Shown here: piece after piece, positions 1 through 32,000 of the stretch
Position numbering within the stretch: position 1 is the stretch's first letter
Layout: each line of letters begins with the position of its first letter
Source of the DNA: Nostoc punctiforme PCC 73102
GTDB taxonomy: Bacteria; Cyanobacteriota; Cyanobacteriia; Cyanobacteriales; Nostocaceae
Length of the DNA stretch: 32,000 nucleotides
NCBI RefSeq assembly: GCF_000020025.1
Contig: NC_010628.1
Span: forward strand, 5,040,001-5,072,000
Direction of reading: 5' to 3'
Made by a program: the position numbers and the translations under genes
The notes under the pieces: generated by a model
The model's database searches: none
What the model was told of the DNA's origin: nothing
Seen by the model: the letters and a program-made list of their open reading frames with translations, nothing else

Positions 1-1
1 A

Positions 2-1225
2 CAAGGGCAAGTTATTATTAGCCTAGAAAGTGATAGTGTCCAAGCGCAATTATTACAAGCAAAAGCTGCACTAGCACAAGCTCAAGCACGTCTTGCTGAA
101 CTCAAAGCAGGTACGCGACAAGAAGAAGTTGCCCAAGCTAGAGCGCAGTTAACCCAAGCCCAAGCTCGCTTGCGAGATGCTCAATCGGGGTCGCAACCAC
201 AAGAAATTGCTCAAGCTGAGGCTCAAATTCAGTCAGCTAAATCAGATGTAGAACTAGCACAGTCACGAGCCAAGCGATACGCACAATTGAGAAAAGAGGG
301 CGCAGTTTCTCAAGATACCTTAGAAGGATATGTCAAAGAACAGCAAAGTGCTGAAGCTGCACTGGTTGTAGCCCAGAAACGCCTAGCTCAACTCCGCCAA
401 AGCAGAACTTCTAGTGTCAATGAGCTGGCTGGAGCCTTGGAACAACAGAAACAAAACTTAAGGCAACTAGAAAATGGTTCCCGCCCAGAAGAAATTGCCC
501 AAGCGCGATCGCAAGTAACTCAAGCAGCAGCCCAAGTCCAAGCAGCCCAAGTTCAACTGCAATACACAAAAGTTCTGGCACCTTTTACTGGTACTGTTGG
601 CGATATTCCCACAAAAGTGGGAGATTATGTAGAAAAAGCAGATCAACTCACTACACTTACTAGAAACGATTCTTTAGAACTAAATATTTCCGTTCCCCTA
701 GAAGAAGCCAAAAAGCTGCGCTTGGGATTACTAGTGCAAATGCTGAACATCCAAGGTCAACCTACAGCAACGGGTAAGATAAGTTTCATCTCTCCAGATG
801 CTAGTTCAGATTCGCAGACAATTTTGGTTAAAGCTAATTTTGGTAATTCTAGAAGTCAACTGGTAAATCGCCAATCAGTGCAAACCAAAGTGATCTGGAA
901 CGAACGTCCAGGAATATTAATTCCAGTTACAGCAGTATCTCGCCTGGGTGGGGAGACCTTTGTATTTGTAGCTGAAGCGCCAACAGAAAAGAAAGCTGAA
1001 CCAACAGAAAAAAAAGCTGAAGCGCCAGCAGAAAAGAAAGCTGGAGCGCCATCTTTAGTTGCTCAACAAAAACCTGTGAAATTGGGAGTTATTGAGGGGA
1101 ATAATTATCAAGTTATCGAAGGACTAAAAGCTGGAGACAAAATTGTTGTTTCCGGTATTCTCAACCTAACTAATGGCGCTCCCATCACTCCCGCACCGCA
1201 AGAAGTGGGTAGTCAGAAGCCATAG
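2..1225 (+). CDS. RND efflux periplasmic adaptor (membrane-fusion protein, HlyD/AcrA family), 5' end cut by window edge
   Basis: The reading frame of the 170..1225 ORF stays open back to nt 2 (QGQVIISLESDSVQAQLLQAKAALAQAQARL...). It has long Q/A-rich coiled-coil segments followed by beta-barrel-type motifs (YTKVLAPFTGTVGDI, SVPLEEAKKL). It lies directly upstream of an RND permease gene. Confidence 0.8.
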   Translation, partial: QGQVIISLESDSVQAQLLQAKAALAQAQARLAELKAGTRQEEVAQARAQLTQAQARLRDAQSGSQPQEIAQAEAQIQSAKSDVELAQSRAKRYAQLRKEGAVSQDTLEGYVKEQQSAEAALVVAQKRLAQLRQSRTSSVNELAGALEQQKQNLRQLENGSRPEEIAQARSQVTQAAAQVQAAQVQLQYTKVLAPFTGTVGDIPTKVGDYVEKADQLTTLTRNDSLELNISVPLEEAKKLRLGLLVQMLNIQGQPTATGKISFISPDASSDSQTILVKANFGNSRSQLVNRQSVQTKVIWNERPGILIPVTAVSRLGGETFVFVAEAPTEKKAEPTEKKAEAPAEKKAGAPSLVAQQKPVKLGVIEGNNYQVIEGLKAGDKIVVSGILNLTNGAPITPAPQEVGSQKP

Positions 1226-1367
1226 GGAAGGGCAAGGGGGCAGGGGAGCAGGGGGGCAGGGAAAGATAAGGGAAGAAGAAGAATAACTATGCCCAATGCC
1301 CCATTCCCCATGCCCAATTCCCCATGCCCAATGCCCCAATACCTAATGCCAAATACCCAAAGCCCAA
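1225..1367 (+). repeat. Bipartite intercistronic repeat: G-run tract (1225-1261) plus C-rich heptamer array in 7-nt register (1289-1365)
   Basis: The G tract reads GGGaaGGGcaaGGGGGcaGGGGagcaGGGGGGcaGGG. The heptamers follow as ATGCCCA ATGCCCC ATTCCCC ATGCCCA ATTCCCC ATGCCCA ATGCCCC AATACCT AATGCCA AATACCC AAAGCCC. An 18-mer, GGGGGCAGGGGAGCAGGG (1236-1253), recurs at 18062-18079. Confidence 0.85.
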
Positions 1368-1378
1368 TTTTTTAAACT

Positions 1379-4300
1379 ATGTTTGTTGACTTCTTTATTA
1401 AGCGACCAATCTTTGCGTCGGTCTGCGCGATCGTCATACTTTTAATCGGATTAATCAGTATTCCCACACTACCGATCGCTAGATTCCCAGAAATTAGTCC
1501 CACCCAAATCACTGTAACTTCCAACTATAGCGGAGCTAGTGCAGAAGTTGTAGAAAGCGGAGTGACAAATATCTTAGAAAGGCAAATCAACGGGGTTGAG
1601 GGACTAAGATATCTCACTTCCAGCAGCAGTAATGATGGTACTAGTACTATTACAGCCACCTTTGATTCATCGCGGGATAAAGATATTGCGGCTGTGGATG
1701 TGCAAAATCGTGTTTCTGTTGCCCAACCACAACTACCAGATTCTGTGCAGCGCACAGGAGTGCGGGTATCAAAAGAATCTAGCAACATTCTCTTGGCGAT
1801 TGGTTTATACGCTGAAAATAGAGAGTACGACAATATATTCTTAAGCAACTATGCCGACCTTTACTTAGCAGATGCCTTAAAAAGAGTCAAAGGCGTGAGC
1901 AACGCTCAAATTTTTGGTGAACGTCGCTATGCAATGCGTCTGTGGTTAGATCCTAGTCGCCTTGCTAATCGGGGGCTAACGACCAAGGATGTAGCGAATG
2001 CTTTATCCGAACAAAACTTGCAAGTTGGTGCAGGGAGAATTGGACAAGAACCGGCTCCTGAAGGACAAAGGTATCAACTTGATGTGCGTGCTGCTAGCCG
2101 ATTAGCAGAACCAGCAGAATTTGAAGAAATTGTCCTCAAAACTGGAGATGATGGCACATTAGTCAAGCTCAAAGATGTCGGGAGAGCGGAACTGGGTGCA
2201 GAAAACTATAGTTCATTTCTGCGATTTCGTGGTAATGATGCTGTCGGTTTAGGGATTTATCAAGTTCCTGGTAGTAATGCCTTGGATGTGGCAAAGGGAG
2301 TCAAAGACGAACTAGTGCGATTAGCTCCGAGTTTTCCCCCAGGGCTGAAATATCAGGTAGCTTTTGACACGACATCCTTTGTAGAAGAGTCGATGTCAGA
2401 AGTTATCAAGACTCTGATTGAAGCGGTAGTGCTAGTTGTAATTGTAATTTTTGTGTTCTTACAAGACTGGCGAACTACTTTAATTCCAGCACTTACCATT
2501 CCGCTTTCCTTAATTGGGACATTTGCCTTCGTCAAAGTTTTTAACTTTTCCATCAATAGTTTGACTTTATTTGGTCTGACTTTAGCATCGGGGATGGTGG
2601 TCGATGATGCGATCGTTGTGGTGGAGCAAATCAGCCGCTTTATTCAGGATAAAGGAATTAATCCTCGTCGAGCCGCTAGTGAATCAATGAGGGAACTATT
2701 TGGCGCGGTTATTGCCACTTCATTAGTATTGATGGCGGTGTTTGTGCCAGTGGCGTTTTTTCCGGGAACCACAGGCGCACTTTATCGGCAATTTGCGCTA
2801 ACGATCGCTTTCTCCATTGCGATTTCAACTTTTTTGGCTTTGACCTTGACACCTTCCTTATGTGCGCTGCTGCTGCGTCAAGGACAAAAACCTTCAGGCT
2901 GGCTGGGTTGGATTTTTGGAAAGATTAATCGGTTTCTTGACTGGGTACAGAATGGTTATAAGCGATCGCTTACCTTCTTAACACACATCAAAGGTATTGT
3001 GATTGGGTTATTTATCGTCTCTTTGGGAATGACTGCTTGGTTGTACACCACAGTACCAACAGCTTTTCTACCCGATGAAGACGAAGGCTACTTCATCACC
3101 ATTATCCAAGGGCCACAAGGGGTTTCGCTGCAATATACTAGCGATGTGATTGCACAGGTAGAAAAAGAAATTCTGCAAATTCCAGAAGTACTGGGGACTT
3201 TTGCGATCGGAGGATTTGGTTTTAGTGGTAACACAGCTAACAGTGGCATCATATTTACCACTTTAAAATCTTGGGACGAGCGCTCAAAACCCGGTCAATC
3301 AGTACAGGCGATTATTGGCAGCTTGCAAGGGAAGTTGATGGCAATCCCAGAAGCTAGAGTTTTCCCTGTGAATCCTCCACCAATCCAGGGTTTAGGTAAC
3401 TTTGGGGGCTTCGTCTTTCAACTGCAAGACCGCAGAGGTAACAGTGGTTTAGAAAATCTAGTCCAGTCGATGGGTAAGTTGCTGGGTCAGGCTAATCAAA
3501 CACCAGGATTACAAGCTGTATTTAGCACCTTTGCCGCAGATACACCACAATTGCTTGTAGAAGTAGACCGCAATAAAGCCAAATCATTGCAAGTTTCTAT
3601 AGATGATGTCTTCAGTACTTTACAAACTGCTTTGGGATCGCAATATGTAAATGATTTTAATCTCCAGCAGCGTAATTATCGGGTGTATATCCAGGCAGAT
3701 CAACAGTTTCGTTCCAATCCAAAAGATATTGGCAAACTATACGTTCGTTCTCAAAAGAATCAAATGGTTCCTTTGAGTAACTTAGTTAAAGTTACTCAGA
3801 CTGTGGGAGCGCAAACGATAAATCACTATAATCTGTTCCGCTCGATTGAAATTAATGGTTCCGCCGCTCCTGGCTCTAGTTCGGGAGACGCAATTAAAGC
3901 AATGGAAAAAGTTGCTAAAGAAGTTTTACCAGCCGGCTATGGTTATGAATGGTCAGGGACTGCATTAGAAGAAATAGATTCTGGTGGTTTAGCACCCATA
4001 ATCTTTGGATTAGGAATAATTTTTGTATTTTTGGTACTAGCCGCTCAATACGAAAACTACGTTGACCCCTTTATCATTCTGTTATCAGTTCCTTTAGCTA
4101 TCTTTGGAGCGCTGATAGCTCAATCAATGCGGGGTTTTGCAAATGATGTTTACTGTCAAATTGGTCTAGTAATGTTGATCGGTTTAGCTAGTAAGAACGC
4201 AATTTTGATTGTGGAATTTGCTAATCAATTACGAGAGCAAGGGCTTTCGATTACTAAAGCAGTAATTGAGGCTTCGCAAGAGCGGTTACGCCCAATTTTG

Positions 4301-4570
4301 ATGACTGCTTTTTCTACATTATTAGGGATTTTCCCGTTAGCTGTTGCCACAGGTGCCGGTGCGGGAAGTCGTCAATCTTTGGGAACAGCAGTTTTTGGTG
4401 GGATGTTAATTGCGACTTTCTTGAGTTTGTTTGTAGTACCGATTTTGTATATCGTCATTAAGACGACAACAGAGCGCTTTATCCAACCAAATCGGCATCA
4501 AGAACTGCAAACAGATGCAGTTTCATTAGATGGTAAAAGTGCTGTATATTCAACAAAAGGAGAGAATTAG
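1379..4570 (+). CDS. RND multidrug/hydrophobe-amphiphile efflux permease (AcrB/MexB-like, HAE1 type)
   Basis: The 1063-aa ORF has the typical N-terminus MFVDFFIKRPIFA and a 12-TM architecture with two large periplasmic loops. Conserved TM4 and TM10-type motifs are present (ASGMVVDDAIVVVE; GLASKNAILIVEFA). It is paired with the adaptor gene upstream. Confidence 0.92.
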   Translation: MFVDFFIKRPIFASVCAIVILLIGLISIPTLPIARFPEISPTQITVTSNYSGASAEVVESGVTNILERQINGVEGLRYLTSSSSNDGTSTITATFDSSRDKDIAAVDVQNRVSVAQPQLPDSVQRTGVRVSKESSNILLAIGLYAENREYDNIFLSNYADLYLADALKRVKGVSNAQIFGERRYAMRLWLDPSRLANRGLTTKDVANALSEQNLQVGAGRIGQEPAPEGQRYQLDVRAASRLAEPAEFEEIVLKTGDDGTLVKLKDVGRAELGAENYSSFLRFRGNDAVGLGIYQVPGSNALDVAKGVKDELVRLAPSFPPGLKYQVAFDTTSFVEESMSEVIKTLIEAVVLVVIVIFVFLQDWRTTLIPALTIPLSLIGTFAFVKVFNFSINSLTLFGLTLASGMVVDDAIVVVEQISRFIQDKGINPRRAASESMRELFGAVIATSLVLMAVFVPVAFFPGTTGALYRQFALTIAFSIAISTFLALTLTPSLCALLLRQGQKPSGWLGWIFGKINRFLDWVQNGYKRSLTFLTHIKGIVIGLFIVSLGMTAWLYTTVPTAFLPDEDEGYFITIIQGPQGVSLQYTSDVIAQVEKEILQIPEVLGTFAIGGFGFSGNTANSGIIFTTLKSWDERSKPGQSVQAIIGSLQGKLMAIPEARVFPVNPPPIQGLGNFGGFVFQLQDRRGNSGLENLVQSMGKLLGQANQTPGLQAVFSTFAADTPQLLVEVDRNKAKSLQVSIDDVFSTLQTALGSQYVNDFNLQQRNYRVYIQADQQFRSNPKDIGKLYVRSQKNQMVPLSNLVKVTQTVGAQTINHYNLFRSIEINGSAAPGSSSGDAIKAMEKVAKEVLPAGYGYEWSGTALEEIDSGGLAPIIFGLGIIFVFLVLAAQYENYVDPFIILLSVPLAIFGALIAQSMRGFANDVYCQIGLVMLIGLASKNAILIVEFANQLREQGLSITKAVIEASQERLRPILMTAFSTLLGIFPLAVATGAGAGSRQSLGTAVFGGMLIATFLSLFVVPILYIVIKTTTERFIQPNRHQELQTDAVSLDGKSAVYSTKGEN

Positions 4571-4574
4571 GATT

Positions 4575-4648
4575 AATTCGTAATGGGCTTTGCCCCGCTA
4601 CGCTCTAAGCAAAGCTATGCCGCAGGCTTTACGTAATTCGTAATTAAT
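4575..4648. repeat. Nostoc-type dispersed repeat flanked by AATTCGT heptamers
   Basis: AATTCGTAAT occurs on both sides (4575.., 4634..), and the same heptamer repeats at 16599-16618. The inner stem is GCTTTGC...GCAAAGC, and a CGCTACGCT-type motif common in Nostoc intergenic DNA is present. Confidence 0.6.
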
Positions 4649-4737
4649 TTTTCCCTATTATCTATGCTCCTCTTCCCTGTCTCCTATAAACATCGTAGTA
4701 TGAGGAGATGGGGAAAACTAGTTTTAAGGGGGAATGC

Positions 4738-5202
4738 ATGAAAATCGCTATTGGCAGTGATGAACGCACCAACCTTACTGATAGGATACTGGAAGAACTT
4801 AAGCAGCGTGGGCATGAAGTTATAGTCTTCGGTTCCTTAGCTGAGAATGATTTAGAAGTTGATTGGCCCCTCAGTTGTAGTAAAGTTGCTTTGGCAGTAG
4901 CAACCCAAAAAGCAGATGAGGGGATTGTCTTTTGTTGGACTGGTACTGGTGCATCTATTGCCGCCAACAAAGTCTTAGGGATACGTGCAGCATTATGCCA
5001 TGATGCTGAAACTGCACGTGGGGCACGTATTTGGAATCATGCGAATGTCCTAGTATTAAGTTTACGTGCCACTACAGAAGCGATCGCAAAAGAAATATTA
5101 GATGCCTGGTTTAGCACACCCTTTTCTGAAGATGAGTGGAACATCTTGCAAATGGAGCGGATTAGACAGTTAGAGAAAAGTGCTTTATTTCAGCAATCTT
5201 AG
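4738..5202 (+). CDS. RpiB/LacA/LacB-family sugar-phosphate isomerase (ribose-5-phosphate isomerase B-like)
   Basis: MKIAIGSDERTNLTDRILEELKQRGHEVIVFG... and CWTGTGASIAANKVLGIRAALCHD are typical RpiB motifs. The ATG at 4738 gives the canonical MKIAIGSD N-terminus, while the track start at 4708 adds 10 atypical residues. Confidence 0.8.
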   Translation: MKIAIGSDERTNLTDRILEELKQRGHEVIVFGSLAENDLEVDWPLSCSKVALAVATQKADEGIVFCWTGTGASIAANKVLGIRAALCHDAETARGARIWNHANVLVLSLRATTEAIAKEILDAWFSTPFSEDEWNILQMERIRQLEKSALFQQS

Positions 5203-7155
5203 ACCACTGAGGGTAACTAATACTGTAGAACCTTCATGCCCAATCACGCCAATAGGTAAGTTAATACTTCCTAGAAAGTTGCCCACCAAAAGCAACACAA
5301 TAAAACTCAACGCTACGAATATATTCTGTTTGACTATGGATTGCGATCGCCTGCCCAAATGCATCGCTACAGCAATTTTTTCTAACTTGTCTGCCATCAG
5401 TACTATATCTGCGGCTTCTAGTGCCACATCGCTACCAGATATTCCCATCGCTATACCCACAGATGCTTGCGCTAAAGCTGGTGCATCATTAATTCCATCG
5501 CCCACCATTGCCACTGTTTGATACTTTTGCTGTAGATGGCGGATAACATCTAGCTTATCTTCTGGTAGAAGTTGAGCATATACCCGATCGATTCCTACAG
5601 CTTTGGCGACACTTTGAGCAGTTTCTTCATTATCTCCAGTTAACATGACAATTTGCTCAATTCCCAGTTGCTTTAAGCGCGTAATGGTTGCTGTTGCTTG
5701 CGATCTTACTTCATCTGCGATCGCAATTACACCCATCACCTCTGCTATATTTCCTTGCGCTACCCAAACCACAGTTTTACCTTCTTGCTCCAAAGATTGA
5801 GCTATTTCTCGCAACTCTTCAGGTAAATTTGTCACATACTGCTGCACAAAAACAGCATTGCCCACAATTATTTGTTGTTCTTGAGCGATTCCGACAATTC
5901 CCTGTCCAGGTATTGCTTGGACTTGTATTGCACCAACCAAGTCCAAATCACCCTTCGGGTTCAACAGTTTCGACTCGACGGGAACCGCCAAGACTCGAAC
6001 TGTTTCACCAGCTGCCTGCACAATTGCCTTACCGATGGGATGTTCTGAATATGACTCCACACTAGCGGCGGCTTTTAATACATTTGATTGGGTGTATTCA
6101 CTAACTGAAATTACCTGGAATACCTGCAACTGCCCTGTTGTCAGAGTACCAGTTTTATCAAATGCGATCGCTCGGACTTTGCCAATTTTCTCCAACTGTG
6201 CGCCATTTTTAAACAAAATCCCCTGTCTTGCACCGTTGGCGATTCCCGAAAGCAGGGTGGGCATAATTGCAGCCATCAGCGCACAGGGAGAAGCCACCAC
6301 TAAGAAAGTCAGTGCCCGATAAATTGTTGTTTCCCAATCCCAACCCCAAAGAAATGGCGGTAAAGTTGCCAGTAATGTTCCGGCTACTACAATGACTTTG
6401 GCATATCCTTTTTCAAAGCGATCGATAAACTCTTGCGAAGGAGGTGCTTCTGTCTGCGCCTGTTCTACCAAGCGAATCACACGCTGAATCAAACTGCTTT
6501 GGGCTGGTTTGTGTACCTTAATCTGCAATGCACCATAGCCGTTAAGTGTGCCGGCAAATACTTCTGCACCCACTGTTTTCTCTACAGGTAAAGACTCGCC
6601 TGTAATTGCAGCTTGATTGAGGGTGCTGTAACCAGATAAAATTATCCCATCGGTAGGAATTAGCTCTCCAGGTTTAACGACAATCTCATCACCCACTTTT
6701 AACTGACTAATCGGAATTTCTTCTTCTCTTCCCTGAAGCAAAACTCTTGCTGTATCTGGTGTCAGGCTCATCAAACTGCGGATACTCCGCTCAGTTCGCG
6801 CCATTGCATAGCCTTCTAATGCGCCACTGATAGCAAAAATCAGAATCAAAATTGCCCCATCAATAATTAGATGATATTCTCGTCGCCATAAGCCGAGACT
6901 CGCAGCACCAATGGCCGCCACAATCATCAGCAAATCTACATCGAGTTCTTTTTCTTTGAAGAGGGTAGTCAATCCTTCCCGCGCACTTTCGTAACCACCA
7001 ATTACATAAGCAGCAGGTAGTAGCAGGAACGCGAATCCCAAAGCGCCAAGATGTAAGGCGAACCATCCGAGAAATAACAGTAAGCCACACAAAAGGGCTG
7101 CTACGGTATCTGCGTGTTCTCTGGTGAATTGGCCCAAACGTTGGGGGTAGAGCAT
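5185..7155 (-). CDS. coaT: P1B-4-type heavy-metal (Co/Zn/Cd-type) translocating P-type ATPase, CoaT-like
   Basis: The protein carries DKTGTLT, GDGINDAP and TGES motifs. It has an SPC (not CPC) motif in the metal-binding TM helix (VVASPCALMAAIMP), HEGST in the last TM helix (IGHEGSTVLV) and no N-terminal metal-binding domain. Together these are P1B-4 hallmarks. A CoaR-like regulator is encoded nearby. Confidence 0.85.
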   Translation of the reverse strand: MLYPQRLGQFTREHADTVAALLCGLLLFLGWFALHLGALGFAFLLLPAAYVIGGYESAREGLTTLFKEKELDVDLLMIVAAIGAASLGLWRREYHLIIDGAILILIFAISGALEGYAMARTERSIRSLMSLTPDTARVLLQGREEEIPISQLKVGDEIVVKPGELIPTDGIILSGYSTLNQAAITGESLPVEKTVGAEVFAGTLNGYGALQIKVHKPAQSSLIQRVIRLVEQAQTEAPPSQEFIDRFEKGYAKVIVVAGTLLATLPPFLWGWDWETTIYRALTFLVVASPCALMAAIMPTLLSGIANGARQGILFKNGAQLEKIGKVRAIAFDKTGTLTTGQLQVFQVISVSEYTQSNVLKAAASVESYSEHPIGKAIVQAAGETVRVLAVPVESKLLNPKGDLDLVGAIQVQAIPGQGIVGIAQEQQIIVGNAVFVQQYVTNLPEELREIAQSLEQEGKTVVWVAQGNIAEVMGVIAIADEVRSQATATITRLKQLGIEQIVMLTGDNEETAQSVAKAVGIDRVYAQLLPEDKLDVIRHLQQKYQTVAMVGDGINDAPALAQASVGIAMGISGSDVALEAADIVLMADKLEKIAVAMHLGRRSQSIVKQNIFVALSFIVLLLVGNFLGSINLPIGVIGHEGSTVLVTLSGLRLLK

Positions 7156-7181
7156 GAAAAGTGAATTAACAGGACTCTCTC

Positions 7182-7220
7182 ACGCTAAACCTTAACATTA
7201 ATGTTAATGTCAAGGTTTAG
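7182..7220 (-). promoter_or_regulatory. MerR-type operator-promoter of the ATPase gene: 36-bp dyad with -35 TTGACA, 20-nt spacer, -10 TAGCGT (minus strand)
   Basis: CTAAACCTTAACATTAAT|GTTAATGTCAAGGTTTAG (7185-7220) matches at 16 of 18 positions per arm. On the minus strand TTGACA is 7213-7208 and TAGCGT is 7187-7182, leaving a 20-nt spacer. Overlong spacers with an embedded dyad are typical of MerR-family activated promoters. The start codon lies about 27 nt downstream. Confidence 0.6.
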
Positions 7221-7271
7221 AATGATTTTGAAACCCATAGGCGCTTGCCTTGCCGTAGCGTAGGGGTGTCC

Positions 7272-7291
7272 AAAAAAAGCGTAAAGTACGC
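7272..7291 (-). terminator. Possible intrinsic terminator closing the SUKH/deaminase/Imm1 cassette
   Basis: The minus strand reads GCGTA-CTT-TACGC followed by TTTTTTT, 37 nt after the Imm1-like stop. The stem is short (5 bp), so confidence is moderate. Confidence 0.4.
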
Positions 7292-7327
7292 AATGCAACA
7301 AGGATATTACGCCATGTTTGCTATTTG

Positions 7328-7741
7328 TCAAACTCGCTCCAAAATTTCATCTTTTTCCCAATTCACTGATTCTTCCATTGTCCCAAGCTCTGCGAAAGCT
7401 TTAGCAGCTTTAAGAGTTGCATCCAAGTCAACACAGGATTTAGCAGGATAAACACCTTCTTGACCCCCAACTATCACGAATTCATTCATATCTGATTTAG
7501 AGGGGTCAACAAGATAATGAAAACTCTCATTATCAAATGTCAAATACACTATATATTTTCCTAAACCACCACCCACAGCCATGTGAGTTTCACTATCTGT
7601 TTCTAAAGTTACAAGTGTTTTGTGATGCCCGTCTAACTCTCTAATAGCTGATTCTATTTCTTGCCAACTGTGCGCTTGCTCGACACAACCCTTATTTTGA
7701 TTACCCATCCAATCTTCAACTGAAAATTTTGTGATGAACAT
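7328..7741 (-). CDS. Imm1-like immunity protein (polymorphic-toxin system immunity family)
   Basis: The 137-aa acidic alpha+beta-looking protein ends with a Trp-containing C-terminus (SVNWEKDEILERV). Its ATG lies 8 nt after the stop of the deaminase-like ORF, with GAGG overlapping that stop. The family assignment comes from remembered family features, not from a search. Confidence 0.55.
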   Translation of the reverse strand: MFITKFSVEDWMGNQNKGCVEQAHSWQEIESAIRELDGHHKTLVTLETDSETHMAVGGGLGKYIVYLTFDNESFHYLVDPSKSDMNEFVIVGGQEGVYPAKSCVDLDATLKAAKAFAELGTMEESVNWEKDEILERV

Positions 7742-7749
7742 AATTAACC

Positions 7750-8176
7750 TCAGATCAGTGTAATTGTCTGACGATCGCTAGGGCTAATAACTTCTATTTC
7801 TTCTATACCAAGCTGTCTAGCCATTCCTTTCACACCTCCGTTTTGACCACACGCCCTACAAAGATCCCGGTCAACTGTTAAACGCGCTTTCCCTCCTCTT
7901 AATCCTGCATCAAAGGCTTGTTGAAAGGCATCAGCTTCAGCGTGTGTGCGACTAATTGGATTTACTTTAAGTGTAATCTTTCTGCGATTGGGATTACTGC
8001 CTGCACTGATACCAAAAAATACACTACCACTTATTTCTAACTTTGCGATTGTAGAACGGTCGTCTTCACTACCTGCTGGAGTCAGGCCAAGCTGTTGCCT
8101 ATACTCTGCTAATTCTTCAAAAATAAGCTTATATCTCCATTGTTTAATACGACTTACCCAATCACTAAGTTTTCAT
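7750..8176 (-). pseudogene. Deaminase-fold toxin-domain ORF (HAE...CxxC), lacking an in-frame start; an ATG at 8176 is 1 nt out of frame across an A4 run
   Basis: My own translation of the minus strand 8172->7750 gives KLSDWVSRIKQWRYKLIFEELAEYRQQLGLTPAGSEDDRSTIAKLEISGSVFFGISAGSNPNRRKITLKVNPISRTHAEADAFQQAFDAGLRGGKARLTVDRDLCRACGQNGGVKGMARQLGIEEIEVISPSDRQTITLI*. THAE plus C-R-A-C is the zinc-binding signature of cytidine-deaminase-fold enzymes. This ORF is not in the supplied track. The 7946..8197 plus-strand ORF is its antisense shadow. Confidence 0.55.
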
Positions 8177-8198
8177 CTATTACAATGTGACTCCTAGC

Positions 8199-8702
8199 CT
8201 AGATTTCCTCCACATCAATCAAACTTTGGTGAGGCGAGAAATGAAAAGGAGGTTGTAAGGAAACATAACGATTAATGTACCAGTGGCAAAGGTCTTTAAA
8301 AGACTCAAAAGTATAAATTTCTTCGTTTCCATGAGGCAAGATAAATAGGCGATTTCGATTAGAGGAATGAAACAAAATATCATCTCCACTGTAGCTATCA
8401 AAACAGGGAATACATTCAACAGCAAGTGTTTGTGTTAAAGACTCAGAGTTATCTTGCCAAAACCAGTACATAGCTAGTCTTTCACGGACTTCACTTAGCA
8501 AATTCTCTAAAATGTCGTGTGGAGAAAACACCCGCAGAGGTAAATCTAGAAATGTGCCAGACCCAAAAGTTGTAATAAATGTACGATAGTCTTCTGGAAA
8601 TAAAACTTGTAATTTTTCCTCAACTAGTAAAAGTTCTTGTGTAGAAACAGGGTATAGTGGCTCCTGAGCGACAATGAATGAAATTCCCTGAAATTCAAGC
8701 AT
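8199..8702 (-). CDS. SMI1/KNR4 (SUKH-1) family immunity-type protein
   Basis: The LFPEDYRTFITTFGSG motif and overall length are typical of SUKH-1 proteins. The ATG at 8702 (MLEFQG...) is preferred, because the track start at 8765 is a TTG. Confidence 0.65.
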   Translation of the reverse strand: MLEFQGISFIVAQEPLYPVSTQELLLVEEKLQVLFPEDYRTFITTFGSGTFLDLPLRVFSPHDILENLLSEVRERLAMYWFWQDNSESLTQTLAVECIPCFDSYSGDDILFHSSNRNRLFILPHGNEEIYTFESFKDLCHWYINRYVSLQPPFHFSPHQSLIDVEEI

Positions 8703-8842
8703 AGAATTGTTGTTTAAAAATTGGTCGTACTGAAAATATACATTAACACTAAGCTTTGAACTCAAAATATTTCAGATAAGTTGATAGTATTGGTGGAATT
8801 TGTCGAGAATTACAAATAATTCTGCCGTTGTTGGAGTAAATT

Positions 8843-9973
8843 ATGAATGCTGCTTGTTTAACTATTAAAGAACTTACCGATGCAGTAGGCGGCGGTTTAA
8901 CTCCGCGGATGGTGCGCCATTATCATCAATTGGGACTTTTACCGCAACCAGTGCGATCGCACAGCAATTACCGTCTCTATACCAAAACAGATGTTCTCAG
9001 GCTGCAACGGATTGTAGCACTGAAGCAGCAGGGGTTTCAGCTAAACCATATCCGCAATATTTTGGACGTGGAACCAGAAGCTGACACAACTGTTAACCTC
9101 ATGGGACAACTTCAGCAGCAATATCGCGCGGTGATGCAACAAATCTCTCAACTGCGGCAAACTGCATCAGCATTAGAAGGATTATTGGGGCGCGATCGCC
9201 ATTGTCAAATTATCCAGGCGGAAGTTTTGGCACAACTCAAGTTACTTGATGTCGAAACCCAAGCCGGATTGGGGGGATTGGAAAATCTCTGGAGTGGCTT
9301 GGATGCCGAAATTCATAGCCACTCAGAAGCTTTTTCCGAATCGCTACAACGCTTACTACCAGATTTATCTCACCGTTCGGAAATTGAACAACACTTAATT
9401 TCTCAGTTGGTTTTGGCTTGTGGCGATGTCAGTTTAATATCCTTTGTGAAATTGAGCCGAGATGCGATCGCAGCTAGCCGAGAAGCCTTATCTTCAAGCT
9501 GTCAAATCGTTGTTGATACCCAAACCGTTGCGGCTGCTTTAGATCAAACCCGATTACTTCACTTGGGATGCCGCACTGAAACCTTAATTGATAATCCCCA
9601 CATTACCACCGCCACAGAAGCAGAAGCAGCTTTTTGGCAACATCGAGAATGGCGATCAAAATTGCTGCAAGTAAATCACGGTTGCGTGCTGGTAGTTGGT
9701 TATGCTCCCTCAGTCCTTGTAGAAGTTTGTGAAGCGATTAGCAATCAAAAAATTCAGCCAGCGTTAGTAATTGGAATGCCCATTGGCTTTAGTCATGCTC
9801 CCGCAGCCAAGCGACAACTGATGCAACAAGGGATACCTTTTATTACAGTTGCAGGAACTTTGGGAGGTGGCGCTTTAGCTGCTACTGCCCTAAATGCTTT
9901 GGTGGAGTCCCTGATTGATAAGCCAGATTGTCATTGTTATCTCAAAAATATAGTAGATTCCTCTGAGTGCTGA
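8843..9973 (+). CDS. coaR: CoaR-like MerR-family metal-responsive regulator with C-terminal precorrin-isomerase (CbiC/CobH)-like domain
   Basis: The N-terminal MerR HTH reads LTIKELTDAVGGGLTPRMVRHYHQLGLLPQPVRSHSNYRLYTKTDVLRLQRI. The C-terminal half resembles CbiC (VVGYAPSVL...ALVIGMPIGFSHAPAAKRQL...IPFITVAGTLGGGALAATALNALVE). A Cys-His-Cys lies near the C-terminus (KPDCHCY), as described for Synechocystis CoaR. Confidence 0.8.
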   Translation: MNAACLTIKELTDAVGGGLTPRMVRHYHQLGLLPQPVRSHSNYRLYTKTDVLRLQRIVALKQQGFQLNHIRNILDVEPEADTTVNLMGQLQQQYRAVMQQISQLRQTASALEGLLGRDRHCQIIQAEVLAQLKLLDVETQAGLGGLENLWSGLDAEIHSHSEAFSESLQRLLPDLSHRSEIEQHLISQLVLACGDVSLISFVKLSRDAIAASREALSSSCQIVVDTQTVAAALDQTRLLHLGCRTETLIDNPHITTATEAEAAFWQHREWRSKLLQVNHGCVLVVGYAPSVLVEVCEAISNQKIQPALVIGMPIGFSHAPAAKRQLMQQGIPFITVAGTLGGGALAATALNALVESLIDKPDCHCYLKNIVDSSEC

Positions 9974-10352
9974 ACAATAAGTACTCAATTAACACAAGAA
10001 GATACTCAGTACTCAGGATTACTGAAAATAATATTGTTAAATAATATTGAATTTGCTACACTTTACCAGTTTTAGTAATTCAATAATTCATAATTGTGGC
10101 CATAAGCTACCAACTTGGTATAAGTTGCAATATAAATTAGAACATTTTATAGTAAACAGACTCTAGTAGTTAGAGTATAAATTATCATGCTATACAATCT
10201 CAGTTCAAGTATAAATCAATATAAGTGCGCTGAAGGAACTTAGAACTAAAGAGAACTCAGATGTATAATTAGCGCGTCTCCTCCATAATCTTTAACAAGA
10301 TTGTGGGTTAAGACTGGTAGGCTTTCTATTTTTTACTTTAATTAAGGGGCTT

Positions 10353-13300
10353 ATGTGGCAACAAGAAAAAAAAGATACTTCGATAATCAGGCTGATACTA
10401 TGGGTTGCTTTAGCTACAACTCCTATGGCAGCAGGTTTGCTGGTATCAGAACCGATACTGGCGCAATCTAAACCTACGTCTCCTTCTTTTACACTGCCGC
10501 AAACAGTGCAGAATGGAACGACAATTCGGATTGATGGTTCAAATAGTTTGGGTACAATCAACCAAAGCCTGAAAGAGAATTTTGAAAAACAGTTTTCGGG
10601 TACTAAGGTTGAAGTCGCCGCTAATGGCACTGATACAGCACTGAAAGATTTGCTAGATGGCAAAATCGACATCGTAGCAATGGGGCGTGGGTTGACACCA
10701 GCAGAAAAAGCTCAAGGACTAGAGCAAGTCCGCTTGCGCCGTGAGAAGATTGCGATCGTGGTCAGCGCAGATAATCCTTTCAAAGGAAGCTTGACTAGTA
10801 GGCAATTTGCCCGGATTTTCCGGGGACAAATTACAAATTGGTCACAACTAGGAGCGCCATCAGGGAAAATTCGGTTAATTGACCACCCGAACACAAGTGA
10901 GACTCGCAATACTTTTCGCACTTATCCAGCCTTCAAGACTGCTGAATTTGCTACAGGGTCTAGTGCTACCCAACTAACTGAGGATAATACCGCAGAAATC
11001 ATCAAGCAACTGGGCAAAGATGGCATCAGCTATGTGTTAGCTAATCAGGTGTCGAAGCTGCAAAATGTGCGAGTTCTGCAATTACATCAAGCCTTGCCAG
11101 ATGATGCAAAATATCCCTTCTCGCAACCTTTAGTTTACGTTTACAAAAAAAATCCCAGCTTAAGCGTAGTAGATTTTCTTGGCTTTACCCTGGCACCCGC
11201 AGGACAGCAGGCTATAGAACAAGCAAGAACGGCTGAAGCAACTGCGATCGCAACCAACGTATCACAACCTATTGTCACGCCTTCCCCTAGTCCCCAGACA
11301 ACACCTGCTGCTACAGCTTCCCCTAGTGCTACTGCTTCTGCATTTGGCGAACAGCCTTTTGTCGCTCCTGCCAATACACAAAAAAGTCCAATTGTCAACA
11401 AAGAAGTACCGTTTTGGGTACTGCTACCTTTGTTTCTTGTTAGTGTAATTGCAGCGTTGGCCTGGTGGACTCTCGGAAAAAACCCATCATCTGATGAGAA
11501 AACAGACAACTTACCAGAATCCAATCCTCATCCACCCGATCCAGAAGATGGAGAAACAGCAGTACTTAATGCCAGCACAGCTGCCTCCATTAACGGAGCG
11601 ATGCTTGAAGAACAGCCAGTTTCACAATTCCAAGAGCAAGAAACCCGCGATCGCACTCCTTTCAATATCTATGCTCAAACACAATCTGACCTGGCTGAAA
11701 ATGGTACTCACGGGACATCCAATTTAGTACAAGAGGCAAGTAATGGAACTTCTAACCTCTATGAAGGTACAACCTCCACTCTAACTAATGGATCGGGAGC
11801 CGCAGCTTTAACTGGTGGTGCGGCTTTAGCAACGGGCATCGGAGCGGCTACCTGGTCTGCCTTTAACAACAAAGAAACAGAAACAAACGCAATTGATGAG
11901 ACGGTCGAGTTAAATAATTATACTGAGACAAATACACCCGATTCTGATGAGGTTGCATGGGATATAGAAGCCCCAGCCGCTGTAGTAAACACCCCATATC
12001 CTCACTTGGGAAATCTTTCCGAAGAAATATCTTCTGATGTAGAACTGCCTTCATCTGAGTTAACAGCCCCACTGCCAAAATTACCAGATGTGCCAGAAGT
12101 AACATCTGATTTGGGATATTGGGACACAGAAATTTCTGAAGATGAGATAGATGAGGAACTTCAAGCAGAATTAAACTGGCTACAGAGTATTACCTCAACT
12201 GAAGATACAGCAGATGCAGCTTCAGCAGATGAATTGCCCTTACCAGACTCTGACGAAGTAGAACCTTCACCGTCACCAACATCTTCACTACTCAATTTGC
12301 CAGAATTACCAGATGTAGATGTATTCAATGTGGTAGCGGATGCAGCCGAACCTCCTATTGAGGTGGTAAACGAAGAATCTCAAACAGAGCCAACTGTTGG
12401 GGAAGGTGCTGCTGAGAATGACTCCATAGATTTTGCAGGCGTTGCGGCTTTAGCAGCAGGTGCAGGGATTGGAGCCTGGGCGATTAATCTGGGATCGGAT
12501 ACTCAAGGAGAAACTGATACTGCGATTGACAATGTGCCAATTGCAGCCGAAACAGATATCCATTTGGCAGATGCAGAAGATGAGAGCAGTATTTTGCTCA
12601 CACCGCATACTTCGACATCAGCTCATGTCTCTTGGGAAATTTCTGAAACCAAGAAAGCAGAACTGTGGCAACAAGGCGGCTCTCAATTGGTAGTGCGACT
12701 GTATGATGTGACTGGCATAGACTTGAGTTATCAAACTCCCCAGCTTGTCCAGCAGTATGAATGTACAGAGACAGCACACGATCGCTTGGTAGAGATTCCC
12801 GCCAACGATCGCGACTACATAGCTGAAATTGGTTATATCGCTTATGGCGAGTACTGGTTATTCATAGCCCGTTCCGCAATTCTTCGTGTCTTCAGTCCTG
12901 TGAATCCAGATCCCATAGTTGATCGTGTGGCGAACACAGCCGAAACAAGTATTGGTTTGGTAGATGCAGATGAAGAAAGCAGTATTGTCCTTACACCACA
13001 TACTTCGACATCGGCTCATGTCTCTTGGGAAGTTTCCGAAACCAAGAAAGCAGCACTGCGTCAACAGGGCGGCTCTCAATTTCAATTTATAGTGCGGCTG
13101 TATGATGTGACTGGGATTGACTTGAGCTATCAAAGTCCTCAGCTTGTCAAGCAGTATGAATCTGAAGAGACAGTAAACGACGGACTAGCGGATGTTCCCG
13201 CCAGCGATCGCGATTATATAGCTGAAATTGGTTATCTCGCTGATGGCGAACGCTGGTTATTCATCGCCCGTTCAGCAGTTGTTCATTTCTCCAGTTCTGT

Positions 13301-14336
13301 ACATCCAGATCCCGTCGTTGATGATGTGGCGATTGCGGATGAACCAGATATTCACTTGGTAGATGTTGAAGAAGAGAGTAGTCTTGTCCTTACACCTCGC
13401 ACTTCCCAATGGGCTGATGTTTCTTGGGAGATATCCGAAGCCAAGAAAGCAGAACTGCAACAACAGGGCGGCTCTAAATTGGTAGTGCGGTTATATGATG
13501 CAACTGGGATTGACTTGAGTTATCAACATCCTCAGTTTGTCCAACAATATGAATGTGAAGAGACTGCAAACGATCGCTTTGTAGAAATTCCCATCAGCGA
13601 TCGCGATTACATAGCTGAAATTGGCTATGTCGCTGATGGCGATTGCTGGTTATTTATTGCCCGTTCTGCGATCGCTCGTGTTTTCAGTCCTGTTCCTACA
13701 GATTCCACCGTTGAAAATGGAGCCTTACCAAGCGAAACAGCTATTAACTTGGTAGACGTAGAAGAAAAGAGCAGTGAAGAAGAAAGCAACATACTGCTCA
13801 CACCCCGCACTCCCAAATGGGCTTATGTCTCTTGGCACATTTCCCAGACTCAGAACAAAGCGCTGCTACAACAGGGCGGTTCTCAATTGGTAGTGCGCCT
13901 TTACGATGTAACTGGGATTGACTTGAGTTATCAAAGTCCCCAGCTTGTACAGCAGTATGAATGCGAAGAAGTAGCCCGCGATCGCTTTGTGGCGATTCCC
14001 GTAAGCGATCGCGACTATATGGTTGAAATTGGTTACATAGCAGAAGGCGATCGTTGGTTACTCATCGCCCGTTCACCTAATGTTCGCGTTTTCAGCCGTT
14101 CCCACGAAGATTTTTGGTTTGTAGCAGATGCTGAGTTAATTATTCACGGAGCAACCCAACCAAATACAAGCGTAAACATTGCTGGACATCCTATCAAAAT
14201 CAAACCCGATGGTACTTTCCACCTGCGTCTTCCCTTTTCAGATGGTTTAATGGACTATCTCATAACAGTAGCTGCTGATGGAGAATCCACCAAAACCATC
14301 CATAAAAAGTTCTCTCAGGAAACTTCAGAGAACTAG
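10353..14336 (+). CDS. Large multidomain protein: signal peptide + PstS-like (PBP type 2) phosphate-binding domain + TM helix + long acidic region + 4 tandem DUF4912-like modules
   Basis: The N-terminus is MWQQEKKDTSIIRLILWVALATTPMAAGLLVSEPILAQS. PstS-family motifs are present (IRIDGSNSLGTINQSL, DIVAMGRGLTPAEK, GQITNWSQLG). A P/T/S/A linker leads to the TM segment VPFWVLLPLFLVSVIAALAWWTLG. Four modules of about 131-133 aa follow, each with the pattern LLTPxTxxxAxVSWEISE...VVRLYDVTGIDLSYQ...DRDYIAEIGY...WLFIARS. Confidence 0.85.
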   Translation: MWQQEKKDTSIIRLILWVALATTPMAAGLLVSEPILAQSKPTSPSFTLPQTVQNGTTIRIDGSNSLGTINQSLKENFEKQFSGTKVEVAANGTDTALKDLLDGKIDIVAMGRGLTPAEKAQGLEQVRLRREKIAIVVSADNPFKGSLTSRQFARIFRGQITNWSQLGAPSGKIRLIDHPNTSETRNTFRTYPAFKTAEFATGSSATQLTEDNTAEIIKQLGKDGISYVLANQVSKLQNVRVLQLHQALPDDAKYPFSQPLVYVYKKNPSLSVVDFLGFTLAPAGQQAIEQARTAEATAIATNVSQPIVTPSPSPQTTPAATASPSATASAFGEQPFVAPANTQKSPIVNKEVPFWVLLPLFLVSVIAALAWWTLGKNPSSDEKTDNLPESNPHPPDPEDGETAVLNASTAASINGAMLEEQPVSQFQEQETRDRTPFNIYAQTQSDLAENGTHGTSNLVQEASNGTSNLYEGTTSTLTNGSGAAALTGGAALATGIGAATWSAFNNKETETNAIDETVELNNYTETNTPDSDEVAWDIEAPAAVVNTPYPHLGNLSEEISSDVELPSSELTAPLPKLPDVPEVTSDLGYWDTEISEDEIDEELQAELNWLQSITSTEDTADAASADELPLPDSDEVEPSPSPTSSLLNLPELPDVDVFNVVADAAEPPIEVVNEESQTEPTVGEGAAENDSIDFAGVAALAAGAGIGAWAINLGSDTQGETDTAIDNVPIAAETDIHLADAEDESSILLTPHTSTSAHVSWEISETKKAELWQQGGSQLVVRLYDVTGIDLSYQTPQLVQQYECTETAHDRLVEIPANDRDYIAEIGYIAYGEYWLFIARSAILRVFSPVNPDPIVDRVANTAETSIGLVDADEESSIVLTPHTSTSAHVSWEVSETKKAALRQQGGSQFQFIVRLYDVTGIDLSYQSPQLVKQYESEETVNDGLADVPASDRDYIAEIGYLADGERWLFIARSAVVHFSSSVHPDPVVDDVAIADEPDIHLVDVEEESSLVLTPRTSQWADVSWEISEAKKAELQQQGGSKLVVRLYDATGIDLSYQHPQFVQQYECEETANDRFVEIPISDRDYIAEIGYVADGDCWLFIARSAIARVFSPVPTDSTVENGALPSETAINLVDVEEKSSEEESNILLTPRTPKWAYVSWHISQTQNKALLQQGGSQLVVRLYDVTGIDLSYQSPQLVQQYECEEVARDRFVAIPVSDRDYMVEIGYIAEGDRWLLIARSPNVRVFSRSHEDFWFVADAELIIHGATQPNTSVNIAGHPIKIKPDGTFHLRLPFSDGLMDYLITVAADGESTKTIHKKFSQETSEN
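12528..14105 (+). repeat. Four in-frame tandem repeats, period 393-399 bp, inside the 1327-aa CDS
   Basis: Unit starts are about 12528, 12921, 13320 and 13713. Long runs are nucleotide-identical between units, for example CATACTTCGACATC[A/G]GCTCATGTCTCTTGGGAA in units 1 and 2, and GA(T/C)CGCGA(C/T)TA(C/T)AT(A/G)G(C/T)TGAAATTGG(T/C)TA in all four units. Confidence 0.9.
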
Positions 14337-14351
14337 TAATTATTCTTAGTT

Positions 14352-14413
14352 ATCCCCTTTCAACCTACAGCTCTTCCCTTTGAAGTAAATGTAGTGAGAG
14401 GGGATTTTATTTC
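14352..14413 (+). terminator. Possible terminator hairpin after the 1327-aa CDS
   Basis: The hairpin is ATCCCCT...CTACA...TGTAG...AGGGGAT (14352-14405) followed by TTTTATTT. It is imperfect with a large interior. Confidence 0.4.
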
Positions 14414-14448
14414 TAGGACTTGCATTAACAATCAAAATAACGATTCAT

Positions 14449-15027
14449 TTACGCAAAAATTGGCTGTAAATTTAAAATAAAACCAAGAAGAACATCTTCG
14501 CCAGATAAACTTGTAGGACATTGTAAAGCTTCTGTTGCAAGATTTGGGCGATAAATGATTACTTGTTTATCTTTCGGATTAATTAACCAACCAAGTTGTA
14601 AACCATTTGCTAAGTATTCCTGCATCTTGGCTTGAGTCTCCTCGACATCATCAGTTTCAGAAACCAATTCGATTGCAAAGTCTGGGCACAAAGGGAGATA
14701 TTTTTTTCTTTGTTGTGGTGTGAGAGCATCCCAGCGTTCCATCTTTATCCAAGAAGCATCAGGAGAACGAGTTGCACCATTGGAAAGTTTAAAACCAGTA
14801 GAAGAATCAAAAGCCTTTCCTAAATTATTTTGACTGTTCCAAAACCATAGTTGACCTAACAAATCAAAATTACGGTTTCCTGTTTCTCCTCCAGTGGGTG
14901 ACATGATTACCAATTCTCCTTCAGCAGTTAATTCTAAACGCAACTCTTTATTTACAGCAACAATCTGTTCAAATTCCTCATCCGTAAATTTGAGATTAGG
15001 AGGTAATTGTAAAGTTAAAGCAGTCAT
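14449..15027 (-). CDS. Uma2-family (DUF820) putative restriction-endonuclease-like protein
   Basis: The typical Uma2 pattern is present: TDEEFEQIVAVNKELRLELTAEGELVIMSPTGGETG, then PDASWI, then PDFAIELVSETD (PD-(D/E)xK-like core). The ATG at 15027 (MTALTLQLPP) is preferred over the longer track start. Confidence 0.8.
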   Translation of the reverse strand: MTALTLQLPPNLKFTDEEFEQIVAVNKELRLELTAEGELVIMSPTGGETGNRNFDLLGQLWFWNSQNNLGKAFDSSTGFKLSNGATRSPDASWIKMERWDALTPQQRKKYLPLCPDFAIELVSETDDVEETQAKMQEYLANGLQLGWLINPKDKQVIIYRPNLATEALQCPTSLSGEDVLLGFILNLQPIFA

Positions 15028-15541
15028 AATTAATTCCGCTCCACGAAATCTTAGTTGCGTTACACCCATGCGCTGCTAATAGCTAAAACTAAACCTCTAC
15101 TTTAGAATTTCCTCTAATAAGAAGTAGTCTTACAGAAAGTGTCACTAGGGGCAAAGTAATGAATAAAGTATCGAATTTGATTGAGGAGTTGGAACTTTAT
15201 CCACTTTGATTCTGGTTTAGTGGGTAAAAAGAATTGAACAGCGCATCAAAATCTCTCTTTAGTTGCGACTCCAATTAAAATCGGAACTTTTTAGAATGAT
15301 AAGCTTAGGCATCGCTAGCCCAAATCCTCAACAAAGCTACTGAGAAATTTTAGTCTTATTTTAGACTAATTACTACGTATACAAGCTTTGAGTACAGGAG
15401 TCACTGAAAACTCATTTCTTTAGTTTATCTAAAGTCGCATCTAAGTTCTCAAATTACCTTTCTAAGATAGAAGCAGCAACCATAAGTTGCCATACACGAC
15501 TAAAACCCAATTAACAGCTAGTGGCTGCGGAGAACATAAAA

Positions 15542-16591
15542 ATGGCTAAAACGCCAGAATCCTTAGAATCGTCTATCAATGAAATTACAGATAGAGCTTT
15601 AGATCGTGATTGTACAACCTTATCGCGTCACGTTCTCCAGCAACTTCAGAGTTTTTCGCCAGATGCACAAGATTTGAGTGCGCTGATGAATCGCATCGCC
15701 TTAGCAGGTAAACTAGTTGCACGCCGTATGAGTCGCGCTGGTTTAATGGAAGGCGTTCTCGGTTTTACCGGGGAAGTTAATGTCCAAGGAGAATCCGTCA
15801 AAAAGATGGATGTCTACGCCAATGATGTGTTTATCTCAGTGTTTAAGCAAAGCGGCTTAGTCTGTCGCCTCGCCTCTGAGGAAATGGAAAATCCCTACTA
15901 TATCCCCGAAAATTGCCCCATTGGTCGCTATACCCTGTTGTATGACCCAATTGATGGCTCATCCAACACAGATAATAATCTCAGCTTGGGTTCTATTTTC
16001 GCCATTCGCCAACAAGAAGGAACTGATAGCGATGGTAAGGCAACCGATCTCCTCGCCAACGGACGGAAGCAACTTGCTGCCGGATACATCCTGTATGGGC
16101 CATGCACAATGCTGGTTTATACTATAGGTAAAGGCGTTCATTCCTTTGTCCTCGATCCCAGCTTAGGAGAATTTATTCTCACAGAAGAGAATATTCGGAT
16201 TCCTAACCACGGTTCCGTTTACAGCGTGAATGAGGGTAACTTCTGGCAGTGGGAAGAATCGATTCGAGAATATATCCGCTACGTTCATCGCACAGAAGGC
16301 TACAGCGCTCGTTATAGCGGTGCAATGGTGAGCGACATCCATAGAATTTTGGTTCAAGGCGGTGTGTTCCTCTACCCAGGTACAATTCAAAACCCAGAAG
16401 GGAAATTGCGCTTGCTTTATGAAACTGCTCCTCTCGCCTTTTTGATTGAGCAAGCAGGCGGCCGTGCTACGACAGGATTGGTAAACATCTTGGATGTAGT
16501 GCCAAAAAAACTACATCAGCGCACACCTTTAATTATTGGCAGTAAAGAAGATGTCGCAAAGGTAGAGTCTTTTATTCAAAACGGACACTAG
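15542..16591 (+). CDS. fbp: Class 1 fructose-1,6-bisphosphatase
   Basis: FBPase class 1 motifs are present ([40 protein letters not shown]). It is the first gene of an fbp-tal-zwf-opcA cluster, as known from Nostoc punctiforme and Anabaena. The ATG at 15542 is preferred over the GTG at 15521. Confidence 0.92.
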
Positions 16592-16883
16592 AAGACAATT
16601 CGTAATTCGTAATTACTGTTACGTAAGGGTTTCAGAGATTTTATAAGGGTGTTTATTTCCGCCGTGCTGTACTCTCATCTGCCATTAATTAAACGTTAAT
16701 CATGGTGATTTAGGATTGGGGATGCAAAATAGCGCTTTTTGAAGATCAGAAGATCAATTAAGGATTATCTCAGCTGGCCGATGCGATAAGTGATTGGCAA
16801 CGCCACAATTCAAAAGTAAGTATCAATGCGTTTTGCTAACTTCACTTAGAAACATCACTATACAGGAGTGAAATAAACTAGCT

Positions 16884-18029
16884 ATGTCTACCAATCATCT
16901 ACTAGAAATTAAGCAATACGGTCAAAGTATCTGGATGGATAATTTGACCCGTGACATTATTCAATCAGGTGAACTCAAAGACATGGTTGAAAATCAAGGT
17001 ATATCTGGGATTACTTCTAACCCAGCTATCTTTGAAAAAGCGATCGCGGGCAATGCCATTTATGATGCTGATATAGAAGCCGGAGTTCGCGCTGGCTTAC
17101 CGATATACAAAATTTACGAATCCCTAGTTTTTGCAGATATCCGTAACGCTTGTGATATTTTACGCCCTGTTTATGAAGCCTCGAATAGACTAGATGGTTA
17201 TGTGAGTATCGAAGTACCGCCAACCATCGCCCATGATACGGAAGCAACAATAAGCGAAGCTCGGCGCTATTTCCAAGAAATTGGTCGGGAAAATCTGATG
17301 ATTAAAATTCCCGGTACAGAACCTGGTTTGCCAGCAGTAGAGCAAGTAATAGCCGAGGGAATGAATGTTAATATTACGTTGCTATTTTCTGTGGAAAGCT
17401 ACGTAAACACAGCTTGGGCTTATGTTCGGGGCTTAGAAAAACGGCTGGCTGAAGGTAAAGACATCAGTAGAATTGCTTCAGTCGCTAGCTTCTTCCTCAG
17501 CCGGATCGATAGCAACATTGATGCCAAAATAGATGCTAAGTTGAAAAAAGGCGTTGATGATATTGCCGTGGAAGCAAAGCTAAAAGCTGTGAAAGGAAAA
17601 GTAGCGATCGCAAACGCCAAGCTAGCTTACCAAGAATACAAGAAAATCATTAGAAGTGAGCGTTGGCAAGAGTTGGTAGCAAAAGGGGCCACAGTTCAAC
17701 GGCTACTTTGGGCTAGTACCAGCACCAAAGACCCCAACTACAACGACGTGATGTATATCGAAGAGTTGGTAGGCCCTGATACCGTTAACACCGTCCCACC
17801 AGCGACCATTAAAGCTTGTGCCGATCATTGTAACGTGAGCGATCGCTTAGAAACAGACGTGAATAATGCTTACACGCTGATCGAAAACCTCAAAGATCCC
17901 GACATCAACATCGATCTCGATACCGTAATGGATGAACTGTTAGTTGAAGGTATTGACAAGTTCATCCAGCCCTTCCAGTCCTTGATGAACTCTTTAGAAG
18001 ACAAGATCAAGGTATTGTCACCAGTGTAG
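16884..18029 (+). CDS. tal: Transaldolase (long cyanobacterial type)
   Basis: The N-terminus is [26 protein letters not shown], followed by [13 protein letters not shown] and MIKIPGT (active-site Lys region). Its position lies between fbp and zwf. Confidence 0.92.
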
Positions 18030-18192
18030 GGACTGGGTATTGGGGAGTGGAGAAAAGGAAGGGGGGCAGGGGAGCAGGGAGCAGGGGGATAAAGAAAACA
18101 ACCCAATTCCCAATTCCCAATTCCCAATTTCCAATTCTCAATTCCCCATTCCCCATACCTAATCCAAAATCCAAAATCCAAAATCCAAAATT
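18028..18192 (+). repeat. Bipartite intercistronic repeat: G-run tract (18028-18088) plus 13 heptamers in perfect 7-nt register (18102-18192) abutting the zwf ATG
   Basis: The G tract reads GGGGGGcaGGGGagcaGGGagcaGGGGG. The heptamers are CCCAATT x4, TCCAATT, CTCAATT, CCCCATT, CCCCATA, CCTAATC, CAAAATC x3 and CAAAATT, followed by CCT-ATG. Confidence 0.9.
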
Positions 18193-18195
18193 CCT

Positions 18196-19725
18196 ATGGT
18201 TAGTCTGCTAGAAAATCCCTTGCGCGTTGGTCTGCAACAACAAGGGATGCCTGAACCCCAGATTATAGTTATCTTTGGCGCTTCTGGTGATCTCACCTGG
18301 CGCAAACTAGTGCCAGCACTTTACAAATTGCGGCGAGAACGGCGCATTCCACCAGAAACTACTATTGTTGGCGTAGCACGTCGAGAATGGAGCCATGAAT
18401 ACTTCCGCGAACAAATGCAGAAGGGCATGGAAGAGGCACATCCTGATGTCGATTTAGGGGAACTCTGGCAAGACTTCTCTCAAGGTCTCTTCTACAGTCC
18501 TGGAGATATAGACAACCCTGAAAGCTACCAGAAACTAAAAACCTTACTGAGTGAATTAGACGAAAAACGGGGCACGCGAGGCAATCGCATGTTCTACCTA
18601 TCGGTTGCCCCTTCATTCTTTCCCGAAGCAATTAAGCAGCTAGGAAGCGGCGGGATGCTAGAAGATCCCTACAAACATCGTCTAGTAATTGAAAAACCCT
18701 TTGGTCGGGACTTGGCTTCTGCCCAAAGCCTTAACCAAGTGGTACAGAAATATTGCAAAGAGCATCAAGTATATCGTATTGACCACTACTTGGGTAAAGA
18801 AACAGTCCAGAATTTGCTGGTGTTCCGCTTTGCCAATGCGATTTTTGAACCCTTGTGGAATCGTCAATTCGTTGACCACGTGCAAATTACCGTAGCAGAA
18901 ACCGTGGGCGTAGAAGACCGGGCTGGCTACTATGAAAGCGCCGGCGCACTGCGGGATATGTTGCAAAATCACCTCATGCAACTTTACTGCTTAACGGCGA
19001 TGGAAGCACCCAACGCAATGGATGCCGACAGCATCCGCACAGAAAAAGTGAAGGTACTCCAAGCTACTCGTTTAGCTGATGTTCACAATCTGTCGCGGTC
19101 AGCAGTCCGTGGGCAATACAGTGCTGGCTGGATGAAAGGTCAAGCAGTGCCAGGATATCGCACAGAACCAGGCGTTGACCCCAACTCCACCACACCCACT
19201 TATGTAGCGATGAAGTTTTTGGTGGATAACTGGCGCTGGAAAGGTGTTCCTTTCTACTTGCGGACTGGAAAGCGGATGCCGAAAAAAGTGAGTGAAATTG
19301 CAATTCACTTCCGCGAAGTTCCATCTCGGATGTTCCAATCTGCCGCTCAACAGACAAACGCCAATATTTTGACGATGCGGATTCAGCCAAATGAAGGTAT
19401 TTCCCTGCGTTTTGATGTCAAAATGCCGGGGGCAGAATTCCGCACCCGTTCCGTTGATATGGACTTTAGTTATGGTTCCTTTGGCATCCAAGCAACATCC
19501 GATGCCTACGATCGCTTATTCCTTGATTGTATGATGGGCGATCAAACATTGTTCACACGTGCAGATGAAGTAGAAGCAGCTTGGCAAGTAGTGACACCAG
19601 CCCTTTCCGTTTGGGATGCACCCGCCGATCCTACTACTATTCCCCAGTACGAAGCCGGGACTTGGGAGCCAGAACAAGCAGAACTCTTAATTAACCAGGA
19701 TGGCCGTCGCTGGCGCAGACTCTAA
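18196..19725 (+). CDS. zwf: Glucose-6-phosphate 1-dehydrogenase
   Basis: The protein has the NADP-binding site [13 protein letters not shown], the active-site motif RIDHYLGKE, and 509 aa of G6PD-typical sequence. Confidence 0.95.
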
Positions 19726-19727
19726 AT

Positions 19728-19818
19728 ATTAGTCATTAGTCATAAGTCGTTAGTCACTAGTAAAAACAAATGACGAATGACAAATGACAAAATCCAAAAT
19801 CTCAAATCCAAAACTTCC
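19728..19818 (+). repeat. 13 heptamer units in 7-nt register filling the zwf-opcA spacer (STRR-type)
   Basis: The units are ATTAGTC ATTAGTC ATAAGTC GTTAGTC ACTAGTA AAAACAA ATGACGA ATGACAA ATGACAA AATCCAA AATCTCA AATCCAA AACTTCC, followed by T-ATG. The first units are the reverse complement of units 7-9. Confidence 0.9.
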
Positions 19819-19819
19819 T

Positions 19820-21181
19820 ATGGCTCTCCAAACTTCTACAATTTTTTCCCTCCAGGCACCGAAAGATATTTCGCTTAACGAAATAGATGCAGAACTGAAT
19901 CAAATTTGGCAAAGCTATGGCATAACTGGCGAGGACGGTGGACTTCCCAGTGCTACTAGAGCAACAACATTTACTTTAGTAGTCTACGAACCAGAAGAAA
20001 CTCAGTATTTGTTGGCTGCTTTAGGATTTTACAACGGCCCAATTGATGGGATTTTAGGGCCGCAAATGGCAGCAGCATTACGGGAAGTGCAAAAGAAACA
20101 TAAACTGCCAGAAACCGGAACAGCAACACAAGAAACTCTGACTATATTACGAGAAGAATTCGCTAAAGGTCAGCGAGGTGGGACTGGAGGAGAACATGCT
20201 ATTGCTGGGTTAAATAGCGGTAGCCCCAGAATTGCCGATGAAATCGCTCTCCGCAACCCCTGCCGCATCATTGCCCTATTTCCTATTACTGGCGAAGATG
20301 AAGGGGTTAAGGCTCAAGTTTCTGCCTATTGCCCCATCCAAAAGCAATCGTCAAGCACACTTATCTGCTGCGAATACATTACTCTGAGTGGAACTGCTGC
20401 TGCCTTAGAACGTATCGGTGGTATGATTCCAGCATTGTTGATTGGCGGTTTGCCGAAGTTTCTCTGGTGGAAGGCGACACCAGACCCTAACAACGGTCTA
20501 TTCAAACGCCTAGCAGCAATCTGCAATAATGTCATTGTCGATTCTTGCAACTTTAACGAGCCAGAAAGTGATTTACTCCGCCTAGAAGAGTTGGTAGAAG
20601 CTGGTGTACCTTTAGCGGATTTGAACTGGCGTCGCCTCGCATCATGGCAGGAATTGACAGCTGAAGCCTACGATTCGCCTAAGCGTCGTGCCGCCCTCAG
20701 AGAAATTGACCGCGTGACGATTGATTACGAAAAAGGCAATCCCGCCCAAGCTTTGCTGTTTTTGGGTTGGCTGGCAAGTCGATTGGAATGGCAACCAGTT
20801 TCTTATCAAAAGGAAAGCGGTGATTATGATATCACTCGCATCCATTTTATTTCTCAAGATCAACGACAAGTAGAAGCGGAGTTAGCAGGAGTTCCCGTTG
20901 CGGATGTGGGCGATATTATTGGTGACTTGATTGCCTTGCGTCTCAGTTCCACAAATCCCCAGGCAGACTGTGGTACAGTTATCTGCTCGGAAACTGGTGG
21001 TTGTATGCGGATGGAAACACATGGTGGTGCCCAATCTGCCGGTCTGTTTCAACAGGTAACTTCACTTTCAGAACAAAAAGCCGAAGCATTACTGAGTCAG
21101 CAGGTGCAACGCTGGGGTCGTGAGTCCCTTTTTGAAGAAAGTCTGGGAGTGACAGCGAATATTTTCAAATTGGCGAATTAA
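19820..21181 (+). CDS. opcA: OpcA, G6PDH assembly/allosteric effector protein, with an internal peptidoglycan-binding-like (PG_binding_1-type) segment
   Basis: MALQTSTIFSLQAPKDISLNEIDAELNQIW is a typical OpcA N-terminus, and the gene sits directly after zwf. The ATG at 19820 shares the TTCCTATGG context with the zwf start. The track start at 19784 lies inside the heptamer array. Confidence 0.9.
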   Translation: MALQTSTIFSLQAPKDISLNEIDAELNQIWQSYGITGEDGGLPSATRATTFTLVVYEPEETQYLLAALGFYNGPIDGILGPQMAAALREVQKKHKLPETGTATQETLTILREEFAKGQRGGTGGEHAIAGLNSGSPRIADEIALRNPCRIIALFPITGEDEGVKAQVSAYCPIQKQSSSTLICCEYITLSGTAAALERIGGMIPALLIGGLPKFLWWKATPDPNNGLFKRLAAICNNVIVDSCNFNEPESDLLRLEELVEAGVPLADLNWRRLASWQELTAEAYDSPKRRAALREIDRVTIDYEKGNPAQALLFLGWLASRLEWQPVSYQKESGDYDITRIHFISQDQRQVEAELAGVPVADVGDIIGDLIALRLSSTNPQADCGTVICSETGGCMRMETHGGAQSAGLFQQVTSLSEQKAEALLSQQVQRWGRESLFEESLGVTANIFKLAN

Positions 21182-21201
21182 CTTAGACCTAACCTCCTAC
21201 T

Positions 21202-21224
21202 CTGCTTCCCGCGTCGGGAAGCAG
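21202..21224 (+). terminator. Hairpin after opcA (possible operon terminator, no clear U-tract)
   Basis: CTGCTTCCC-GCGTC-GGGAAGCAG forms a perfect 9-bp stem 21 nt after the opcA stop. It is followed by GGCGGTTTCAT. Confidence 0.35.
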
Positions 21225-21424
21225 GGCGGTTTCATAAAAGCAGTAAAAAACTAAAACTGGGTTTCAAAGCCTCTGTTTGTTTTGAGGCTACAGTGTACAG
21301 ACAAATTATCCGATTCCCAAAAATCCTCAAAAATCTCACCCTGTCCAAATACTTGTCGGGTTTTAACGACTTGTGTATACACCGTAGCCGTTTTGGAGAG
21401 AGGAATGGAGGCGGGGTAAAAAGC

Positions 21425-21660
21425 AATACAGTTCAGATAAGCCCAAAACCCTCATCTAGAAACGCGATCTATCGCTCATATAGAGACGCGATTTATCGCG
21501 TCTTGAAAGACCAATTAACTATACCAATAACCTTTAACCCAAGCGTATTGAGATATAAGGCAATACGCTTGGGTTAAGCGCCACTTGTACAAAATCGTGG
21601 GTTTTGAGACGTGATAAATCGCCGTCTCTACAAGTGTTTTGGTTTTATCTGAACTGTATT
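21425..21660. mobile_element. MITE (236 bp) with ~25-bp terminal inverted repeats and a 12-bp flanking direct repeat
   Basis: The left end is AATACAGTTCAGATAAGCCCAAAAC, and the right end in reverse complement is AATACAGTTCAGATAAAACCAAAAC. GGGGTAAAAAGC lies immediately outside both ends (21413-21424 and 21661-21672). Internally there is a perfect 17-bp stem (21534-21550 / 21561-21577) and GAGACGCGATTTATCGCGTCT-type hairpins. Confidence 0.8.
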
Positions 21661-21711
21661 GGGGTAAAAAGCCGGATCACAATTTTTCTTTCTTCGTATA
21701 AAACCACCCTC

Positions 21712-21820
21712 AATACGGTTCGGATAAGCATTTTTCACTTTCCTTGTGGTCCGGGTAAAGGGGAAAGGGGAAAAGATGTATTCAAAACCTTTTCCCTTTA
21801 CCCTTTAACCGAACCGTATT
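21712..21820. mobile_element. Second, shorter MITE-like hairpin element with related termini
   Basis: The left end AATACGGTTCGGATAAGC resembles the neighbouring MITE terminus AATACAGTTCAGATAAGC. The right end CCGAACCGTATT is its inverse. The interior arms GGGTAAAGGGGAAAGGGGAAAAG and CTTTTCCCTTTACCC are complementary. Confidence 0.6.
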
Positions 21821-22133
21821 CAAACTATCCTGCCTTTTTAAAGGGACAACCAAAGTCAAAGTCCCCCTTTTTAAAGTGAATTTAGAGGATTCTAAATCTT
21901 TTGATACCAATCAGAGGACTTTTAAAACATCCTCTAATTGGTAAGAGGCTGATTACACTATTATCTATTGCTAGCAATGTTGGCAGGCTTTTCCTTAATT
22001 TGACTATCTAATTTGACTATATGACAAAAGTAATGTTTTTTACAAAAAATAGAAATTAAAGGGAACCTAATACTTTAGTAAGTGTCTCATTAATTAACAG
22101 TAATAAAAATAATTCTACTGGAGTTAAAAATTA

Positions 22134-23375
22134 ATGTTTACTTTTAATCGTTTGCAATCTGGAACAGCTGCACTCATGGCTTTGAGCGTCACAGCCGGCA
22201 CTGTAGCTCCTTTGATTATAGCTTCTCCATCTTTAGCTCAAACTACTTTTTCTGATGTTTCATCTAATTATTGGGCGGCACCATTTATTCAACAATTGTC
22301 ACAGCGTGGTGTAATTGCCGGATTTCCTGATGGTAGTTTCCGTCCTGAAGAAGCAGTGACACGCGCTCAATTTGCCGCTATGGTCAACAAAGCTTTCCAA
22401 AAATCACAGCAACGATCGCCAATCAACTTTGCTGACGTGCCCAGCAATTATTGGGCATCAAGTGCCATTCAGCAAGCTTATACCATTGGTTTCTTATCTG
22501 GATATCCCGGTAATCGCTTTGAGCCGAACCAAGCTATTCCTCGCCAACAGGTTTTAGTTTCCCTCGCTAACGGTCTGGAATATAGTCCCATCGGCAATAC
22601 CGAAAGTACTTTGCAATACTTCAACGATGCCTCTAACATCGCTAGCTATGCCCGTAGCCCGATCGCAGCCGCAACTGAAAAGCAAATCGTCGTGAACTAT
22701 CCTAATGTGAAGTTCCTAAATCCAACTGCAACCGCTACTCGCGCCCAAGTAGCAGCTTTTATCTACCAAGCACTGGTTAGTTCTAACCAAGCTTCAGCAA
22801 TTAACTCGCCTTATGTCGTGGCTGTCGGGTCTACTACCCCAACGCCTGTATCAGTCACAATTCCTCAAGGGACTGCTATTCCTGTGAAGTATGACAAGGC
22901 AGAAAAAATTCTGGTTACAAAGGATGAGACAGCGCCTTTGACGTTAACAGTATCCCAAAACGTAGTAACACAAGACGGATCTATAGTGATTCCGGCTGGT
23001 AGTCAAGTAATTGGTCAACTCAAGCCTGCTACAGGCGGTTCTCAATTCGTTGCCGAGAAACTGGTTTTGACCAATGGTCAGGAGTATCAACTTAACGCTA
23101 CTTCTGAAGTGATTACCAAAACTGAAACTGTCAAGAAGGGTACTAGTATTGGTTCAATTATCAAGGATACTGTATTGGGCGCAGGTGCAGCAACTGCGGT
23201 ATCTGCTGTAACTGGCGATCGCGCCATCGCCACAGAAGAAGTCTTGGGTGGCGCTGGTATCGGTGCATTGGTTGGTCTGTTTTTCGGTAAGAATAGTGTT
23301 GACTTAGTGGCAATTGACCCAAATACCGATTTACAAATGACCATCAATCAAAACTTGTTGGTTTCACTCAGATAG
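22134..23375 (+). CDS. S-layer homology (SLH) domain protein with signal peptide and C-terminal glycine-zipper segment
   Basis: The signal peptide is AALMALSVTAGTVAPLIIASPSLAQT. Three SLH-type units are present (FSDVSSNYWAAPFIQQL..., FADVPSNYWASSAIQQA..., FNDASNIASYARSPIAAA...). The C-terminus carries GAGAATAVSAVTG...GGAGIGALVGLFFG. Confidence 0.8.
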   Translation: MFTFNRLQSGTAALMALSVTAGTVAPLIIASPSLAQTTFSDVSSNYWAAPFIQQLSQRGVIAGFPDGSFRPEEAVTRAQFAAMVNKAFQKSQQRSPINFADVPSNYWASSAIQQAYTIGFLSGYPGNRFEPNQAIPRQQVLVSLANGLEYSPIGNTESTLQYFNDASNIASYARSPIAAATEKQIVVNYPNVKFLNPTATATRAQVAAFIYQALVSSNQASAINSPYVVAVGSTTPTPVSVTIPQGTAIPVKYDKAEKILVTKDETAPLTLTVSQNVVTQDGSIVIPAGSQVIGQLKPATGGSQFVAEKLVLTNGQEYQLNATSEVITKTETVKKGTSIGSIIKDTVLGAGAATAVSAVTGDRAIATEEVLGGAGIGALVGLFFGKNSVDLVAIDPNTDLQMTINQNLLVSLR

Positions 23376-23460
23376 TCATTGGTCATTGGTCATTAGTCTT
23401 TACAAATGACAAAGAACATAGACGCGCTAGCGGCTTCCCGCAGGGTAGGACAAATGACTA
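23376..23460. repeat. STRR heptamers (TTGGTCA type) plus a ~55-nt dispersed repeat, the inverted copy of 30505-30560
   Basis: The region begins GTCATTGGTCATTGGTCATTAGTC. The reverse complement of 23401-23460 matches TAGTCATTTGTCCTACCCTGCGGGAAGCCGCTAGCGCGTCTATGT at 30505 onward. Confidence 0.85.
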
Positions 23461-24804
23461 ATTTTGAACTTCCGGCAACCAAATAATAAAAGTAGTCCCC
23501 GGCGCATTGGGTGAAGTTAGCTTAGAGTTGATTGCAGGGCTGAAAACCTCGATTTTGCCCTGCATTTGCTCTATTAATTGTTTAGCGATCGCTAACCCTA
23601 AACCTGTGCCAGGGATTTCTGTTTGCGCTTGTACACCCCGATAATGCCGTTCTCCCAGATGTTCTAAATCTTCGGGTGGAATGCCAGGCCCGTTGTCACT
23701 GATCGCAATTCCCTGAAAATTAGCTTTTTCTTGCCCCGCCTGAATCAAAATTTTGCCACCAGTGGGAGTATATTTCAAAGCATTATCGATGATGTTAGTT
23801 AAAACTTCTCGTAATGCTTTGATATTGGCACGTACTAGGGGTGAATTTTCTTGAATTTCAGTTATTAGTTTTAGCTTTCGCTCTTGGGCGATCGCTTTGG
23901 CTGATATTAATAATGGTTCTAATATATCTGCTAACGAGCAGTCAACTGCTTTATCTCCTGTTCCCGGCAATAATAGCGGCGGTTTAGCGTCTTTTTGGAT
24001 AGTTGCTTCCACAAACACTTCATGTTCGGGTAGATGTAGTGGTGCTAAATCTGTCTCTGTCAAGTCTATTACTTGATCGAATTGTTGTAGCAATTCTTGG
24101 AGGCGATCGCTTTCTCGCACAATACTATTAGCCACATCCCGGTTGCTATCTCCTGGGCGCAGCCGCTTCAATAGCAGTTTCCCAAAAGTCCGCAATGCTG
24201 TTAATGGGTTACGAAACTGATGCAACAGGTTATCTAGCAAATCTCGCTGTTTTTCTTGGAGAATTTGTTGCTCACGCAACTGCTGCTCAAACCATGCACG
24301 GCGTTGATCTAAAATGCAAGCGATCGCTAATGTTTGGGCTATCTGTTGAATCTGACTTTCCTCATGCCCATTCCATGCCCGGTCTTGCCTACCCGTCACC
24401 AGTAACCCCATCATCACACCCTCATAAACCAGAGGTAAAACAATTTGGTTGCCACTAAAGAGGTATTCCTCTTTTAAATGGGGTTGAGATGCCTCAGATT
24501 CCTGTGACGAGGTTGGAGATTCCGATCCTGCTGTCAATAACCTTCTGCGATCGTTGGGTAATATAAACACATTTCCAACTTGAAGTTCCTTGTGTACTGT
24601 CGCCTCAGCAGTCTCGTCCCCTGGCGGTAATAATGCTGTTTCTGGATAAATTACCACAGGAATCAGTTTGGCCTCACCAGAAGGAGTCTCTACCAATTCT
24701 TGTGTCAGGTACACAATACTTAAAGTTGCTCCCAGCCCTTGGGTTAGCAGCGCTATTTGCTCTCGACACAGAGCAATAAAATCGGAACTGGCAGACATTA
24801 ACAT
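23458..24804 (-). CDS. GAF-domain sensor histidine kinase (Hik2/CSK-like soluble kinase)
   Basis: No TM segments are apparent. The N-terminal half is GAF-like. The H-box region is LLHQFRNPLTALRTFGKLL, and the HATPase_c motifs are NALKYTP, DNGPGIP and GTGLGLAIAKQL. Confidence 0.8.
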   Translation of the reverse strand: MLMSASSDFIALCREQIALLTQGLGATLSIVYLTQELVETPSGEAKLIPVVIYPETALLPPGDETAEATVHKELQVGNVFILPNDRRRLLTAGSESPTSSQESEASQPHLKEEYLFSGNQIVLPLVYEGVMMGLLVTGRQDRAWNGHEESQIQQIAQTLAIACILDQRRAWFEQQLREQQILQEKQRDLLDNLLHQFRNPLTALRTFGKLLLKRLRPGDSNRDVANSIVRESDRLQELLQQFDQVIDLTETDLAPLHLPEHEVFVEATIQKDAKPPLLLPGTGDKAVDCSLADILEPLLISAKAIAQERKLKLITEIQENSPLVRANIKALREVLTNIIDNALKYTPTGGKILIQAGQEKANFQGIAISDNGPGIPPEDLEHLGERHYRGVQAQTEIPGTGLGLAIAKQLIEQMQGKIEVFSPAINSKLTSPNAPGTTFIIWLPEVQN

Positions 24805-25003
24805 TTTTTAGCTCTTGCTCAAGATGACAGATTTTGAGGCATGATGATAAGAGAGGATACTTAATATTTACCTCACTCATTCAATAAAGCTTAACTAAAA
24901 TCTTCTTAGTGATGGTTTGTACCAAGGAATTATTTTCTTAGGTAATTTCGTTTTATATATTTTCAAAGATGTTAACTTTCTTGCATGAAAAGGTTAAAAA
25001 CTA

Positions 25004-25032
25004 TTGATATTTTGAACTAGAACTTATATAAT
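25004..25032 (+). promoter_or_regulatory. Sigma70-like promoter: TTGATA - 17 nt - TATAAT
   Basis: TTGATA is at 25004-25009 and TATAAT at 25027-25032. The -10 hexamer overlaps the ATG (25031) used by the ORF track. Confidence 0.4.
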
Positions 25033-25090
25033 GACGACGGATTTTGTAGCTAACACTACAATCTATAGCTTGAAAGAGGAGGACAATAGG

Positions 25091-25408
25091 TTGGCAAGGA
25101 GACGCAAAAGGAAAAGTCGCCGTCGTCAAGAAGGACGGCGGATTTTGGAACACGTGCCTCAATATAGCATCGAAAGTGGCGAAGAAAAACCTGTGACAGC
25201 AGCGAGAAGATTCATTCAAGCTGAAGGGATTTTGCCACCTGCGTTGCTACTCGTAAAGCGAAATGAACACACAACAGATCGTTATTTCTGGGCAGAAAAG
25301 GGACTGTTTGGTGCTCAATACGTAGAAGAAAACCATTTCTTGTTTCCGAGCTTGAGGGTATTAGAACCTTCGCCTGGTCAAGAACCTCTTGCTTTAGCTA
25401 GCCGGTGA
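25091..25408 (+). CDS. Small conserved cyanobacterial protein with arginine-rich N-terminus (DUF3155-like, from memory)
   Basis: The ORF 25031..25408 has good coding character (RILEHVPQYSIESGEEKPVTAARRFIQAEGILPPALLLVKRNEHTTDRYFWAEKGLFGAQYVEENHF). The preferred start is TTG 25091, preceded by GAGGAGG (25076-25082) at 8-nt spacing. The ATG at 25031 lies inside the putative -10 box. Confidence 0.6.
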   Translation: MARRRKRKSRRRQEGRRILEHVPQYSIESGEEKPVTAARRFIQAEGILPPALLLVKRNEHTTDRYFWAEKGLFGAQYVEENHFLFPSLRVLEPSPGQEPLALASR

Positions 25409-25717
25409 ACCATAAATGGTCATCTTACACATTGAGTGTGGCTCCTGACTATTCATTAACTGGCAAAATAGCTAAGTTTATGCAAAATTTAATTTTTTTT
25501 TAGTTTGGAGCTGATTTGCCAGTAAGGCTAGTCCAGGTAGTTGGAAAATAAACTAGTCTCAAAGCACGCTAGATTGCATGGGTTGATACTAGTGTCATGA
25601 TATGGAAGGGAGTGGGTATAAAGCCAAGCGCCTCCAAAAGCGCTAGTGAAGTTGCGCTCTTATGCCGTGAATTGTTAACCAAGCTCTGTCAACGAATTTA
25701 AGTTAATTAATTTAAAT

Positions 25718-25747
25718 TTCTCCCCACGACTTATATCGTGGGGAGAA
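25718..25747. other. Perfect 12-bp hairpin in a convergent intergenic region
   Basis: The hairpin is TTCTCCCCACGA-cttata-TCGTGGGGAGAA. It has an A/T-rich left flank and no clean U-tract on either strand. Confidence 0.7.
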
Positions 25748-25847
25748 TTGACAAAGCAGAAGTCTTGATTTCCTCCTTTTTACTTTTCATTGCCTAAAGA
25801 TTAGATCAGGTCAGAAGTCTGCATATCATAGTTAAAAAAACCAACAA

Positions 25848-26378
25848 TTATTCACCAGCCTTGAGCTGTAGAGTTCTCTGTAACTCACTGAGTTCATCTC
25901 GATGGGCAACTACAGTGATCTTACTTGAGGAGGTTTGTTCACTCTGAGTTGTTTCTACTTTGAGTGACACCTTCTCAAGTCTTCCAGATTTTTTCCAATA
26001 AAACAGGCCACTTAAAGGCGACAGCAGTACCATAGCCAAAACAATGGGACTGAGGTTAGGAAAAAGCAGGTATACGACTAGTGAGAGACAAACAATCCCA
26101 GTCGCTGCCAGCAGAGTTAAAAATATAGCTAAAAACCAACTGGGGCGAACATTCCCTTCAAAAGTCACTTTGTTCTGTTCTCGGTCTACCTCTGCCACTT
26201 GGTAAGACCGGGAGCGAAAATACTCTTTTAATTGAGACATTAAAGCAGCTTCGTCTTGTTCAGATACCAGTTGTACTGTTTGTATGCGGTCTTTAGTCGA
26301 GGCACGAATAAAGAAAAACAGCCCAACCGATAACAACAAGGTTAGCAGGAACGTAGATGGCAGAATAGCAGTATCCAT
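25848..26378 (-). CDS. CCB1-like protein (cofactor assembly of complex C subunit B; DUF3529-type membrane protein)
   Basis: The N-terminal TM helix ends in the GLFFFIRASTKDR motif. A soluble segment follows, then two more TM helices (WFLAIFLTLLAATGIVCLSLVVYLLF...). The family name is recalled, not searched. Confidence 0.55.
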   Translation of the reverse strand: MDTAILPSTFLLTLLLSVGLFFFIRASTKDRIQTVQLVSEQDEAALMSQLKEYFRSRSYQVAEVDREQNKVTFEGNVRPSWFLAIFLTLLAATGIVCLSLVVYLLFPNLSPIVLAMVLLSPLSGLFYWKKSGRLEKVSLKVETTQSEQTSSSKITVVAHRDELSELQRTLQLKAGE

Positions 26379-26430
26379 AACTGATTGTTATTGTTTGACT
26401 GGAGGAGACTTATTCATTATCAATTATTCG

Positions 26431-26778
26431 TTACTTTGTCCTCCTATTAATGTAGTTAAGCCATTGCAAAGCTAAATCTTGCGCTTGAACTTGCCATTCT
26501 GGAGAAACTTGGTACATCCGCCTGGGTCGTCCTCGTCCTTCCAGTTTCTTCCAATATCCAGTGATTGCCTTTTGGTCTTCCAGAAATTTGATTGCACTAT
26601 AAAGCACAGTATCCGAAAGCCTATAGGTTGGATATTCAGTTTCTAATTGCTCAATCAACTCGGTTCCGTAGGATTCACCTTGTAATAAAACAGACAGTAT
26701 GTAACAAACTGCTACTTCCTGACAAAGGTAAGTTGGCGGAGGATTCTCAAAGAATTGATATATATCCTCAAGTTTCAT
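26431..26778 (-). CDS. PadR-family transcriptional regulator
   Basis: The winged-helix PadR pattern is present: ILSVLLQGESYGTELIEQLE...YRLSDTVLYSAIKFLEDQKAITGYWKKLEGRGRPRRMYQVSPEW. Confidence 0.8.
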   Translation of the reverse strand: MKLEDIYQFFENPPPTYLCQEVAVCYILSVLLQGESYGTELIEQLETEYPTYRLSDTVLYSAIKFLEDQKAITGYWKKLEGRGRPRRMYQVSPEWQVQAQDLALQWLNYINRRTK

Positions 26779-27746
26779 GGTTAGTGAATGGCTAAAAAAA
26801 TGCCTTATGGTAAGGTCTACAATCCTTGTAGTCAGTATACAGTGCTACTGCCAAATGAGTAATATATATAATGCTACTTAGACTAGATATCCATTGCGTA
26901 AATACCAAACGATTATCCACGCTTGTGAAGTCGTGGGAAGAGTTGCAAGTTTTAGGGACACAAAGAAATGTACCCTAAGCCAAGCTTGATATGGTGTGGT
27001 GAGGAGCTAACAGAGAGTAGCAAATTAACTTAGTACAGAAGGTACTTAGTCTTGGTCAGATTAGGGCAAATGCCAAGCCTCAGCTTTTAGGCGTGAGGTT
27101 TCTGACTGTCTTGGTATTAAGTAATGCCAAGGTAGTTAGAAGTGCTTAAGCAATAAAATGCCATCGAAGAAATTTTACAGGTAAAATGCAATTTTGTCTG
27201 TAAAACTTAATAAACACTTTGTTTTACAGTGATTTTCCCAATGCAAATCATCAGAATTTAAGCTATGGGATATATGTGGTTTAAAGCTGCTACGGTGGTG
27301 GACACACTTAAGTAGTACGCATTACTGATTTACTGGACAAGAGAATCTCTTGTCGCATTTGGTAAATGTGATAGTAAATTTATCAAAGAAGACGCAAAGA
27401 CTAGAGCATCGATTCAGTAATCAAAAACCTAATCCCCAGCCTCCTTGACTAAAAGATAAGAGGTTGGGGAGAGATGATTCTTTACTGATAGGACTTACGC
27501 AAAACTAGTTGCTGTAGGGACAATTTATGAATTGCCCTACTTGAAAATCCTTCTTTTCGGCCATTATTTACGTAAGTCCTGACTGAATTGGTGTTCTCGG
27601 AGAGATAGAGACGTAGAGTGGGATACCTCTCAAAACAGTTCTCCGTGTTCTCCGAACTTTTGAGCTAAGGCTTCCTTAGATTAAACTTTTATCTTTGTGT
27701 TTTTGTGTCCTTTGAAAGTGCCCGGCACATTGGCAATTTTCTATAT

Positions 27747-28319
27747 ATGTCACAGACTCCCGATGCTCCATCATCTTCTCTGCGGGCTATTGCCCAAACC
27801 TTTCGCCTTACAGGTTGGATTAGCTTCTGGATTCAGCTAGTACTAGGCGTTGTTTCTAGCATAATTGTGTTGCTGTTCGCCATCTTTAATCAAAGAACTG
27901 GTAGTCCTAGTAATAATCCTGGGACTGGCTTTGGCGTATTTTTAGCAATTTGTGGACTGGTTGTTTTAGGTGGAGGTATTTATTTAGCTTATCGTTACAC
28001 TAGAATTGGCAAGCAATTGGAATCCTCCAATCCTAGCAACCGCCCTCGCAAAAGTGAGACTGTGCAAGTATTACGCTTAGGGCTGTGGGTAAATTTAGGC
28101 GGAACACTGGTGACTCTTTTAGGCGCGCAAGCGATCGTTGGTACACTGGTAGCAAGATCGATATCTCCTCAAGCTATAACTACACAATTTTTTGACCCTA
28201 CCCGTATTATTAGCGGTCTAGATATGCTTGTCGTACAAGCAAATACCAACACTGTATCAGCACATTTTGCAGGGCTTATAGCGTCACTTTGGCTACTCAA
28301 TCGTATTAACCGACCTTAG
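27747..28319 (+). CDS. DUF3611-like integral membrane protein (4 predicted TM segments)
   Basis: The sequence reads AIAQTFRLTGWISFWIQLVLGVVSSIIVLLFAIF...GFGVFLAICGLVVLGGGIYLAYRYTRIGKQL... The ATG at 27747 is preferred over the GTG at 27705. Confidence 0.6.
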   Translation: MSQTPDAPSSSLRAIAQTFRLTGWISFWIQLVLGVVSSIIVLLFAIFNQRTGSPSNNPGTGFGVFLAICGLVVLGGGIYLAYRYTRIGKQLESSNPSNRPRKSETVQVLRLGLWVNLGGTLVTLLGAQAIVGTLVARSISPQAITTQFFDPTRIISGLDMLVVQANTNTVSAHFAGLIASLWLLNRINRP

Positions 28320-28647
28320 TATGAGTTCTATTAGCGGTAGCGGGGCGGGCATTTCGCCTATGCTGAGTTTTCAAGAGTCAAAAGAAAATTATCATACTTT
28401 TCCGAAACGGGCAAAACTGCGTGTGAAGACAACTACATAATCCTTGAAAAACATCCTGATAGTACAGCATTGCGTAAATGAACTATCCATTTCAAATCAA
28501 TGAAACGCTTGCAGTATAGGAATTACCAATTACCTTAGCGAGTCGGGAGAGGGTACACTACGCATAGCAATATCACCGTAGGGGTACGGGTGTCATTAAG
28601 AATTCCGCCAAGCTGTACTAACAAGTGATGCCAAAACTAAAACAGGG

Positions 28648-29019
28648 ATGATGTATACCTTTTTTTTAAGTTTGAAGACTATGAAAAATCAATTTGACAC
28701 CAGGAGAAATCAACCAGCCTATAAATTTAATCAAGACGCATGGAGATTTGGCGTACAGGTTTTCTTTAGTAGCATCGTATTGGGGCTATGCATTTTCAAG
28801 CTTGGCTCGCCAGGGGACGATAAGAATGTTGCCCTTTACTGGGGTGGTTTATCAAGTGTGCTTGCATACTGGTTGCCTTCACCTGGACAAACCAGAGACG
28901 ATAAGGAACCACAAAGTATCACTCAAAGGACGTTTGCAGCGGCTGATAACAATAATGGTAATGGTCAAAGTCTTGCTCAGGTTACTGAAACAAGAGTGAC
29001 TCAAGATACGAGTTCATGA
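28648..29019 (+). CDS. Hypothetical small membrane protein (start uncertain; alternative ATG at 28681)
   Basis: There is one clear hydrophobic segment (FGVQVFFSSIVLGLCIFKL) and a second weaker one (LYWGGLSSVLAYWL), with a low-complexity tail. No family was recognised. The overlapping 28694..28999 ORF is in another frame and was judged spurious. Confidence 0.35.
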   Translation: MMYTFFLSLKTMKNQFDTRRNQPAYKFNQDAWRFGVQVFFSSIVLGLCIFKLGSPGDDKNVALYWGGLSSVLAYWLPSPGQTRDDKEPQSITQRTFAAADNNNGNGQSLAQVTETRVTQDTSS

Positions 29020-29215
29020 TTGGTTAAATGCAATATATGGTTTCTTAGCCCTGGCAGTGATGCTAGGGAAAAATCTTGATTCAGAGATTGAGGCTGAATT
29101 TTTGCAATAAACTTTGTTTTTCCAGTCACAGCAAACCAAAATTACTATATGCTAAATGCTTAATGTGTTAACTGTATTGACAGAAAGATTTTAGGCTAGA
29201 AACTGAGAAAAATCT

Positions 29216-30496
29216 GTGCTGGATATTAAGCAAATACGGGAAAATCCGCAATTAGTTCAAGAACGATTGAATAGTCGTAGTGGTAAATACGACATTGAAC
29301 CGATTCTACAGTTAGATCGGCAACAACGAGAACTAGAGGGGACACGCAGTCAACTCCAAGCTCGGAGCAACGAAATCGGTAAAATTGTCGGGCAGAAGAT
29401 TAAATCTGGGATTAATTCTCAAGATCCAGAAATTCAAGCTTTGCGCGATGAAGGTAACTCTGTCAAAGCAACGTTGAGCGAACTGGAACCCCAGGAAAAA
29501 GACCTCAAAGCTCAAATTGCTCAACTTGTGTTGGCACTTCCCAACTTACCAAGCGACTCTACACCCCTTGGGAAGAATGAGGAAGATAACGTAGAAGTGC
29601 GCCGTTGGGGTGATGAGTATATTCCCCAAAATCCAAATATTCTCCCTCACTGGGAAATAGGCGAAAAGCTAGGTATTCTCAATGTTGAACGGGCTGTAAA
29701 AGTTGCCCAAAGCCGCTTTGTGGCTTTGGTAGGCGCTGGTGCGGCATTGGAAAGGGCATTAATTCAATTTATGCTGACTCTCCATACTCAAGCTGGGTAC
29801 CTGGAAGTTAGTCCGCCTCTGTTAGTTAATACCGAGTCTTTGACGGCGACCGGTCAGTTACCCAAGTTTGCTGAAGAAAGCTTTAAATGTGCGGATGATG
29901 ATTTATGGCTGATTCCGACGGCGGAAGTTCCAGTTACAAATCTCTACCGGGGTGAAATTCTCGCTGCTGAAGATTTGCCTATTTACCACTGCGCTTTTAC
30001 TCCCTGTTTTCGCCGCGAAGCTGGTAGCTATGGGCGCGATATGCGGGGGTTAATTCGCCTGCATCAGTTCAACAAGGTGGAAATGGTGAAATTTGTTGAA
30101 CCTAGTACGTCTTTTGATGAACTGGAGAAATTGGTGGGGAATGCAGAAGCGATTTTACAGGCGTTGCGGTTGCCTTATCGAGTAGTAAATTTAAGTACTG
30201 GAGATTTGGGATTTGCCTCTACCAAAACTTATGATTTAGAGGTTTGGTTGCCCTCTTCTGGCAAATACCGCGAAATTTCTAGCTGTTCCAATACTATAGA
30301 TTTCCAAGCAAGACGGGCTGATATTCGCTTCAAAGAGGCGGGGAAAAAAGGAACTCAGTTCGTACATACCCTCAATGGTTCGGGTTTGGCGGTGGGAAGG
30401 ACTATGGCTGCAATTTTGGAGAATTATCAACAACCTGATGGGACAGTGAAGATACCAGAAGCGCTGCAACCTTATTTGGGGCGTGAAGTTTTATAA
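29216..30496 (+). CDS. serS: Seryl-tRNA synthetase
   Basis: The GTG-start ORF begins [11 protein letters not shown] and has an N-terminal coiled-coil arm. Class II aaRS motifs are present ([25 protein letters not shown]; [21 protein letters not shown]). Confidence 0.95.
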
Positions 30497-30700
30497 TTTG
30501 TCATTAGTCATTTGTCCTACCCTGCGGGAAGCCGCTAGCGCGTCTATGTCCTTTGTTATTTACCAATGACCAATGACCAATACTTCGGCTTCTCCTAACG
30601 GAGACGCTGCGCGTTAGCGGAGCTTTCGCTTTAGCGATACGCTCAGTACAAGTGACCAATGACCAATGACTAATACCCAATACCCAATGCCCAATTAGAA
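30497..30700. repeat. Composite repeat block: dispersed ~55-nt repeat (30505-30560) plus ACCAATG and TGACCAA/TACCCAA heptamer arrays
   Basis: TAGTCATTTGTCCTACCCTGCGGGAAGCCGCTAGCGCGTCTATGT is the inverse of 23401-23460. ACCAATG ACCAATG ACCAATA lies at about 30562-30582. TGACCAA TGACCAA TGACTAA TACCCAA TACCCAA TGCCCAA lies at 30653-30694. Confidence 0.85.
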
Positions 30701-30741
30701 TGGAGATAACTATAGCTTAATTATTTTCACTAATTTACTCT

Positions 30742-31842
30742 ATGTCAGTTTTAGCAGCGATCGCAGTCTTGGCTGTTTTGATCTTGGTACACGAGTTGGG
30801 ACATTTTGTTGCAGCCCGTTCTCAAGGCATTCTCGTTAACCGTTTTTCTTTGGGTTTTGGCCCAGTTCTTTTGAAGTACCAAGGTTCACAAACCGAATAT
30901 GCTGTCCGCGCTTTTCCCTTGGGCGGCTTTGTGGGGTTTCCCGATGATGACCCCGATAGCGATATTCCACCCAATGACCCAAATCTGCTGCGTAACCGTC
31001 CAGTTTTAGATCGGGCGATTGTCATCAGTGCTGGAGTGATTGCAAATTTAATATTTGCCTATTTGGTGCTGGTTCTGCAATTGGGTATCGTTGGTATTCC
31101 CAAAGAATTAAACTATCAAGCTGGTGTCATTGTACAGCCTGTTAATCAAGAATCTGTTGCCTATCAAGCAGGAATTCGGGAAGGAGATATTATTCTAGCT
31201 GTTAATGGTCAAGAACTCCCGGCTTCTGATAAATCAACTCCTTTGCTGACTAAAGAAATTCAAACTCATCCCAATCAGCAAATTGAACTGAAAATTCAGC
31301 GTGAAAAACAACAACAAACCCTGAAATTAACGCCAAAACTGGGAGCTGATGGCAAAGGTGTAGTTGGTGTGGCACTTAGTCCAAATGCTACCGCAGTTTA
31401 TCGCCGCCCGAATAGTCCTTTTGAAATTTTTGGTCTTGCTGCTAACAGGTTTCAACAATTATTTGTTGGTACACTGAGCGGTTTTGGGCAGTTGATTACC
31501 AATTTTCAACAAACTGCTGGACAAGTTTCTGGGCCAGTTAATATTGTCAAAATAGGTGCAAAATTAGCTGAAGATAATAGCGTAAATCTGTTGTCTTTTG
31601 CGGCAATTATCAGCATTAACTTGGCTATTATCAATATTTTGCCTTTGCCAGCTTTGGATGGCGGACAACTCGCTTTTTTGCTGATTGAAGGTTTACGCGG
31701 TAAGCCTGTACCGTCCCGGATTCAAGAAGGTGTAATGCAAACTGGCTTGGTGTTACTTTTAGGGTTAGGAATTTTTCTGATCGTCAAAGAAACTACTCAA
31801 TTAACTAGCCAATTGGAGTGGGTACAAAAATTATTCCAGTGA
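30742..31842 (+). CDS. rseP: RIP (site-2) zinc metalloprotease RseP, M50 family, with PDZ domain
   Basis: HELGHF (HExxH) lies in the first TM helix. The PDZ-like segment is AGIREGDIILAVNGQEL. The NILPLPALDGG motif is near the C-terminus. Confidence 0.9.
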   Translation: MSVLAAIAVLAVLILVHELGHFVAARSQGILVNRFSLGFGPVLLKYQGSQTEYAVRAFPLGGFVGFPDDDPDSDIPPNDPNLLRNRPVLDRAIVISAGVIANLIFAYLVLVLQLGIVGIPKELNYQAGVIVQPVNQESVAYQAGIREGDIILAVNGQELPASDKSTPLLTKEIQTHPNQQIELKIQREKQQQTLKLTPKLGADGKGVVGVALSPNATAVYRRPNSPFEIFGLAANRFQQLFVGTLSGFGQLITNFQQTAGQVSGPVNIVKIGAKLAEDNSVNLLSFAAIISINLAIINILPLPALDGGQLAFLLIEGLRGKPVPSRIQEGVMQTGLVLLLGLGIFLIVKETTQLTSQLEWVQKLFQ

Positions 31843-32000
31843 TTACTACCCGCAAATCGTTATCTAAAAAGAAGCGATCGCTAGAAATTTTAGCTCGTCT
31901 GAAGCGTCTTTATCCAGATGCTACTTGCTCTTTGAACTACTCAACGCCAGTACAATTGTTGGTGGCAACGATTCTCTCTGCTCAGTGTACTGATGAGCGG
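31839..32000 (+). CDS. nth: Endonuclease III (Nth), 5' part only, runs off window end
   Basis: My own translation from the GTG at 31839 (GTGA overlap with the rseP stop) gives (M)ITTRKSLSKKKRSLEILARLKRLYPDATCSLNYSTPVQLLVATILSAQCTDER. The LLVATILSAQCTD motif is typical of Nth. This ORF is not in the track because it is truncated. Confidence 0.75.
   Translation, partial: MITTRKSLSKKKRSLEILARLKRLYPDATCSLNYSTPVQLLVATILSAQCTDER

Follow-up and report, generated by a model that had tools for sequence, protein, structure and literature searches.

The window analysed here is a 32,000-nt (32-kb) stretch of the Nostoc punctiforme PCC 73102 genome (NC_010628.1). Between a gene for a P1B-type ATPase (5185–7155, minus strand) and one for a MerR/CbiC-type regulator (8843–9973, plus strand), it contains three minus-strand reading frames with predicted SUKH, deaminase and Imm1 products. 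The features of the locus, numbered from the first nucleotide of the window, are as follows.

5185–7155, minus strand: coaT-like heavy-metal P1B-type ATPase gene, 656 aa; chromosomal flank, outside the cargo
7180–7225, no strand assigned: putative MerR-type operator/promoter palindrome of coaT, an inverted repeat with 22-nt arms (86 % complementary)
7244–8816, no strand assigned: inserted cargo (the whole three-gene cassette with leader and terminator), delimited by homology breaks against empty spacers and by GC content
7272–7291, minus strand: terminator-like hairpin (7291–7279) followed by T7 (7278–7272), closing the cassette; the only terminator-like site in 7100–8900
7295–8134, minus strand: mobile unit of deaminase core and Imm1, common to plasmid and other chromosomal copies, delimited by nucleotide identity and alignment junctions
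7328–7741, minus strand: Imm1-family immunity gene, 137 aa, ATG start, assigned by Pfam Imm1
7742–7752, minus strand: toxin stop TGA (7752–7750) overlapping a GAGG Shine-Dalgarno-like motif, plus the 8-nt spacer to the Imm1 ATG, read from the sequence
7750–8124, minus strand: putative deaminase toxin core, 124 codons from ATT (8124–8122) to TGA (7752–7750), defined by Pfam, AlphaFold, Foldseek and dN/dS
8125–8198, minus strand: 74-nt leader between SUKH and the deaminase core, read from the sequence and compared with a related locus
8199–8702, minus strand: SUKH/SMI1_KNR4-family gene, 167 aa from the ATG at 8702, assigned by Pfam; the maximal ORF reaches a TTG at 8765
8843–9973, plus strand: coaR-like regulator gene (MerR HTH and CbiC/precorrin-isomerase-like domain, C-terminal CHC motif); chromosomal flank

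The coaT–coaR locus and its cargo

The ATPase matches the Pfam families E1-E2_ATPase and Hydrolase and scores 585 bits against NCBIfam TIGR01525, and an SPC motif, the mark of Co/Zn-type pumps, is visible in its translation. The regulator matches MerR_1/MerR and CbiC (the latter with 164.8 bits) and carries DCHCY near its C-terminus; CHC is needed for cobalt sensing in Synechocystis CoaR. Judged by its sequence, the pair has the components of a CoaR/CoaT cobalt-efflux divergon, namely a MerR HTH with a precorrin-isomerase-like sensor, a P1B ATPase and a dyad operator. It is reminiscent of the Synechocystis coaR–coaT divergon in the domain make-up of the regulator (MerR HTH, precorrin-isomerase-like domain and C-terminal CHC), the SPC-bearing ATPase, the dyad operator adjoining coaT and the direct divergence of the two genes in 'empty' Nostoc loci, where they lie 146–153 nt apart. 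It differs in that 1.57 kb of foreign DNA lies here between coaR and the operator. This insertion need not upset cobalt regulation, since CoaR acts in trans and the operator still adjoins coaT. The description of a CoaT/CoaR-like pair split by three co-oriented minus-strand genes, with which the earlier note began, agrees with the reading frames and with the Pfam and NCBIfam matches.

The edges of the insertion are clear in alignments with 'empty' Nostoc coaR–coaT loci (spacers of 146–153 nt): homology stops at ~7243 and resumes ~25 nt before the coaR ATG, while the coaT operator palindrome is invariant and forms the left edge of the conserved DNA. The same composite cassette occupies the same site in Nostoc sp. 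ChiSLP02 (L090), a distant Nostoc, and the identity profile against that locus breaks at ~7250 and ~8775. The cassette appeared AT-rich by eye, and measurement agreed, the cargo having a GC content of 0.383 vs 0.431 for the whole window, and the cassette genes a GC3 of 0.26–0.29 vs 0.35–0.46 in neighbouring genes. The cassette is missing from 76 related Nostoc coaR–coaT loci, whose spacers, 146–2941 nt long, contain different cargo, some of it defence-like, including AriA/AbiL-like ATPases (matches to defence ATPases). The outcome that would have spoken against acquisition, conservation of the three genes at this position in all relatives, was thus not found, and the comparison supports a horizontally acquired insertion splitting an otherwise directly divergent coaT/coaR pair, as the earlier note had proposed. 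Across the Nostoc loci compared, the coaR–coaT spacer is, by its sequence content, a variable cargo hotspot, compact and easy to type. Transposon-like or att-like flanking repeats were looked for around the cargo and not found. A phage origin was rejected, as no relatives were present in IMG/VR or among GenBank phages.

The SUKH, deaminase and Imm1 genes

The family assignments of the earlier note held in profile-HMM searches, with all three proteins above their Pfam cut-offs; sequence-level relatives with solved structures were found for none of the three. Imm1 and SUKH are both immunity families listed for toxin deaminases (PMC3239186; PMC3482391).

The SUKH protein scores 31.1 bits against SMI1_KNR4 (PF09346, cut-off 25.4), with residues 39–159 aligned to profile positions 1–122 of 125, and falls just under the cut-offs of SUKH_5 and SUKH_6. 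Its start is most likely the ATG at 8702 rather than the TTG at 8765, and it is called as 167 aa in five assemblies (L001–L004 and L090). Of ~50 loci, the window and L090 are the only two in which SUKH accompanies the deaminase–Imm1 pair, and the closest SUKH homologues elsewhere (52–58 % identity) are solitary, with no linked toxin; on these grounds we rejected SUKH as an obligate partner of the deaminase. The picture of a toxin domain bracketed by two immunity genes is therefore right as to families but overstates the role of SUKH, which may play an accessory immunity role, as a second guard against the cassette toxin or as protection from another one.

The deaminase core carries the motifs HAE at codons 61–63 (H61-A-E63) and CRAC at codons 89–92 (C89-R-A-C92) and scores 36.7 bits against Pfam MafB19-deam (PF14437, cut-off 27), a model that also matches RibD-type enzymes and reportedly departs from Iyer's MafB19 alignment (10.1101/2023.06.29.547047). 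Iyer's signature for the MafB19 clade consists of N ending strand 2, V ending strand 3, +xxCxxC and G before strand 4; V84, R86-xx-C89-xx-C92 and G106 of the core fit, and the strand-2 Asn is ambiguous. The structure prediction and Foldseek comparison proposed in the earlier note returned a cytidine-deaminase fold. The AlphaFold model (pLDDT 87.9) is a complete alpha1-beta1-beta2-alpha2-beta3-alpha3-beta4-beta5 fold, and all of its top PDB matches share the cytidine-deaminase fold (DYW, CDA, DddA; probability up to 1.0). As modelled, the middle frame has a toxin-type nucleic-acid deaminase fold with a zinc-binding HxE and CxxC. A housekeeping cytidine or dCMP deaminase was rejected in view of the Imm1 linkage, the RHS/HecA relatives (see below) and the patchy distribution. 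Both dsDNA and ssDNA are substrates of related toxin deaminases, and a core this small (124 aa), unlike any solved deaminase, is a possible scaffold for base-editing or sequencing chemistry.

Imm1 scores 68 bits against PF14430 (cut-off 22.4; profile positions 2–124 of 125), and its C-terminal Trp is present as W128 in ...SVNWEKDEILERV. The 8-nt gap to the deaminase and the overlap of the toxin stop with GAGG can be read directly from the sequence as described; this stop/GAGG/spacer region (TGAGGTTAATTATG) is invariant in four other loci (L005, L006, L090 and L140). In most of the related loci examined (~50), which lie in unrelated contexts, a 137-aa Imm1 follows the deaminase at a distance of 7–8 nt (or −1), and the Imm1 gene in the window is likewise, by its position, the immediate downstream neighbour of the predicted toxin gene. 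The hairpin and T7 at 7272–7291 are indeed present on the minus strand; the one terminator-like site in 7100–8900 compares with a mean of 1.3 in shuffled sequences, so that the count is not significant alone. Imm1 and SUKH gave no Pfam match to an HTH, RHH or AbrB domain, and neither thus appears to have the DNA-binding domain of a type II antitoxin.

The deaminase core and Imm1 together share 93.5 % nucleotide identity with Nostoc commune HK-02 plasmid5 over exactly 7295–8134. The plasmid copy has a ~110-aa N-terminal domain and an ATG ahead of the core, both of which are gone in the window, and the homology break against the 235-aa forms falls exactly at the domain junction. The pair is found on plasmids, on integrative elements and in chromosomal hotspots beside defence-like genes. 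At the level of sequence, the plasmid copy and the transfer into the same hotspot show the unit to be mobile. Only this core and Imm1 part was found on sequenced plasmids, and the whole composite cassette was not.

Members of the cyanobacterial deaminase clade are 65–94 % identical across cyanobacterial orders; the core they share comes with different N-terminal extensions, in forms of 235 aa, 237 aa (helical) and 462 aa. The ~110-aa N-domain is widespread as a stand-alone protein and is also fused to other C-termini. More distant relatives of the deaminase form the C-termini of RHS/YD proteins (L124–L139), of HecA (L141) and of a B. glumae RHS protein, each followed by Imm1, and 476 cluster representatives, up to 3330 aa long, carry the domain at their C-terminus. 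The family as a whole therefore looks exchangeable in the manner of polymorphic toxins, with diverse C-termini and Imm1 downstream of each. The window frame itself appears to lack the multidomain architecture of such toxins, having neither a trafficking module nor RHS or filamentous repeats. The absence of a delivery module remarked on in the earlier note extends from the deaminase gene (by Pfam) to all 32 kb, in which we found neither a delivery-type gene nor a second copy. Among the cyanobacterial-clade loci with listed genes, secretion genes accompany only the N. commune plasmid copy (filamentous-haemagglutinin and HlyD genes a few kb away).

A deaminase frame without a standard start codon

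The middle gene had been taken for an ordinary ORF, which it is not: the open frame (8172–7750) contains no ATG, GTG or TTG until codon ~113. At most 139 codons long, it lacks an N-terminal domain and any further Pfam match; internal stops are absent and the catalytic HAE and CxxC motifs are intact. Gene callers systematically miss this toxin gene, which is left uncalled in 5/6 assemblies; NCBI annotates the L090 orthologue from the ATT that matches 8124–8122. Positions 7101–9000 are 100 % identical in four independent assemblies, which rules out an assembly or sequencing error behind the missing start.

The leader holds an out-of-frame mini-ORF (ATG AAA ACT TAG, 8176–8165), a stop in frame with the deaminase (TGA, 8175–8173) 16 codons upstream of the core, a second in-frame ATT (8148–8146) and a GGAG (8138–8135) 10 nt before the ATT at 8124. 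Of the two intergenic gaps given earlier, the 8-nt one stands, whereas the 22-nt one had been measured to the out-of-frame ATG (8176–8174) of the 3-codon mini-ORF. In L090, the leader reads ATG AGA ACT TAG and lacks the A-run; its in-frame TGA is the same, and a 2-nt indel separates the two loci further upstream. The start-less layout is thus old and common to both loci, and the proposal that the ORF is frameshifted and would be mended by removing one A fell, since L090 has this layout without the A-run. Between the two loci, the 35 nt nearest the ATT are identical, and the distal 40 nt contain seven substitutions and the 2-nt indel. A riboswitch, RNA antitoxin or other structured leader was rejected, with no Rfam match below E=0.89 and a non-significant fold (z = −0.46). 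Read-through from SUKH or the mini-ORF was rejected given the in-frame TGA, the 2-nt indel between orthologues and the absence of a slippery motif.

Compared with L090, the cassette has diverged less (dS 0.09–0.25) than its flanks (dS 0.62–0.82), and the substitutions show purifying selection on all three frames (dN/dS 0.20 for SUKH, 0.16 for the deaminase frame and 0.14 for Imm1). Since the start-less junction formed, the deaminase frame has acquired seven synonymous and four non-synonymous changes (P=0.004). The earlier option of a decayed orphan array is disfavoured because all three genes, the start-less deaminase frame included, have dN/dS values of 0.14–0.20. The selection signal of this pair consists of 11 substitutions only, gene conversion from functional copies being possible in principle, and the deaminase dS (0.087) is below that of its neighbours. 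Other start-less pairs in the clade have dN/dS values of 0.06–0.11 at a saturating dS above 0.8, and 2/~35 clade loci (L097 and L107) are disrupted.

At the codon position of the window ATT, five loci have GTG, L114 has ATT and L120 has ATA; the L115 gene must start at that GTG because a stop lies one codon upstream. In another subclade, a TTG start is invariant in 9/9 loci, whereas at eight further invariant Leu positions the codon varies synonymously (TTG in 8/72). An ATG start was found in one short-form locus only, and the start-less L100, L118/L121 and L123 have no obvious near-cognate codon at the ATT position. Weak start codons thus appear, from these alignments, to be a conserved trait of the deaminase clade. 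The ATT of the window did not evolve as a start, as it corresponds to an ancestral internal Ile codon of the 235-aa form. In Synechocystis, one annotated ATT start was not upheld by ribosome profiling, and ATT starts are very rare in cyanobacteria (10.64898/2025.12.20.695498).

Interpretation and known systems

Our best reading, to which we give an even chance, is that of a weakly translated, delivery-less toxin–immunity module acting inside the cell. Its core pair would be of polymorphic-toxin ancestry, a zinc-dependent toxin of cytidine-deaminase fold followed 8 nt later by Imm1, joined to SUKH and the 74-nt leader. A single transcript would start upstream of SUKH (8703–8842) and end at the hairpin (7279–7291). 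The deaminase would be translated at a very low level from the near-cognate ATT at 8124–8122, aided by the GGAG 10 nt upstream, and Imm1 efficiently from its own ATG and GAGG. Imm1 would then bind and neutralize the deaminase within the producing cell, so that the pair would act as a toxin–antitoxin, addiction or abortive-infection-type module, not as a secreted weapon. Several observations weigh against this reading: translation of the deaminase is a prediction and would use a start very rare in cyanobacteria, a start-less toxin C-terminal domain with an immunity gene has the classic look of a silent orphan (Zhang 2012, PMC3482391), no PADLOC defence model matches, Imm1 without a DNA-binding domain is unlike typical type II antitoxins, some start-less relatives have no obvious near-cognate codon and the selection signal rests on 11 substitutions.

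A silent orphan cassette is a serious alternative, though we would not expect it to be the right one. Here, the untranslated deaminase C-terminus would be a recombination reservoir for a full-length toxin gene elsewhere (e.g. one with the ~110-aa N-domain), and SUKH and Imm1 would be expressed as protection against toxins from neighbouring Nostoc. The frame without ATG, GTG or TTG and the stop 16 codons upstream fit such a cassette, as do the relatives at the C-termini of RHS and HecA toxins; the homology break at the domain junction is what cassette exchange predicts, and the ~110-aa N-domain, stand-alone or fused to other C-termini, resembles an acceptor module. Imm1, with an ATG and GAGG of its own, is therefore independent of toxin translation, and start-less toxin cassettes have been described for polymorphic toxin systems (PMC3482391). 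However, the dN/dS of the start-less frame (0.16, and 0.06–0.11 at saturating dS in other pairs) is as low as that of expressed neighbours, only 2/~35 clade loci are disrupted and weak starts are conserved, with TTG kept in 9/9 loci while adjacent codons vary synonymously and GTG forced in L115. Moreover, the in-frame stops just upstream in short forms leave no homology arm for recombination, and the 32-kb window holds no acceptor gene.

It is improbable that the deaminase is a secreted or injected antibacterial effector without a fused trafficking domain, its delivery machinery (a contractile injection system or type I export) encoded elsewhere and Imm1 and SUKH protecting against attack by sister cells. 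In other phyla, the domain family serves overwhelmingly as a delivered toxin, the alternative N-terminal extensions (235-aa, helical 237-aa and 462-aa) are a polymorphic-toxin hallmark and the N. commune plasmid has its haemagglutinin and HlyD genes a few kb away. Yet the window copy has neither an N-terminal extension nor a signal peptide, and secretion genes are absent from the 32 kb and, those plasmid genes excepted, from beside the listed cyanobacterial-clade copies; the clade is unusually conserved (65–94 %), unlike fast-diversifying interbacterial toxins, and a weapon needed in quantity would be ill served by a weak or non-AUG start.

A recent pseudogene formed by a 1-nt insertion in ATGAAAAC, from an original gene beginning ATG AAA CTT AGT..., is highly improbable: removing one A does bring the ATG at 8176, with AGGAG 13 nt upstream, into frame with the deaminase ORF, but L090 and L091 read ATGAGAAC, with no A-run and the same frame offset and in-frame TGA, which led us to reject the one-base 'repair', and, further, an MKLSDWVS... 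N-terminus occurs in 0/332 homologues, the 16 leader codons look non-coding (two non-synonymous vs one synonymous change and an upstream indel) and the downstream frame is under purifying selection.

Returning to the intracellular module, we extend it only tentatively, and with some doubt, to a conserved cyanobacterial clade of delivery-less deaminase toxins, made at trace level from weak or non-AUG starts (TTG, GTG, ATT and ATA) and checked by Imm1. It would be an uncharacterized toxin–antitoxin or abortive-infection-type module moving among plasmids and defence hotspots of the chromosome, the coaR–coaT spacer being one, with SUKH added in the window as a second guard. If the toxin is expressed, polymorphic-toxin deaminase/Imm1 pairs would extend from interbacterial weapons to self-contained intracellular cyanobacterial modules, and the locus would offer a natural case of toxin dosage set by near-cognate initiation codons.

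Among known systems, a described anti-phage defence system was rejected, as none of SUKH, the deaminase core, Imm1 and P0001 matched a PADLOC-DB v2 model at E<=0.1. The deaminase–Imm1 pair resembles type II toxin–antitoxin and abortive-infection modules in being a compact, predicted two-gene toxin–neutralizer unit without an export module, sited on plasmids, elements and hotspots, and differs from them in its toxin-first order, in an Imm1 without a DNA-binding domain and in matching no PADLOC model. AvcID (PMC10511110) is a precedent for a deaminase toxin in phage defence; however, AvcD deaminates dCMP/dCTP, is paired with an RNA antitoxin and has no family-level homology to the cassette deaminase. 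The predicted toxin shares the deaminase fold with SsdA and with DddA of the DddA–DddI pair (a Burkholderia T6SS dsDNA cytidine deaminase, PDB 6u08), Foldseek matching the model to 6u08_E and 9jo8_D (TM ~0.48, probability 0.95–0.99). Neutralization by an adjacently encoded immunity protein, as in DddA–DddI, is predicted for the cassette, whereas sequence identity is only 13–15 % and DddA forms the C-terminal end of a large protein delivered by the T6SS.

A close parallel is with the deaminase C-terminus/immunity cassettes of polymorphic toxins (Iyer et al. 2011, PMC3239186; Zhang et al. 2012, PMC3482391), where the components of the cassette and their pairing logic are already described. Unlike those systems, the window gene and its neighbourhood have no trafficking, repeat or releasing-peptidase module, and the cyanobacterial clade is short and highly conserved (65–94 %), with strong purifying selection and conserved weak or non-AUG starts; moreover, Imm1 was first tied to deaminases of the SCP1.201 clade and is paired here with a domain that scores as MafB19-deam. 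In common with them, the cassette has a deaminase of the C-terminal-hairpin type (HxE...CxxC), an immunity gene immediately downstream, homologous domains at RHS and HecA C-termini and a modular junction.

The cassette and its place in the coaR-coaT spacer

Three co-oriented minus-strand reading frames lie between a P1B-type ATPase gene and a MerR+CbiC regulator gene, the features being as follows:

5185-7155, minus strand: coaT-like P1B-type ATPase gene, 656 aa (TIGR01525 at 585 bits; SPC motif in the translation)
7328-7741, minus strand: Imm1 (Pfam 68 bits, threshold 22.4; C-terminal Trp present)
8172 to 7750, minus strand: open frame of the deaminase (MafB19-deam, Pfam 36.7 bits, threshold 27; HAE...CRAC)
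most likely from the ATG at 8702, minus strand: SUKH/SMI1_KNR4 (Pfam 31.1 bits, curated threshold 25.4)
8843-9973, plus strand: MerR+CbiC regulator gene, 376 aa (CoaR-type architecture; C-terminal CHC)

The family assignments proposed in an earlier note stand, each product scoring above its curated Pfam threshold, and we also recovered its 8-nt spacer between toxin and Imm1 (with TGAGG overlapping the deaminase stop), its hairpin plus T7 at 7272-7291 and the AT-richness of the cassette (cargo GC 0.383 vs 0.431 for the window; GC3 0.26-0.29 vs 0.35-0.46 in the neighbours). The 22-nt gap that it described is to be discarded, as the ATG concerned (8176-8174) lies in a different frame and yields no more than ATG AAA ACT TAG.

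In Nostoc as a whole, the spacer between coaR and coaT acts as a hotspot for cargo. A scan of CoaR relatives returned 80 Nostoc loci, and SUKH, deaminase and Imm1 were absent from all 76 in which both genes could be placed. Spacer length varies from 146 to 2941 nt (window, 7156-8842; loci L010-L089), with 'empty' loci at 146-153 nt. Sequence common to the window and the empty loci extends from coaT across the MerR-type operator palindrome (7180-7225) as far as about 7243 and resumes about 25 nt before the coaR ATG, which delimits the cargo to about 7244-8816. Regulation of coaT by CoaR is probably unaffected by the insertion, since the operator stays beside coaT and CoaR acts in trans. Alternative cargo comprises an often fragmented AAA_21 ATPase that resembles or matches the defence ATPases PDC-M25A, AriA, HEC-01A and AbiLi (37 loci), a HATPase-like/DUF4325 (STAS-like)/PIN-like trio (about 21 loci) and several unknown ORFs; the cargo proteins also include an unknown one of 387 aa, a 514-aa membrane protein and one of 217 aa that is DUF7919-like. 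No flanking repeats pointing to a transposition mechanism were found around the cargo. One 'empty' spacer (L049, ~6900-6945) holds a ~43-nt GC-rich palindromic insert (GGCAGCGCGTTGCGGGGGTTCCCCCCGTTGTAGCGACTGCC) at the exact site of cargo insertion in other lineages, which looks like a small MITE-like element.

Elsewhere in the window, an rpiB-like gene (4708-5202, plus strand) converges on the coaT-like gene (5185-7155, minus strand), their 3′ ends overlapping by 18 nt (5185-5202). A very AT-rich intergenic stretch (9800-10400, GC about 0.31) separates coaR from a PBP-like gene (10353-14336, plus strand), whose 1327-aa product combines a PBP_like_2 domain at the N-terminus with a long, acidic, low-complexity linker, DUF4912 and four ~130-aa tandem repeats (…SHVSWEISETKKAELWQQGGSQLVVRLYDVTGIDLSYQ…); the protein is fast-diverging between Nostoc sp. 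ChiSLP02 (L090) and the window (dN/dS 0.26). No gene in the window has a lower GC3 than the Uma2-family (putative restriction-endonuclease-like) gene at 14449-15069 (minus strand; GC3 0.23), which lies in a low-GC stretch (14200-15600, 0.35-0.39) and may be another acquired element. At a further locus (L143), a SUKH homologue directly adjoins a Uma2 gene.

Origin of the deaminase-Imm1 unit and of the composite

The deaminase has its closest homologues (85-97 % identity) in 235-aa proteins that carry a ~105-aa N-terminal domain before the core; 8 nt behind each of their genes lies one for a 137-aa Imm1. Their contexts are unrelated: an integrase/relaxase-rich region in Nostoc KVJ3, the chromosome of Calothrix NIES-2098 and the mobilisable 35-kb plasmid5 of N. 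commune HK-02. At the DNA level, the window is homologous to these copies from position 8134 to 7295 (93.5 % to plasmid5); the onset of the homology is abrupt (...ATATAAGCTT ATT TTT GAA GAA, the first codons of the deaminase core) and it stops about 35 nt past the Imm1 stop. In the window, SUKH and a 74-nt leader have thus taken the place of the N-domain with its ATG. In the wider family, RHS/YD-repeat and HecA-type proteins end in this domain and are followed by Imm1, and we therefore regard domain and Imm1 as a genuine polymorphic-toxin CT/immunity pair, of the kind catalogued by Iyer et al. 2011 (PMC3239186) and Zhang et al. 2012 (PMC3482391). The domain is also the extreme C-terminus in 476 cluster representatives of up to 3330 aa.

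The ~105-aa N-domain (L005:8001-8330, L006, L140:5668-6000; MPL.LHNF.WEGERLVQ.ETQPHHIAGVL...NPGIWTYVVY) matches no Pfam family. It is also widespread as a stand-alone ~110-aa cyanobacterial protein (Microcystis, Synechocystis, Snowella, Pleurocapsa), and is found with other short C-terminal segments attached (PF21814, PF18506, 176-aa forms) or behind DUF2283. On plasmid5 (L140, AP018331.1), the deaminase and Imm1 genes adjoin an integrase fragment and ParA and lie about 2-4 kb from genes annotated as a filamentous haemagglutinin outer-membrane protein and an HlyD secretion protein. One deaminase subclade (L114, L118, L120, L121 and L123) has a basic C-terminal tail (…VKPPKTRRK) and CAAC or CDAC as its CxxC motif; there, the toxin stop and the Imm1 start overlap or adjoin (gap -1 to +3).

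SUKH has a single close homologue (92 % identity), encoded in the distantly related Nostoc L090 in the same order and place (coaR / SUKH, deaminase, Imm1 / coaT). Between the window and L090, dS is 0.20 for SUKH, 0.087 for the deaminase and 0.25 for Imm1, against 0.62-0.82 for the flanking coaT, coaR and PBP genes, and the nearest relative of the window by its flanks (L046, dS about 0.2) lacks the cassette. The composite has therefore been exchanged between lineages into the same spacer, as we infer by recombination through the conserved flanks. The dS of the deaminase core (7750-8124 vs L090:8581-8955) is less than half that of either adjacent gene; gene conversion, which might account for it, and constraint at synonymous sites are possible causes.

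A start-less frame under selection

The deaminase frame (8172 to 7750) offers its first ATG, GTG or TTG only at about codon 113, and the interval was also left uncalled by the gene callers of four independent assemblies. An assembly artefact was ruled out, positions 7101-9000 being 100 % identical in four independent assemblies. The repair by removal of one A, suggested in the earlier note, fails: L090 and L091 read ATG AGA ACT TAG with the same frame offset and the same in-frame TGA, and differ from the window by a 2-nt indel upstream in the leader. NCBI annotation begins the L090 deaminase at the ATT equivalent to window 8124-8122. Both cassettes agree in all 35 nt before this ATT, the GGAG at 10 nt upstream included, whereas the distal leader differs by seven substitutions and one indel.

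AlphaFold gave a confident model of the 124-residue core (pLDDT 87.9) with a complete deaminase fold. Foldseek matched it solely to cytidine-deaminase-fold structures (DYW domains, CDAs, DddA; TM 0.45-0.56, identity 13-20 %), and a PDB sequence search with the core found no sequence-level relative. Since the common window/L090 junction arose, 7 synonymous and 4 non-synonymous changes have occurred in the core (dN/dS 0.16, P=0.004 vs neutrality; 11 substitutions in all), similar to SUKH (0.20) and Imm1 (0.14).

Within the cyanobacterial clade (65-94 % identity), seven further loci lack a canonical start (L090, L100, L114, L118, L120, L121 and L123), with dN/dS of 0.06-0.11 at dS above 0.8, and just two loci are disrupted. 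The window ATT derives from an internal Ile codon; its position is occupied by GTG in five loci, by ATT in L114 and by ATA in L120; in L115, translation must start at the GTG, because a stop lies one codon upstream. Another subclade has TTG as the start in 9/9 distinct loci, while each of the eight further invariant Leu positions shows synonymous variation (TTG in 8/72 cases), and the codons adjoining the start vary too. Only one short-form locus has an ATG start. From these sequence patterns, we read weak initiation of a dangerous protein as being under selection, with the window ATT as one more putative instance; ATT initiation is rare in cyanobacteria (10.64898/2025.12.20.695498). At the conserved position, some start-less relatives (L100, L118, L121, L123) show no canonical start codon and no obvious near-cognate one. 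Their genes are intact and under purifying selection despite the absent start, and in several of them AAA ACG or ACA AAC comes after a strong, purine-rich stretch that resembles an SD (AGGAGAGGA or GAGGAGGAGAGG).

The main rival, in which the toxin cassette is a silent orphan and the two orphan immunity genes are active, agrees with the classical polymorphic-toxin picture and with a breakpoint exactly at the domain junction. It accounts less well for the selection and start-codon data, and we consider it quite possible but less likely.

Proposed role and comparison with known systems

Under the expressed-deaminase reading that we prefer, a single transcript would run from upstream of SUKH to the terminator-like hairpin at 7279-7291; SUKH and Imm1 would be translated from ATGs and the deaminase, in trace amounts, from ATT, and Imm1, possibly with SUKH, would bind and block the deaminase inside the producing cell. 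A TA-like, addiction or defence-type role seems to us more likely than that of a secreted weapon: no trafficking domain, signal or secretion gene occurs in the deaminase gene or anywhere in the 32-kb window, the cyanobacterial clade is strongly conserved, copies reside on plasmids and integrative elements, and the hotspot otherwise carries defence-like cargo. PADLOC defence models did not match the cassette, phage collections held no relatives of it, and no full three-gene composite was found on plasmids; Rfam searches, leader folding and PDB sequence searches with the cassette proteins returned nothing.

All components fall into families already described, and a toxin gene followed by its immunity gene is the textbook order. 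Classical antitoxins have a DNA-binding domain, whereas Imm1 does not. Compared with known polymorphic-toxin pairs, the cyanobacterial clade is short, delivery-less and highly conserved, with apparently conserved weak or non-AUG initiation; Imm1 is partnered here by a deaminase scoring as MafB19-deam (a Pfam score rather than a clade-level assignment), and the location is the coaR-coaT cargo hotspot.

Follow-up and report, generated by a model that had tools for sequence, protein, structure and literature searches.

A toxin-type cytidine-deaminase gene paired with an immunity gene in Nostoc punctiforme PCC 73102 appears to start at ATT

The window, a stretch of 32,000 nucleotides from the genome of Nostoc punctiforme PCC 73102 (NC_010628.1, positions 5,040,001 to 5,072,000), contains on its minus strand a toxin-type cytidine-deaminase gene that is paired with an immunity gene. 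As judged from sequence comparisons, this gene is not frameshifted and appears to start at ATT. From 5' to 3', the islet would consist of a SUKH-type immunity gene, a 124-codon gene for a zinc-dependent toxin of the deaminase fold and an Imm1 gene. The Nostoc copy seems to have lost the N-terminal extension of its 235-aa relatives, and with this extension every ATG, GTG and TTG start, while purifying selection keeps the startless frame intact. A conserved GGAG precedes the ATT at 8124-8122, from which low-level translation most likely yields a product of 124 aa (MFEELAEYRQ...). The weak start may hold toxin output under that of Imm1, a gene equipped with a GAGG and an ATG of its own. The locus is probably explained by such a low-level, AUU-initiated deaminase toxin with its Imm1 partner in a small islet.

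Open reading frame and deaminase fold

Read directly off the minus strand, the frame runs over 140 sense codons from 8172 to 7753, is closed by a TGA at 7752-7750 and is directly preceded by an in-frame TGA at 8175-8173. Its translation (...SRTHAEADAFQQ...DRDLCRACGQNGG...ITLI*) agrees with that in the initial annotation, and direct reading confirmed the open frame described there, whose 5' part has no ATG, GTG or TTG. The earliest in-frame codon of this kind is a GTG just 27 codons ahead of the stop, hence the absence of the frame from the program's list of ORFs. The best supported coding sequence (7750-8124, minus strand) comprises 124 codons and the TGA, begins with the ATT and would encode (M)FEELAEYRQQ...ITLI; this delimitation draws on RefSeq, Pfam, AF2 with Foldseek, and purifying selection. 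The exact 124-aa product, with methionine for the ATT codon, is already known to RefSeq as WP_202947569.1, 'deaminase [Nostoc punctiforme]'. The claim of a missed gene hence holds for ORF finders that rely on ATG, GTG and TTG, but not for RefSeq: a real gene was overlooked by the former and rescued by the NCBI pipeline via a rare start. The 332 database homologues (74-89% identity) and a Pfam match above the gathering score show that the frame did not stay open by chance. Nothing is remarkable in the 16-codon extension 5' of the conserved part: given how often stop triplets occur on this strand, 16 codons free of stops have a probability of about 0.4.

The deaminase matches the Pfam family MafB19-deam (PF14437) with 36.7 bits at a cut-off of 27. 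Its AF2 model (pLDDT 87.5, pTM 0.82) has strands at residues 42-47, 50-55, 95-100, 125-129 and 134-138 and helices at 78-88 and 112-120. This beta-beta-alpha(HAE)-beta-alpha(CxxC)-beta-beta topology equals the core order of cytidine-deaminase-like proteins. In a Foldseek search against the PDB, all 50 matches listed were enzymes of the deaminase fold, including CDA, DYW, DddA and DddB, the top match listed being 1mq0 (E 4.6e-4). A sequence search of the PDB with the deaminase family profile gave chance matches only (E > 0.09). The H-A-E motif (CAC GCT GAA, 7936-7944, minus strand) lies at the start of the model helix 78-88 and, by sequence, provides the catalytic zinc ligand and the proton-shuttle glutamate. 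The C-R-A-C motif (TGT AGG GCG TGT, 7849-7860, minus strand) follows 3' of the model strand 95-100 as part of RDLCRAC, with its invariant arginine, and would supply two further zinc ligands. Residues H77, E79, C105 and C108 are invariant across 38 homologues (alignment A1) and are found in every full-length copy of the locus. The initial annotation had proposed a deaminase fold and made the proposal dependent on structure prediction and on conservation of HAE and CxxC in homologues. Both bore it out, as did the Pfam match, the Imm1 gene downstream and the relatives at RHS tips. Sequence and model thus support the open frame as a compact toxin-type protein of the cytidine-deaminase fold. From its sequence we infer that it is toxic and acts on cytosine in DNA or RNA; other enzymes labelled MafB19 deaminate DNA, none of them belonging to the present subfamily.

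Several features are shared with the MafB19-like deaminase toxins (Iyer, Zhang, Rogozin and Aravind 2011, PMC3239186; PF14437), namely the Pfam match, the HxE helix, the basic residue-xxCxxC signature (here R102-D-L-C-R-A-C, R102 being invariant in alignment A1), a valine at the end of strand 3 (V100 of RLTV100, nearly invariant), a C-terminal beta-hairpin, relatives at RHS tips and a directly following immunity gene. The MafB19 clade also has a glycine at the beginning of strand 4, for which this copy has G122 ahead of that strand and most relatives D or N, and an asparagine closing strand 2, which most family members keep (FFGIN) but which is replaced in this copy (FFGIS). The assignment to the clade is loose because the Pfam profile, which also matches a RibD protein, is not identical to that of Iyer et al. 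(bioRxiv 10.1101/2023.06.29.547047). In contrast to the MafB19-like toxins, this copy is, like most cyanobacterial ones, free-standing and without a trafficking domain, and its partner is Imm1, which Iyer et al. assigned to the SCP1.201 clade, the MafB19 clade having SUFU and SUKH immunity proteins (PMC3239186). The present subfamily is, moreover, unusually conserved for polymorphic toxins.

The same compact fold of about 120-130 aa occurs in the bacterial DNA deaminase toxins of the DddA/DddB and SsdA type (Foldseek matches 6u08, 8e5d and 9k3e), which serve in base editing, at an identity of 13-15% and a TM of about 0.43; no PDB chain is matched at the level of sequence. These toxins are neutralised by a cognate immunity protein, a role that gene pairing suggests here for Imm1. 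DddA is part of a large protein with type VI delivery, whereas the present deaminase is free-standing.

Immunity genes, islet and family

The Imm1-family immunity gene (7328-7741, minus strand, 137 aa; Pfam Imm1, PF14430, E 1.7e-18) has a GAGG of its own and an ATG 8 nt past the deaminase stop (TGAGGTTAATTATG). An Imm1 match comes after the deaminase match at 31 of 38 tested loci, the remainder being mostly fragments or contig ends, and the gap between the two genes is 7-8 nt in the eight startless loci measured. The dN/dS of Imm1 ranges between 0.07 and 0.23; a PDB sequence search with the protein gave no match. Imm1 presumably neutralises the deaminase. Upstream of the toxin gene, an immunity-type gene of the SMI1/KNR4 (SUKH-1) family (8199-8702, minus strand, ATG at 8702, 167 aa; Pfam SMI1_KNR4, 31.1 bits) encodes a protein identical to ACC82398.1/WP_012410365.1 of N. 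punctiforme. It has no toxin gene before it and four homologues only, and is mostly deleted in the orthologous locus L049.

Genes for MerR-CbiC and for a P-type ATPase flank the islet, further neighbours being RpiB and an efflux pump. According to a synteny comparison, the MerR-CbiC/ATPase site is common only to L004, L043-L046 and L049, all other copies being located elsewhere. A scan of the 124-aa product and its neighbours detected no N-terminal trafficking or secretion domain and no linked secretion apparatus at the locus. Searches for matches to the deaminase, Imm1 and SUKH proteins in PADLOC-DB v2, there also with the 235-aa form, and in NCBIfam were negative. A terminator-like hairpin with a T-run lies 3' of Imm1 (7279-7291, minus strand), and promoter-like matches numbered 10 against a shuffle mean of 4.7 (sd 2.3), about two standard deviations above it. 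Both come from consensus scans, which were given no weight as evidence, and the count of terminator-like hairpins was no higher than in shuffled sequence.

In 404 representatives, the deaminase domain nearly always forms the very C-terminus, in proteins of up to 3330 aa. RHS repeats were found in five of the seven proteins scanned, and the domains upstream were RHS, DUF6531 and TcdB_toxin_midN. This placement at a C-terminal tip is seen in relatives, not in the N. punctiforme copy; in cyanobacteria, the family is also present as a free-standing gene with Imm1 directly after it. The closest relatives are proteins of 235 aa, whose N-terminal extension of about 100 aa has no Pfam match. Cyanobacterial orders share 68-80% identity in the deaminase, which is unusually high for a polymorphic toxin, and dN/dS is 0.03-0.26 over all pairs and 0.03-0.13 between Nostoc and other orders. 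Six of seven stand-alone relatives start with TTG, so that the family typically uses weak starts. Elsewhere a decayed deaminase stands beside an intact Imm1, with a stop in L005 and frameshifts in L025, L032 and L033.

Purifying selection after loss of the canonical start

The loci without a canonical start fall into three independent 5'-junction classes (A, B and C) of the Nostocales, between which the upstream DNA is wholly different. Synonymous and non-synonymous differences were counted within classes sharing one junction and evaluated with a binomial test that ignores transition bias. Comparing N. punctiforme with L004 only gave too small a number of differences (11-14), and more lineages per junction were therefore added; differences nonetheless remained few, 8-14 per pair. 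Synonymous changes prevailed over the expectation between L004 and L045 (11:2, P = 4e-6), N. punctiforme and L004 (7:4, P = 0.004), L045 and L049 (9:5, P = 0.001), L008 and L048 (6.5:6.5, P = 0.015) and L009 and L047 (12:2, P = 1e-6). The pairs of N. punctiforme with L045 (4:4) and with L049 (5:6) were not significant alone. No stop or indel interrupts the deaminase frame in the eight startless loci measured. By these comparisons, the 124-codon frame is under purifying selection in all three junction classes after loss of the canonical start. A pattern like this could also arise by gene conversion, with an intact paralogue at another place in the genomes as donor.

Leader, start codon and rival readings

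The leader, which extends from the SUKH stop to the ATT (8125-8198, minus strand), holds an AGGAG (8195-8191), 14 nt further on an ATG (8176-8174), and a run of four A (8173-8170). The ATG opens a mini-frame, ATG AAA ACT TAG (8176-8165), one base out of the deaminase frame. The initial annotation had described this geometry correctly, including that dropping one A gives MKLSDWVSR... in frame, and had put it down to a base inserted into the homopolymer, to a sequencing or assembly error or to slippage. The orthologues contradict the insertion, since AAA is found at the same site in none of them; they read ATGAGAACTTAG or ATGAAAACTTAG, of equal length (AGAA or AAAA). An error in the homopolymer could appeal to the general error-proneness of such runs, for which four A are short, yet the same AAAA was obtained in three independent assemblies (SRR8435164, SRR16479527 and SRR8435156) and the length is the same in orthologues of other species; this explanation can practically be dismissed. 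A start at ATG 8176, with an A-run insertion or a +1 slippage on A AAA A leading to MKLSDWVSR..., is likewise very improbable. A mini-frame ATG-A[A/G]A-ACT-TAG is indeed retained in three lineages, but the AGAA that replaces AAAA in L004, L043 and L044 is not slippery and leaves the frame relation unchanged. The leader alignment contains one 2-nt and one 1-nt indel. In the part that separates the ATG from the conserved core, Nostoc sp. DSM 114161 (L045) lacks one nucleotide and carries a TGA in frame, and L049 has an insertion of about 245 nt. These disruptions in orthologues show the leader to be non-coding, and the ATG and A-run within it play no part. Junction classes B and C, moreover, keep the ORF without such an ATG, the 16 N-terminal codons of this model have no counterpart in any homologue, and the AGGAG varies in sequence and spacing among orthologues. 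At known +1 frameshift sites such as that of prfB, the in-frame stop adjoins the slippery codon. Here the stop lies two codons off the A-run, AAAA is not conserved and the downstream leader is disrupted in orthologues. A global alignment of the leader (8177-8133) with the linker of the 235-aa form was not significant (fraction of shuffles reaching at least the observed score, 0.076). Two further candidates were rejected. Ribosomes reinitiating past the mini-frame would find a GTG and a TTG, but both are out of the deaminase frame, the GTG being GCG in orthologues. Readthrough of the TGA from upstream is opposed by another in-frame stop 8 codons before it.

The ATT at 8122-8124 (minus strand), the codon directly 5' of the F in FEELAEYRQ, is the sole near-cognate start common to the three junction classes and lies within 2-3 codons of the TTG or ATG start of stand-alone relatives. 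In-frame stops restrict the space upstream of it, in class C a TGA at two codons and in class B a stop at 6 codons. A Shine-Dalgarno-like GGAG (8135-8138) is situated 10 nt upstream, inside a 23-nt block (8147-8125, TTAAACAATGGAGATATAAGCTT) that four class-A lineages share without a difference and that gives way to divergent sequence further upstream; classes B and C have GGGGGGAG and GAGGG/CAGGG at a similar distance. The gene called on NCBI assembly GCA_034531235.1 begins at the equivalent of this ATT, as does the called gene of L043, and NCBI holds 124-aa proteins beginning with MFEEL from N. punctiforme and five other assemblies. These calls are decisions of a pipeline and inconsistent, with 124 aa in most cases and 132 aa for Nostoc sp. 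DSM 114161. We infer that the deaminase is AUU-initiated at 8124-8122.

Initiation at another in-frame ATT (8146-8148, minus strand), which would yield a 132-aa protein (MKQWRYKLIFEEL...), appears quite unlikely. It corresponds to the protein of Nostoc sp. DSM 114161 (P0136/WP_445638658.1, 132 aa), which begins with MKQWRYKLIF, and ATT AAA CAA TGG AGA TAT AAG CTT is conserved in N. punctiforme, L004 and L045. Nonetheless, the insertion in L049 parts this codon from a frame that is intact all the same, classes B and C do not have it, and it has no preceding Shine-Dalgarno-like motif, whereas the ATT at 8124-8122 has the GGAG. A different and less improbable reading, though still an unlikely one, sees in the locus an untranslated orphan cassette, a displaced C-terminal module whose N-terminal part and start were lost by recombination. 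The deaminase frame would then be a silent 5' part of the Imm1 transcript, Imm1 alone being functional and guarding against attackers with the same toxin. Startless C-terminal toxin modules beside kept immunity genes are recognised in polymorphic toxin loci (PMC3482391). Orphan rhs-CT/rhsI and cdiA-CT/cdiI cassettes share with the present locus the tip without delivery part or canonical start, the intact immunity gene that follows and a stray extra immunity gene alongside, here the adjoining orphan SUKH gene. The frank decay of the deaminase next to an intact Imm1 in L005, L025, L032 and L033 fits this reading too, and gene callers put nothing in the deaminase stretch in the Logan and JGI records. 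In contrast to such cassettes, however, the locus lacks a homologous arm upstream through which it could recombine into a full-length toxin gene, upstream DNA differing completely between classes. Selection acts in three independent contexts, with mostly synonymous change and an uninterrupted frame. Between N. punctiforme and L004, the deaminase (96% amino-acid identity) is conserved at least as well as Imm1 (92%) and SUKH (90%), and the ribosome-binding-like block of 23 nt before the ATT is invariant while the rest of the leader decays.

Low-level translation from the ATT at 8124-8122 would have a bearing beyond this locus. It is possible, if tentative, that weak starts are a built-in dose control across the cyanobacterial family of free-standing deaminase/Imm1 pairs, with TTG in stand-alone genes, and with the copies that lost the extension three independent times persisting under purifying selection only if they kept an in-frame AUU behind a G-rich element; TTG and ATT are suggested to keep the toxin below the immunity protein. 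If so, the deaminase would be among very few natural, selected AUU-initiated bacterial genes, and an intracellular role (toxin-antitoxin-like or in defence) rather than secretion would be indicated for a domain of Rhs toxins. The apparent frameshift is a red herring and warns against the 'repair' of homopolymers without comparison of orthologues. As a conserved deaminase family of about 124 aa that is distant in sequence from DddA and SsdA, these proteins may be candidates for screens of base-editing or sequencing enzymes.

Bacterial genes very rarely start at ATT. The AUU-initiated genes infC and pcnB of E. coli have in common with the present gene the in-frame AUU, an upstream Shine-Dalgarno-like element and no canonical start. 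Low or regulated output is advantageous for such genes; the present one, with its proposed AUU initiation, would add a natural and comparatively well-supported case. In E. coli, AUU initiates at 1-2% of AUG (bioRxiv 10.1101/063800), the host here being a cyanobacterium. The three start models can be told apart by the peptides (M)FEELAEYR for the ATT at 8124-8122, MKQWR/YKLIFEELAEYR for the ATT at 8148-8146 and MKLSDWVSR for the ATG at 8176.

Deaminase domain and open frame

The minus-strand frame runs for 140 sense codons (8172->7753) between two in-frame stops, TGA at 8175-8173 and TGA at 7752-7750. The first in-frame ATG, GTG or TTG is a GTG located 27 codons short of the stop, and hence the frame is absent from the mechanical ORF list. 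An ATG at 8176, with AGGAG 14 nt ahead, opens the mini-frame ATG AAA ACT TAG (8176-8165, minus strand; A-run AAAA at 8173-8170) one base out of the deaminase frame. This arrangement and the translation agree with the initial annotation. The 16 extra N-terminal codons appear to be due to chance, since no homologue has a counterpart and a stop-free run of this length has a probability of ~0.4.

The frame matches MafB19-deam (PF14437) in Pfam with 36.7 bits (cut-off 27), and a database search yielded 332 homologues of 74-89% identity; those with a named source are nearly all cyanobacterial. H77, E79, C105 and C108 (H-A-E and C-R-A-C) are invariant in a 38-homologue alignment, from which AlphaFold2 produced a confident model (pLDDT 87.5, pTM 0.82) with the element order beta-beta-alpha(HAE)-beta-alpha(CxxC)-beta-beta. 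In a Foldseek search against the PDB, deaminase-fold enzymes made up 50 of the 50 matches listed, including human and mouse cytidine deaminase, plant DYW domains, DddA, DddB, blasticidin-S deaminase and APOBEC3, with modest E-values (best 4.6e-4) and TM scores of 0.4-0.5. A PDB sequence search retrieved no matching chain. By the Pfam, alignment, model and Foldseek results, the proposed deaminase fold and its conserved HAE/CxxC residues were both borne out. From the signature defined for the MafB19 clade (Iyer et al., PMC3239186), HxE, the V ending strand 3 and basic-xxCxxC are all present; the other two residues are ambiguous. Since the PF14437 profile is not identical to that of Iyer (bioRxiv 10.1101/2023.06.29.547047), the gene is filed as a putative toxin-type deaminase of the MafB19-like group and not as a proven clade member.

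Gene context and family

The gene immediately upstream is of the SUKH-1 (SMI1/KNR4) immunity type (8702->8199, minus; Pfam); its product is identical to ACC82398.1/WP_012410365.1, which identifies the window as Nostoc punctiforme PCC 73102 (ATCC 29133). An Imm1-family immunity gene (7741->7328, minus, 137 aa; Pfam Imm1 E 1.7e-18) begins 8 nt past the deaminase stop. The same order, deaminase followed by Imm1, was found in 31 of the 38 loci tested (three Logan assemblies and 35 species-representative loci), the remainder being mostly fragments or contig ends; these pairs span Nostoc, Pseudanabaena, Chamaesiphon, Phormidesmis, Tumidithrix and others.

The deaminase is mostly encoded by a free-standing gene of 126-127 codons. 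In one Nostocales clade the protein is 235 aa long and includes an additional N-terminal domain of 100 aa that has no Pfam match, and other lineages carry different N-terminal extensions, so that the variable part is apparently the N-terminus and not the toxin. The 235-aa forms (L007, L011, L012, L013, L039) are the closest relatives, and their conserved N-terminal domain (residues 1-100 of protein P0001) reads MPLxLHNFEWEGERLVQRETEPHH...GNPGIWTYVVYSCP; other extended forms include P0114 (237 aa) and an open frame of 376 codons at L016. In Calothrix sp. NIES-2098 (L039:9338-10162), an intact 235-aa deaminase-Imm1 pair adjoins Unstab_antitox and Macro-domain genes, i.e. other conflict-type genes.

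An exhaustive HMMER scan over 1.84 billion representatives returned 404 relatives in proteins of up to 3330 aa, with the domain almost always at the extreme C-terminus. RHS repeats occur in five of the seven relatives scanned (333-3330 aa), some of which also have DUF6531, TcdB_toxin_midN, FG-GAP or RCC1 upstream. Because of this C-terminal position in large RHS-bearing proteins, the domain is classified, on sequence grounds, as a polymorphic-toxin (Rhs-tip) deaminase, of which the cyanobacterial genes are free-standing versions.

Leader sequence and candidate AUU start

Three explanations had been offered for the missing start: a sequencing or assembly error, a single-base insertion in the homopolymer, and slippage or frameshifting. 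The first is rejected, as three separately assembled public runs all carry exactly ...ATAGATGAAAACTTAGTGATTGG.... At the same chromosomal site, orthologues occur in at least three further lineages, i.e. Nostoc spp. DedSLP01 and ChiSLP02 (L004, L043, L044), reading ATGAGAACTTAG at the A-run, Nostoc sp. DSM 114161 (L045, L046), reading ATGAAAACTTAG, and assembly GCA_051860325.1 (L049). None of these has AAA in place of AAAA, and the homopolymer insertion is likewise rejected. The leader between the SUKH stop and the ATT discussed below (8198->8125) shows a 2-nt indel ahead of the ATG, a 1-nt deletion past it in L045 that creates an in-frame TGA before the conserved core, and in L049 a repeat-bearing insertion of ~245 nt, with the SUKH gene mostly deleted. 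Startless copies were grouped by junction; the window and these orthologues form class A, and in classes B (L008, L048) and C (L009, L047) wholly different upstream DNA, lacking the ATG, abuts the core. Frameshifting is rejected on all these counts, the leader being non-coding.

The L049 insertion (L049:3750-4045; ~8146 in the window) has ends overlapping by 5 nt (TTAAA) and looks like a miniature mobile element because of its CTTGCGA-type short tandem repeats and GC-rich hairpin (GGGCACAGCATTGCTGTGCCC). An IS605 OrfB/TnpB gene follows Imm1 at this locus.

A block of 23 nt, TTAAACAATGGAGATATAAGCTT (8147-8125), is identical in the four class-A lineages; further upstream the sequences diverge or are interrupted. 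It contains GGAG 10 nt before an in-frame ATT (8124-8122, minus), whose next codon encodes the F of FEELAEYRQ. Classes B and C meet the core at (A)GCTT ATT, with GGGGGGAG and GAGGG/CAGGG upstream. Because in-frame stops lie close upstream in both (TAA six codons up in class B, TGA two codons up in class C), this ATT is the sole near-cognate start common to all three classes. Free-standing relatives start 2-3 codons upstream of the ATT position with TTG (six of seven) or ATG. In E. coli, with infC and pcnB as the only confirmed users, AUU initiation reaches ~1-2% of the AUG level (bioRxiv 10.1101/063800). All three classes join unrelated upstream DNA to the core at (A)AGCTT ATT, a HindIII-type palindrome (8125-8130, and L008, L009, L047, L048), which may mark a recombination hot spot or the survival of only ATT-keeping junctions.

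The gene is of a known kind and already in RefSeq: WP_202947569.1, 'deaminase [Nostoc punctiforme]', is the exact product of 124 aa, with Met for the ATT-encoded residue. Counterparts of 124 aa exist for ChiSLP02/DedSLP01, DedQUE12a, Aulosira ZfuVER01, Calothrix FACHB-156 and ChiSLP03a, and the gene called in L043 begins at the ATT. Since the DSM 114161 protein (132 aa) uses an upstream ATT, such annotation is a pipeline choice and not evidence of initiation. What is new, on a modest scale, is the comparative argument for AUU initiation together with the use of weak start codons across the family.

Selection on the frame and proposed role

Synonymous and non-synonymous differences were counted only between genomes with a common junction, and hence post-date the start loss. 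One-sided binomial tests against neutrality, with small counts and transition bias ignored, gave for class A syn:nonsyn ratios of 7:4 (window-L004, P = 0.004), 11:2 (L004-L045, P = 4e-6), 9:5 (L045-L049, P = 0.001), 4:4 (window-L045, P = 0.09) and 5:6 (window-L049, P = 0.08), for class B 6.5:6.5 (L008-L048, P = 0.015) and for class C 12:2 (L009-L047, P = 1e-6). Of the codons that vary among the four class-A sequences, 12 do so only synonymously and six change a residue (one at a hypervariable loop position), with neither stops nor indels in the frame. In the window-L004 pair, amino-acid identity is 96% for the deaminase, 92% for Imm1 and 90% for SUKH, so that the deaminase is conserved no less than its two neighbours. 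These comparisons show a signature of purifying selection on the startless frame, behind which gene conversion from an unseen paralogue may also lie. In the window-L004 pair, dS of the deaminase (7753-8124; ~0.09) falls below half the values for Imm1 (7331-7741; 0.25) and SUKH (8202-8750; 0.20); the segment may have been exchanged more recently, or the RNA may be under constraint.

The toxin domain at this locus thus has a deaminase fold, keeps its catalytic residues, is closely paired with Imm1 and has Rhs-tip relatives, and the deaminase reading is supported. SUKH, deaminase and Imm1 would be co-transcribed, the toxin being translated weakly from AUU 8124 behind GGAG and Imm1 from its own GAGG and ATG; the toxin would deaminate cytosine in DNA or RNA, and Imm1 would bind and block it. 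The product has no delivery domain, and the toxin-Imm1 pair is unusually well conserved between cyanobacterial orders (dN/dS 0.03-0.26 for all pairs, 0.03-0.13 for Nostoc versus other orders); both points suggest an intracellular, toxin-antitoxin-like role. Neither deaminase, Imm1, SUKH nor the 235-aa form matched known defence models in PADLOC-DB v2. In the main rival reading, the frame would be an orphan cassette that is not translated and is retained solely as the 5' portion of the Imm1 message. This reading accords with loci where the deaminase has decayed beside a kept Imm1, by a stop in L005 and by frameshifts in L025, L032 and L033, so that both retention and decay occur in the family; the purifying selection in junction-sharing pairs, however, argues for a translated deaminase.

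The SUKH-1 gene (8199-8702, minus) has no toxin gene ahead of it and is a rare orphan immunity gene, since only four homologues exist among 5.8 billion proteins (the others with 58%, 52% and 44% identity). The islet is flanked by a P-type ATPase gene and a divergent gene (8843-9973, plus) that fuses a MerR-type DNA-binding domain to CbiC (precorrin-8X methylmutase) in one 376-aa protein. Further on (10353-14336, plus), a protein of 1327 aa consists of an N-terminal PBP_like_2 and four long, near-identical DUF4912-type module repeats containing ...LTPHTSTSAHVSWEISETKKAEL...RLYDVTGIDLSYQ...; the repeat number appears to differ among orthologues (1136-1327 aa).
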